Shown here piece by piece: positions 1-64,000 of a stretch of DNA of 64,000 bases (the stretch's first letter is position 1; every line of letters begins with the position of its first letter). The notes below the pieces were generated by a model that searched no databases, was not told the DNA's origin, and saw nothing but the letters and a program-made list of their open reading frames with translations. Made by a program: the position numbers and the translations under genes. Source of the DNA: Squalus acanthias (taxonomy: Eukaryota); the NCBI GenBank assembly GCA_030390025.1, contig CM059432.1, positions 92,444,001 to 92,508,000 of the forward strand, written 5' to 3'.

Positions 1-420
1 TTAACGCAGAAAAGTGCAAAGTGATACATTTTGATAGGAAGAACGAGGAGAGGCAATAAAAACTAAAGGGTACAATCCTAAAGGGAGTGCATGAACAGAG
101 AGACCTGGGGGTATATGTGCACAAATCGTTGAAGGTGGCAGGGCAGATTGAGAAAGCGGTTAAAAAAGCATACAGGATCCTGGGCTTCATAAATAAAGGC
201 ATAGAGTGCAAAAGCAAGGAAGTTATGATGAACCTTTATAAAACACTGGTTCGGCCTCAACTGGAGTATTGTCCAATTCTGGGCACCGCACTTTAGGAAG
301 GATGTGAAGGCCTTCGAGAGGGTACAGAAAAGATGGTTCCAGGGATGAGGCACTTCAGTTATGTGGATAGACTGGAGAAGCTGGGGTTGTTCTCCTTGGA
401 GCAGAGAAGGTTGAGAGGAA
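1..420 (+). mobile_element. CR1 LINE ORF2 C-terminal fragment (3'-truncated)
   Basis: ORFs 87..296 and 333..548 give RDLGVYVHKSLK, LYKTLVRPQLEYC and RLEKLGLFSLEQRRLRG. Nearly the same sequence occurs at 12357-13615. Confidence 0.85.
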
Positions 421-2456
421 AAGTGATCCAACCGTGGCTAACTAAAGAAGTTAAGGATAGTATTAGATTAAAAGAAGAGGCTTATAATGTTGCGAAAATA
501 GTAATAAGCCTGAGGATTGGGAGAGCTTTAGAAACCAGCAAAGGATGACCAAAAAATTGATAAAAAGGGGGAAAATGGAATATGAGAGTAAATTAGCAAG
601 AAATATAAGAACAGATTGTAAGAGCTTCTACAAGTATGTAAAAAGGAAGAGAGTAGCAAAAGCAAGCATTGGTCCCTTAGAGGCTGAGACAGGGGAACTT
701 TTATTGGGGAACAAGGAAATGGCAGTGACCTTAAATAAATATTTTGTATCTGTCTTCACAGTAGAAGACACAAAATGTATACCAAAAATAGTGGGGAATC
801 ACGGGGTTAATGAGAGTGAGAAACTTAAAGTAATTAATATCAGTAGAGAAAAAGTACTTGGGAAACTAATGGGACTAAAAGCCGACAAATCCCCTGAACC
901 TGATGGACTACATCCTAGGGTTCTAAAAGAGGTGGCTGCAGAGATAGTTGATGTGTTGGTTGTGATCTTCCAAAATTCCCTAGATTCTAGAAAGGTCCCA
1001 ATGGATTGGTAGGTAGATAATGTAACCCCACTATTTAGGAAAGGAGAGAGAGAGAAAACAGGGAACTACAGGCCAGTTAGCCTGACATCATTCATTGGGA
1101 AAATCCATTATTAAGGAAGTGGTATCAATTCACTTAGAAAATCATAATATGATCGGCAGAGTCAACATGGTTTTATGAAAGGGAAATTGTGTTTGACAAA
1201 TTTATTAGAGTTTTTTGAGGATGTAACTAGCAGGGTAGATAAAGGGGTACCAGTGGATGTGGTATATTTGGATTTCCAAAAGTCATTCGATAAGGGGCCA
1301 CATAAAAGGTTGTTACACAAGATAAGGGCTCATGGGATTGGAGGTAATGTATTAGCATGGATAGAGGATTGGTTAATGGACAGAAAGCAGAGAGTTGGGA
1401 TAAACAGGTCATTTTCAGATTGGCAGGCTGTAACTAGTGGGGTGCCGCTAGGATCAGTGCTTGGGCCTCAGCTATTTACAATCTATATTAATGACTTAGA
1501 TGAAGGGACAGAGTGCAATGTATCCAAGTTTGCAGATGATAGAAAGTTAGGTGAGAAAGTAAGCTATGAGGAGGACACAAAGAGCCTGCAAAGGAATGTA
1601 GACAGGTTAAGTGAGTGGGCAATAAGGTGGCAGATGGAGTATAATATGGGGAAATGTGAGGTTATTCACTTTGGTAGGCAGAATAGAAAAACAGTATATT
1701 TTGTAAATGGTGAGAAACTATTAAATGTTGGTGTTCAGAGAGATTTAGGTGTCCTCATACAGGAAACACATCAAGTTAGCATGCAGGTACAGCAAGCAAT
1801 TAGGAAGGCAAATGGCATGGGGGTTTATTGCTAGGGGGTTGGAGTACAAGAGTAAGGAAGTCTTGCTACAAATGTACGGGACTTTGGTGAGACCACACCT
1901 GGAGTACTGTGTACAGTTTTGGTCTCCTCATCTAAGGAAGGATATACTTGCCTTAGAGGCGGTTCAACAAAGGTTCACTAGACTAATCCCTGGGATGAGA
2001 GAGTTGTCCTATGAGGAGAGATTGAGTAGATTAGGCCTATACTCTATGGAATTTAGAAGAATGAGAGGAGATCTCATTGAAACACATAAGATTCTGAGGG
2101 GGATTGAAAGGATAGATGCTGAGAGATTGTTTGCCATGGCTGGAGAGTCCAGAACTAGGGGGCATAGTCTCAGGATAAAGGGTCGCCATTTAAGGCTGAG
2201 ATGAGGAGGAATTTCTTCACTCAGAGGGTTGTGAATCTTTGGAATTCTCTACCCCAAAGGGCTGTGGATGCTGAATCATTGAATATATTGAAGGTTGAGA
2301 TCGATAGATTTTTGGACTCATGGGGAATCAAGGGATATAGGGATCAGGCAGGAAAGTGGAGTTGAGGTCGTAGATCAGCTGCGATCTTATTTAATTGCCA
2401 AGCAGGCTCGAGGGAATGTATGACCTAATCCTGCTCATAATTCTTATGTTCTTATG
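421..2456 (+). mobile_element. CR1 LINE (HER1-like), 5'-truncated, degenerate ORF2 reverse transcriptase plus 3'UTR
   Basis: KSPEPDGLHPRVLKE, YLDFQKSFDK, GVPLGSVLGPQLF, SKFADD and LVRPHLEYCVQFWSP across ORFs 545..2204, with stops and frameshifts. Ends in a (TTCTTATG)n tail at ~2441-2456. Confidence 0.9.
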
Positions 2457-2512
2457 TAACTTAAAACATTCTTATCATAACAGTTCTAATTCATGTCTTT
2501 ACTCTCCCACAG

Positions 2513-3492
2513 GTCCATCAAGTGCAACCCCCTCCCCCCCCCCCACCGTCAGCCGGAGGAGGAAGACGACACCTCAGAAGAAGCTCCACTCTCTGAAGGT
2601 GCACCGTCACACAACCCAAGCGCGCCCAGCACCAGCACAGATGCACGCACGCCGGTGGGTCCAGCAAGACATAGAGTAGTGTTGTCACCTGGTGTCTCAC
2701 ACATCACAAGTGAGCAAAAGCAGATGGTGGAGACAGGGACAGCAGTGGAGAGTCCTCGCTGGAGGCCGCAGGACGCTCCAAGCTTTGCTCAGCTGGATGC
2801 AGATGCTGAACCTCGGGGGCCGTCGAGAAAGAGGATGATCTTGGAGGAGCAGCAGCAAATACGCGAGGCTCTGGCAGCTTTTCCAGCCGCGATGTGCACG
2901 ATTGTAAAGAGAATGGAGGAGTCCATCTCCAACATGAGCAGCACCATATCACAGGCGATGGCGACGATGTGATCCTCCATGAAAAGGGTGGCCGCCTGCA
3001 TGGAGCATCGAACGCGCCAGTCAAATGAGAACATGGTTGCTGTGAACAGCTTGTAGACTCGGATTGTAGTCATCTCTAGGAGGGATACCAACATAGACTT
3101 GGGCATTCATGGCCCCACTGAGGTGCAGCAAGGTGCTCTCCAGCTCCTTGCTAGCAGGGAAGTGTGGGTGACCCATGAGAGGAATGATGGTGAGAGGGGA
3201 CATGGAAGTGGGGACTCTGCTCAAAGCGCTCCCACTTCTCCCCCGTTACCTCCCCCTCAGTCAGAGCCCCACATGCTACCTCGGATCCCGATGGCCGAGT
3301 CTACACCTGCACAGTTGCAGGAGGAGCAGTCTTTGGCGGGGCCCTCATAGGCTCCAATACCCAGAGGACGCTAGCCAAAAGTGTCCAAGCAGTCAGAGCA
3401 GGGAAGTGAGCAGCCTGCCTCTACCTCTGCTGAAGCCACAGGGGTTGCACCTCGTAGAAGTGTTAGGAAAAGAAAAAAAAACACAATTGTAG
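2513..3492 (+). pseudogene. Harbinger Myb/SANT-partner gene, 3' exon (disrupted)
   Basis: Acceptor-like CTCTCCCACAG ending at 2512. Acidic/Pro/Ser-rich then coiled-coil-like peptide ending in basic PRRSVRKRKK. Several in-frame stops. Lies tail-to-tail with the transposase. Confidence 0.55.
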
Positions 3493-3766
3493 ATGCACCC
3501 GGGTGTGTTTCAAAATGTTAGACGGTTAAGTTTCAGTTGTGTGTTTAAGCCACATAACTTCATGTCTTTGCACCACGTTTGCCTGTTACCTGGGAAGTGG
3601 CCTTGTCACTTGGAGTGAATGGTGAGACATGACCTAACCACGAGCAATGGGTGTGCGTGTGAAAGGAATGGTTTGGTCATTTTAAGACTGCTTTGTGGTT
3701 TGGCGGGGGTGGGATGGAAATTGTTTGCGCATCTGGGTGCCATATGGGTGCACTGGTGCAACTTAA

Positions 3767-4920
3767 CTAAATCATGCCATTATGAGTTGATCCCGTGCCT
3801 TCTGCACAGCATCTGCCCCTCAGGTTCCTCCTCCTCCTCCTCGTGGTCCACCTGCTCCTCTTCCTCATCCTCCTCTGAGAAGACTCTGCGCCTTGCTCCT
3901 CCTGCAGCTCCAATCCTCGCTGCTGTGCTATGTTGTCCAGAGTGCAGCACACGACAATCATTCTGGAGACCTTGGCTGGTGTGTACTGAAGGGCTCCTCC
4001 AGATCTGTCCAGGCATCTGAAGTGCATCTTCAGCATCCCAATTGCTTGCTCTATTACACATCTGGTTGTGATGTGGCTTTGATTTTCGCACTCCTCGGCC
4101 TCATTGCTTGGCCTCCTCAAGGGTGTCTTCAGCCACGTCTTCAGTGGATAGCTCTTGTATCCAAGCAGCCAGCCAGTATATCTGGTTGGAGGTGCGAAGA
4201 GCTGAGGGAGGGTGGACTGGTGCAGGACAAAAGAGTCATGACAGCTCCCTGGGAATCTGGCGCACACCTGAATGATGAGCTTTTTGTGGTTGCAGACGAG
4301 CTGCACATCGATGGAGTCGAAGCCCTTCCGGTTCACAAACACTCCTGGGTGATCTGGGGGTGCCTTGATGGCCACATGTGTGCAGTCGATGACACCCTGC
4401 ACCTGTGGAAAGCCAGCCAGAGCCGCAAACCCGAGCGCACGCTCAGTCACACTGGCTTCATCAGTGGCAAAGTGCACATAAGTGCCTGACTTGTGATACA
4501 TGGCATCGGTCACCTGCGTGATGCAATTGTGGACGGCTGACTGCAGGATTCTGCAAATGTCTGTTGCAGATCCCTGGAAGGAGCCTGAGGCAAAGAAGTT
4601 GAGGGCAGTGGTCACTTTGACAGCCACTGGTAATGCGTGTCCACCAGGTCCAGTTGGCAGCAGGTCTTCTTCCAGCAGACTACAAATGTCTGCCACAACC
4701 TGACACGATACCCTGAGCCTCCTGAGGCACTGCTGTTCAGTCATGTCCAGGAAGCTGATCCTCTGCCTGTATACCCTGTGTGTTGGGGGTATCGCCTCCA
4801 GCAAGTTGCACTCCTGTGCTCATCGACTCTCTCCTGTGGAGCAGCAGGTCAGTGAGGAGAAGGCTGCTGCTGTGGTGGCTGCTGTTGCTGCTGGTGTTGT
4901 TGGTGCTGGGGCTCATCTTG
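3767..4920 (-). pseudogene. Harbinger (HARBI1-like) DDE transposase, degenerate
   Basis: ORF 3767..4804: [45 protein letters not shown] (the GDxxY Asp is replaced by Tyr), [21 protein letters not shown]. Gln-rich N-terminal remnant at 4805-4920. Confidence 0.9.
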
Positions 4921-4941
4921 GTCTGAATCTGAGGTTCAAGG

Positions 4942-5036
4942 TGAAACATAGAAACATAGACATAGAAAATAGGTACAGGAGTAGACCATTCGGTCCTTCG
5001 AGCCTGCACCGCCATTCAATGCGTTCATGGCTGAAC
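4942..5036 (-). mobile_element. CR1/HE1-type 3' tail inserted into the Harbinger 5' region
   Basis: (GAAACATA)n tail followed by GTAGACCATTCGGTCCTTCGAGCCTGCACC, matching the HE1/CR1 tails elsewhere in the window. Confidence 0.75.
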
Positions 5037-5579
5037 ATAAGTGCCACCTATGCTGATTTGCTAGATGCCAGGTAAAGTGGAGATCAGAGGCACAATCCTC
5101 CAATGTACTGAGAGTGACTAGCAATGTGGTGAGAGTGACTTCCGAGGTTGCAGAAATCACCTGCAAACTCCTGAAAGCAAAATCCCTGCACCAATGATGT
5201 CAACAAGAGCCTTTCCCTTAGGCAAGGAAGCAGGTGTGAGGTGTGAGTATTTATGTGATTATTTCAACTGTCAATTGTTCAACTCACACAATGGCCGCTC
5301 AGCGCTCGTCTTGCTTTGACAGGAGAGTTTCAGGAAGCCCGTGAATCCTGTGCGCACCCAGTAAAAGCTGCAACATCACTTTAAAAAGCCTGTGAATAGT
5401 CTGTTAACAAGCTCTTAAATACTTGAATGCCTCTCCTAAGCGGGTCTCTGGCGCGCTGAGAAATGCACCGGAGTTAAAGGTGGAAGTTGGCAGGATGAAG
5501 GCGGCTTCCCGATTTCAGCGCACCCGCTCACAAACCCGCACTCATTTCAAAGGAAAAATTCCAGCCTTTGTCTTCCTTC

Positions 5580-5845
5580 TCAGGTGGATGTAAGAGATGC
5601 ATGGTGCTTTTTGAAGACCAGCAGGGGAGTTGGTCCCAGTGTCCTGGTCAACATTTATCACTCAACTAAAATCATTAGAACGGATTATCTGGTTATTTAT
5701 CTCGCTGTTGTTTGTGGGACCTCGCTGTGTGTTTCCCTACATTACAACCCAGACTACACTTCAAAAGTACTTCAGTGGCTGTGAAGTGCTTTGGGACATC
5801 CCAAGATCATGATAGGTGCTATATAAATGCAAGTTATTTCTTTCT
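5580..5845 (+). mobile_element. SacSINE1-like Deu-SINE, 3' part
   Basis: Reverse-complement match to the copy at 35830-36192. L2-like tail GCTATATAAATGCAAG. Confidence 0.7.
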
Positions 5846-6129
5846 AACGTGGAGTTTGTTGCAATTGGGATTTTTTAACAGCTTGGTTGTTGCAATTGGT
5901 GGGAAAGGGGTACCCAAGAATCCAAGAATGCAGGCTCCACCCGAGACAAAGCATTCATTCCAACAACTACCAAGGGGGGCTTTAAAACAGCTTACTAGGC
6001 CAGACTCACCAGCAGTTTAATCGACTAGGCAGTGCTCCACCCACTAAGACTTTAAACAGACGAGCACCAAACTTCAAATTCCCTATGTACTGCTCAGCTG
6101 TCTTGGAGAATGGAAAAGTTCAAGACTCA

Positions 6130-7138
6130 GGGATTATTTTGGCCAAAGGGTGAAAACAGGCGCTAAATGGGTGCAGAGCTAATGAGACGAGCCAGTTTGA
6201 AATTCCGGATTTAACACACAATTTTGGTCCTAATTCCTGATTACCATAACTTGGACTTGCCTGGAGATGATAACCAGAAACCTGCAGGTTTAGCACTCAA
6301 GTGCTGATTAGACGCAATTTTCGTGGAGCAGTATATGTGGGCTTCCACTGAAGGTGTGAAGTGCTCTGGCTGACGTACAGCAGCACGTTGCAGGATGGCT
6401 CAGGGACCGAGGGAGAAGGGTCACAGGTTCTCGGATGCGGCACTGGAGGTCCTGGTGGAGGATATCCAGAGGAAGAGGAATGTCCTGTACCCACAGGGGG
6501 GGAAGGAGCCCACCTCGCCCTCCTGTCCCTCTCCTGCAGCAGTTGGTGCTGCTCTGCCTGGCCTCATGTCCTCCTCCCATTCCTCCTCCAGACCAGATGC
6601 CCTAGCAAGATGCCTGTGACCAAGCACTCCCTTTCTCCTGGTGACTCCTATAAGGTGGAGTAGCACAGCACTTACTCTTTTTAGGTGAAGTCCTCAGAGA
6701 ATTTCCGGAATAAAAGTTGCTCCAGTGTTGGTGAAGTCTTGACAAAGACTTCCGATATGTTTCAGAGGTCCTCTTCACAGCAACAATGACCGTGAAAAGG
6801 TGAGTATCTTTTTAAGTGGTGAGTATCCCTTTAAGTAGCGCTTGAAATTGACACCAATGCCATGTTTACACCCAAACAGCTGGTTGCTGTTAGGAGAGGG
6901 TGTTACTTGAAGCACTAGCTACCAAAATGCCGTGCAGCCTATTTAATGAGCACTAGCAAGCATTTTAAGTGGCAATCAGCTATTTAACTAGCCTCCAGGC
7001 AGCCGTTCCTAGCGCTGGCTTCAACTCCTTTACCAAGATGGCATCTTGCGCTAAAAGTGGGCTAAACTGGCGTTTCAGGTCCATCTTGGCCACCTCTTTA
7101 CCTCTTTATCACCTAAAGGATTCGGCGAAAGTCGCCCC
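6130..7138 (+). mobile_element. Internally deleted Harbinger element with Myb N-terminal remnant
   Basis: ORF 6395..6619 begins MAQGPREKGHRFSDAALEVLVEDIQRKRNVLYP (Myb/SANT-like). Ends are GGGATTATTTTGGCC and GGCGAAAGTCGCCCC. No clean TSD. Confidence 0.6.
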
Positions 7139-8252
7139 TTTGATTGTTTAGCTAAATGATTCAAAATACAAAGAAGGTCAAAACTAACTAAGAAATTAGA
7201 TTAATTTAAATAACGGGGTAGAATCTCCACTGGGGTTCTTTCAATCTTCCACTAAAGTTACGGCCGGAGATCTGGAGAACCCCCCACGGAAATTCCAGGG
7301 GATTATTTTTAATACAAATTACACAAGCAGCGGATGCACCAATGTTTAAGATCTTAATTGTAGCTTAAGCTAGACTACTTTCAAACATAGAGGTTAATTA
7401 CACACATAACAGAAAATGTCTCTAGATCCTATAACTCAGCCTTTCAAGGTCAGGAAGTGGCTGTCAGTGAATCAGACTGTGTAACTTCTCTGTTCTGCTT
7501 AATTTCCTGCAGTTTCCTGCAGTCTGGAGTGGGATTAACGCCTTTAACTGGATAAGTGACTGTTAAGCTACTTGAAAGGTATGAAGTGAACATCATTGCA
7601 GGCAAGGCCTAATTGGCCAGCTTTCTTCCAGGAAGCCGAACAAAATCCTATAGAGAGAGTTCATCCAGTGGAAAACTGAACAATTAGCATTTCTACTTAC
7701 TGCCATTAAAATAAAAAAAGGGTGACATTCATAAAAGAGGAAACCAGTCCCATCAAGTTGCTTCCATATTATTCTGCAAAAGCACATTTTTGACAACTTT
7801 TTTTTGGCAACCAATTTTATACTGCAAAGAGAAAATCAAAGCGAGGGCACAATTTACTGGGATGTAACACTTCCATTATTTCCAAAACCTTACACAGAAG
7901 AAGGGGCGCCGCGGGGACTAGAGTGCATCATCACCCCGGCCAATGACATTTTAATTTAATTTGTTAAGGTTCCTTTAAAGTTTTATTAGTTACAGTCAAT
8001 TTTGTTTAATCACCCAACTAAAAGAGTACACAGAAGAAGGAGGGGCGTGTCAAAAGCAGTCACGTTTTTACAGGAGTAACAGGTACTGCAGGTGAATTTT
8101 CAATGAAGCATGTTACCGATGTGTGTAGAATAAAAAGATACATATTCAGTTTACAGCACCCAATATATGCTTTGGTGGCAGGTACATTCAGTGCTAAACA
8201 TTATAAAGTAAGGAGATCCTTTGCTAGTGCTACCATTAAAAGAAAAGAAAGA

Positions 8253-8841
8253 CTTATGCTGAACCTTTATAAAGCACTGGTTAGGCCACAACTGGAGTAT
8301 TGCATCCAGTTCTGGTCACCACACTTTAGGAAGGATGTGAAGGCACTTCAGAGGGTGCAGAGGAGATTTACCAGAATGGTTCTGGGGATGGGGGATCTTA
8401 GCTACAAGGACACGTTGGAGAAGCTGGATTTGTTTTCATTAGAGCAAAGGAGGTTGAGGGGTGAATTGATAGATGTGTAAAAGATTATGATGGGTTTGGA
8501 TAGGCTAGACGGGGAAAGGCTGTTCCCACTAGTTGACGGTACAAGGACTAGGGAACACAGATTTAAGGTTTTGGGCAAGAGATACGGGGGGATGTGAGGA
8601 AAAACTTTCTTACGCAGCGAGTGGTGAGGACCTGGAATTCGCTGCCGATGGAAGTGGTGGAAGCGGAGATGCTCAATGTTTTCAAGGGGAGACTGGATAG
8701 GCACTTGAGGGAAATAAACTTGCAGGGCTACGGGGATAGAGCGGGGGAATGGGACTGACTGGATTGCTCTACAGAGAGCTGGCACGGACTCGAAGGGCCG
8801 AATGGCCTCCTTCTGTGCCGTTATGACTGTATGACTCTATG
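8253..8841 (+). mobile_element. CR1 LINE 3' fragment
   Basis: LYKALVRPQLEYCIQFWSPH; 3'UTR GGGCCGAATGGCCTCC; (TATGACT)n tail. Confidence 0.85.
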
Positions 8842-9141
8842 ACTTGTGTTTATACAGCACCATTCACAACCTCAGGACATTCCAAAGTGCTTTACAGTCA
8901 ATGAAGTACTTTTGAAGTGTAGTCACTGTTGTAATGTAGGAAACACAGCAGCTAATTTGCGCACAGCAAGCTCCCACAAACAGCAATGTGATAATCTGTT
9001 TTAGTGATGTTGGTTAAGTGATTAATATTGGCCAAGAAACTGGGAGAACCCCCCTGCCCTTCTTCAAAATAGTACCTTGGGATTTTTTGCATCCACCTGA
9101 AAGGGCAGACGGGGTTTTGGTTTACATCTCATCCGAAAGAT
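8842..9141 (-). mobile_element. SacSINE1-like Deu-SINE, head missing
   Basis: AATGAAGTACTTTTGAAGTGTAGTCACTGTTGTAATGTAGG core shared with 35830, 37345 and 63735. Confidence 0.75.
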
Positions 9142-9404
9142 GATCATGAATAGATCACCCCTCCAAGAATGAAACTATTTAAAGGCGAGGAAAAGAGCCT
9201 TGGAGACTCATGTGCCATCTTCATCATAATGACATTAAGCAGTAAAACATCCAGGTTATGTCACCACACTTACAGTGTTCCAAAGGCTTTCCATGCAACT
9301 TTCCTGGATGACAGTGCAGTTGGATTTCCTCTGTGTGCTGAACATAATAAAATTGTAAACTCATACATAAAGAGTGAGCTTACGATTTTGTTACTGATAG
9401 CACA

Positions 9405-9620
9405 CACCCAAGTCACACACCATCCCCGTTGGACATATCTCGCCGTTCCTTCATCGTCGCTGGATCAAAGTCCTGGAACTCCCTCCCTAACAGAACTGTG
9501 GGAGTACCTTCATCACACAGACCGCAGCGGTTCAAGAAGAAGGTCACCATCACCTTCTCAAGTTGGGTAATAAATGCTGGCCCTGCCAGCGACGTCCACA
9601 TCCCGAGAATGAATTTTAAA
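9405..9620 (+). mobile_element. CR1-Zenon-like LINE 3' end
   Basis: RRSFIVAGSKSWNSLPN and 3'UTR match the 3' ends of the elements at 43605 and 56805. Confidence 0.8.
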
Positions 9621-9896
9621 AAAGAGGAAGTCTTCCCCTGGTGACTCCTTAAGACTGTTCCCTCACTCTACAGAGGCAGTTTCTGAAATGATACATAGGG
9701 TAAATTATCAAGAATAAGAGGAAAAGCACAGATATAATTTCCATATGAAACAACAGAAATACATTTTATTATACATTTAAATAGATCAGGCTTGAAAATA
9801 CGATAGTCCCACCTCACCACCATCCATTAACCCCAGACAACCCAGACCCCATCCAAATTCCTGAGGTCAATGACATTTACATAATGTGGGCGGGCT

Positions 9897-10272
9897 CTTC
9901 TTCTTCTTAGGCAGTCCCTCGGAACCGAGGATGACTTGCTTCCACATTAAAAATGAGTTTGCAGGTGACTGATAAGTCTAATGCGGGACCTACAGTCTCT
10001 GTCACAGGTGGGTCAGATGGTGGTTGAAGGGGCAGGTGGGTGGGGTGCTTGGGTTGACGTGCACTCCTTGCGCTGTCTGCGCTTGGCTTCCGCTTGCTCC
10101 CGGCGAAGAGACTCGAGGTGTTTGACGCCTTCCCGGATGCTTCTCCTCCACTTTGTGCGGTCTTGGGCCAGGGATTCCCAGGTGTCAGTGGGGATGTTAC
10201 ACTTTTTCAAGGAGGCTTTGAGGGTGTCCTTGAAGCGTTTCCTCTGCCCACCTGGGGCTCTCTTGCCGTGCC
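9897..10272 (-). mobile_element. RTE-clade LINE 3' end
   Basis: GKRAPGGQRKRFKDTLKASLKKCNI..WESLAQDRTKWR is a typical RTE C-terminus. (GAA)n tail at ~9897-9907. Confidence 0.85.
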
Positions 10273-11189
10273 GTGTGGGCGGGCACCCGCAGCAGTAGTG
10301 GCACAACTAGGCTGCCTGCTAGATGGGGGAAAATCTCGCCATGGCGGGCAGTATCTAAAGCGGAGTGACTACTTCATGCAGGCGTACGTTAATTTGGAGG
10401 AAACAGAGGCAGTATTGATAGGAATTCTGATGGATGATGTCATCTTGCCAGTCTCGCCTCTTCTCCTGATGTCACGAGTGAAGGGACTCGATGCAAGGAG
10501 CACCTGCCCCCACTGGCCGAGGAAATCCTGGCCTACATCGGAACCGGGCCCCACCAAAATAACAGCCTGTTTATTTTAAATGGGTTAGTGACCCCTCTTA
10601 AAACAGTAGACAAAATATCAGACAAATGCGTTATGTTTTCATCTGCTAATATCGCCTGTTATGACTTGTTTTTTCTCGCAATATTTGTAACTTGTGCTTA
10701 CAACAAAAAGGCAGTTTTCATAACTGTATCAAGTCTACTTTGAATCGAGACCTGCACTCTTTATACATGCTGTGAGTGAGATAGCGTGCAATAAGACTAA
10801 CAATTACCCCTTAACCACAATATATTACACCAGAGACCAAGTGGGACGCCTGCCATGTTTTCCTGTCTAGTCAGAAAGGCAGTAAATACCACAACATTAG
10901 ATGATTACATTCAGGTTAAAACCATAGTCCATAAATTATTTTAAAGGAATTTAATAATGGCTTGAAAAGAGAAATATTAAAGGATATGGGGAGATTGGGA
11001 TTAGACTAGGTGGCTCATGAGTACCAGCACAGACTTGATGGGCCAAATGATGGGCTAAATCTTCTGTGCTGCAGCATTCTATGATTTTCTAAGAAACAGA
11101 AACACACAGCCAAATACTGTAAGTACAATAGAGAGCAGAAACCTTAAGCTATTTCCAAAGAAAAAAAGGACCCTCTGAAATCTTTTCAA

Positions 11190-11793
11190 CAACAATAATT
11201 TGTATTCATATAGCACCTTTAACAAAGAAAAACATTCCAAGGTGCTTCACAGAGGCGTAATCAGAAAATGAATGACAAGCCAAAAGCAGAGATATTAGGC
11301 GAGGTGGCCTAAAACTTGGTCAAATAGGTAGGTTTTTAAGGAGGGCTTTAAGGAAGGAGAGGAATGTGGAGAGGCGGCGGGATTTAGGGAGTAAATCTCT
11401 GAATGCGGGGCCTAGGTGGTGCCAATGGTGCGGTGAAGGCAGGGGGGATGCACAAGAGGCCAGAGTCAGAGGAACAGAACGTATTTTTTTGAGGGGGGGA
11501 TTCTCGGCTGGAGGAGGGGCAAGCAAGGGATATATTTAAATACAAGGATGAAAATTTAAAATTTGAAATGTTAGGGGGGCCTGGAGCCAATGTAGGTCGG
11601 CAAGGACACGGACGATGGAATAACCAAAACTTGGTGTGAGATTAGATTCGGGCAGCAGAGTTTGGATCGGAAGTTTACAGAGAGTGGAGGATGGGAGGCT
11701 GGTCAGGAGAATATGGGAATAGTCAAGTCCGGAGGTGAAAAATGGCATGGATGAGGGATTCAGCAGCAAATAGCCTAAGGTAGAAGCAGTGGC
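11190..11793 (-). mobile_element. L2 LINE 3' fragment, continuing at ~14000-15270
   Basis: GLDYS..LL, LADLHWL, FLKALLK motifs and a (CAA)n/TTG tail at ~11190. Confidence 0.75.
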
Positions 11794-13997
11794 CAGTCAG
11801 TTTAACCTCGGTAGTGTGGAAGCTTTTGCAAACGATAATCAGGAACAAAGTTAACAGTCACTTGGACAAGTGTGGATTAATTAAGGAAAGCCAGTACAAA
11901 TTTGTTAAAGGCAAATCATGTTTAACTAACTTGATCGAGTTTTTTGATGAGGTAACAGAAAGGGTTGATGAGGGCAATGCGGTTGACGTGGTGTATATGA
12001 ACATCCAAAAGGCGTTTGATAAAGTGCCACATAATAGGCTTACCAGCAAAGTTGAAGCCCATGGAATAAAAGGGACAGTGGCAGCATGGATAAAAAATTG
12101 GCTAAGTGACAGGAAACAGAGAGTAGTGGTGAACGGTTGTTTTTCGGACTGGAGGAAGGTATACAGTGGTGTTCCCCAGGGGTCGGTATTAGGACCATTG
12201 CTTTTCTTGATATATATTAATGACTTGGACTTGCGAGTACAGGGCACAATTTAAAAATTTGCAGATGACACAAAACTTGGAAGTATAGTGAACAGTGAGG
12301 AGGATAGTGATAGACTTCAAGAAGACATGGGCGGAATGGGTACATGGCAGATGAAATTTAACGCAGAAAAGTGCGAAGTGATACATTTTGGTAGGAAGAA
12401 CAAGGAGAGGCAATATAAATTAAAGGGTACAATCCTAAAGGGGATGCACGGACAGAGAGACCGGGGGGGGTATATGTGCACAAATTGTTGAAGGTGGCAG
12501 GGCAGGTTGAGAAAGTGGTTAAAAAAGCATACGGGATCCTGGTTTTCATAAATAGAGACATAGGGCAGAATTTTCATTGACCCGTGGAGGCGGGTTTGGA
12601 GGCGTGTGGGGTGGGAAAATAGCAGATTCGGGGGTCCCGAACCCATCCCGCCCCCAACCTGCCTCCATGTCAGTTTCGCTGGAGGTGGGTACCCGACCTA
12701 TGCTGGGAGCCGCCTCCCCGAGGCGGGAAGGGGATTAGTGACAATTAACTGCCTGTTAACAGGTAGTTAACAGGCAGTTTTTTGCCTAATCCCTATTTTT
12801 AGCCCTGAAGTGTGGGCTACCCGACGGCTCCAAACCACGCCGTTTTAGTGAGGCGGACCGTGGGTCTGCAGGGGTTGGAGGGATCGATATGTCTGGTGGG
12901 CAGGTGAGTGATGGGTGCATGTGTGCAGAAGTAAGTGTGTAAGGTAAGTGTAAAGTGTGGAAAAAAGTTTTACTTACCTTAACTTCCTCCTGCAGGTGTT
13001 AGCCCTTCAGGTCTCGGGAGTCAGAAATCTCATCGGCACAGAAAGCAGAATGGCCGTTGAGCTGTCAAAAGCTGCAGCCTCTGCTTTTTGTTCTGCAGAG
13101 ATCTCTAAATCAGCCTGAGAGGAAGGAATTAACTTAGAGGACAGATTGTCAGTGTTTGACAGCTTCAAGGAGCTGTCAAACGTTGATATTTCATCTGTCA
13201 AAAGCTCTTGACAGATGAAATGTCAGTCTGTGATGTCACCTGTTGCCGGGTGGCCCTTAATTGGCCTGCTGAGCCCGCTGGGCGGGCTCAACAAGGTCAA
13301 TCAAGGGAAAATCGAGTGGGTTGGCCACAACTCGATGGAGGCGGGACTACAACCCCAAAAGTGGGAGTCCCGCCTCCTGCTCGCCTCCATTGATAAAATC
13401 CAGCCCATAGAGTACAAAAGCAAGGAAGTTATGATGAACCTTTATAAAACACTGGCTCAGCCTCAAATGGAGTATTGTGTCCAATTCTGGACATGGCACT
13501 TTAGGAAGAATGTGAAGATTTACGAGAATGATTCCAAGGATGAGGGACTTCAGTTACGTAGATAGACTGGAGAAGCTGGGGTTGTTCTCCATAGAGCAGA
13601 GAAGGTTGAGAAGAGATTTGATACTGGTATTCAAAATCATGAGGTGTCTAGACAGAGTAGATAGAGAGAAGCTGTTCCCATTGGTGGAAGGGTCGAGAAC
13701 CAGAGGACACAGATTTAAGGAGATTGGAAAAAGAACCAAAGGCGACATGAGGAAAAACTTTTTTATGCAGCGAGTGGTTAGGATCTGGACTTCACTGCCT
13801 GAGAGGGTGGTGGAGGCAGATTCAATCGTGGCTTTCAAAAGGGAGTTAGATAACTACCTGAGATGAAAAAATTTGCAGGGCTATGGGGAAAGGGTGGGGG
13901 AGTGGGACTAGCTGAAGTGCTCTTGCAGAAAGCTGTCACGGGCTCGACGGACTGAATGGCCTCCTTCTGTGCTGTAACCATTCTATGATTCTATGAT
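11794..13997 (+). mobile_element. CR1 LINE 3' half inserted into the L2 and interrupted by a MITE
   Basis: [40 protein letters not shown]; (TTCTATGA)n tail at ~13981-13997. Confidence 0.9.
12563..13406. mobile_element. Non-autonomous Harbinger element (MITE), 844 bp
   Basis: Imperfect TIRs GGGCAGAATTTT / AAAATCCAGCCC. 3-bp TSD ATA at 12560-62 and 13407-09. Removing it restores the CR1 sequence AGACATAGAGTACAAAAGC. Confidence 0.85.
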
Positions 13998-15270
13998 TTT
14001 ATGGAGGTGGAAACAATGTTCCCTCTAAATTCTTTTGGTGCGCAGTCCCTTTATTTTCCAGCGGCAGCAGCTGATGGGTAGCCTGCGCGGGACCTCCCGA
14101 TTGGTGCGTGTCAGGGGGAACATTGGGTGGAAACAGTCTTTGTGATGAAGAGGGTTTAGTGTTGGAAGCTCAGCTCAAATTCGAATAGAATGCCGAAATT
14201 GCAAACAGTCTGGTTCTGCCTGAAGCAATGACCGGAGAGAGGGATGTAATAGCTGGCTTGGGTATGGAGTTTGTAGCGGGAGACGAAGATAATGGATTTG
14301 GTCTTCCCAATGGAGTAAATGGCGACTCATCATGTCAGATATGCAATCTAACCACACAGATGTGGTAGAGGAGTTGAGAGAGGTGGTGGAGAGTTCCAGT
14401 TAGATATCATCAGCATACGTGTGGAAGCTGACCCCATGTCTGCGGATGATGCTGCCAAGAGGCAGCCTGTAGATGAGGAAGAGGAGAGGTTCCAGAATAG
14501 ATCTCTGGGTGACTCTAGAGGTAATGGTGCAGAGGCAGGAAGTGATGTTCATTGCTGGAGATGCTCTAGCTACGATCGGATAAGTAAGAGTGGAACCAAG
14601 CTAGTGTAGTGCCACTGAGCTACACAATGGAGATGGGGCATTGGAGAAGAATGGTGTGGTCAGCTGTGTCAAAGGTTAACGAGAGTTTGAGGACAACAAG
14701 GAGGAATAATGCACCATGGTAACAGTCACAGAGGATGCACTTTCGACTTTTATTAGAATTATTTTGGTGCTGGGGCAGGAACAGAAACCTAATTGGAGAG
14801 ATTCGAACATGGAGCTGTCAAGATGGGTATGGATTTGCGAGGCGAGAAAACATTCAAGAGCTTTGGAGAGGAAAAGGAAGTTGGAGATGGGGCAGACATT
14901 TTCAAAGACAGAGAGGTTGATGGTGGGTTTTTTGAGAAGGTAATGACAGTGGTTTTGAAAGGGAGGAGAGGGAATCATTTACACTGTCAGCTAGCATGGG
15001 GGCCAGGAACGGAAGTTGGGTGGTCAGCAATTTAGTGGGAATGGGGTCAAGAGAGCAGGAGGTGAGTCTCATGGAGTAGATGAGGTCAGAGAGGGCATGA
15101 GGGGAGATCAGAGAGAAACTAGAGAAAGAGGCAGCGAGGGCAGAGGGGTGTCTCGGGGAAGGTTTGGCTTGGTAGGCAAAAGGAATGGGGGAAGCAGCAA
15201 AAGCAACAGAATGTAAATTTCTATCTCAGTGACAAATCAGTCCATAAGCTCCTTGCAGTTGCTGAGGGTG
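13998..15270 (-). mobile_element. L2 LINE RT region, degenerate
   Basis: LLKKPT..CPISNFLFLSKALE..FESLQLGF; TATGCTGATGAT (YADD) on minus at ~14406-14417. Confidence 0.7.
14014..14125. mobile_element. hAT-type MITE, 112 bp
   Basis: TIRs CAATGTTCCCTCT / AGGGGGAACATTG. Perfect 8-bp TSD GGTGGAAA at 14006-13 and 14126-33. Confidence 0.85.
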
Positions 15271-15274
15271 TACA

Positions 15275-15690
15275 TCAATTTTTCCTGATTTCCTTTCCTT
15301 ACCCCTCCTTCCCTGAAGTTGGTCACTCACACTCCATTACAGTGACAGCAGTGGCTCCCACCCAGTACCTCACGCAAGCAGCCGCTCATTATGTACAAGT
15401 ACAGACTGTTTGACAACTTAAGCCAGCACAGCCGATCTGACTACTATCCTGCCCTTTTCCTACACACAGACACACGCACACGCACACACACACACCCTTC
15501 CCGCACGAGTTATTGGTCAGTGATCAGGTGCCAGAAGCCCTGCCACTTTTTCCCCTATGTAACCTGAAGACTGGCACCTCAACCAAGATCAGCTAATTCA
15601 ACACAGACCAGGAATCAAACCGCGGACTTTCCTGCTCTGTCTGGCTCGGTATGAAACCAAGCAGCACAATTACCCATTGAGGTATCAAGC
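15275..15690 (-). mobile_element. Old tRNA-derived SINE-like repeat (unclassified)
   Basis: Degenerate B-box GGTTTGATTCC on minus at ~15611-15622. Colinear similarity to 16160-16620 and partial similarity to 51310-51520. Confidence 0.45.
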
Positions 15691-16159
15691 AACGGGAACA
15701 TTTGCTCTTTTCATTTTTAACTTAGGTTCTAACATTGAATTTGTGTAGCTCCAAACAGTTGTCAGGTTTACAAAATAATGCTGAGAGTTGTACACTGCAC
15801 AATATAGTAAAGATTAAAGACAATACTAAACTTCCTGTCACTTGGTTAAACTGTTTACATGAACCAGACATCCACAGGTTCCCACACCCATGTCATTTCC
15901 CTTTATATTGTATTTCCAGTTTATATTTTCTGCTTAATTGTGATGCACATTTTTTTAAACCTAGTTCCAAGGAAGGGATTCCTATACATTTACAAAGCTA
16001 CTGTTGGCAGTTATTTTTTCACTACTAACGTAATGGAAGACGTGGTAATAAACAGTAAGCAGGATCACAAAGGCCACCTCCAATCCCATCAATCTTTCCC
16101 ACTCAGCATCCTTGTCTTTAGAATTCAAGGAGAGACATTCACAACAACTTGTGTAAACA

Positions 16160-16620
16160 ATTTCTCCCTCACTTTCCTCCCTCTGCTCCCCTGCTGGGGT
16201 ACAGCGGCCCTCCTCTCTGCTCCACTGCTGGGGTACAGCGGCCCTCCTCTCTCTGCTCCACTGCTGGGGTACAGCGGCCCTCTGGTACAGGACCCGAGTG
16301 GCCCTTCTTCATGTATGTTTCTAGAAAGTGAGTGTCAGCAGGCTACTCAACCACAGAGGGTATCACAACCAAACCTGATCCTGTTTGGCCTGATGCCAAC
16401 TCATGCACTTTCCAACAGAGGTCATTGAACAGCAATCAAGAGTAGAAACCTCAATCTATTTTATTGTTGCCTAATACTAAGGCCAATTGTGGCACTGTCA
16501 TTAGTGTCCCAGCCAAGATTAGTTAGCTCAAATCAGATCACAGATCAAACATTGGAACCTTTCTAGTCTGTATGGCTCAATTGCATACTGGGTAATATAC
16601 TTAGCCATTAAGGCATCAGG
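16160..16620 (-). mobile_element. Second copy of the old SINE-like repeat
   Basis: Shares CCAAGAT(C/T)AG(C/T)TA, TCTGT(C/A)TGGCTC and TTCTTCATGT blocks with 15275-15690. Confidence 0.45.
16180..16282. repeat. Tandem repeat, ~34-36 bp unit, 3 copies
   Basis: CTGCTGGGGTACAGCGGCCCTC occurs three times, separated by CT-rich CTCTCTGCTCCA linkers. Confidence 0.9.
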
Positions 16621-17709
16621 GCTGTTCTTTGTGTAAAGATATGGTTCCAAATTTTCTCATTGTCAATGGCATACCTGGAACACAAGTCCAATGGACAGCA
16701 ATTGGCAGGGGCAGCAAATAGAGCAGGGCTAGGGCACTGGGTTTCCACCCCAAGGGTCTGGCAATGCAGGTTTCCTGTGGGAGCAGAAGCATGGTGGAAC
16801 ATCTGTCTTCCCCTGGAGGCCTGTCAATCAAAAATGAGACTGTGCTAGCAGAATAGTGTCATCCAGCAGATTTCCTGTTGCTCCCATGTTCTGAGCACGG
16901 ATCATACTGGGCACAGGCAAGTTACTGTACAAAGGAGTGACGGGAGTCAGGCCCACAGGGGTTTCCAAGCTGGGGTCATGGCCTGGAACACTCCAAAAGT
17001 TTGCTGTCTGAACACTTTAAATCGGCTCCCTTATAAAAGAGGCAATTTCAACATTCCCAATACTATTTAGCCGGTCCTTTTCTGGCTTTGTCTATATGCA
17101 GCAATCCAACGCCAAGTTTTGCACTGCCCCCTCTAGCTGGCGGCCAGCATGTGTCCACTTGACTTATTTAAATTATCTGACCTCACTCTCACCCACAGAA
17201 ACTCCAGTCAGCTCAGGATCTTTTCACAGCAGCGCATCACGATTCCTGGCATCATAGTTACAACAGCAGAGTGGGATCACAAATATTCAGGGCCATAACC
17301 CTTTCCCAGCATGCTGTAAACTGTGAGCTGATGTTGTTAAATTGGCTGCTCCAGTGAGCATTTTCAACCATAAAAATAAAATAGCCACCCTGGTCATCAC
17401 TGCTCCCTCATTATAGACAAGTCATTTTATTTGTTCTATTGTTCGAAAACATATGTACCATTTGGTGAAAATATCTAATTACGGTGGAAGATATTGCCAA
17501 TGTGAAATTGTAAACTGGTTCTTTCTAAACACAATGACAATTTTGTTACATCTATTCCACAGAGGATGCCTTCCCCCAAGTGAGAAAAAAAACCTCATAC
17601 AAACTGCAGTTAGGAATTCCATCATTGCAAATACTGTGCTTTGTTAAATAATCCCAGGTTTAAACCAAAAAGTTTTTTGCCTTATGCAGGACTCAAATTC
17701 CTACATTTA

Positions 17710-17910
17710 AAGGGTAATTCTGTGCTCCTGCACTGCCAGTGTGGAGTGCCTACTCCACAGGAAGTGCATGGCAGAAAATCGGCAGCACTGAGCCCAAGAC
17801 TTACTATCCATTTTTCAATGGACGGAAGACGGAAGCTGTGTGCCTGGAATTTCCTGCCACGCGCTCCCTGCAAGAGCTTCTGCCCCCTAGCAGTGCGGGA
17901 GCAAGTATAA
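17710..17910. repeat. Fold-back MITE-like element
   Basis: Inverted GCTCCTGCACTGC / GCAGTGCGGGAGC near the ends and a central TCCATTTTTCAATGGA palindrome. Confidence 0.45.
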
Positions 17911-18949
17911 ACTTGCTTTTAAGTCTGACGGTTGATATTCATTTTAATGGATTATTTAGAATGTAAACATGTACCATATTTCCCTGTTACTCTCTAGTTA
18001 GCTTTTCCCAATTATTTTGCCAGCTGCATGCATTATAACAGGCCAGGAAATGTTCCTGGCCTCCCAAATGTTAGTACAAGGGATCCTATTGCATCATAAA
18101 AGTACAAAGGCTTATTCATTTGATTCAATGCATACAAACAGAAGCCATTTCTCCTCCATCTGACTTTATCCTGCCAGGACTTTGGTGTGGTCTAGGTCAG
18201 AGATTAGAGGCATCCCAGCAACCACCATCAAAGCTCCGCTATGTGCTGAAAGGACGCTCATGGCAGATCAGATAGATCCGCAATGCTGGCTTTTCCTCTG
18301 ATCTTCCCTCTTTTTTGTTCCTTTTCTGTCTTCCTTTCCTGAATGCATGGGGGGGGGGGGGGGTTTGCTGGGAAATTCAGGAAAATGGGCTGGGAAGGCC
18401 ACAGTAAATGATTGCACAAATGTTTTCTCTGTTCTCCACCTTTGCGCAGGGAGCAGTGCATGCTGCCCACCACTTGCGCATGCCCTTTCGCATGCAAAGA
18501 ACAGCGGGTAGGCGGGACTTGGTCCTACATCCCACTTCCTTCAGTGATGGGCTGATCTCTGTCTGCTGGGAACAACGCCTGTACCGAGGAGGCATTCAGA
18601 CTTGCTTGGCGATGGACATTGGGGGTATGAGTGGTAAAGACCATCAGGTGGCTGGCTATCTGCTATGTTTTTTATTTGCTGGCCACTTCTGCTGCTTCCC
18701 GTCCTTCCCCACAATAACTGCTTGCAGCAGGGCTGCTGGAGATCCGTGCATCACTTTTCTGCCTCTGCAATTCTGAGGCTTCTCTCTTTTAGGAAGTTCT
18801 TAGCTTGTCCCTTTAAGCTCCTGCAGCGAGTGGAACACTGCAGCAGCCCAGTATTTCCTTCCGCCACACCGACAGACTCCCACTGGAGCGTGGAGAAGGT
18901 GCGGGAGCACTCGCTAATATACAATTGACACCAACCCAGGAAAATGAGA

Positions 18950-19100
18950 ACAAGGTTATGTGGAGAGACTAGAGAAGCTGGGATTGTTCTCCTTAGAGCA
19001 AAGGAGGTTAAAGGGAGATTTAATAGAGGTGTTGAAAATTATGAGAGGTTTTGACAGAGTGGATAGGGAGAAACTGCTTCCACTGGCAGGAGGGTCGGTC
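18950..19100 (+). mobile_element. CR1 fragment
   Basis: ERLEKLGLFSLEQRRLKGDLIEV. Confidence 0.8.
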
Positions 19101-20545
19101 AGATCTTTAAACCTTTTCCTGCACTGCCCAGCCATGTGTAAGTGGTAAAGTTCACACTCGTCACCTGATCATCTCCTTTCATTTCCCCTTGGCAGCTCTC
19201 CTTAAGCCCTCACAACAATCTGTGCCAAACAAGGTCTCCTTCTTCTGCCTCACTTCCAGCAACAGCACTTCCACTGCCTTCCTGCAAGCCTACCAGGCTT
19301 TCTTTCTTCTCTGAACTTCGAGCAAAAATGCTTGTGATGAGTGCATCCCTTTAAGTTGTTGCAGGCCTTTAAATCCTGCGGTAACATCCTATTTCCCAAC
19401 CCCAACAGGCAAGCTCCCAGAGATGTTTATGTGTTAACATAAAGAGGCTGACCTCAGAAATTACCAAGAAGTCAACGTTCATGATCGTGCCCCATCAGAA
19501 AATCCAGGATACAGAGTTCCCCATGGAAATGTAGGTTAACTGCCTGTGTTTGCAGGTGGTGGGAAATGGCAATTGAACATACTCTTCCTGTGGTGCAACT
19601 TCACATGTCTCTCAACCTGCCATTGCTCCCCCTCTTCCTCAATAAAATAAAAATAGAGCAGCTTTGCCACAGGGAAACTCATTGTCCAGATTTCTAGGAT
19701 CTGAGCAAAGTAAGTCAGTGCCAGAACCCGGACAAAGCCTTTTTACAATCATGTGGGGCAAAAATTTTTTTAACAAAAACTTCACAAAAAGTACATTAAA
19801 ACCAGCAGTTTATCTTCCTTTAAGTCATCACTTCCACATCAACAGCTGCCGAACAATCCTGGACATTGAACGTATATGCGCATTTTGCTGAATGAGTGCA
19901 GCTCCAGCATAAGGATTTGGGAAATAGCGTGGTCACTATATGATGCAATCCTCCCTCCACATTAAAATATTGAAATGATGCTCCTGCTTCTTTCCTCTGC
20001 TTAGCATATCATTAACAGGTGACCCACAGATCACGAAAATGTTAAACTTGTACTCTCATGTAGTGCACGTCATAAATTGTCCTTTGCAATCCAGTTTCCT
20101 TACTGGTCTGTGCAGTATAACTAACCAGGGGCACTGTGTGTAGACTGTGGTTTGCATGTTGAGACATAACAGTAATGTCTGTACTGTTATCAGTCTTAAA
20201 ATTGACAATCTTGCCATTTATCTTCAGCTCTGCCTGTTGTGACTTGTCTGGTCGTCATCACACATAACTGACCGAAGAAAGATTTTTTTCTGATCATGTC
20301 ATTTATCCCTAGGGATCACTGCTTTAACAAACTTGGTCCCAGATTTTTGCATTTTCTGAATCTTTGGGGCCTAAATTCAACATCATTGTGCCTGTTTAAT
20401 GGGCGCAACAATGACCAATTTAACAGTGGATCGGCCCACGCCCAATCTGCGCATGCATCCGGTCCACTGATAAGCACAGTGGGCCCATTTTTCAGGCGTC
20501 CCTGGCGGTCGCCTAAAACAAGCATTACGCCCCTTACATATGTAA

Positions 20546-20755
20546 CCATGATGTGGAGATGCCGGTGTTGGACTGGGGTGGACAAACGTGAGAAGTTGCA
20601 CAACACCAGGTTATAGTCCAACAGTTTTATTTGAAATCACAAGCTTTCGGAGCGCTGCTCCTTCGTCAGGTGAAGTCTGACGAAGGAGCAGCGCTCCGAA
20701 AGCTTGTGATTTCAAATAAAACTGTTGGACTATAACCTGGTGTTGTGCGACTTCT
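20546..20755 (-). mobile_element. Penelope-derived fold-back mini-element with hammerhead cores, copy 1
   Basis: 79-bp inverted arms 20591-20669 and 20677-20755 with one mismatch. CTGACGA-stem-GAAA core in each arm. Flanked by CATATGTAA at 20537-45 and 20758-66. Confidence 0.75.
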
Positions 20756-20838
20756 TGCATATGTAAATGAGGGGCCTAATGCCTGTTTCAGGTTCCCTTG
20801 CCAGAATTGGTTGACGCTGAATGGGGAAGGAGCCATTC

Positions 20839-21300
20839 GAAAGATGAGGTGCTGTTCCTCAATGTAAGCTCGAGGAACAGCACTTCATCTTTTGATTAGG
20901 CACTTTACAGCCATCTGGACTCAACATCGAGTTCAACAATTTCAGACCATAACCTCGGCCCAATTTTTTTCTCTCTCTCACATGGCAGATGTTGATGATT
21001 CTGCCATTGCCATTTAGTCCTCATCTAGAGTCATGTTTTGTTTCTTTACTTGTCCCATTACCATCTCCTTTTGCCTTGCACCATCATCCCTTTTGTCTTT
21101 TAATCTCTCCTGCCTTCCATCCTATCACAGACCTTCCCTTTTGTTCTTTCCTCTCCTCCCCCCTTTCTCTGCCTCTACACTTGCTTAAAAACCTGTTACA
21201 TCTCCAACTTTTTCCAGTTCTGACGAAGGGTCATCGACCTGAAACGTTAACTCTGTTTCTCACTCTACAGATGCTGAGTATTTTCAGCATTTTCTATTTC
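20839..21300 (+). mobile_element. Penelope-like element 3' end (ORF C-terminus plus pseudo-LTR)
   Basis: 20863-20952 translates CKLEEQHFIF*LGTLQPSGLNIEFNNFRP, a typical PLE C-terminus. A pyrimidine-rich UTR and hammerhead core follow. Confidence 0.8.
21216..21252 (+). ncRNA. Minimal type I hammerhead ribozyme motif (Penelope pLTR)
   Basis: AGTT-CTGACGA-AGGGTC ATC GACCT-GAAA-CGTT-AACT: stem I AGTT/AACT, stem II GGTC/GACC, palindromic AACGTT stem III. Confidence 0.7.
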
Positions 21301-22629
21301 AACAGAATCTAATCCTTTCATTATTTTAATCATATCCCCTCAAAGTCAAAGCTTTTCTAACGGAAAGATAGTCAAGTTTTCTAAGCCTGTCCTGATAACT
21401 AAGGGCCCTTAACCTGTTTTGAGACTCACCTCTGAATCTTTTCCACAGTCTCAATATCCTCCACTGTGTGAGGGAACCAAAACTGGGCACAGTATTATAG
21501 AAGTGGCTGAACCAAGGCATTGTGCAAGGTAAGGATTATACTTCGAGCTTGTCAAAATGAGATAGTGTCTCAGAAGGGGAGGGGAGAAAAATCATCAGGA
21601 ACATCAAGTAGCCGATGCATCTCTATTCAATTTCAGATTGAAAAGAGATGAATATCCTGTACGTGTATGCACACGTTTCCAGGTCCAAAGAACCTTTGAA
21701 GGACTTCTTTTCCAGTTCTGTGACTGGGAAAGGAAATAGCCTCTTACACTTCCTGCTCGGTATTAGGTCACTTCTTAATGCAACTCAGGCACGACTTGGG
21801 TGGCACCGAAATTGAAAGCACATTAGAAATATAGTTAAATTACCAAATCAATATTACTGAACAGTGTTGAATAAAATAGCCATATAACAGCATGGACTAT
21901 GTGACTATACTTCATACCAACATTAACACTAGCACAAAAAGCACAAATGTGTTTCGCCATTCCACAGAGCAGCCCTTTAATGTATTACCTCACTGCACCA
22001 CCTAGTCAAGATATGAATTTAAATCTAGCCATTGAGAATTTTTAATACTTGATTGAAGAACAACTTACCGTGAAGAATCTTTTGGAGAATCATTAGAATC
22101 AAAACAATGTCAGCTAAGTTTCTGAATGACTAAATTATTGTTGCTTCCCATGTGTAGCAGGAAGAACATTTAATCAATTGCTTGTCTACAAAGTACAGGA
22201 TATCCTCTTTGTCTTTGATAGTTTCCTAACATCGTAGGATAAAAGTTAACTCTAAACTGTTTCCAAAGGACTGTTCCAGAAATAGCAGGTCAGATGAGTT
22301 ACTTGAGACAAAATATTTTGATTTGTGCGCTGATGCCCTTCCTTTTGTCAGATAGCCTGCTACATGTGGCTGCAAAATATGTGGGGGACAATTTTTGGAT
22401 TCGGCAAACACGGGGCAGGTGGTGAGTGGAGGGCGCCTGCTGCCCGCTGCCCGCTGTCGATGTCACCGACAAGAGGCCCAACCAACTTTCATGGATGAGC
22501 CTCATTACCATTCCGTCGGCGAGCTGCCCACATGTTTAGAACGCTGATAAACAGCTTGCCGATCTGGGGTGGGGGCTCCGAGAGAACCGACAGCTCCTCC
22601 ACAGAGCCACAACTGCAGAATTTATTAAA

Positions 22630-22790
22630 GGGGGAAGGGGAGGGGGAAGGCGCAGGGAAGAGGGCAGGGAAGGTGGAGGGGAAAGGGGGCAGGGGCAGGT
22701 GCAAGGACAAGGGGAAGGGGGCAGGGGAGGGTGCAGGGGGAGAAAGGTATGGAAATGGGGCAGGGAATAGGAGTGAGGCAGGTCAGGACA
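22630..22790. repeat. Purine/G-rich low-complexity tract
   Basis: Repeated GGGGAAGG and GGGCAGG runs. Confidence 0.7.
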
Positions 22791-23019
22791 GCAAACTGTT
22801 ACATAAGGGGGCAGGGGTGGGGGGGTTAGGTTGGTCTTTCAAAACGTTTCCTGGCAGATTAGAGTGAAGTGCGCATGACACCAAAAGGGGATACTATGTT
22901 GGCAATCTGGCAATGGGAGACAGCACTGTCAACAGTGTCACGATATAGTGCCAGAGATAAGTGACGGGGAAGGAGGTGAAGGAACGTGAGGAGGAAGAGC
23001 AGGCAAGGGGGTTAATGGG

Positions 23020-23269
23020 GAACATAGGAACAGGAGTGGGTCATTTATCCCCCCGAGCCTGTTCCGCCATTCAATGAGATCATGGCTGATCTGCAACCTA
23101 ACTCCATATACCCGCCTTTGGCCCATATCCCTTTAATACCTTTGGTTAACAAAAATGTATCAATCTCAGATTTAAAATTAACAATTGATCTAGCATCAAT
23201 TGCTGTTTGCGGGAGAGAGTTCCAAACTTCTACCACCCTTTGTTTGTAGAAGTGTTTCCTAATTTCACT
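23020..23269 (-). mobile_element. CR1 3'UTR fragment abutting the ERV LTR
   Basis: VEVWNSLPQTAIDARSIVNFKSEID and a GAACATAGGAACAGGAG tail. Confidence 0.8.
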
Positions 23270-23912
23270 TGTTAGGGAGAAATTATTTCACTCCAGTCTG
23301 TTGATAGGTAAAAGCAAAAACAGTTTATTTAATATTCAGAGATCCCTGGGAGAAGCGTCACAGACCTTGCACAGCCTGGTCACTACAGCTTCTCGCCCTC
23401 CCGTTGTCAATGACAACCTTTTATTGAAGAGTTGTCCAATCACATAGTTACAAAATATCACATGATTACAAGTATGTCAATTCAAATTTAAACAATTAAT
23501 TTGTTATATTCTAAACAATTTATGTTAGCTCAAACTGAATCATTAATTCGTTATATTTCAATTCAAACTAAATAATTATGTCGATTCAAACTAAACAATT
23601 ATGTCGATTCAAACTAAACAATTATGTCGATTCAAACTAAACCATTAATTCGTTATATTCTTATCTCTGTCAGTTACAAACTAAAAACATTAATGACGTA
23701 TATATGCGGCTGTGTAGAGGCCCTGTCTGGCAATTACAGTCGTTCTATTATATTTTGGCCTTGGATGTTGCTAAGTATCACAACTCTCAACCAGGCCTTA
23801 TCTTCCACCTGGGCTCTTTATTCTATTTCATACAGAAACGAGAAATTATTTATTTTAATTTAACATGAGTTCAAATTAACTCCTTCACTCCCAACTCCTT
23901 CACTCCCCTTCA
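23270..23912 (-). repeat. ERV 3' LTR (~643 bp)
   Basis: On minus: PPT GAAAGGAGGGAA (23924-23913), then TGAAGGGG...CCCTAACA. AATAAA at ~23330-23325. Tandem repeats in U3. Confidence 0.75.
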
Positions 23913-24070
23913 TTCCCTCCTTTCGGTCCCGTATCAAATTAAAAATTCTGGTCAGGGATACCGACTTCTTTCCCGCATTTATCATCCCCGGATTATATCT
24001 GTGTTGATAAATTCGCCTCTCCCTTCTATCTATCCTTGGTGTCAGGTGTCTGTATGAAAAGAAAAGAGCT

Positions 24071-25007
24071 TTACATATAGATATCCTGTAGTGGCTGTTC
24101 ATTGCTTGGTTCAATAGTGACTACAGCAACCGGCATCATTCTGTCCATAGTTGCCTTACAACATGCATTTAAAATCATCAATGTAACACAGAATGCTATT
24201 CCAATTACAAGAATAATTATCAGTCCATGCATCAAATATGAAACCCATGATCCCCCAAACAACCATTCCCACCAGTTTGCTCCTGCGGTTTCGTGTAACT
24301 TCCGAACTTCCCTCTGTATGTGCTCAGCCAAATCAGTTATATTTTCTGAACTGTCAGGAATGTATGTACAGCACTCTGTCCCAATCAATGCACATGTTCC
24401 CCCCTTTTCTGCTAGGAGGTAATCAAGTGCCATTCGGTTCTGTAGCGTCACTGTCCTTATCGCTACCATCTCGGCGTTAATGTCTATTAGAGCTTCTGCT
24501 GTATCATTCCCAACCTGTTCTAAAACCTCTGCCAACAACCGTATCTCTTTAATAGCTCTCGCGACTCCATATGGGGGTAGATAGATCGCGAAGTATCTTT
24601 CAGCCTCATTAATTTCTCGTTTATAACGATAGGCTGGGTGTTCCTTGAGGTTTAGGCAGTGATGTACAAAGGGTACGACATACCCCAATGAAGTAAGTGT
24701 TATTATAGGCTTCATAACTACTCCATATGTTATTCATTATCATGATTTTACCCTTCCATGGCACCCCCCCACTGGTCATGTTTGGAATTGTACCGAGATT
24801 CCACGTCCCATACGTGAAGGTTGCACCACCGTACCCACTCCTGGTCACCTTTAATTCATATTTCTGCGCGCATTTACTCCAACCCAATGTGAAGCAAATC
24901 AGAATGATGCATAATGCCCAGACCAATCCCCTTACCCATTCCCATTCTGTATACGGTATCCACTCTTCCTCACTCCTTATACCCGGTATTTGTTTTGTTG
25001 CGTCCAT
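24071..25007 (-). pseudogene. env: Gamma-type retroviral env: shortened, frameshifted SU and open TM
   Basis: ORF 24621..25007 has a hydrophobic signal-like LVWALCIILICFTLGWS. ORF 24071..24715 has furin site RYKR, ISD LQNRMALDYLLAEKGG, CX6CC (CALIGTECC) and a membrane anchor. Confidence 0.9.
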
Positions 25008-25019
25008 TTCTACACTGGT

Positions 25020-25620
25020 GAAGGGTTATAGGTCTTAGCTGGGTCCAGTGTTTCCACCTTCCCATTCCCTTTATATCAATACAGGCACACGTGTCTCCAC
25101 TGATAAGGGCTTGATAAGGACCGGACCACCTTGGGGCAAACCCCTGCTTTGCAGGCAGGACCTTAACCATTACTTTCGTTCCTGCAGAGGGAACATTTGT
25201 TAACGCAGTCAAGTCTAAATTTTTATCCTTTTCTTCCTGTCTTTCTCTAACCTGCTGTCTCATTTCTTTTAACTGCTTGCTTAATTCAAGGACATACCGG
25301 CGGATCCTGTCCTGTAAGGGTCCTAGTTCCTCTCCTCCCGTTATAATTCCATAAGGGAGTTGCATTGCTCGCCCTGTCATTAATTCATAGGGAGATAAGC
25401 CTGTCGTTCGATTAGGGATAGCTCGTAATTTCATCAGGACTGCGGGCATTGGTAGGGGTCCTGTAAAGTCTATTTGTATCTTTCCCAGGGACCCCTTGGT
25501 CTTGGCTGATGGGCCATCTGTATTTTTACCGGCCATCCTGGATTATATTGTGCACACGTTAGGCACCTCTGACGGTATTTTGCTACATCCCTCCCTACAC
25601 CTGTACACTAGCTACCGCCT
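25020..25620 (-). pseudogene. pol: Retroviral integrase remnant with catalytic core deleted
   Basis: CLTCAQYN zinc-finger cysteines; IQIDFTGPLP fused directly to PAVLMKLRA..TGLSPYELMTGR; C-terminal PRWSGPYQ and WKHWTQ. Confidence 0.85.
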
Positions 25621-25624
25621 CTAT

Positions 25625-26335
25625 AACCCTTTCTTGATTTAATGCTTGTTGTGTTGCTAAATCTGCCGCTCTGTTTCCTTCCTGTTGAGGGGTTTCTATC
25701 TTCTGATGGGCTTTTATAGAAACATAGAAACATAGAAACTAGGAGCAGGAGTAGGCCATTCGGCCCGTCGTGCTTGCTCCACCATTCAATACGATCATGG
25801 CTGATCATCCAAATCCAGTACCCTGTCCCTGCTTTCCCACACAGAATCCCCATCGAGCCTGCACCGACACATATCCCACCCTATCCCCGTAACCCCACGT
25901 ATTTAATTCCCCCTAACATATCCCATCCTATCCCCGTAACCCCACATATTTAATCCCCCCCTAACACTAAGGGTCAATTTATCATAGCCAAATCAACCTA
26001 ACCCGCACATTTTTGGACTGTGGGAGGAAACCGGAGCACCCGGAGGAAACCCACGCAGACACGGGGAGAATGTGCAAACTCCACACAGACAGTCACCCGA
26101 GGCCAGATTCGAACCCGGGTCCCTGGCGCTGTGAGGCACCAGTGCTAACCACTATGCCACCGTGCCGCCCATCTTTACTACTGCTGCCCGTGTGGGAGCT
26201 TTCGCGGCTTCTAAAAGGGCTTCTATCTGTTGTTGATGTTTAATGTGGTCTCCACCTGTTGTGACAAACCCTCGTCTCCCCCAAGCTGTTATATAATCAT
26301 GTACTACCCCGAATGCATATCTGCTATCCGTTCCT
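25625..26335 (-). pseudogene. pol: Retroviral RNase H, split by an HE1 SINE
   Basis: TDSRYAFGVVHD..WGRRGF..AAVVK | IKAHQ..GNRAAD. The frame rejoins when 25718-26170 is removed. Confidence 0.85.
25718..26170 (-). mobile_element. HE1-type V-SINE
   Basis: tRNA head with A box TGGCATAGTGG and B box GGTTCGAATC; V-domain GGGTTTCCTCCGGGTGCTCCGGTTTCCTCCCAC; CR1 tail (TTTCTATG)n. Confidence 0.9.
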
Positions 26336-26734
26336 GGCTGCATGTTGTCAGTCTCTGTTCTAAGAATTAAAACCCATCTTTGAATCTAACAGTTATTTCT
26401 TACAATTCCCTTCTTTGAGAAGGAAATATCCTTATTGACTTCTCACAATCGGCTCTTGACTAATCTAGCTAGTTCTTATTGCTCTCTCAACTCGGGCGTT
26501 AGTTAGTAGGGATTCTTGAAGATTTCTCCCTTCCAACAGTCCATTCCTTGGAGGAGAAGGAGCAACCTCTGACCCCTTACTCAAATTCAATTCATTGTTC
26601 CGGTGTTCCAATTCTGCCCCGCCTGGGGTATCCTCTGTTTCTTCTATCTTTCCTGATGTTACCCCGCCTGGGGTCTCCTCTACATTGCTTTGGATCTTCT
26701 CTTTCGGTGTGCTCAATTAATTTGTTGGTGCTGG

Positions 26735-27900
26735 TTAGTCATAGGCATGAGTACCCAATTGGCTTATGTATCTTACTACATAGGTTACATATATCAAATA
26801 CACTATCATTACAAGTTGGAGAACTACCAGAGCGTGTGAAATAATACGAACGTAAGGGTGCGCTGATGTATTAAGCCCAATATCCCACCAGTGTGAGTTG
26901 TCCCCTATGCTGTCAATTTCAATATCTATTCTCGAATTGTCTTGCTCCAAAACATAAAAATGCTTTAGGGAGGAGTTCAGTCGCATCATGAGCTCACTGA
27001 AACCCTCAAACAACAGGGGAATGTCGTATCTGCGTATCCGAATTGTGCCACATAATTGTGTAACTTATACTTAAAAACGTGTTGGTTGATGGGACAGGTC
27101 CTGTTAGACCCATAAAGCATGGTAATTGCAGTAGTAGTGACACAGGAGGCACCACCAAAACCACCTCATACTGGATTCGCACTGGTTTTTCCCACGCTCT
27201 GTTACCTACAAAACACAATTATTACAGTCACAGTTAAATTCAGTCTTACAATCATTTCAAGCGACATTACAGTTTAACATCTAGTCAACAAATCATGGAC
27301 TTAAAAGATTCTCCAGATCTCTCTTTTACTCATATCCATCTTGTGGATAATTCTTACTAAACATGATTTCTCCTTAGCCCTCAATTGTCCCAATCCAGAT
27401 TCCATGTAACTCTCCACTTCAACTTCAATTTCAATCCCTCTAACAGGTACCAGTGTATTTAACTCTATTCTGATTGTTTCATTAATTAGATAGTTTCTCG
27501 ACGGAGTACGTGTCAATGCTTTAAAAGTTGTCTTGCTCTCCTGAACCACATTAGCCATTTCATGTTTTGCTGTTATCAAGTAACTGAGCATGTCTGAGAC
27601 CCGTTCTTCAGTGCAGATTCAACATACATTCCCAGATGGCAACTGCCTCACATGTAACAAATCGCATTTGCACACTCATATCGGTATCTCCACATCATGC
27701 CACATGTGCCTTTCTCAGGCCTTCAGGTATCTTATCAAAAGATTGTCTGGAGGTCTTTGTTCATCTTCCTCTGCATGGTCCCGATGTCTTGGATAGTGGC
27801 CAGGCTATCAAATTCAGGTTTCTTAAAAAGTTCATTATAGGCAGGGACACAAATGTCTCCAAGAGAAAGCTATCAATTTACTATTCTTAGCTACTCCTTC
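26735..27900 (-). pseudogene. Second env-like gene remnant (non-gamma, possibly F-type/lokiretrovirus-like)
   Basis: Frameshifted pieces: DIGTMQRKMNKDLQ, GFGGASCVTTT..YG..TCPI, then heptad LMMRLNSSLKHFYVLEQDNSRIDIEI, WW motif and TM helix IISHALVVLQLVMIVYLIYV. No ISD or CX6CC. Confidence 0.55.
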
Positions 27901-28689
27901 CTGACTTTCACTAAGAAGTTTGGAAAATTCTCAATTGGTGGTGTAATTCTCCTGTTTCTATCTCACCCTCAATCACTTCCTTTCTCCATTTTACACATCC
28001 TATTAATTACCATTCATATCTCATTCATGAGCCCTGGAGGAACTTTACTGTCCAGTACAATATTTAAGATTGAAAACATAGATCAAACATTCTCACTTGG
28101 TCCAAGTTATTAACACTTTTTATTTATCATTATTTTAGAGGATCTTTTATTTTCCCAAAAGTAACCCAATATATAGTGCCTGAGTTCATTTTGTCATTTC
28201 AAAATTATCCCGAAATCCAAACAGCAGTACTGTTGAACTGACAGGTTTTGTCAATGTTCAATTTCATTTCTATAACTTAAACAGCTGTCAGTGGAAAGGG
28301 TTAACTCCTTTGCAGGGGTTTTTTTAAGAAGGCGGAGCGAAACATTGTCAGACGCACGCAATTGCGTCATTTCACGTAACTGAACATGAACAGAAAAAAC
28401 AAAACAAACCAGTACATGCTTGTAGAAAACCATAAATTACATCATATTTCTTATTGTCCTTTCTTCAGATGCCTTTCCAAAATACTGTAAAAACATTGGA
28501 GAAAAATTAGTTTTTCACATTTAAGCAAATCAAATCAAACTGCTTTGGAAGATTTCACCATAGCAACCGCGACTCCAAGGTTAAATCTTAGACCGAAACT
28601 TAATCTTTGTTAAACAAACTTTTGTTGTTCTTCTCAGTTTTACACACCAGCTTAACTTAAATTGTAGTTCAAAGTTTTTTTTCAATTCT

Positions 28690-28925
28690 TGTGGCACAAT
28701 CTATTGCAGCCACACATCGTGGCATTGCCTTCGCTACTGGATCCCTCTTTAACTAACCGTTGAATCGGCTCTGCTTTCCCTGCAAAGTCTGATATAAAAT
28801 TCTTGTCTATCCCTGACAGTAAAGGCGAATTTCCCTTGTGATTCCTCTGCCAATGGTATGGACCAGAACCCGTTCTGTATCCAAGACTGTAAATATTTTA
28901 AAGTCTGGTTTCAGACCATTAAATA
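28690..28925 (-). pseudogene. pol: Retroviral reverse transcriptase/connection fragments
   Basis: Manual translation: FKIFTVLD.QNGFWSIPLAEESQGKFAFT, FISDFAGKAEPIQRLV and DPVAKAMPRC, joined by deletions. Confidence 0.75.
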
Positions 28926-29544
28926 TCTTATTCAATGTGGTCTACACAAATTTACACCAACCAGAATTTCACCGTGCACAATAAAAGTCTGGTTTTAATA
29001 GGTTAATTAACCTCAATAACTCCAATTCAATCTGGATCAAAATTTTCTTTTAAACTAACCAGTATCACTTGGAAAAGAAAGAAACCATAGCCACATTAAC
29101 AAAGAAACAATTACCCATGCCTTGTCCATCATTCAAAACAAGTCTTCAAAGGGTTAAACAGCTTTTAGCTCGCTGTACAAAAGAGTGGGTGGAGCCAAAA
29201 CAAAAATGACAGACACCTTTTTAAAGACAGACATTCAGACAAAAGAAATACTGCAACTCCTTAAACATTCACAGTCAGGAAAACTCTCACACTTTAACAC
29301 ACACTTTCACACAAACTTAGATCCCAGCATTCCTTTTAAGATTCCTTTCACTCAACAAATCTTGTGTTTTATTTGTCTCGGCACAGACATTAATAACTTC
29401 CATGTCGGTAAAACTTTAAATTTCTCTCTTTTTTCTTTTTACATAGGTGTCTCAGCAGCTTTCCTGGCTTTCCAAATCCTTTTTTTTTGTCTAAGCTGAG
29501 TTTTCAGATTGGTTAGCCTGCAAATTAGATCTTTTCCTTCTTTA

Positions 29545-29685
29545 TCTTTGGTTTGTCGGACGGGGAAAATCAGTTAAAGATACTGATGCTCCTGTATCAG
29601 CTAGCATTTCACACGATTGGCCCCCTAATAATGCTGCAACATAGACTCGGTTGTCCGAGCTTCCTGTGACTGGGGCCGCCTCCCG
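29545..29685 (-). pseudogene. pro: Retroviral aspartic protease, N-terminal half
   Basis: In frame after the gag TGA: REAAPVTGSSDNRVYVAALLGGQSCEMLADTGASVS, with the DTG catalytic motif. Confidence 0.85.
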
Positions 29686-30100
29686 TCATTGACTCTTTCC
29701 CTTAAACTTAAGATACTCAATAAAGTCCTTTCTTTCCTCCGGACTAAGATAAGTGCCCTGTGTCTGGTCCACCTCTCCTTTCTTCCAGCAGTTGTAAATC
29801 TGGTGTCCTAGCTTACCACAATAGTCACATCCCCCTTTCTTTCCACTCCTGCAATCCTTCGCCATATGTCCCACTTTTCCACAAGTATAACAGCTCCCCT
29901 GAATCCTCATCATTTCTGTTTCCTTTATCTGTCTTTTCCATTCGTTCTAGTGTGCTTTCTAACTCGGCTATTTCCTTTCTTGTCTATTTCCTCTATCTGT
30001 CAATTCTATCCGTTCTAGTGTGCTTTTTAACTCGGCTATTTTCCTTTCTTGTTCTTCCATCTTACTAGTTTGTGTCACTATTTTCTTTTCTTGTATAATG
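29686..30100 (-). pseudogene. gag: gag C-terminal/nucleocapsid remnant
   Basis: Two CCHC knuckles, CYTCGKVGHMAKDC and CDYCGKLGHQIYNC, in ORF 29686..29913. ~70-bp duplication at 29935-30060. Confidence 0.85.
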
Positions 30101-30159
30101 TATTAATATCCTCATCTAACTTTATCAGCATAACCCTCTCTTCTCTTCTCCTTCATATG

Positions 30160-30540
30160 CTTATCTAGCCTACCCTGAAATGCATCCATACAATTCGCTT
30201 CAACCACTTCCTGTGGTAGCGAGTTCCACATTCTCAGGGTAAAGAAGTTTCTTCTGAATTCCCTATTTGATTTCTTGGTGATTTATTGCTGGCCTCGAGT
30301 TTTGCTCTTCCCCACAAGTGGAAACACTCTCTTTGTGTCTATTCTATCAAAACCTTTTGTAATTTTAAAGACCTCTATTAGGTCACCCCCTCAGCCTTCC
30401 CTTTTCAACAGAAAAGAGAGCCAGACAGTTCATCCTTTCCTGATAGGTATAACCTCACATTTCTGGTATCATCCTTGTAAATATTTTTTGCACCCTCTCC
30501 AGTGCCTCTATAGCCTTTTTATAATATGGCGACCAGAATT
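30160..30540 (-). mobile_element. CR1 LINE 3' fragment
   Basis: Reverse complement of the CR1 ORF2 C-terminus and 3'UTR. Confidence 0.75.
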
Positions 30541-30605
30541 GGCATTTCTACTTGTGATACCCACGCAAGCACATGTTGACTCCTCTAGTGATGAGTATAC
30601 ACTTT

Positions 30606-32328
30606 GGGCTGAATTTTGCCAGCGCTCAGAGGGTGGTTTCGGAGGTGGGTCTGCTGTCAAAATCATAAAGATTGACAGCGGGGCGGTATCCTGCTCTAAA
30701 CCCTCCTCCTTATGAGTTTCCCTAGTGCCGGCTCTGCCTGAGCTTTGCAGACACGGCACTAAGCGGCGGGCCATGCGATTGTGCTAGTTAAGGGGGTGTT
30801 TAAAGCAATTTAATCACCATTTTACCAGGTACAAAGCATTTTGCCAAGTTTTCCATGAGGTTCCCGTCACTCGGGGATCACGCCAGGTAAGTATGTCGGG
30901 TTCTGAACAACTCTCCATTTCTTTGAATAGGTGACAGCTGCAAAAGTGGTTTAAAACCTGCCATTTTACAGCTGGTCACTTTCCAATCTCAGAAGCTGGA
31001 GCATTAATGATTTGGAATCCACTTTTGAGCTTTATGCACTTTTGAAGTGTTTGGAGTAATCTCTCTATCCACTGTCACCTCCTTGGAACAACCTATCTCA
31101 AGATTACTTCTGTCATCTCAACCTCACCTGCCATCTATTCCATCAGCATCGGTGCCCTTGAAAAAATCTCACCTTGGTCCTCAGAATCCCAACACAATCA
31201 GCCCCAACGCCAACATCACCGGGCACACCAGCGACACCAACATCCACACCAACCTTCTCCGCATCATCACCCGTGCACATTGCTGCCCAGGACACCAGCG
31301 ATGGCCTCACCATGTCCAGATTTGCTTCACTTAACACTGTACACCCTGGCTGCCACATGATGCACCAGGTTGGCACCACCCCAGACCAGCACCATAAAGC
31401 ATCCCTACAATGTCCAAGCCATTCCTTTCACAGTCATCACCATTGTGGGGTGGAACATTAAGTCTCACCATTCACTGGAACTCACTAAGCCACTTCCAAA
31501 GCTGCACATAAATCTGTCCAAGAACGCAAAGTGTTCAAAATAGAGATTTCAATGTTTGACAGCACATTAACAGAAACTTCACATGAACATTGGATAAACC
31601 ACCCAAGTGCCTACCCTTGTGTGTTCTTAGTTGGTATGCTTGCAGTAGGATGAGGGTGAGTGTGAGGGGTGGCTAGTGAGACGGGGAAGTGATAATGTAG
31701 ATAGAGAGGGATGGGTGGAGGTGCAAGGTAAGTTGGTGTGAGTGAAGATGTGCAAGAGTAGGGTAGGGAAGGCAGAGTGATGGGGATGTGATGAGTGGCA
31801 CAGCAGGATGAGGTTGAGTGTGGCTTAGCAGTAACGTTTCGTGATCTACTAAGATCATTGAAAGGTTTGCACCACTGCAGCCTGGTCCTCCTGACGACAT
31901 CCCTGCTTGTGCCCTCCTGTGCAATGTGCAACCAGACTGCGTTGGTCTCCTGGACAGGTGTCTTCTGTCTATTAGAAGGGAAGAGAACCTCCCTGCAAGC
32001 ATATGGAGGGAGTCATGGGAGAGCCTGGGTGCAGCCGTGCACCTTTGTGCAGTGCTTGTCAGTGTTTGCAGCACCTCAATGCTGTAGAACACTGACAGCA
32101 CAACTGTCAAAATCAATGTGGACATGGCCCCTTTAAGGAAACCGGCTGATGACGCGTCATCAGATGACGTCATCAGACCCGCTTTCTTTGAATTGGCCGG
32201 GAACCTCGCAGGGCGGGCTTAACAAGCCCAATCAGGGAAAAATCACTTGGAGGAGGCGGGATGAAGACAGGTGCGGAGTTGAGGCCACTGTCCGCACCGG
32301 ACTCGCCATGGCTGGCAAAATCGCGGCC
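30606..32328. mobile_element. Non-autonomous Harbinger element with Myb remnant on minus
   Basis: TIRs GGGCTGAATTTTGCCAGC / GCTGGCAAAATCGCGGCC, TTT on both flanks. Myb-like AAPRLSHDSL and WLHIAQE..RRT..CKPFNDL at ~31840-32040. Confidence 0.8.
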
Positions 32329-32867
32329 TTTATTTTTAAAATTAAAAAATAGATACATTTTCGAGATGTGGGTGTCGCTGACAAGGCCAGCTTTTATTGC
32401 CCATCCCTAAGTTTAGGGTTGCTAACTCTGGTTGGATGTATACCTGGAGGTTTCATCACATGACTTTCTACCTCCATCCACCCCGCCGACAAACTCCTGT
32501 CATCGGTCATCCTCACTGCGCCCTCCCACGCCAATTGGACAGTACTCCAAGTGTGGTCTAACCAAGGTTCAATACAAGTTTAGCGTAACTTCCCTACTTT
32601 TCAATTCTATCCCTCTGGAAATAAACCCTCGTGCTTGGTTTGCTTTTTTTATGACGTTATTAACCTGAGTAATGAGTAATGAAGAGTTTGTTCACTTTAG
32701 CCCACGTTTCCAGGCTATTTTCATTGGCCCCGATGCTGTCATCCTCACAACCAGCAATGAAGCGGAGCGCTCTGAGTAACGGGGAGACCATCAGAACTCA
32801 GACAAGGCAGTTTGGTTGCACGCCACGACAGCCACAATACTGCACACGCGCGAACAGTGCAAAGGAG

Positions 32868-33078
32868 AAAAGTGAGAAGTCGCACAACACCAGGTTATAG
32901 TCCAACAGTTTTATTTGAAATCACAAGCTTTCGGAGCGCTGCTCCTTCATCAGGTCACCTGACGAAGGAGCAGCAGCTCCGAAAGCTTGTGATTTCAAAT
33001 AAAACTGTTGGACTATAACCTGGTGTTGTGCGACTTCTCACTTTTGTCCACCCCAGTCCAACACCGGCATCTCCGCAT
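32868..33078 (+). mobile_element. Penelope-derived fold-back mini-element with hammerhead cores, copy 2
   Basis: ~88-bp inverted arms centred at ~32956. 13-bp direct repeat CAGTGCAAAGGAG at 32855-67 and 33079-91. Near-identical to copy 1 in opposite orientation. Confidence 0.8.
32955..32992 (+). ncRNA. Minimal type I hammerhead ribozyme motif
   Basis: TCAC-CTGACGA-AGGAGC AGCA GCTCC-GAAA-GCTT-GTGA: stem I TCAC/GTGA, stem II GGAGC/GCTCC, palindromic AAGCTT. Confidence 0.65.
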
Positions 33079-33670
33079 CAGTGCAAAGGAGGATTCTTTC
33101 TTCCGAGTCATCAGCAGCAGCGCTCAGGAGACCAGTCGCCAATTCTGGTCAACTCCAGCCTAAAGTGGGAGGGTTAGGAACCCTCGTCACAAGTGCTGGA
33201 GATGTGACTGAGGCTGAGGAAGGCTCCATGACAAAATGGTTACAGAGTGGCAACCTTGCCTTAAGGTGATAATATATATTGTATTAAGTCTGTAATGTGG
33301 ATGGAACCTGCAGTAACTTGCCATTAATTTAGACTTGGTGTTGGTAGGGAAAATTAAATAATTAAGCCTAGATTTTCAGATTTCTGTTATTTTAATACCA
33401 GTTAAACTAAATGTATTAATACTCACATTAAAATAAAGTCAATTGGTAAATCTAGGCATTATTATCCAGCCATTAGCAATGTCAGATCTGACAGCACCTC
33501 AGTCCTGATACCCCAATGTTGCATACAGATTAGGCCTCGGTGAAGCATGTTTTCCTGTGTTAAAGGTGCTATATAAATGCAAGTTATTGTTGTTATCAGC
33601 TCTATTAAGTGCATTCAGCCATAACAAGTATGTTCATAGTGGTGGATGAATTAAGGTTTTACAATATGCT

Positions 33671-34106
33671 GGGCAACACGGTGGCATAGTGGTTAGCACT
33701 GGTGCCTCACAGCGCCAGAGACCCGGGTTCGAATCTGACCTCGGGTGACTGTCTGTGTGGAGTTTGCACATTCTCCCCGTGTCTGCGTGGGTTTCCTCCG
33801 GGTGCTCCGGTTTCCTCCCACAGTCCAAAAATGTGTGGGTTAGGTTGATTTGGCTATGATAAATTGACCCTTAGTGTTAGGGGGGATTAAATATGTGGGG
33901 TTATGGGGATAGGATGGGATATGTTAGGGGGAATTAAATACGTGGGGTTACGGGGGTAGGGTGGGATATGTGTACTGTGGGGATTAAAGCAGGGACAGGG
34001 TACTGGATTTGGATGATCAGCCATGATCGTATTGAATGGCGGAGCAGGCTCGACGGGCCGAATGGCCTACTCCTGCTCCTAGATTCTATGTTTCTATATG
34101 TTTCTA
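33671..34106 (+). mobile_element. HE1-type V-SINE, young full-length copy
   Basis: A and B boxes, V-domain, duplicated GT-rich segment and CR1 tail. Confidence 0.92.
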
Positions 34107-34235
34107 AGATGCATATATATTATAAAAGTTCCATAGAAGAGGAGACAGAGATCTGTCGGACAGCTAATGTTGTTCCTATATAAAAAAAGGGAGATAGAAC
34201 AAAACCCGAGACCTATAGATCAGTCAGCTTAACAC

Positions 34236-34637
34236 TCTGTGCTCATTGACGTACATTGGCTTCCGGTCCGGAAACGCCTCAATTTTAACATTCTCATACT
34301 TGTTTCCAAATCCCTCCATTGCCTCACACCTCCCTATCTCTGTAATCTCCTCCAGCCTTACAACCTTCTGAGATCTCTGCGTTCCTCCAATTCTGGCCTC
34401 TTGGAGAGCCCCATTTCTTCAGCTGCCAAGGCCTGAAGCTCTGGAATCGTCTCCCTAAACCTCTTCGCTTCTCTACCTCTCTTTCCTCCTTTAAGACGCT
34501 CCTTAAAACCTACCTCTCATCTATCCTAATATCTCCTTATGTGGCTCGGTGTCAAATTTTGTTGATAATGCTCATGTAAAGCACCTTGGGACATTTAACT
34601 ACGTTAAAGGTGCTATATAAATGCAAGTTGTTGTTGT
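34236..34637 (+). mobile_element. L2 LINE 3' end
   Basis: HWLPVRKRLNFNILIL..PPYL..LRSLRSS; tail GCTATATAAATGCAAG(TTG)n. Confidence 0.85.
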
Positions 34638-35829
34638 AGTGATAGGAAAGATACTGGACTTTATACTAAAATAAGTGATAGAAGAGCATCTAGAGACAGA
34701 AAATATAATAAAAAATAGTCAGCATGGATTCCGAAAGGCTAAGTCATGCTTAACTAACCTGATAGAATTATTTGAAGAGGTAATGGAAAGAGTAGACAAA
34801 GGTAATGCAGTAGATTTTATATAGTTGGATTTTCAAAATGACTTTGATAAGGTACCACATGGTAGGCTCATGACAAAGGTTAGGGCAGGTGGAGTCAGGG
34901 GACAAATAGCTCAATGGATAGCAAATTGTCTAAAAAATAGAAAGCAGAGAGTTGGGGTAAAGGGTGGTTCTTCAGATTGGAGGAAGGTAGAAAGCAGTGT
35001 TCCACAAGGATCAGTACTGGGACCACTGTTATTCATAATTTACATTAATGATTTGGACTTAGGAACAAGTAACCCAATATCAAAATTTGCAGATGATACC
35101 AAACTGAGGGTATAGCTAACACTGAGGAAGAATGCAACATAATACAAGAAGTCATTAGAAACTGGGCCGTTAAGTGGCAAATGAACTTTAACATAGATAA
35201 ATGTGAGGTGATGCATTTTGGTAGGAAAATAGAAACATCACCTACACCTTAGAAAATAAGAAACTGAATAGGGTAGAAGAGCAAAGGATACAGGTGAACA
35301 AATCATTAACAGCAGCATCAGAGGTCAGCAAAGCAATTAAAAATGCTAACAAAGCACTGGGATTTATTTCTAGAGGTATAGAATTCAAAAGCAGTGAAAT
35401 TACATTAAACTTGTATAGGACCCTGGTCAGCCGCACAGTTCCGGTCTCCATACGATATAAAGGACATAGAAGCACTGGAGGAAGCGTAAAAAAAGGTTTA
35501 CAAGGATGGTACCAGAACTGAGAGATTACAGCTATTGGGAAAGATTGAACAGGTTGGGGCTTTTTTCTGTAGAAAAGAGAAGACTTCAAGGTGGCCTGAT
35601 AGAGGTCGTTAAAATTATGAATGGATTGGACAGGGTAGATGTGGAGAGAATGTTTCCACTTGTGGGGAATCCAAAACTAGGGATCATAAATACAAGATAG
35701 AGAAATCCAATAGGGAAATAAGGAGAAATTTCTTCACTCAGAGAGTGGTTATAATGTGGAATTCGCTACCACAGGAAGTGGTTGCGACAAATAGCTTAGC
35801 TGCTTTCAAAAAGAAACTAGATGAGTACT

Positions 35830-36192
35830 AATGAAGTATAGTCACTATTGTAATGTAGGAACATGTCAGCTAATTGTACACAGCAAGCTCCCACAAACAG
35901 CAATATGATAATGCTTAGCTAATCTGTTTTTGTTATAAATATTGGCTAGAACACCAGGGAGAATTCCTCTGCTCTTCTTTGAAATAGTGCCATGGGATCA
36001 TTTATGTCCACCTGAGAGAGCCGATAGGACCTTGGTTTAACATCTCATCCGAAAGACGGCGCTTCCCGACAGTGCAGCACTCCACTGGAGCGTCAGCCTA
36101 GATTTTTTTGCTCAAGTCTCTGGAGTGGGACCTGAACCCACAACTTTCTGACTCAGAGGCAAGAGTGCTACCAACTGAGCCACAGCTGACAC
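35830..36192 (-). mobile_element. SacSINE1-like tRNA-derived Deu-SINE with intact head
   Basis: Minus head TGTCAGCTGTGGCTCAGTTGGTAGCAC..GGTTCAGGTCCC, followed by the core shared with other copies. Confidence 0.8.
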
Positions 36193-36449
36193 ATGAGGAA
36201 GATGGAATGGGAAGAAACCCATATCGTCTATAAACACCAGCACAGGCTGGTTGGACCGAATGGCCTGTTTCTGTGCTGTATATTCTATGTAATTCTATGT
36301 AAATTCTTCTTGTATACAGTCCCTGGTGTAAGTACAGCTCTCACCACTGACATCAATTGCAAATGACTGCTTCACAGTAACTCTGGACAAAAATAATGAG
36401 TTTGGCCAGCAGAGGGCACACACTACCTTGCACAGTAAATGCACTCACC

Positions 36450-36600
36450 AAGTAAAAAACAAAATACTGAATGAAGCTGCTGGGAATCTGAAGCAAAAAC
36501 AGAAAATATTCCAAACACACAGCAGGCCAGTGAGCATCTGTGGAGAGAACAGATATGGTTATGTTACAGGTGCAGACCCTTCTTCAGAACTGAAAAATTA
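36450..36600 (-). mobile_element. Penelope pLTR fragment, degenerate
   Basis: Reverse complement of the 21215-21300 type, with decayed core CTGAAGAAGGGTC. Confidence 0.6.
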
Positions 36601-36855
36601 GAGGCGATCAGTCAGAAAAGAGGGATGTGTGTTCAAATTGCAGTAAATTCATCAAATGGTGCCACATTAAGTGTATTTCCAATGAAACCATTCCCTCCGT
36701 GATACCCTGGCTCACTCTTCCACCAGCTTTACTTCCATCTCCCATTCCCCAATATCTTTCCATGTAAATGCAAGAGACAACGCCATGTTTAAATCCCTCC
36801 CATCTAGTTTCTGCCCCGCCACAGTATTGAAACGGCCCTTATCAAAGTCACAAAT

Positions 36856-36966
36856 GGCGTTCTGATGAAAGGTCAATGACCGGAAACATTATTAAACTAC
36901 TAAACTGTTTCTCTCTCCACAGATGCTGCCTGACCTGTTAAGTATTTCCAGCATTTTCTGTTTTTA
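36856..36966 (+). mobile_element. Penelope pLTR insertion with hammerhead-like core
   Basis: CTGATGAAAGGTCAATGACCGGAAAC, flanked by a direct TCACAAAT repeat inside the L2. Confidence 0.65.
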
Positions 36967-37344
36967 TCACAAATAACATCCTATGTGACTGTGACCACAG
37001 TAAACTATCCCTCGTCATCTGTCTCAACCTTTCTACAGCCTTTGACACGGTTGAACACCATCCTCCTCCAACGCCTCTCCTCCATTGTCCAGCTGGGTGG
37101 GACTGCCCTCACCTGGTTACAGTCTTATCTATCCAATCGTAGCCAGAGAATCATCTGCAATGGCTTCTCTTCCCACTCCCACACCATTACCTCTGGCATC
37201 CCCCCAAGGATCTATCCTTGGCCCACTCCTATTTCTCATCTACATGGTGCTCCTCGGCAAACTCATCCAAAAATACAACATCAGGTTCCACATGTACGCT
37301 GACGACACCCAGCTCCATTGTCTCTGATTTGAAAGAAAAATAAA

Positions 37345-37712
37345 GACTTGCATTTATATAGCACCTTTAACAACCACCAGACGTCCCAAAGCACTGTACA
37401 TTCAATGAAGTACTTTTTTTTTTGCAGTGTAGTCACTGTTGTAATGTAGGAAATGCTGCAGCCAATTTGCACACAGCAAACTCCCACAAACTGCAATGTG
37501 GTAATGACCAGGTAATCTGTTTTAGTGATGATGATTGAGGGATAAATTTTTGGCCAGGACACTGGGGAGAACTTCCCTGCTCTTCTCCGAAATAGTGCCA
37601 TGAGATCTTTTACGTCCACCTGAGAGCGCAGATATCTCATCCGAAAGACAGCACCACTGACAGTGCAGCACTGGAGTGTCAGCCTAGATTTTTGTGCTCA
37701 AGTCCCTGGAGT
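37345..37712 (-). mobile_element. SacSINE1-like Deu-SINE
   Basis: Colinear with 35830-36192. Confidence 0.8.
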
Positions 37713-38765
37713 ATTTGTCACACTGCTTCTCCCACATCCAGTACTGGATGAGCAGATAGTTCCTCCAACTAAATATTTGGAAGACCCAAGCCATTGTCTT
37801 CGGTCCCCACCACAAACCCCATTCCCTAGCCACCGACTCCATCCCTGTCCCTGGCTACTGTCTGAGACTGAACCATACCATTTGCAACCCTGCTGTCATA
37901 TTTGACCCTGAGATGAGCTTCTGACCACATGTCCACTCCATCACCAAGACCGCCTACTTCCACCTCTGTAACATCGCCCGTCTCAGCCCCACCTCTGCTC
38001 ATCTGCTGCTGAAACCCTCATCCATGCCTTTGTTACCTCTAGACTTGACTATTCCAATGCTCTCCTGGCCGGCCTCCCATATTCCACCCTCCATGAATTT
38101 GAGCTCATCCAAAACTCTGGTGTCCAAATCCTAACTTGCACCAAGTTCCATTCACCCATCACCCCTGTGTTTGCTGAACTACATTGGCTCCCATTCCAGC
38201 AACACCTCAATGTTAAAATTCCCATCCTTGTTTTCAAATCCCTCCAAGGCCTCGCCCATCTCTATCTCTGTAACCACCTCCAGCCCTACAACCCTCCGAG
38301 ATATCTGCGCTCCTCCAATTCTGGCCACCTGCGCATCCCCGATTTTAATCGTGCCTTCAGCTGCCGAGGACCTAAGCTCTGGAATTCCCGCCCTAAACCT
38401 CTCTGCCTGACTACCAATGTTCCCTCAAAAATGTTTTGTACTGAGCGGGCCACGAACCCCTTTGAGCGCAACCTTTTCATCCATGGGCAAATTTTACATC
38501 AACAACAACTTTTACAACAACGACAGCAACAGCAACCACTTAAAAGCATATATACAGTAATGCCATATTATCACCCCACCATCTCAAATCATGAGACAAT
38601 CAGACAAGGTTCTATACAAGTTTAACATAACTTCTCTGCTTTTGAAATGAACCCCAATGCTTTATTTGCTCTTTTATGGCTTTTTTAACCTGCATTGCTA
38701 CTTTTAATGATTTGTGAATCTATACCCCCAGAGCACTTTGCACCTCTACCCCATTTAGACCCTTA

Positions 38766-39548
38766 GGCCGCGAAATTCGGTAGGTTAGCGCCTCCCATTA
38801 GCGCCTGGTCGGGGCACTAAGAGGTTAGCGCCCAGCCGCAGCGAATCCAACGCCGCACACAACCTTCAGTGGCAAATTAGCTGCGCTAACTGTTAGCGCC
38901 TAGGCCTCTAGTGCCTCTCACATGGTGACATCAATGCGTGTGCAACGCCCCATTAACGGCCCCGATGTAAATTTGCCTTTCGCCCCCTGCTTTAGCGCCT
39001 TGCGTCGACAACGCCAGTGAGAGGAGGCATTGTGCACTCAGAAGTGCGCTGCAGGAGCGGTAATTAAAGGGAATGCTTCCGTGTTGCTTGAAAATCGCAA
39101 AAAAACTCCTTTCAGTGATCACACCATTTATTACTTTCACCAGTCTGCTGCCTGTGCAAAATTTTTTACACCTTTTCCTCAAACATCTCCAAATGCTGCA
39201 CTTTCTGAAAGTGATGGGGGCTGCAATGGTAGTTGAAAAACACCACTGATGACTATGAGTTTATACAGCATGATTGGCCCTCCACTTTAAGAGGTGGAAG
39301 CAGCCTGTGTGATTAAAGAGTGTCGTTTGGGCTGCACGTGACCTTCTTTATCGCTCTGCCGGTAGCGCCCCGCTCTCAGAGGTTAGTGCCCTAAGTTAGG
39401 AGTGCAGCGCTTGATTTAGCGCGCCACTTCCCTCTTGGAGCACTAACAATGAATTTCGCGGGAGTTGACAATGATTAGTGCCTGGCGCTAATTCTTCAAC
39501 TTTTAAAGTTTTAGTGCCCCAAACGGGGCTATACCGAATTTCTCCCCC
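38766..39548. mobile_element. Harbinger-type MITE (783 bp) inserted in a minus-strand CR1 fragment (~38590-39665)
   Basis: TIR core GAAATTCGGTA / TACCGAATTTC. TSD TTA at 38763-65 and 39549-51. Confidence 0.85.
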
Positions 39549-40053
39549 TTATTTTCCAAGGAGTAGGTAGCCTCCTTATTCCTCCAACCAAAATGCACCA
39601 CCTCACACTTATATATATATTGAAATTCATTTGTCATTTACATGCCCATTCTGCACGTTTGTTTACGGTAGAATTAATTAAAAGCTTTTAGTTTGTCATG
39701 TACAAACTCTATTTTTAAAAAAATACTTGTCAGAAATGACTGGGAAATAAAAGAACTGCATAATAAGACATTAGCACTTCAGAAACGTCACTCAGTTACA
39801 CGGTTATGCATCAACAAACAATCCAAAAACCCAAGGTGAGCTGAAAGAGGCTGAAAGAATTCATGCAATTTGTATTAATTTTAAAGATTTCAACCTATTA
39901 GCCTATCCATCATGTCACTATAGCAATGACTGCACAAGCAGCAGGAGCAGCAGCTTTCCTATAGCGCTGACGTGCTGTACGTCCACATAAGTAATTAGAA
40001 TATTAATCACAATGCAACCAGACAACCAACAAATATAAAGTGCTATAGTTCTT

Positions 40054-40480
40054 TAGAAACATAGAAACATAGAATCTAGGAGCAGGAGTAGGCCATTCGG
40101 CCCGTCGAGCCTGCTCCGCCATTCAATACGATCATGGCTGATCATCCAAATCCAGTACCCTGTCCCTGCTTTAATCCCCACAGTACACATATCCCACCCT
40201 ACCCCCGTAACCCCACGTATTTAATTCCCCCTAACATATCCCATCCTATCCCCATAACCCCACATATTTAATCCCCCCTAACACTAAGGGTCAATTTATC
40301 ATAGCCAAATCAACCTAACCCACACATTTTTGGACTGTGGGAGGAAACCGGAGCACCCGGAGGAAACCCACGCAGACACGGGGAGAATGTGCAAACTCCA
40401 CACAGACAGTCACCCGAGGTCAGATTCGAACCCGGGTCTCTGGCGCTGTGAGGCACCAGTGCTAACCACTATGCCACCGT
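40054..40480 (-). mobile_element. HE1-type V-SINE, young copy
   Basis: Almost identical reverse complement of 33671-34106. Confidence 0.92.
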
Positions 40481-42129
40481 ATTAAAAAGAATTGAACAAA
40501 TTTGGGTATCCGTATTTTCAACTTCAATCACTTCCATTAATAAACATTGTCTTCTTGAACCAGCACCCCCCCCCCCATGTAACATGGCAGAAATGCAGCA
40601 ATTATTCACAAGTGCAGAAAAACACGTACACAATTTGCGTCACTGAATTAAAAAGAAAAAGCAGGAAAAGCTATGATTTAACAGAAATAAACATTCAGCT
40701 TTCTTCCTGGACAGGAGAACCAATCAGATTGACTTGGAAATGTTTACTAATATGGTGATGTAAAGATGTTAATTTACGAATTTCGCTTCTAATGTTTTCC
40801 TCTCAAGCATTCTCCACAACACTAATCCCAGCTCTCATCACGAAAAGTGTTGAATTATTTTAGGTACTTCCCAATTAAATAGCGGGAAACAAACTTCATT
40901 GTACTCTCAATTTTGAATCTCCTATTTCAAACATTTATACCAAATTGAAATTGTACATTACCAGTTTAATCAAATATTTTTTGTGTCTTTCTCAATAAAC
41001 AAATAGTGGTTTCTTCTAAAGTAGCTTCCTGCAATTTTTATACATCATTACATAATTCTTGTTTCTATTAACACTCCACTAAACATTTAAGAGGAAATCT
41101 ATACATTATTCCTGGGACTTGTTAGGACTATAGAACGACAGACAAAATAAAATGGTTTGTGTTTTTCTCCTTTTTTGGTTCTCTTCCTAAACGTCTTAAT
41201 TTTTTTTTAAGTCAATAAAAAGTAATATGTAACTCCTACAAATCCTCCCCTGCCCTCTCCGTCCTCAACAGCATGGTTGCATGTTTGTGTAAAGCTACTC
41301 ACTTCACTCGATCGCTCAAAATCAATTATTGAGAAATTTCAATTTTAAAACGTTTTAAGTAATTCAGAGCCTCTTTAAAAGTGTTTGGACTTCAAGACCT
41401 GGTTGAAACTTGCTTAGATGAGGGAATATTGATTTTTGCTTGTTTCTTCTAAAATCATATTAGAAACTTAGGGGTAAAAAAGTGTTTTTAACACTCATTT
41501 TTTGTGAAAAGTTCATTAAAAATCTTTAAATTCTTTCAAGTCTCATTACAGCTTTGACAGAAGAAGTTGCTCCAAGTTTTTCTTTCCCTCTTCAACGCTG
41601 TTGTTAAACACACAACAAAAAAAATAATAAAATAAACTCTAATTCCAAATGGAGCTCAAATAAGAAAGCGAATGAAGTGGTTAAACTTCCTAAGAAGGCG
41701 GTGAGGTTATCTATCCCCGGCCTTGGCGATGAGTTAGGATCAGCTTTGGAGAAGTTGTTTCCTCTTTTTCTGCTGCCGTTCCCTCCGTCTCTCAGACTCT
41801 GAGGTACAAACAGGGGCACTAACTTCTTTCCCTTTCTCATAACATGATTTAAATAACACTGATAAACTCTTTCAAAAAGGGGACAACACTTGTCAAAATG
41901 AAACTGGAACTTACCGCAGGACATTCAACATCACTTTCCCGTATTTTTTTCCAGCTTTAAAAAACTTTCCGAATGTTTTTTTTTTAAATTTCACCACGGG
42001 CCTAAAACTTGTTTGCTTTAGCCTCCTTTCAGTGGCCATTGTACATGTGCTGCACCTCCATCTGTGTTATTCCAAAGTACGGCCGCCACTCAGTCCCCAG
42101 GAACGGACTACACGCGCCTCGAACCTCAC

Positions 42130-42297
42130 CCCTTTCTCTCTCTCCCTCTTTCACTGTCTCTCTCTCTCTGTCCCTTTCTCTATCTCTCTCTGTCCCTGTC
42201 TCTCTCTATCTCCCTCTGTCCCTGTTTCTCCCTGTCTCTTTCTCCCTGTCCCTCTCTCTTGATGTCTCTGTCGCTTTGTTTCGCTGTCTCTCTCTGC
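42130..42297. repeat. (CT)n/(CTGT)n low-complexity repeat
   Basis: Pyrimidine-rich microsatellite. Confidence 0.9.
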
Positions 42298-42374
42298 AAA
42301 GAACATCGGAGCAAAAGGAGAAGCAGAGAATCAGTGTCGGTTCAGGAGAGAACTTTCCTCCCATTTTTTACTAA

Positions 42375-42560
42375 GTTAAAGGCGCTTTATAAATGCAAGT
42401 TGTTGTCACATTGCTGTTTGTGGGACCTTGCTGTGCACAAATTGGCTGCCGCGTTTCCTACATTCCCACAGTGACTACACTTGAAAAGTGATTAATTGTC
42501 TGTAAAATGCTTTGGGATGTGCTGTGGTTGTGAAAGGCGTTATATAAATGCCTTTTTTTC
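42375..42560 (+). mobile_element. Deu-SINE 3' fragment
   Basis: GTTTGTGGGACCTTGCTGTGCACAAATTGGCTGC..TATATAAATGC. Confidence 0.7.
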
Positions 42561-43073
42561 TTCCTTAAAAATTGCTTTGCATCTGTAGCAAAGTATGACA
42601 CTTTGAAGTGTGAGATCTGGGGTGTGACAGACACACTAGAGTCAAGGCTTTTATTTTTATACGAGAGGATTTCTCATGGTGTTGCTCATAACAAGTTGGA
42701 GTACATGATCTTTCTGTTACCTGTCGCTGTTTTTTCTGTGTCTCTCTTTCTCTGTTTTTTCTTTCCCATCAGATGAGAAGCGCTGGGTAGCGATGGTGCA
42801 GTGCATCAGGAAAGGCCGATGCCAAGGCCAAACTTTTTGGTCGCAACTGTGGGGCGCTGATCACAGAAGTGATTCAGGCAGGGCCACAGGCTGGCAGGTC
42901 AGGGCGAAGGGTCCCAATGGATGTAGGGTTCCTGCCAGGGTCACAAGTTTGCTTTAAGGTGATGGGTCACAGTCATGTTTCAGGTTGTGAGTAGCAGCTG
43001 ACAGGTGTGGGAAGAAATTCATGCAGGGATGTAAGCCTGAATTTGGGCTGTGGGTGGGGGGAGGAGATCCATC

Positions 43074-43264
43074 CGACGGAAGTGGTGGAAGCGGAGACAC
43101 TCAATGTTTTCAAGGGGAGACTGGATAGGCACTTGAGGGAAATAAACTTGCAGAGCTACAGGGATAGAGCGGGGGAATGGGACTGACTGGATTGCTCTCC
43201 AGAGAGCTGGCACGGACTCAATGGGCCGAATGGTCTCCTTCTGTGCCGTTATGACTCTATGACT
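43074..43264 (+). mobile_element. CR1 3'UTR
   Basis: Near-identical to 8645-8841. Confidence 0.85.
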
Positions 43265-43604
43265 GCAGACAGGTTTCAGGTCATGGGTTAGGGATGGATC
43301 TGGCTAGGGTGCAGGGCAGCAGCAGAAAGGAATGCAAAGGAAGAGGTTTCCAGCCCCTTTCCCTGACATTTGCTCCACAGACCCACATCCCATCTACTCC
43401 CTTTCCCCTTGTCCCAAATGAACATTGCACATTGGGGCTGTGTGTTAGGCCCTGACATCCAGCATTGAAAGGTCAGCCGCAGGGAGTTTGGCCAATGAAG
43501 AAGGGCCTGTTGAAACACTCTTAGAATGCAGCCTTTCACAAGCCCTGTCAAGCCCTCATTCCCAATGCCTCCCCTACCCCATAGTCTTTGGTTTTTTTTT
43601 CTTT

Positions 43605-44790
43605 TTTTATTCGTTCATGGGATATGGGCATCACTGGCAAGGCCAGCATTTATTGCCCATCCTTAATTGCCCTTGACAAGGTGGTGGTGAGCCGCCTTCT
43701 TGAACCGCTGCAGGCCGCATGGTGATGGTACTCCCACAGTGCTGTTAGGGAGGGAGTTCCAGGATTTTGACCCAGCGATGATGAAGGAACGGCAATATAC
43801 TTCGAAGTCAGGATGGTGTGTGACTTGGAGGGGAACTTGGAGGTGGTGATGTTCCCATGCGCCTGCTGCCCTTGTCCTTCTAGGTGGTAGAGGTCGCGGG
43901 TTTGGAAGGTGTTGCTGAAGAAGCCTTGGCGAGTTGCTGCAGTGCATCTTGTAGATGGTACACACTGCAGCCACAGTACGCTGGTGGTGGAGGGAGTGAA
44001 TGTTTAAGGTAGTGGATGGGGTGCCAATCAAACGGGCTGCTTTGTCCTGGATGGTGTCGAACTTCTTGAGTGTTGTTGGAGCTGCACTCATCCAGGCAAG
44101 TGGAGAGTATTCCATCACACTCCTGACTTGTGCCTTGTAGGTGGTGTAAAGGCTTTGGGGAGTCAGGAGGTGAGACACTCGCCGCAGAATACCTAGCCTC
44201 TGACCAGCTCTTGTGGCCATAGTATTTACGTGGCTGGTCCAGTTAAATTTCCGGTCAATGGTGACCCCCAGGATGTTAAAGGTGGGGGATTCAGCGATGG
44301 TAATGCCGTTGAAAGTCAAGGGGCAGTGGTTAGACTCTCTCTTGTTGGAGATAGTCATTTCCTGGCACTTGTGTGGCGTGAATGTTACTTGCCACTTATC
44401 AGCCCAAGCCTGAACGTCGTCCAGGTCATGCTGCGTTCGGGCATGGACTGCCTCATTATCTGAGGAGTTGTGAATGGCGCTGAACACTGTGCAATCATCA
44501 GCAAATATCCCCACTTCTGACCTTATGATGGAGGGAAGGTCATTGATGAAGCAGCTGAAGATGGTTGGGCCTAGGACACTGCCCTGAGGAACTCCTGCAG
44601 CGATGTCCTGGGGCTGCAATGATTGACCTCCAACAACCACAACCATCTTCCTTTGTGCTAGGTATGACTCCAGCCAGTGGAGAGTTTTCCCCCTGATTCC
44701 CATTGACTTCAATTTTACTAGGGCTCCTTGATGGCATACTCAGTGAAATGCTGCCTAGATATCAAGGGCAGTCACTCTCACCTCAACCCT
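43605..44790 (-). mobile_element. CR1-Zenon-like LINE, 5'-truncated
   Basis: ORF 43663..44712: [30 protein letters not shown]. Confidence 0.85.
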
Positions 44791-46232
44791 GCCGCTTGCT
44801 CTGCTCTGCTGTTGCCGCCCCTCTCCCTCACCATTAATCCCCTCATACTCAGCCCCATCAACTCCCCTCAGTGTCCCTGCTGCTTTGCCCTAATCGCTTG
44901 TTCCTGTCACTTCTACCCATTCCCACCAACCCCATATCCTCTCCTTCTCATTCTTCTGAAGCTTTCATTGCCCCCTCACCAATTTCCACCCTCCCTTTCT
45001 GTCAACCCTTCAGCCTTCATCTCTTTCCCCACATCTCCCATCCCCATCATTCCATTACATTCCCTCTCCCCTTTCATAGTGAGTTTCAAGAGGTCCACAG
45101 CTCACCAATCTGCTTAAGGGGCAGACTTTCTCCCCACCCTCCACCTTCCCCCTCCCTCATTGATTTTTCAGCAGATCTGAGGCAGGCGCGGGCAGACACA
45201 TGCTCAGGGACGAACTCCACTGCATCCCCACCCCCTCCATTTCCCGGGGGCCAGGTCCAGAGACCTAAAATATGCCCACCCATATTGGGACAGGTGCCTG
45301 TCAATTAAGTTAAAATGAGGAAAACACAGTCTCTGGCAATATTTTTCCTGCTTGTCGCGAATGGACATTGGGGTCTTGACATCCAGTCTTGCAAGGTCAG
45401 CAGCAGGGGCCTTGGCCAGCGAAGAGGGGCCTGTTGAAGGACTCGTAGAACACAGTCTTTCTTAGGCCCTATCAACATCCTACAAATACAATTTTTTTTG
45501 TTGTTTTTGCAGGCAGCTCAGTGGCTGCCTTTTCCTCCTGTTCTATCAGCAAACCTTCACCAACAGTCTGGCGCAGGTTGGCAGCAGAAATTGGGGAGCC
45601 TGCCTCCCATATTCAATGGAAATACAGCCAAGGTCAGGGGGGCATTTCCAGCATGGGCACAAGTCCCACCCAGCCAGAGATACTCCTCCATTGGAAAAAC
45701 CAAGGTAATATTTGGATAGTCTTTTACCTGTAACATTGTCTGCTGTGGGTGACACATCTTGCTTATTATGTGCGTCAGCATCTCTAGTATAGAATTTAAA
45801 CCTGTTTAGGAAACCCATTCCATCCGAACATATGCATGCTGCCGTTGACCATCAAATCTTATTTATGTGTGCAAACTAATTTAATTGACCCTGTCACTGG
45901 TATGATTTCACTCTTCAGAGCCAGGGGAAAAATAGCAGAATTCATTTTTATGGAAATAAATTAATGTAATTTCAATGTAGGGCCAAAAGATCATTGCTAA
46001 TGAAAGATAAAGAGAATTCGAAGCTGCTCCTTTTTCTATGTAAATATTTTTAAACTTGCTGTTGCAGTAACACAGAACTTGCCAGCATTACAGTGAAACC
46101 TACTGAAGTTCCGCCGTTAAATAATACCAGTTTATGTACTTCAATATTGCACATAATCATGGGTCGCAAACAGAAATGGTTTTCCGAAAAGAAGACACAC
46201 AAACATAGAATTATACTCAATTGCACATGTAA

Positions 46233-46238
46233 TTTATT
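46233..46238 (-). terminator. Candidate hey1 polyadenylation signal AATAAA
   Basis: Plus-strand TTTATT, with UGUA motifs upstream and a GU-rich tract downstream on minus, ~1.1 kb after the stop codon. Confidence 0.5.
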
Positions 46239-47343
46239 ATTTCATCTGTTTAGTAAAGTCAACACAAACCAGTACACAGTAACCAAACACTTCACCTTTG
46301 CTATTACCTTCCAAAAATTAGGAGCTTCGGCTCTGGAAAATACTTCAGCATCTAATACTCGCTGAAACAAAGCTGGAAATCTGATTTGTCATCGCTCCAT
46401 TCAACAACATAAAATATAAAATATCACTGAAAAAAAATAATATTTACATTACTTAAACAGTTTTTTTAATCATTCAAGAAACCAGCGTATTGATCTTATC
46501 AAGTTGACCTTGTTTTTATCTTTTTTGTCGGGTTTAAGGCATGTAATGTTGACTTTGTAGCTACTCATGTACAGTACAGATGTACGTACGTAATAAATAG
46601 ATGTATGATGCCACTGCTGATTAAAAAAAATTGCTACGTTTGAAGGGTAGTAAGTTAATATTTTCAGGCAATATTTAACCAACCAAATAAAGAGGACATG
46701 GAAAAAAATCCCCTAACCTCAGGTTGTGCTCGATGCCACACACACAGGCCTGATTATTTAACACAGGCCTCTGTAGTGAAAGACTTTACTGTGGCTAAAC
46801 ACAACCTGCCTTGATTTAAAAATGCAGCCTTTTTAAACACACTACTACCTATTCTTTTTGGAATAAAGAATAAGAATTTAAGTCACTTAAGACAAATAAA
46901 TTTAATCCAATTTTTATATTAGACTTTTTTTTAAATGAATAACTTTACACTCAAAGCTTCAAGGAAGCTGATAAAATGATGTCTGAAAATGATCTCTAGA
47001 GTCTTGAAGCAAACTGGCATACTTCTTGTTTAGACTAATCTGACTACTAAAATGAACTTTTTGACTGAATGTAGACTACTTCAGGAATGAAAGGGTCAGA
47101 CTGCTCACATAAGAATATATTGAATATTATTTATTATCTATGAGCTAAAGAGACTATCATTGTAGCCAGATTCACTGGATTTCAGATTGATATGCAGTTG
47201 TACACTATTTGCCTGCAGTGAACTGAAGTACATCCTTAACATTCCATGGCAGCTATGTTGGTAATAGCTCAGCTCAGCTGAGTTTAAACTAAGAATTCAC
47301 CATTTCTGTCAGTTTAAGGAAAGAAAATCCTTCAGAAGAGTCT

Positions 47344-49694
47344 TTAGAAAGCACCAATCTCTGTCCCCCAGGGTCTGTAGGGCTTGCCAATGCTGCTCGT
47401 TGGAGTCTGAGCTGATGAACTGAATGTGCTGGGAGAAATCAAGGGGAAAGTGCTGAAAGACAGAGGAAATGCAGACAAGGATGACATTGAGAACAAAGGT
47501 GGGGACAGTTTGGTGGAGGAGGAGACCACTGGGATGACTGGGCCAACACTGCAATTAGGAGCCACTCTAAGTGGAGAGGTATCTGTGTGCGAGGAGGTGC
47601 CGATCCTGTTCTGATGGTGAGGCTCCGTCGAAGCAGTATTGCTGTTGTTATTATGGGCAGCCTGTGGCAGCAGAAGTGGATGCAGATGGTGATGTGGGTG
47701 GTGGCTGAAGCCAGTACCCCAGGAAAGGTGTCCAATGCTAGAGGGTGCAGTACTTGCAGCTTCCCTCTGAGATGCATAGTTATTGAGGTGAGAGACCAAA
47801 CGCACACGAAGAGGATCAGAGTTCTCCAGGCCTTCAATAATACTCAAGTACCGAGCCACTTCAGCCAAACATTCTCGAAATCCCAGGCTGCGGTAGTCCA
47901 TAGCTAGTGCCTGAGCATCAAAATAACCTATAAAATCAGATAAAATTAAAATAAATGTTATTTTAGAAGTTACAAATACTGTAGTAATTTCACAGTCACT
48001 TCAGGAGACCTCTGAAGTTTTGCATTATAAAAGGGGCATTCTTACAAAAGGAATCTCCTTTACCCTATTCTACAACAACAACTTGCAATTATGTCAAGCC
48101 TTTAATGTAGTAAAACGTTCACAGGAGCGTAATCAGACAAAAAGAGGCACCGAGCCAAAAAAGGAGATATGAGGACGGCTTGGTCAAAGAGGAAGGTTTT
48201 AAGAGTGTCTTAAAGGAGAGAGAGGTAGAGATATTCCAATAAAGATAAATCTCAGATATTCTATATGAGATTTATCTTTGGCTAGTCAACATTAATAAAA
48301 TTAAAACATTCATCTCAAAAACACCCTGGTCATAGTACATAATGGAAGTTTCTGGCCATATTTTATAAAATCTGTAACCATTAATTGGATTTACAACAGC
48401 AAAACTGTACAGTAGTGGAAAAAAAGTAAATTGAGGAGTCTTTGATAGATGATTGTACTGAGATATGGTTTAGGAAGTTGTTCTCTAGAGTTTTGCACAG
48501 CAGAAATGCCATACTGGAACAAACTAGGAATTAACTATTTACTTCAATTTCAAATGAAAGCCCATCTAATATAGTTAGGGATCCTACACTCTTCAAGTAT
48601 CTCCCAGTTTTTACGAAGTATATATTAACCACTGACATTTGCAATTTTCTATCCGACCTTTACAAGAAATACCAACAAACAAAATGTTACCTTTGCCACC
48701 GGCCGCATGCAACATCTTCAAATGATCAACGGTCATTTGCAAAATTTCTGCCTTTTCTAGTTTGGCGGATCCCTGCCGACAGAAATAACGAGCTACAATT
48801 AAAGACCTGTGTGAAACCGACTTTTCCAAGTCAGAGACCTGCACTAATTCACTATGTGATTTACATATTATTTATTGTAACAGTAATTTTATTGTGAATT
48901 AGTTTTACTCAACTCTAGAAAACACGTAAATTATTTTTTAATGAAGCAAATTGGTCGATTTTTTTGTCTTTAAGTTACTTTTTATTGAGAATTAAAACTT
49001 TTTCACGTACTTGTTTCTCATATGCACTGGGGACCAGTCTTCGCAGTTCTGATAAGCTGTTGTTAATACGATCCCTGCGGCGTTTCTCTATGATCTGTTT
49101 AAAACAATAGATTTTTTTTTAAGAATTAGCCAGACAAAACATGTGTAAACAATTGTCGTTTAGACTACACACAGCAAAAGCGATCTTGTTTGTCAGCATG
49201 ATTGTGTGAAACTTACCCCTCGCCTCCTTTTCCTAGCCAGGACCTGAGAGGATGTACTGGGGGACATGGAGCCTGTGGCTGTGCTGGAGTTCCTGAAATT
49301 CAATCCATCAAACCGGCATCAGCAGTCAAGCACAAAAAGAACGTTCTGCAAAAAGTTTACTTCAATCGAAAATGTACAAACAGAAGCTCGTTTAAAGAAA
49401 TAGATCAATATCATATACTGCAATTCCCAGAAATGAATTAGATGTTAAATGTGTTGCAGCAAAACTTATGATTATTTTAATGCATGGTATGAATTTATTT
49501 CAATAGTTAAAATGCTCCTAATCAAATCTATGCACGCTCCAGATTTCAGAATAAACTCACAGTGCTCTCATTTGCAAGCGTTGAAATTCTACTAATATTA
49601 AACATTACCCATTTTCATCGGCGCTTTCTTTCTCCACTTCGATCGTTTCGTCCAGTTCGCTGTCCGACGAGCTGTAATCGTGAGTTCTCTTCAT
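47344..49694 (-). CDS. hey1: Hairy/enhancer-of-split related with YRPW motif 1, 5 exons, 303 aa: 49694-49609, 49292-49217, 49094-49011, 48772-48691, 47927-47344
   Basis: [29 protein letters not shown]; b[57 protein letters not shown]; Orange [20 protein letters not shown]-terminal [13 protein letters not shown]. All introns GT-AG. Exons 86+76+84+82+584 = 912 nt, in frame. Confidence 0.97.
48073..48230 (-). mobile_element. L2-type 3' tail in hey1 intron 4
   Basis: (CAA)n-CTTGCA tail similar to 11190-11360. Confidence 0.6.
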
Positions 49695-50290
49695 GTTTGG
49701 TTCAATTGTTCCCGTGTGTCCTATAACATTAACGAAGCTCCCACCAGATATTGTCCGCTCGGCTGCCTACAGGAGACTGCTTGCCTTTCCCACGGTATTG
49801 CACTTACCAACTCCACCAGTGACCTGTCAAACCCCCGCCAGTCGCGCCGATTGACAGCTCGCGCGGCCCATTTGCGGGGCGGCGGGGCTGAGATTGACGG
49901 CGCCCGCGCTCCAGTGCCGGAGTGCGGCGCGCTGATTGACAGCTCTGTCCTTCACTCAGGAAGCGGCAGGTCGGGGCCGGTGCCCTGCCATTGGCTGAGA
50001 GCGCTGCCAGCTCCCGCCGGCCAATCGGCTCGCGCTGTTGGCCGCCCAAACGTCAAACACGCGCAGGTCGTGGGAAGCGTGGGAAAGTTCTGGCGGCGAG
50101 CGGCGCGGGCCAATCACAGCAGCCGGCGGTCGGGCGTTCGAATGAAAGTAGCAATCGGCTTGGGCGACTGTGGGTCTGCGGCGGACCGTGTGAACAGTAA
50201 CATTACCCGGCTCAGAGCCACGCCAGCCAATTCCAGCTCCATTTATACTGCTCATCGAGAGGGAGGGCGCCGCCCCTCCTCATTCTACCT
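49695..50290 (-). promoter_or_regulatory. hey1 5'UTR and CpG-island promoter with RBPJ/CSL sites
   Basis: GC/CpG-rich. CGTGGGAA at 50069-76 and 50078-85, TTCCCACG at 49787-94, several CCAAT boxes, TGATTGACAG at 49933-42. Confidence 0.85.
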
Positions 50291-51059
50291 ACATTTATGA
50301 TACGCTTTACACAGACTGAGGTCACTCACACCACAACAGATTCATTTTGTACACAGGCATCCGCACTGCCGAGAGAGAGAGAAAGCCAAACCGCCCTCTC
50401 CCCTGCAGGTCTATTTATGCAAAGGATACGCAATAGGAACTGTGCAACACAACACTTTATTGCATGTGTTTAGCCCTGATTAAAGTCGACAGATGAGATA
50501 TAGTAAACCGCGCAACTCGAAACCATGGTTCATTAAATAAAACAAGGTGCTAGAGCCCGAAGGGTTATGATGTTCAACATCACAGAGGAATCATTTTCCA
50601 GACCACCTTTATTTATTTGATTTATATCCACGCATGCTATGTGTGGTTAGGAAACGTAGTAATTTCAAATTAAACAAATAAGTACTTGCGCCAAGGGTCA
50701 AAATCTGTTTTTGACAATAAGCCCTTGTTTATATTATGCTCCTGATCTGCCAAGTCGTGGCATAAAAATATATACCGTGGGATTTAACCCACTAAAACAG
50801 ACACAACACGACAGAGCACCATCGTTGAGTTCACATTCCATTGAGTTCCCGACTTCAGCCATGTCATCCTAGGAAGACCTGGAGGGCGGGTTTTGGCACT
50901 TCGCCGGCAGGAGGGAAGGAAATTGAAGAGGGAACTATACCCAGGTTGCTCACACACACACACCACACACACACATGCTAATAACTGGCAACAGATTATC
51001 CCATCCACTCTCTTGTCATAGATGGTAGAGAAAATAAAATATGCATAAAAAAACAATTG

Positions 51060-51765
51060 CCCATGATTTTCAACTAATTCACTTTAATGACAGAAAATTA
51101 CAGGCTGGCAAATGCACAAGTAGAAAATCCTAGCCTCACTGTCTAGGTTTACACATGAAGAACGCCCATGAAAGTATACCAGCTTCATTGGGAAAAGAGA
51201 AGAAAAAGAAATTAAAACATGTGAAAATGATAGTGCTTGGATCGCCATCACTGGTAGACAATTTATTTTAGTAAGATAAAGTTCCACAGGCACTGACAGT
51301 CCTCAAGCCGTCATTCTTCATGTGTAAGCCTAGATAGTAAATCTTGGCAGGCTATTATACCAAGGAGATCATCAAAGCCAAGACAAGTCCTGTTCATTAC
51401 AAACACCCACACATGAACATTTCCAAAGAAGGGTCCCTGGATGGTCATCATGAGCAGCTCTAGGCTAGGCTCAGCTGTGATGCTGTCCACAGTCAAATAT
51501 ACTGCCAACATGGGGACTGGGGTCTTCCACTTTTGTGCTTGCCAGCCCATGATTTTCCACTAATTCACTTTAATGGCAGAAAATTACAGGCTGGCAAATA
51601 CACAAGTAGAACATCCTAGCCTCACTGTCTAGGTTTACATATGAAGAATGGCTACTTGGGTAAGCTATCAGAGGGCTGATCACACCCATGAAAGTATACC
51701 AGCTTCATTGGGAAAAAAGAAGAAAAAGAAATGTGAAAATGATAGTGCTTGGATCGCCATCACTG
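51060..51765. repeat. ~200-bp local direct duplication (51060-51255 and 51546-51765)
   Basis: CCCATGATTTTC..GGATCGCCATCACTG occurs twice. The second copy has a ~38-bp extra segment. Confidence 0.9.
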
Positions 51766-53299
51766 CACAGGTAGTCTATTAGGAGATTGCACCATTAATA
51801 TGTGAGCACTGCAGTTTAGGTAAAATATATGAACTGCATATCATCAATTACAATTGTCACTGGTACTAATATGCTGGGGATAGGTGTAGCAGCTACTAGA
51901 CAAATGTATGATTGTATGGCTTACCTTACATTGAAGGATCTTGTGTCATTTTGTTGGAATGAGGGGATTTACCAGAAATAACTAAACATTACTTTCCTTG
52001 TATCCAAACAAGAGTTTATCTGTCAGATAATCAGTAACCTTTTTATATAAATATATATATATATATGCAAAAACAGGATTTTCATTTATATAAACTTGGC
52101 ACGCCAATACACTAATATTTGATCATCACTGCCTCTGTCCATGTGGTTGCTATTTCTTCATTCTTGTCTGCTGATTTAGAGAATGACTAATGTACCTGTC
52201 AAAAATTATTCTCCCAAGTAGTCAGCAAAGTGTTTTTTAGCCACACAAACAAAGGTTTTCTAAATGAGCACATTGTCACTTTGAGTCCTTTTGCAATATT
52301 CTGTACGATAATCATTCGAGCAACGATGGGGAGACATTTCTTAAAAGTCTGTTGTACACCATCTCCAGAAAAATCCACTGAAAACATCTCAATAGTATTC
52401 ACAAAATAGCTCTTAGCAGTAGGGAACAATAAGTTGCTACAAGAAGAAATTGCAGAATTAGGGATAACTAAAAGTTCAGAAGTTTGTACAGCTCCCGGAA
52501 GACTGTCAGCAAGTCCAGAATGACTATTGGGCTGCCAAGTGAGCAATTGCCTTTCTTCACAAAGCTCAACAACTTTGTTCCCTAATTTGTAATTACCCTC
52601 TTTGTACCGTTACGACAGGTCTTAAGCTTAAGTTTTCCAAATGGGTCCTATGACAACTGTTTGCCAGATTTAGATGGCAGCTCAGTTTCTACAAATTGCT
52701 TGTATTTTATCGCTCCTTTTGCTTGTGCAGTAGCTTGAACCATGCTTGCCTAACTTCTTATTTGTTTGCCTAATTGCATGTGTAACCAGTAATGTTTTAA
52801 GTTATGAATCCATAAAACCGTTTTATTCAATCATAATTCATATCTTGCCTACTTTGCATTTTAATGAAGGCATACACTACCATAGTGGATGGTGAATTAA
52901 GTCTTACACAAACAAGTCATTTTGCAAGGCTCACTCTCTTGGCACAGAACCTCAGAAGACATATCCAAGGGTCAGGGATCACCCTTCATCAGAGGGGGTG
53001 GTAATTACATTGTGAAAATAGACTGCAAGGGAGGAAAAGGAACAGAAATCAGTACCAGAAATAGATGTCTCAGTGGCTTCTGCAATCTCATAATTCTAAA
53101 GTTTTGGATATGGAATATAGAATTGGCATGTACCTGGAATATTAGGGTCATCAGAAAATGTTCTACTTTTTAACCTTTCTCTGAAAATTTTGTCATTGGG
53201 ACACTTTTATCTCTGGTTAAAGCTTTCCTATATGGTAACTATCAGCATTCATGCTGACGGTCAGTGTGTCTGTATTTGCTGACAAAAATCAGCCCCCTC

Positions 53300-53490
53300 T
53301 CCCCTCAGCTCCACTCCAGTCCTGCCATTAATATAGACTGGATCTTGCTCCTCTCCCATAGGCGCCACTCCACAAGTGTCCTGCTGCTAATTTACCAGAC
53401 CAGCCTCTCGCCCCTCGGCCCTCAGTCCTGCCATTAATATAGACTGGATTGGGGCCCTCTCCCATCAGCGCCATTTCACAAGGGTCCTCC
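53300..53490. repeat. Tandem duplication, ~105-bp period
   Basis: CAGTCCTGCCATTAATATAGACTGGAT..CCTCTCCCAT..GCGCCA occurs twice. Confidence 0.85.
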
Positions 53491-53782
53491 AGTGGAAGGT
53501 ATCCTCACATCTGTGTACTGTAAGCAGGAACTCCTGCTCTCATGAGAATTCCTGTTCATGGTATGCAGCAGCTGGACTCTTGTCAAGCAGCATTGATGGC
53601 AGAGGGAAGGGGGTGCAATGGCTAGCAATGAATAAGCAAGGAAAGGAGAAAGGGATGACAGTGAAGAGAAGGGAAAAGGGGAGAATGGATGACTATGAAG
53701 GGGGAAAGGGAAGTGGGAAATGGATGGCAATAAAAAGGAGAGGGAAGGAAAAAATGAATGGGAGAAGGAAAGAGCAGATGCT

Positions 53783-54108
53783 GGGAGCGACACGGTGGCA
53801 TAGTGGTTAGCACTGGTGCCTCACAGCGCCAGGGACCCGGGTTCGAATCCGGCCTCGGGTGACTGTCTGTGTGGAGTTTGCACATTCTCCCCATGTCTGC
53901 GTGGGTTTCCTCCGGGTGCTCCGGTTTCCTCCCACAGTCCAAAGATGTGCAGGTTAGGTTGATTTGGCTATGATAAATTGACCCTTAGTGTTAGGGGGAT
54001 TAAATACGTGGGGTTACGGGGATAGGGTGGGATATGTGTCGGTGCAGGCTCGATGGGCCGAAATGGCCTCTATCTGCACTGTAGGGATTCTGTGATTCTG
54101 TGATTCTG
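53783..54108 (+). mobile_element. HE1-type V-SINE, short-tail form
   Basis: A and B boxes, V-domain, tail (GATTCTGT)n. Confidence 0.92.
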
Positions 54109-56359
54109 AGCGGTGCTTCTTGGTGGGGAGGAAGGAGACAGTCAGTATTAACTAAGGGGGAGAAGAGTGTCAGCATGAAATGAGTGGGAAAGAATGTCAG
54201 CTTGAAAAAGAGAGGGGTGCTGAAGGAGGAGTACCAGCTTGAATTGAGGGGTTGGAAGCCGGGGAGCAGCTTACAATGGGCTGGATGGGGGACAAGTGCT
54301 AGTATGAAGTGGAAAGTTGAAGGAGGAGAAAATGATTTAAGTGAACAGGTGGGTGGGGAGTTGGATGGCGTACAGTGTCACTGGGAAGAAGGGTGATGAA
54401 TATGGGAGGGTAACTTTTAGGGAAGTGACAGTCTTATTGGTCTGTTGCTTTTCCTTTTTTTAAGATTAAAAATCTAGCAATTGCAAAGTGTAAAAGTGCT
54501 TAAAATTCACCAGAATATATCAATTTCAATGTAAGTTTTGTCTGAGGGAGAATATCGCTGAACCTTCTAGAAATGCATCACCAATTTGGATTTCTCCCTT
54601 CCTGTACTTTTCTTTCCTCCAAGGGATGCTGTGTATACCCACAGTTTAAGTTACAAAATCCATGTAGCCACTTGTTTTCACAACATAGACTTATAATCAG
54701 AGCTGTTCTTGAGTTGTCAGCTTGTTTGAAGCTCTTCACAGGCTAGCCTAGTTTCCGAGGCTGGCATGTATGAGGTTTCTAGCATTTTCCCCCCAGTACT
54801 CAGATAGAGGAGTAGATTATACTCTCTTTACTCACCTGGGGAATCAACATTCCAAAAACACAGTAAAGAGAAAAAAAGGACAGGACCCGTCACATCAGGT
54901 CTTTACCTCGCTGCCCCCACACTATCCTAGGATTTCCTTGAGCTTTCTCCTGAGAGACATGTGGCCTGCAGTAAGCACAGGCCTAGCATTGCAATTATAA
55001 TGAGGCAGGAGGGAGCTTTCCCAGTCTTCTGTCTCATGTTCCTATGACTACGATTGTTGGATGCCCCCAGCATAGGGCTGCTTGACGATACTTGGTACAG
55101 GGCCGGCCAAGGATCCCCACAGGCCAGAGGGTCTACAGATGTGCAATCAGATTCACAATAATGGAAAATGTTCAAAGTAAACTAGTCGCAACACCAGTGA
55201 ACTGCAATAAAAAAAAACACCCAAAGCAAATGTTTTGCCACTGGCACACATCACTAAACTGAAACGGCGCAGATTAACCCTTTTGAGTACTGAATTTCTT
55301 TTGGACCTTGCATATTTATTAACTCCCAAAAATGATTTTTCTTCCCAGGAACAGGGACAGACAAGGAAGATGCAGGCAAGTTTGAAATCTATTTGCAACC
55401 CCCCCATCCAACAGCCAATCTAATAGCGTCAGGCCCTTCTCGCATCTGCTGACCAGCAGCATCCAGATCGCCCCAGTGGCGGCAGGCAGGAGTGCACTCT
55501 GATTTCCTACCTAATGCCCCAGCCGTGGGTGGGCCTGTGCCTGGGCCATGCAAATAGTGCGGGGCAAGTAAGACACGAGTAGCTGCTTCCTCTCAGGTAC
55601 AGAACATTGCAATTGCCTGTCAGGAGTCCAGCCACAAACTGAATAGGGAAAAATCTAGCCCTATCTATCTTCCGCAGAAAACACTGGCCCAATAGCTGCT
55701 TACTGTCTAGTTGAACCCATCGTAGATTACTTGTAAATTGGATGCTGCAGAAAGTTGTAGCCTCTTTAAACCTGTCCCTGTTGATGTAGAATGTTTTTAT
55801 TTAAGAGGTCCCAGCTTCCCAGCTTACTGATCCTAAACTAAAGGATGTTGCTTCTCAATGTAATGCAATTATAGGGACCTTTTGGTCTGCCCTGCATTTC
55901 ATTTCTGTAAACCTGAAAAAAAGCACTAAACATGCCTCTATAATATTTGAGCCAACTCATCCCTTAAATTTCAGTGCAGGGGTAGATCTTACAAATTAGG
56001 GCTTCTGGCACAGAACTTAATGTGACAGAAATGATTTTTTGTGAATTTGATTGCAGACACAATTTTCTATCAACTGAAATTGATGAATGCAAAATTGTGC
56101 AGGCCATGCCGACCTCTGCATGTGAATTCCCGATATGTACTCTGCTAGAAGCACTAAACATGAAATTTAACACCAGATGTCAAGGTCATCATCAGCTGGA
56201 ATTCTTGAGAGTTTTTTTAAACCTTTCTTTTATCTTCTCTTTTCCTGAAGTGGTGACTCACGTATCAGTCTAACATGGTGGCAGTCCTCCGATTTTACTT
56301 CAGTGAGGCCCTAACACTCCTTCCACTGCAACATCTATATTTTTCTTAAGCAATTCCAG

Positions 56360-56600
56360 GGTTTTCACTACCATTAATTTACCTGCAAGTCCATTCCATA
56401 TGTTGATCAATCTGTGTAACGAAGAATTTCCTGACAGCAGTCCTAAATTTGGATTTAACTAGTTTGAACTGGTGTCTCCTTGTTCTATTCTTGCAATTTA
56501 ATTGAAGTAATATTCTGGATTTATATTTTCCATACCATTTACAATCCTTTATACAGTACCTCAATAATATCACTTCTTAGTCTCTTACTGAACCATCTCC
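56360..56600 (-). mobile_element. Old CR1 3' fragment
   Basis: RTRRHQFKLVKSKFRTAVRKFFVTQ. Confidence 0.65.
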
Positions 56601-56804
56601 ATCTGCAGAGGGAGACAATGATCTGTGGCAGCCATCCACCAAACTTCCTCCTCCCACTTGGGAAACATTTAGAAGAATCGGTAAGGAAAAGACACACACA
56701 ATACACTGCTACAAAGAGGAAACACTGGGGTAAAATACACTGAACACAGCTGCAACACATACTTTTAGGATAAATAAAATTTGGCTTAACAGGTACACTA
56801 ATGT

Positions 56805-59800
56805 TATACTCGTTCATGGGATGTGCGCGTCGCTGGCAAGGCCAACATTTATTGCTCATCCCTAGTCGCCCATGAGAAGGTGGTGGTCAGCTGCCCTCTT
56901 GAACGGCTGCAGTCCGTGTGGTGAAGGTACTCCCACAGTGCTGTTAGGGAGAGAGTTCCAGGATTTTGACCCAGCAATGATGAAGGAACGGCGATATACT
57001 TTCAAGTCAGGATGGTGTGTGACTTGGAGGGGAACTTGGAGGTGGTGGTGTTCCCATGCGCCTGCTGCCCTTGTCCTTCTAGGCGGTAGAGGTTGCGGGT
57101 TTGGGAGGTGCTGCCGAAGAAGCCTTGGCGAGTTGCAGCAGTGCATCTTGCAGATGGTACACACTGCAGCCACGGTACGCAGGTGGTGGAGGGAGTGAAT
57201 GTTTAAGGTGGTGGATGGGGTGCCAATCAAGCGGGCTGCTTTGTCTTGGATGGTGTTGAGCTTCTTGAGTGTTGTTGGAGCTGCACTCATCCAGGCAAGT
57301 GGAGAGTATTCCATCACACTCCTGACTTGTGCCTTGTAGATGGTGGAAAGGCTTTGGGGAGTCAGGAGGTGAGACACTTGCCGCAGAATACCCAGCCTTT
57401 GATCTGCTCTTGTTGCCACAGTATTTATGTGGCTGGTCCAGTTAAGTTTCTGGTCAATGGTAACTCCCAGAATATTGATGGTGGGGGATTCAGCGATGGG
57501 AATGCCATTGAATGTCAAGGGGTGGTGGTTAGACGCTCGTTTGTTGGAGATAGTCATTGCCTGGCACTTATGTGGCGTGAATGTTACCTGCCATTTATCA
57601 ACTCAAGCCTGAATGTCGTCCAGGTCTTGCTGTATGCAGGCATGGACTACTTCATTATCTGAGGAGTTGTGAATGGCACTCAACACTGTGCAGTCATCAG
57701 CGAACATCCCCACTTCTGACCTTATGATGGAGGGAAGGTCATTGATGAAGCAGCTGAAGATGGTTGGGCCTAGGACACTGCCCTGACGAACTCCTGCAGC
57801 GATGTCCTGGGGCTCTGATGATTGACCTCCAACCACCACAACCATCTTCCTTTGTGCTAGGTATGACTCCAGCCAGTGGAGAGTTTTTCCCCCGATTCCC
57901 ATTGACTGCAGTTTTACTAGGGCTCCTTGATGCCACACTCGGTCAAATGCTGCCTTGATATCAAGGGCAGTCACTCTCACCTCACCTCTGGAATTCAACT
58001 CTTTTGTCCATGTTTGGACCAAGGCTGTAATGAGGTCGGGAGCCGAGTGGTCCTGGCAGAACCCAAACTGGGCATCAGTGAGCAGGTTATTGGTGAGTAA
58101 GTGCTGCTTGATAGCACTGTCAACGACACCTTCCATCACTTTGCTGATGATTGAGAGTAGACTGATGGGGCGGTAATTGGCCGGGTTGGATTTGTCCTGC
58201 TTTTTGTGGACAGGACATACCTGGGCAGGTTTCCACATTGTCGGATAGATGCCAGTGTTGTAGCTGTACTGGAACAGCTTGGCTAGAGACGCGGCTAGTT
58301 CTGGAGCACAAATCTTCAGCACGACAGCCGGGATGTTGTCGGGGCCCACAGCTGTATCCAGTGGGCTCAGCCATTTCTTGATATCACGTGGAGTGAATCG
58401 AATTGGTTGAAGACTGGCTTCTACACTCACGTACTGGGCTCCATCATCATTGAGGATGGGGATATTCATGGAGCCTCCTCCTCCCATTAGTTGTTTAATG
58501 GTCCACCATCATTCACGACTGCATGTGGCAGGACTGCAGTGCTTTGATCTGATCCATTGATTGTGGGATCACTTAGCTCTGTCGATAGCATGCTGCTTCT
58601 GCTTTTTAGCATGCATGTAGTCCTGTGTTGCAGCTTCCCCAGGTTGGCACTGCAGTTTTAGGTACACCTGGTGCTGCTCCTGGCATGCTCTTCTACATTC
58701 CTTATTGAACGAGGGTTGGTCCCCTGGCTTGATGGTAATGGTAGAGTGAGGGATATGCCAGGCCATGAGGTTACAGATTGTGGTGGAATACAATTCTGCT
58801 GCTGCTGATGGCCCATAGCGCCTCATGAATGCCCAATTATGAGCTGCTAGATCTGTTCTGAATCTATCCCATTTAGCACAGTAGTAGTGCCACACAACAC
58901 GATGGAGGGTGTCCTCAGCGTAAAGGTGGGGCCTCGTCTCCACAATGACTGTGCGGTGGTCAATGCTACCAATGCTGTCATGGACAGATGCATCTGCGAC
59001 AGGTAGATTGGTGAGGACGAGGTCAAGTAAGTTTTTCCCTCGTGTTTGTTCTCTCACTACCAGTCGCAGACCCAGACTGGCAGTTATGTCCTTAAGGACT
59101 CGGCCAGCTCGGCCAGTAGTGGTGCTACCGAGCCACTCTTGGTGATGGACATTGAAGACCCCCACCCAGAGTACATTCTGTGCCCTTGCTACTCTCAGTG
59201 CTTCTTCCAAGTGGTGTTCAACATGGAGGAGTACTGATTCATCAGCTGAGGGAGGGCGGTAGGTGGTAATCAGCAGGAGGTTTCCTTGCCCATGTTTAAC
59301 CTGAAGCCAGGAGACTTCATGGGGTCCGGAGTCAATGTTGAGGGCACCCAAGGCCACTCCTTCCCGACTGTATACTACTGTGCCACCCCTGGTGGGTCTG
59401 TCCTGCCGGTGGGACAGGACATACCCAGGGATGATGATGGAGGAGTTTGGGACATTGGCTGAGAGGTATGATTCTGTGAGTATGACTCTGTCAGGCTGTT
59501 GCTTGACTAGTCTGTGGGACAGCTCTCCCAATTTTGGCACAAGTTCCCAGATGTTGGTGAGGAGGATTTTGCAGGGTCGACTGGGCTAGGTGTGCCATTG
59601 TCGTGTCCGTAGCCAGTGCTGAGGTCAATGCCGGGTGGTCTGTCCAGTTTTATTCTTATTGTTTTTCATAAACTGAGTCGCTTGCTAGGCCATTTCGGAG
59701 GGCAGTTAAGAGTCAACCACATTGCTGTGGGTCTGGAGTCACATATAGGCCAGACCAGGTAAGGACGGCAGATTTCCTTCCCTAAAGGACATTAGTGAAC

Positions 59801-59960
59801 CAGATGGGTTTTTATGACAATCCGATAGTTTCATGGTCACCATTACTGATACTAGCTTTTTATTCCAGATTTATTTAATTAACTGAATTTAAATTCCCCA
59901 GCTGTCATGAATCATTAGTCCAGGCCTCTGGATTACTAGTCCAGTAACATAACCACTGGT
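56805..59960 (-). mobile_element. CR1-Zenon-like LINE, apparently full length (APE endonuclease + RT, single ORF, disrupted)
   Basis: ORFs 58569..59540 (ILTES, YRPPS, FNVHHQEWLGS, LDLVLTN, DH), 57603..58487 (NYRPISLL, LDIKAAFDRVWH, FADD) and 56862..57557 (YKAQVRSVMEY). Confidence 0.88.
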
Positions 59961-61469
59961 GCTAATGTGTTGTGAAAGTTAATCTGGGATGGGACAGAAT
60001 AAGGTAGCTGGGAAGAAATGCTGTTGTATTTATGAGTCCTGATGTGAGGTTGTGGGCAGTGGTGGTGAAACCTGATTTGACGAGGGCATTAAGCATTAAG
60101 GTACATGATTCTATACCTATGGACACAAACCAGAGTGAAACCTCTTTCTGTTTCTGAGGAGAGTGGTATCGGGTTAGGACCTGTATGATCACATACATGC
60201 TATCAATAATGTCCTGCACTTTGGGAAATCCAGACAGATAGTAAAAGTTCAGGGCTCTTTCCTGATGCAATTCCTATATTCCATGATATTCCAAGATGAA
60301 ATTGATGAATTCACTTGGCTGGGCAAATATGTCATCTGTGCCCTGCATGATGTATCTCAGCAACATTATTGATATCTGTTGTTGCTATTTGGAAGGATCC
60401 AGGAGCATAAAAATGCAGGGCAACAGTACCATAACAGTCCTTGACAGAGCTGTCCCTGTCCTGGAAGTGGTTTCTGGGTCTGGCTGCAGAGCACTACAAA
60501 GTTCTGTCAGGGCGTCTTTGGGGAATGCAAATTTCTTGGGATGTTTCCAGCAACAATTGCCCAGGCCTGTATACAGGAGTGGCTGTGTAAGGAGGAGTCC
60601 TACTGGAATGGCTTAAGGTACACATATAACTGGCTTGCACCACTCCTCTGATACCACGCCCCCAGAATCTGCAAACAGAAAGGCGTGATCAGGGGGAATA
60701 CCCACATGACCTATATAATCAGCACACAATGACAGTTCCCTAGGGTAAAAGACACAGACAGCAGATGAGATACAGCTTTAAGAATTTTTGAGTACATTCA
60801 GTTTTGAAAACATTTTAAACAGCAAAGAAGCACAGAGATCAATGCAATCAAACATAGCAGCTAGTGGCAACAGTTACAAAAAATTGAGTATATTTCAGGA
60901 GAAAAGACCCAAGGAGGCAAATCTGCCTGCCATCTAGCATCTGTTTTAAATGGGTGCTGAGTGTCCAGAGTGTTGTTCGTGCCCCTCACCACATTCTGAG
61001 TCTATGACCTCATTATCATATATTTGGCAACCTTAACGAGCCTAACACAACAAGCGCATTGGTCTTCACTGACAGAGTGCTCCTCAGTACATTATACAGT
61101 GTATGCAGCCAGGCACTGAGCAGGCCTCAGGCCTCAGCATCCAATGCACAGCAGCACAAACATAGCACTGTATTTATCAGCTCTGGTTTTGCTATTCAGG
61201 GCAGCTTCAACCATGAAGCTGTTCAACAAAGTGTTGCTGTTGTCACAAATAACTTGAGGGAAAAACTTTTTTTTTATCTTTGTTGGTGAGTTGGTTCGTA
61301 GGAACTACTTAGGGGCATTTTGTTTGCCAAGCACAATCTGGCATTGTTTTCCATCATCTAGCGATAGTGGTTATTTTTTCAATCTTACCTACTGCTGATG
61401 CAAAATTTGTTGAATATTGGTTAGATCTGGATGTGAGCACAACATTATTTAGAGACTAAAGCATAATAC

Positions 61470-61560
61470 TGCGGATACTGGAAATCTAAAATAAAAACAG
61501 AAAACGCTGGAAACACTCAGCCGGTCAGGCAGCATCTGTGGAGAGAGAAACAGAGTTAAT
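61470..61560 (-). mobile_element. Penelope pLTR fragment
   Basis: CAGCATCTGTGGAGAGAGAAACAGAGTTAA, the reverse complement of the 21245-21300 type. Confidence 0.7.
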
Positions 61561-61561
61561 G

Positions 61562-62680
61562 AGGGGAATTTTAATCTGGAAGAGCGCATGGGTTTTGGTG
61601 CAGATAGGGGGTTAAAACTGATAAAAATGACAGCGCGTCTGGAAGCCGGCTCCAACCCGATGACTTCCGGGTTTAACTCGAGTGTGTTAGGCTACTTGCG
61701 CGCAACCCCTCGAGTGAGGCGGGTCGCCTATTAACATATGTTAATCGCTCAATTAGAGCTATATTTCAACTCACTTTCAAATTTAACAGCGCATCCACAG
61801 GTTTCCTGGGCTTCCTGAAAGTCGCCAGTGAAAGGAAAGGAGAACACAACAGCAATTGAGGGAGCTGAATCAAACTCATGGAAATACGGCAATAAATAAA
61901 AGCTTTCTTACCAGCACATGAGAAAGCATCTGTTCACAGTACTTTTGCTGAGAGGTTACTTTCTCAATCACATCAGGATGGGTGGCACTATGGCTGCCTT
62001 AGATTGGACCTCAGACGAGGACTAATATGACCAGCACCAGCAGCAGCCTGCTCATCAGAGACCTGTAGCTGGACAGCAGAGAGGGGAGCTGCAGAGAGGG
62101 GAGCAGCAGAGGGGTGCAGCTTGCAGGAGGCACTACCCGCAAAATAGGGTCTACATTCAGAGGCTGAGCTTGCTTGACATGTCTGACCAGCAGTGTCTCA
62201 GGAGGCTCAGGTTGTTGCATCAGGTGGTGGCAGACATCTGCAGCCTCCTAGAAGAGGACCTGCTCCCTGCTGGACCTGATGGCCATGCGTTACCAGTGGC
62301 TGTCAAATTCACCACCACCCTCTAACATTTTGCCACCGGATACTTCCAGGGCTCTGCTGGAGACATATCCAGGATCTCCCAGTCAGCGGCCCACAAATGC
62401 ATAAGACAGGTGGCTGATGGGTTGTTTGCCAGGACCGGGAATTATGTCAACTTTACCTGCGATGACGCCAGTCAGAATGAGTGGGCGCTCGGATTTGTGG
62501 CTCTGGCTGGCGTTCCACAGGTGCACGGCGTCATTGACTGTACACAAGTGGCAATCTGGGCACCCCCCAGATCACCCAGGAGTATTCATCAACCGCAAGG
62601 GCTTCCACTCCATCAATGTGCAGCTGTTGTGCAACCACAAAAAGATATTTCTGCAGTTTTCACCGTCTTTTTCTGGTGCT
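61562..62680 (+). mobile_element. Harbinger element 5' part with degenerate transposase (~61978-62670)
   Basis: GVPQVHGVIDCT, INRKGFHSINVQLLC and a Gln-rich N-terminus, homologous to 3767-4920. Left end GGGGAATTTTAA. Confidence 0.85.
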
Positions 62681-62689
62681 AATCCGTAA

Positions 62690-62792
62690 CTATGAGTTTT
62701 TTTTAAGTTCAATTCCACAACTTGCCATGGTGGGTTTTAAACTCATGACCTCTGAGTTGCTAGCCCAGTACCATACCCACAAGGCAACCATG
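62690..62792 (-). mobile_element. tRNA-derived SINE head related to the Zenon-like LINE 5' end
   Basis: Minus: GTACTGGGCTAGCAACTCAGAGGTCATGAGTTTAAAACCCACCATGGC..GGAATTGAA. Confidence 0.55.
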
Positions 62793-63099
62793 TGAGGATC
62801 TGCATTCAAAAGGAGCAAGGAAGATAGGGGTAGCAGTTGGTTCGTGCCCGTTTTCAGGCACCGAATCAGCGTTCCACATGCAGCCCCATGCCTGAACACG
62901 TTGGCGCCGTTAAGTAGAGAAATTGGTACCTGTGCCTCATTAACATAGAACAGGCAGGCTGCCAGCACTACTCATGCTGTTCATTGGCTGCTCGCCTAAA
63001 CAGGGCCCAAAAATGATGTCTCCATGACACTATTTAAAGACAGCCTGCACCTGTTAAAGGGGAGGTGCTCTTTGGCTGCTGAACACTGGAACCTGCCGT

Positions 63100-63385
63100 G
63101 GACATTTCAGACTTGCCTGAAACAGGTGCTGTGAGGGCCTCCAGGTTCTCAGATGCTGGACTGGGGGTCCCAGTGGAAGTGGTCCACCGAAGGATTGAGG
63201 TGCTGTTCCCGCCCGGGGTGGGGGGTGGGGGGAGAGAGGTGGTGGTCAAAGAACATATAGACAAGTGACCAGGGCAGTAGTGGCAAGAGGTGCCAGAGGA
63301 GGTTAATGCCAGGAGCATTGCATCTAGGACCTAGCTGTAATGCCGCAAGAGGTTCAATGATCTCAGCAGGGTTGCTAAGTTGGAT
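63100..63385 (+). pseudogene. Harbinger Myb/SANT gene first-exon remnant
   Basis: RASRFSDAGL..IEVLFP..WQEVPEEVNARS..CRKRFNDLSR, with stops. Confidence 0.7.
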
Positions 63386-63734
63386 TCCTAACTCAGATTT
63401 CGCATGATTCGCTCCTCAGCTTAGCACGATCTGTAGCCCAACTACTCACTGGCCTTCGCTCCCCTACTTCCCTTCACTCTCCTGCATTCACTGCACCACA
63501 CTTCACTCCACCTCCTTCTGCTACTACTCACATACACCACAGCTGCTTATCTCCTCGCTATTTCTTCCTGCACTTCCCCACAGTTCTACCACCGTGGAGG
63601 CAGAAGCAAGTAGCTGCATAATTAAGGGAATTTAGAGAGATGTAGATACAGAACAAACAGGAGGAAATTGGTAAACGGTACCTCCATATTTTATTGCTTT
63701 ACAATCTTTGACTGAGGTTTAAGGACTTGAAAAG

Positions 63735-64000
63735 GACTTGCATTTATATAGCACATTTCACAACCTTAGGATGTTCCAAAGCAGTTTGTAGCCAATGAAG
63801 TACTCTTGGAGTGTAGTATCTGTTGTAATGTATAGAATTGCAGCAATCAATTTGCACACAGGAAGCTGCCACAAACTGCAATGAGATACGTGACCAGATA
63901 ATTGTGTTTTTAGTGATGTTGATTGAGGGATAAATACTGGTTAGGACACCGGGGAGAACTTCCCTGCTCTTCTTCAAATAGTGCCATGGGGCCTTTTACA
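63735..64000 (-). mobile_element. SacSINE1-like Deu-SINE running off the window end
   Basis: Colinear with 37345-37620. Confidence 0.8.

Follow-up and report, generated by a model that had tools for sequence, protein, structure and literature searches.

Structure of the locus

The window (the whole stretch of 64,000 nucleotides that was analysed) is repeat-rich vertebrate DNA with SINE and LINE-like repeats throughout, and its minus strand carries the remains of two ERV families that are referred to here as element A and element B. As judged from contig depth in four sequencing runs, element A is the lower-abundance family and element B is far more abundant. The features are listed below, with sequencing runs denoted X3, X6, X8 and X18.

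29686..30110, minus strand: gag 3′ part, assigned to element A; two CCHC knuckles at 29892-29851 and 29829-29788 (zf-CCHC, E 1.9e-07); depth at flank level
29554..29685, minus strand: protease start with DTG motif at 29604-29584, in frame after the gag TGA stop (from translation)
29554..29567, no strand: approximate left junction, where protease gives way to element B (depth step at 29562 in X3 and 29567 in X18; protease-like reading stops at 29554)
26315..29560 (about), minus strand: element B, the internal region of a highly abundant retroviral repeat that lacks enzymes (depth in 4/4 runs)
28780..28905, minus strand: element B RT remnant, NGFWSIPLAEE at 28874-28842, an SnRV-clade-like motif by eye (RVT_1, E 0.022, below the cut-off)
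26735..27960, minus strand: element B non-gamma env remnant, broken over three frames, with a heptad-like stretch, Cys motifs, a WW motif and a TM helix
26405..26416, minus strand: element B PPT (from sequence)
26315..26404, minus strand: first 90 nt of the element B 3′ LTR, with TG start (from sequence, and from contigs leaving the window at 26395 and 26315)
26315..26331, minus strand: right junction, a 17-nt overlap of the element B LTR and the element A RNase H (TDSRYA), from contig ends
25640..26331, minus strand: element A RNase H, C-terminal half, split by a SINE (RNase_H, E 0.0028; KAH at 25714)
25712..26171, minus strand: young SINE within RNase H, 92-93% alike over 450 nt to the copies at 33670-34106 and 40054-40480
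24970..25570, minus strand: element A integrase, core mostly missing (Integrase_H2C2, E 0.036; MLVIN_C, E 0.03)
24071..25007, minus strand: element A gamma-type env, with furin site RYKR at 24628-24617, ISD at 24445-24410, CX6CC at 24394-24368 and TM
23913..23924, minus strand: element A PPT (from sequence)
23270..23912, minus strand: element A 3′ LTR, 643 nt, TG...CA (from sequence)

The middle of the element A pol is not pushed apart but replaced by ~3.2 kb of element B: missing are the end of protease, the RT and the beginning of RNase H. The replacing block consists of an eroded 5′ region, the RT remnant, the env remnant, the PPT and the LTR start. On its 5′ side, the gag part is truncated by a LINE-like fragment, and a 70-nt tandem duplication (89% identical) lies at 29915-30052 within its coiled-coil part. 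The protease start has no Pfam match; at the gag/protease boundary (29686-29688, minus strand) the TGA is followed by C and the protease stays in frame, so that this is a possible readthrough junction. No second copy of the element A LTR, i.e. a 5′ LTR, was found within the 64-kb window, and the copy that is present contains 23-nt tandem repeats at 23554-23668.

Other features of the surroundings are near-identical MITE-like palindromic elements that flank the provirus (20549-20764 and 32864-33080, with arms of 74-88 nt that are 94-99% complementary), two oppositely oriented SINE copies at 33675-34097 and 40061-40483 that are 100% identical along 423 nt and thus point to a very young family, and further long stop-free frames of 246-358 codons at 3767-4819, 43663-44739 and 56862-59585 (-).

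The marks of a gamma-type Env are an ISD followed by CX6CC in the TM (PMC9967133), and element A carries both in this order, together with a TLV_coat match at E 5.9e-13. A preliminary description of this DNA had called this env normal: it is indeed gamma-type with an open TM, but its SU amounts to ~130 codons and is out of frame with the TM. Element A is dead, given the short and out-of-frame SU, the SINE in RNase H and the integrase, whose core is mostly missing (the motifs DFTGPLP and TTGLSPYEL are spaced by only ~15 codons). Its class appears mixed when motifs are compared by eye, the TM and integrase resembling CmiERV lineage I and the RNase H resembling WDSV and CmiERV lineage II.

Element B as a separate abundant family

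Part of 26250-29950 is present in 20 of the 22 sequencing runs listed, and contig depth was compared over 26175-30110 in runs X3, X6, X18 and X8, from four organisms. In the 24 bins across 26307-29474, the median summed contig depth is 47.7 (X3), 20.7 (X6), 39.1 (X18) and 8.3 (X8) times the median in the 5 bins of the flanks, with bin 29475-29606, which is mixed, excluded; such depth is not equal to copy number, though the step is nonetheless sharp and common to the runs. In 4/4 runs even the shallowest bin of the block is deeper than any bin of the flanks. The depth step therefore identifies the block as a separate, very abundant element, and it sets the extent of the foreign DNA at about 26315-29560, RT remnant included. 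The second env, PPT and LTR start that had been described at 26335..28150 are thus real, but the block to which they belong reaches much further, to about 29560, and the RT fragment that had been read as pol of the host provirus (motif at 28874-28842) sits inside this high-depth block.

Element B forms a single family that includes deletion variants; env is missing from some of these. Joints between its internal parts number 15 among those listed, with 163 further; the listed ones include 28039 to 29002 and 26650 to 27254, the latter present in 3/4 runs (X3 at depth 2955, X6 and X8) and deleting the TM-coding part of env. Among the X6 contigs listed, three match the element B PPT and LTR start but depart from the window at 26395, 10 nt into the LTR; they likely carry another LTR type next to the same internal region. 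Inside element B, tracts rich in pyrimidines that end in AG, at 27205, 28487 and 29170 (minus strand), resemble splice acceptors.

The envelope remnant of element B

All landmarks previously described for the element B env, namely the Cys motif, heptad, WW motif, TM helix and PPT/LTR junction, are found at the positions given for them. The Cys motifs GFGGASCVTTT (27162-27130) and YGSNRTCPI (27114-27088) are followed on the minus strand by the WW motif HWWDIG (26893-26876) and by a TM helix at 26845-26783, within a stop-free stretch of 109 codons (27064-26738, minus strand). The best 21-residue Kyte-Doolittle mean of this helix is 2.24. A helix of at least 2.24 inside a stop-free stretch of at least 105 codons did not occur in any of 500 first-order Markov simulations, where the helix alone appeared in 5/500 and the long stop-free stretch alone in 27/500, so that the TM-bearing stretch is beyond chance. 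This TM-anchored ORF lies immediately upstream of a PPT and 3′ LTR, which is the position of a retroviral env. The earlier account also had RNase H following the PPT and LTR start after ~70 bp; the PPT (26416-26405) and the TGTAAG from 26404 are in place, but the LTR part is 90 nt long, with its last 17 nt shared with RNase H.

The remnant is decayed. Over 26405-28200, the three minus frames contain 49, 45 and 36 stops, with longest open stretches of 105, 70 and 109 codons. An F-type fusogen would have a furin site and, behind it, a hydrophobic fusion peptide; no hydrophobic stretch follows the RNRR near 27959 in its frame within this decayed region. The possibility that the env is dead throughout the family was considered and rejected: small length differences are seen within env between this copy and other members, and some of the breaks in this copy may accordingly be younger than the element B family.

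The element B env is not gamma-type. A scan of six frames of 26335-29560 found neither CX5-7CC nor an ISD-like motif, and the element A gamma TM gave a best tblastn match to the insert of E 1.0, both in agreement with the original observation that the remnant lacks ISD and CX6CC. Decay could have erased these marks, yet they are missing from a TM-proximal stretch in which 109 codons are still open. Hence, of the earlier proposal of one provirus with two envelope classes, the two unlike env types hold, whereas both envs and the pol are broken and only remnants are left. No intact product of either env can be made from this copy.

As to the kind of envelope, database comparisons returned little. 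Protein searches with single-frame pieces of the element B env, which are weak queries, gave 0 matches among 508 candidates, 56 candidates and 1.84 billion proteins; with such pieces Pfam, at E limits of 1 or 10, listed none of the fusion-protein families, and PDB searches gave 0, 1 and 1 matches, which is chance level. The ESM Atlas had no usable match for the 109-codon ORF, 0/10 ORFs were present in a cluster collection, and an AlphaFold single-sequence model of one 211-residue frame reached a pLDDT of 31.1. DNA and motif scans across collections of viral, metagenomic and prokaryotic sequences gave nothing or three chance loci, one (L002) with phage-like ORFs and two (L001 and L003) without a tblastx match, and no RNA run among those listed contains the insert. 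The likeness to paramyxo- and pneumovirus F proteins (PF00523) on which the preliminary description built thus appeared in none of these single-frame comparisons.

Family context nevertheless suggests that the element B env is probably of F-type descent and stems from an ERV of the SnRV clade (clade names of fish and amphibian ERVs follow PMC6001957). This leaning is based on the element B RT motif, which matches SnRV rows by a small margin over other rows, and on foamy Env, which shares the F core (PMC11468914). Lokiretroviruses are marked by an RT that groups as sister to the known retroviruses, and the SnRV clade by a pol phylogeny with snakehead retrovirus. Although only ~35 codons of the RT remain, a text search of the supplement of PMC7947760 finds its motif in SnRV rows and not in Loki rows. 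A lokiretroviral origin is therefore disfavoured, since GFWSI occurs three times in the supplement rows examined, all of them SnRV, and the host list of that source contains no cartilaginous fish (PMC7947760). The F-like Env of lokiretroviruses is likewise a non-gamma type I membrane protein in the env position, but no motif common to the element B remnant and the five Loki Envs compared was apparent by eye (PMC7947760).

The two junctions

At the right junction, the element B LTR and the element A RNase H overlap over 17 nt (26331-26315) that read TDSRYA in RNase H; this length is deduced from where alignments made at 80% likeness stop, rather than from a direct alignment of the letters of the two parents. 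Among the contigs listed, three in X3 and two in X6 track the window down to 26315 and then diverge. On the other side, an X6 contig of 649 nt (record 17), present at depth 18.4, aligns to 26331-26175, where 30 of its 157 letters differ, and has 179 unmatched letters upstream; it is an RNase H relative without the insert. No contig bridging the right junction was seen among the 32 listed of 12,473 pieces.

The left junction is bridged in another organism. Record 24 of X6 matches 29523-29908 with 23 other letters and accounts for a depth of 11.8 out of 15.1 at that place, and only about 31-44 of its letters, depending on where the junction is placed, are on the element B side. A de Bruijn contig starts in this manner where its path merges with an abundant one. 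The X6 contigs total 126 Mb and the longest has 16,783 nt, the size of a mitogenome. X6 is thus likely a low-coverage skim, in which case record 24 likely stands for several copies. The position of the depth step at this junction, near 29562-29567, is a rough estimate.

Whether gag and the protease start belong to element A or to a long form of element B bears on how many joins the locus contains. In X3 the depth of gag/PR (980) equals that of RNase H (962-1010), and one X18 contig, with unstated side lengths, joins gag (30024) to RNase H (26289); both favour element A, while the colinear gene order allows element B. We infer that the gag part is from element A.

Origin of the chimera

We lean towards the view that the locus is a dead chimera of elements A and B, formed when RT changed template from one co-packaged RNA to another. 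The original suggestion that recombination brought in the 3′ end of another retrovirus, here one with a non-gamma env, is supported by the separate high-depth family, by its own PPT and LTR start and by the 17-nt overlap at the junction. Copy-choice switching between co-packaged RNAs (PMC5131818, PMC10536682) fits a replaced part of pol, a short overlap and a landing in U3 near the RNA 3′ end. During minus-strand synthesis, the RT would leave the element A template in RNase H, land through the 17-nt match on the element B U3, near the 3′ end of the element B RNA, copy from there the element B PPT, env and eroded pol in turn, and return in protease to element A or to an already existing A/B hybrid RNA. 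The product would be without pol, and its later spread would need a helper. The 17-nt overlap indicates switching guided by microhomology at the right junction, where such short shared sequence is present; no overlap is visible at the left junction. Microhomology is equally a mark of deletion at the DNA level, which counts against template switching.

Such deletions are central to a rather unlikely alternative, in which element B integrated into the element A pol in host DNA and trimming then removed the B 5′ LTR, most of the 3′ LTR and part of the A pol, the right-hand deletion being guided by the 17-nt match. An element as abundant as B would be expected to strike other ERVs, and the locus has suffered other later damage (the SINE, the LINE truncation and the integrase and SU deletions), but two further deletions are required, and the left junction is found in another organism above background depth, which an event at one locus would produce only where the contig derives from the orthologous locus. 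We also give little weight to a chimera with a single crossover, where gag and the protease start come from a longer, rarer subfamily of element B and the sole join is that of the B LTR to the A RNase H, made by one template switch or by one deletion between neighbouring proviruses. The order of gag, PR, RT fragment, env, PPT and LTR is colinear with one provirus, most of the X6 gag/PR depth (11.8 of 15.1) continues into element B, and this family has many internal-deletion variants; against it stand the equal gag/PR and RNase H depth in X3, the X18 contig from gag to RNase H, and a gag/PR frame that is kept at 42% GC, where the 5′ part of element B is eroded and more AT-rich (36% GC). An assembly chimera of two repeats is very improbable. 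There are repeats on both sides and no spanning reads were seen at the right junction, but the left join recurs in a contig from an independent organism and the right join falls within the 17-nt overlap, which is shorter than what typically misleads an assembler.

Comparison with known systems

The closest precedent is SERV-K/MER11 of Old World monkeys, including the macaque, which likewise captured the env TM part, PPT and a partial LTR of another lineage, for which a double template switch aided by microhomology was proposed, and which carries a second PPT (PMC11379458). There, both parents are HERV-K betaretrovirus-like and share one env class, pol was kept because the foreign DNA sits between env and LTR, and spread is shown by 106 proviruses; here the env types are unlike, most of pol is replaced and spread is seen for one junction only (PMC11379458). 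In the template-switch capture described for LTR elements, part of an ORF is replaced by foreign RNA with short shared sequence at the switch point and the product is non-autonomous, as here, though the captured RNA is mostly host mRNA with a median overlap of 6 bp (PMC5131818), compared to another ERV and 17 nt at this locus.

CmiERV lineage I of the elephant shark, a member of the SnRV clade, has by eye gamma-type TM and integrase motifs near those of element A, a gag-TGA-pro layout like the one seen here and an RT motif, NGFWSIPL, like that of element B (PMC4422223). It differs in its single env and complete LTR pair, and its RNase H motif is unlike that of element A (PMC4422223).

Significance

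Env exchange has been described among fish and amphibian ERVs, where conflicts between pol and env trees indicate frequent swaps in fish retroviruses (bioRxiv 2021.11.23.469661). The junctions of such swaps are rarely seen, and the present locus likely preserves one, at base level, where two ERV families that differ in envelope type are joined. In the open-licence literature, as searched by title and start of abstract, no description of a single provirus with two different kinds of env was found. The kind of event is known; new are the combination of two unlike env types and the fact that a junction can be seen. The locus is thus likely the relic of retroviral recombination of an already known type and not a functional virus with two envelopes, and it provides no demonstration of a virus using two envelopes.

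A further, tentative reading, which we consider possible though on the whole doubtful, takes the locus as a single member of a helper-dependent ERV subfamily common to several cartilaginous fishes, with an F-type and a gamma-type env and two PPTs. If true, it would be a frozen intermediate of the envelope swap through which retroviruses of the SnRV clade came to have two unrelated fusogens, and it would prove that RNAs of F-env and gamma-env ERVs were packaged together. If the two-env form did spread, this would show that such intermediates can be mobilised.
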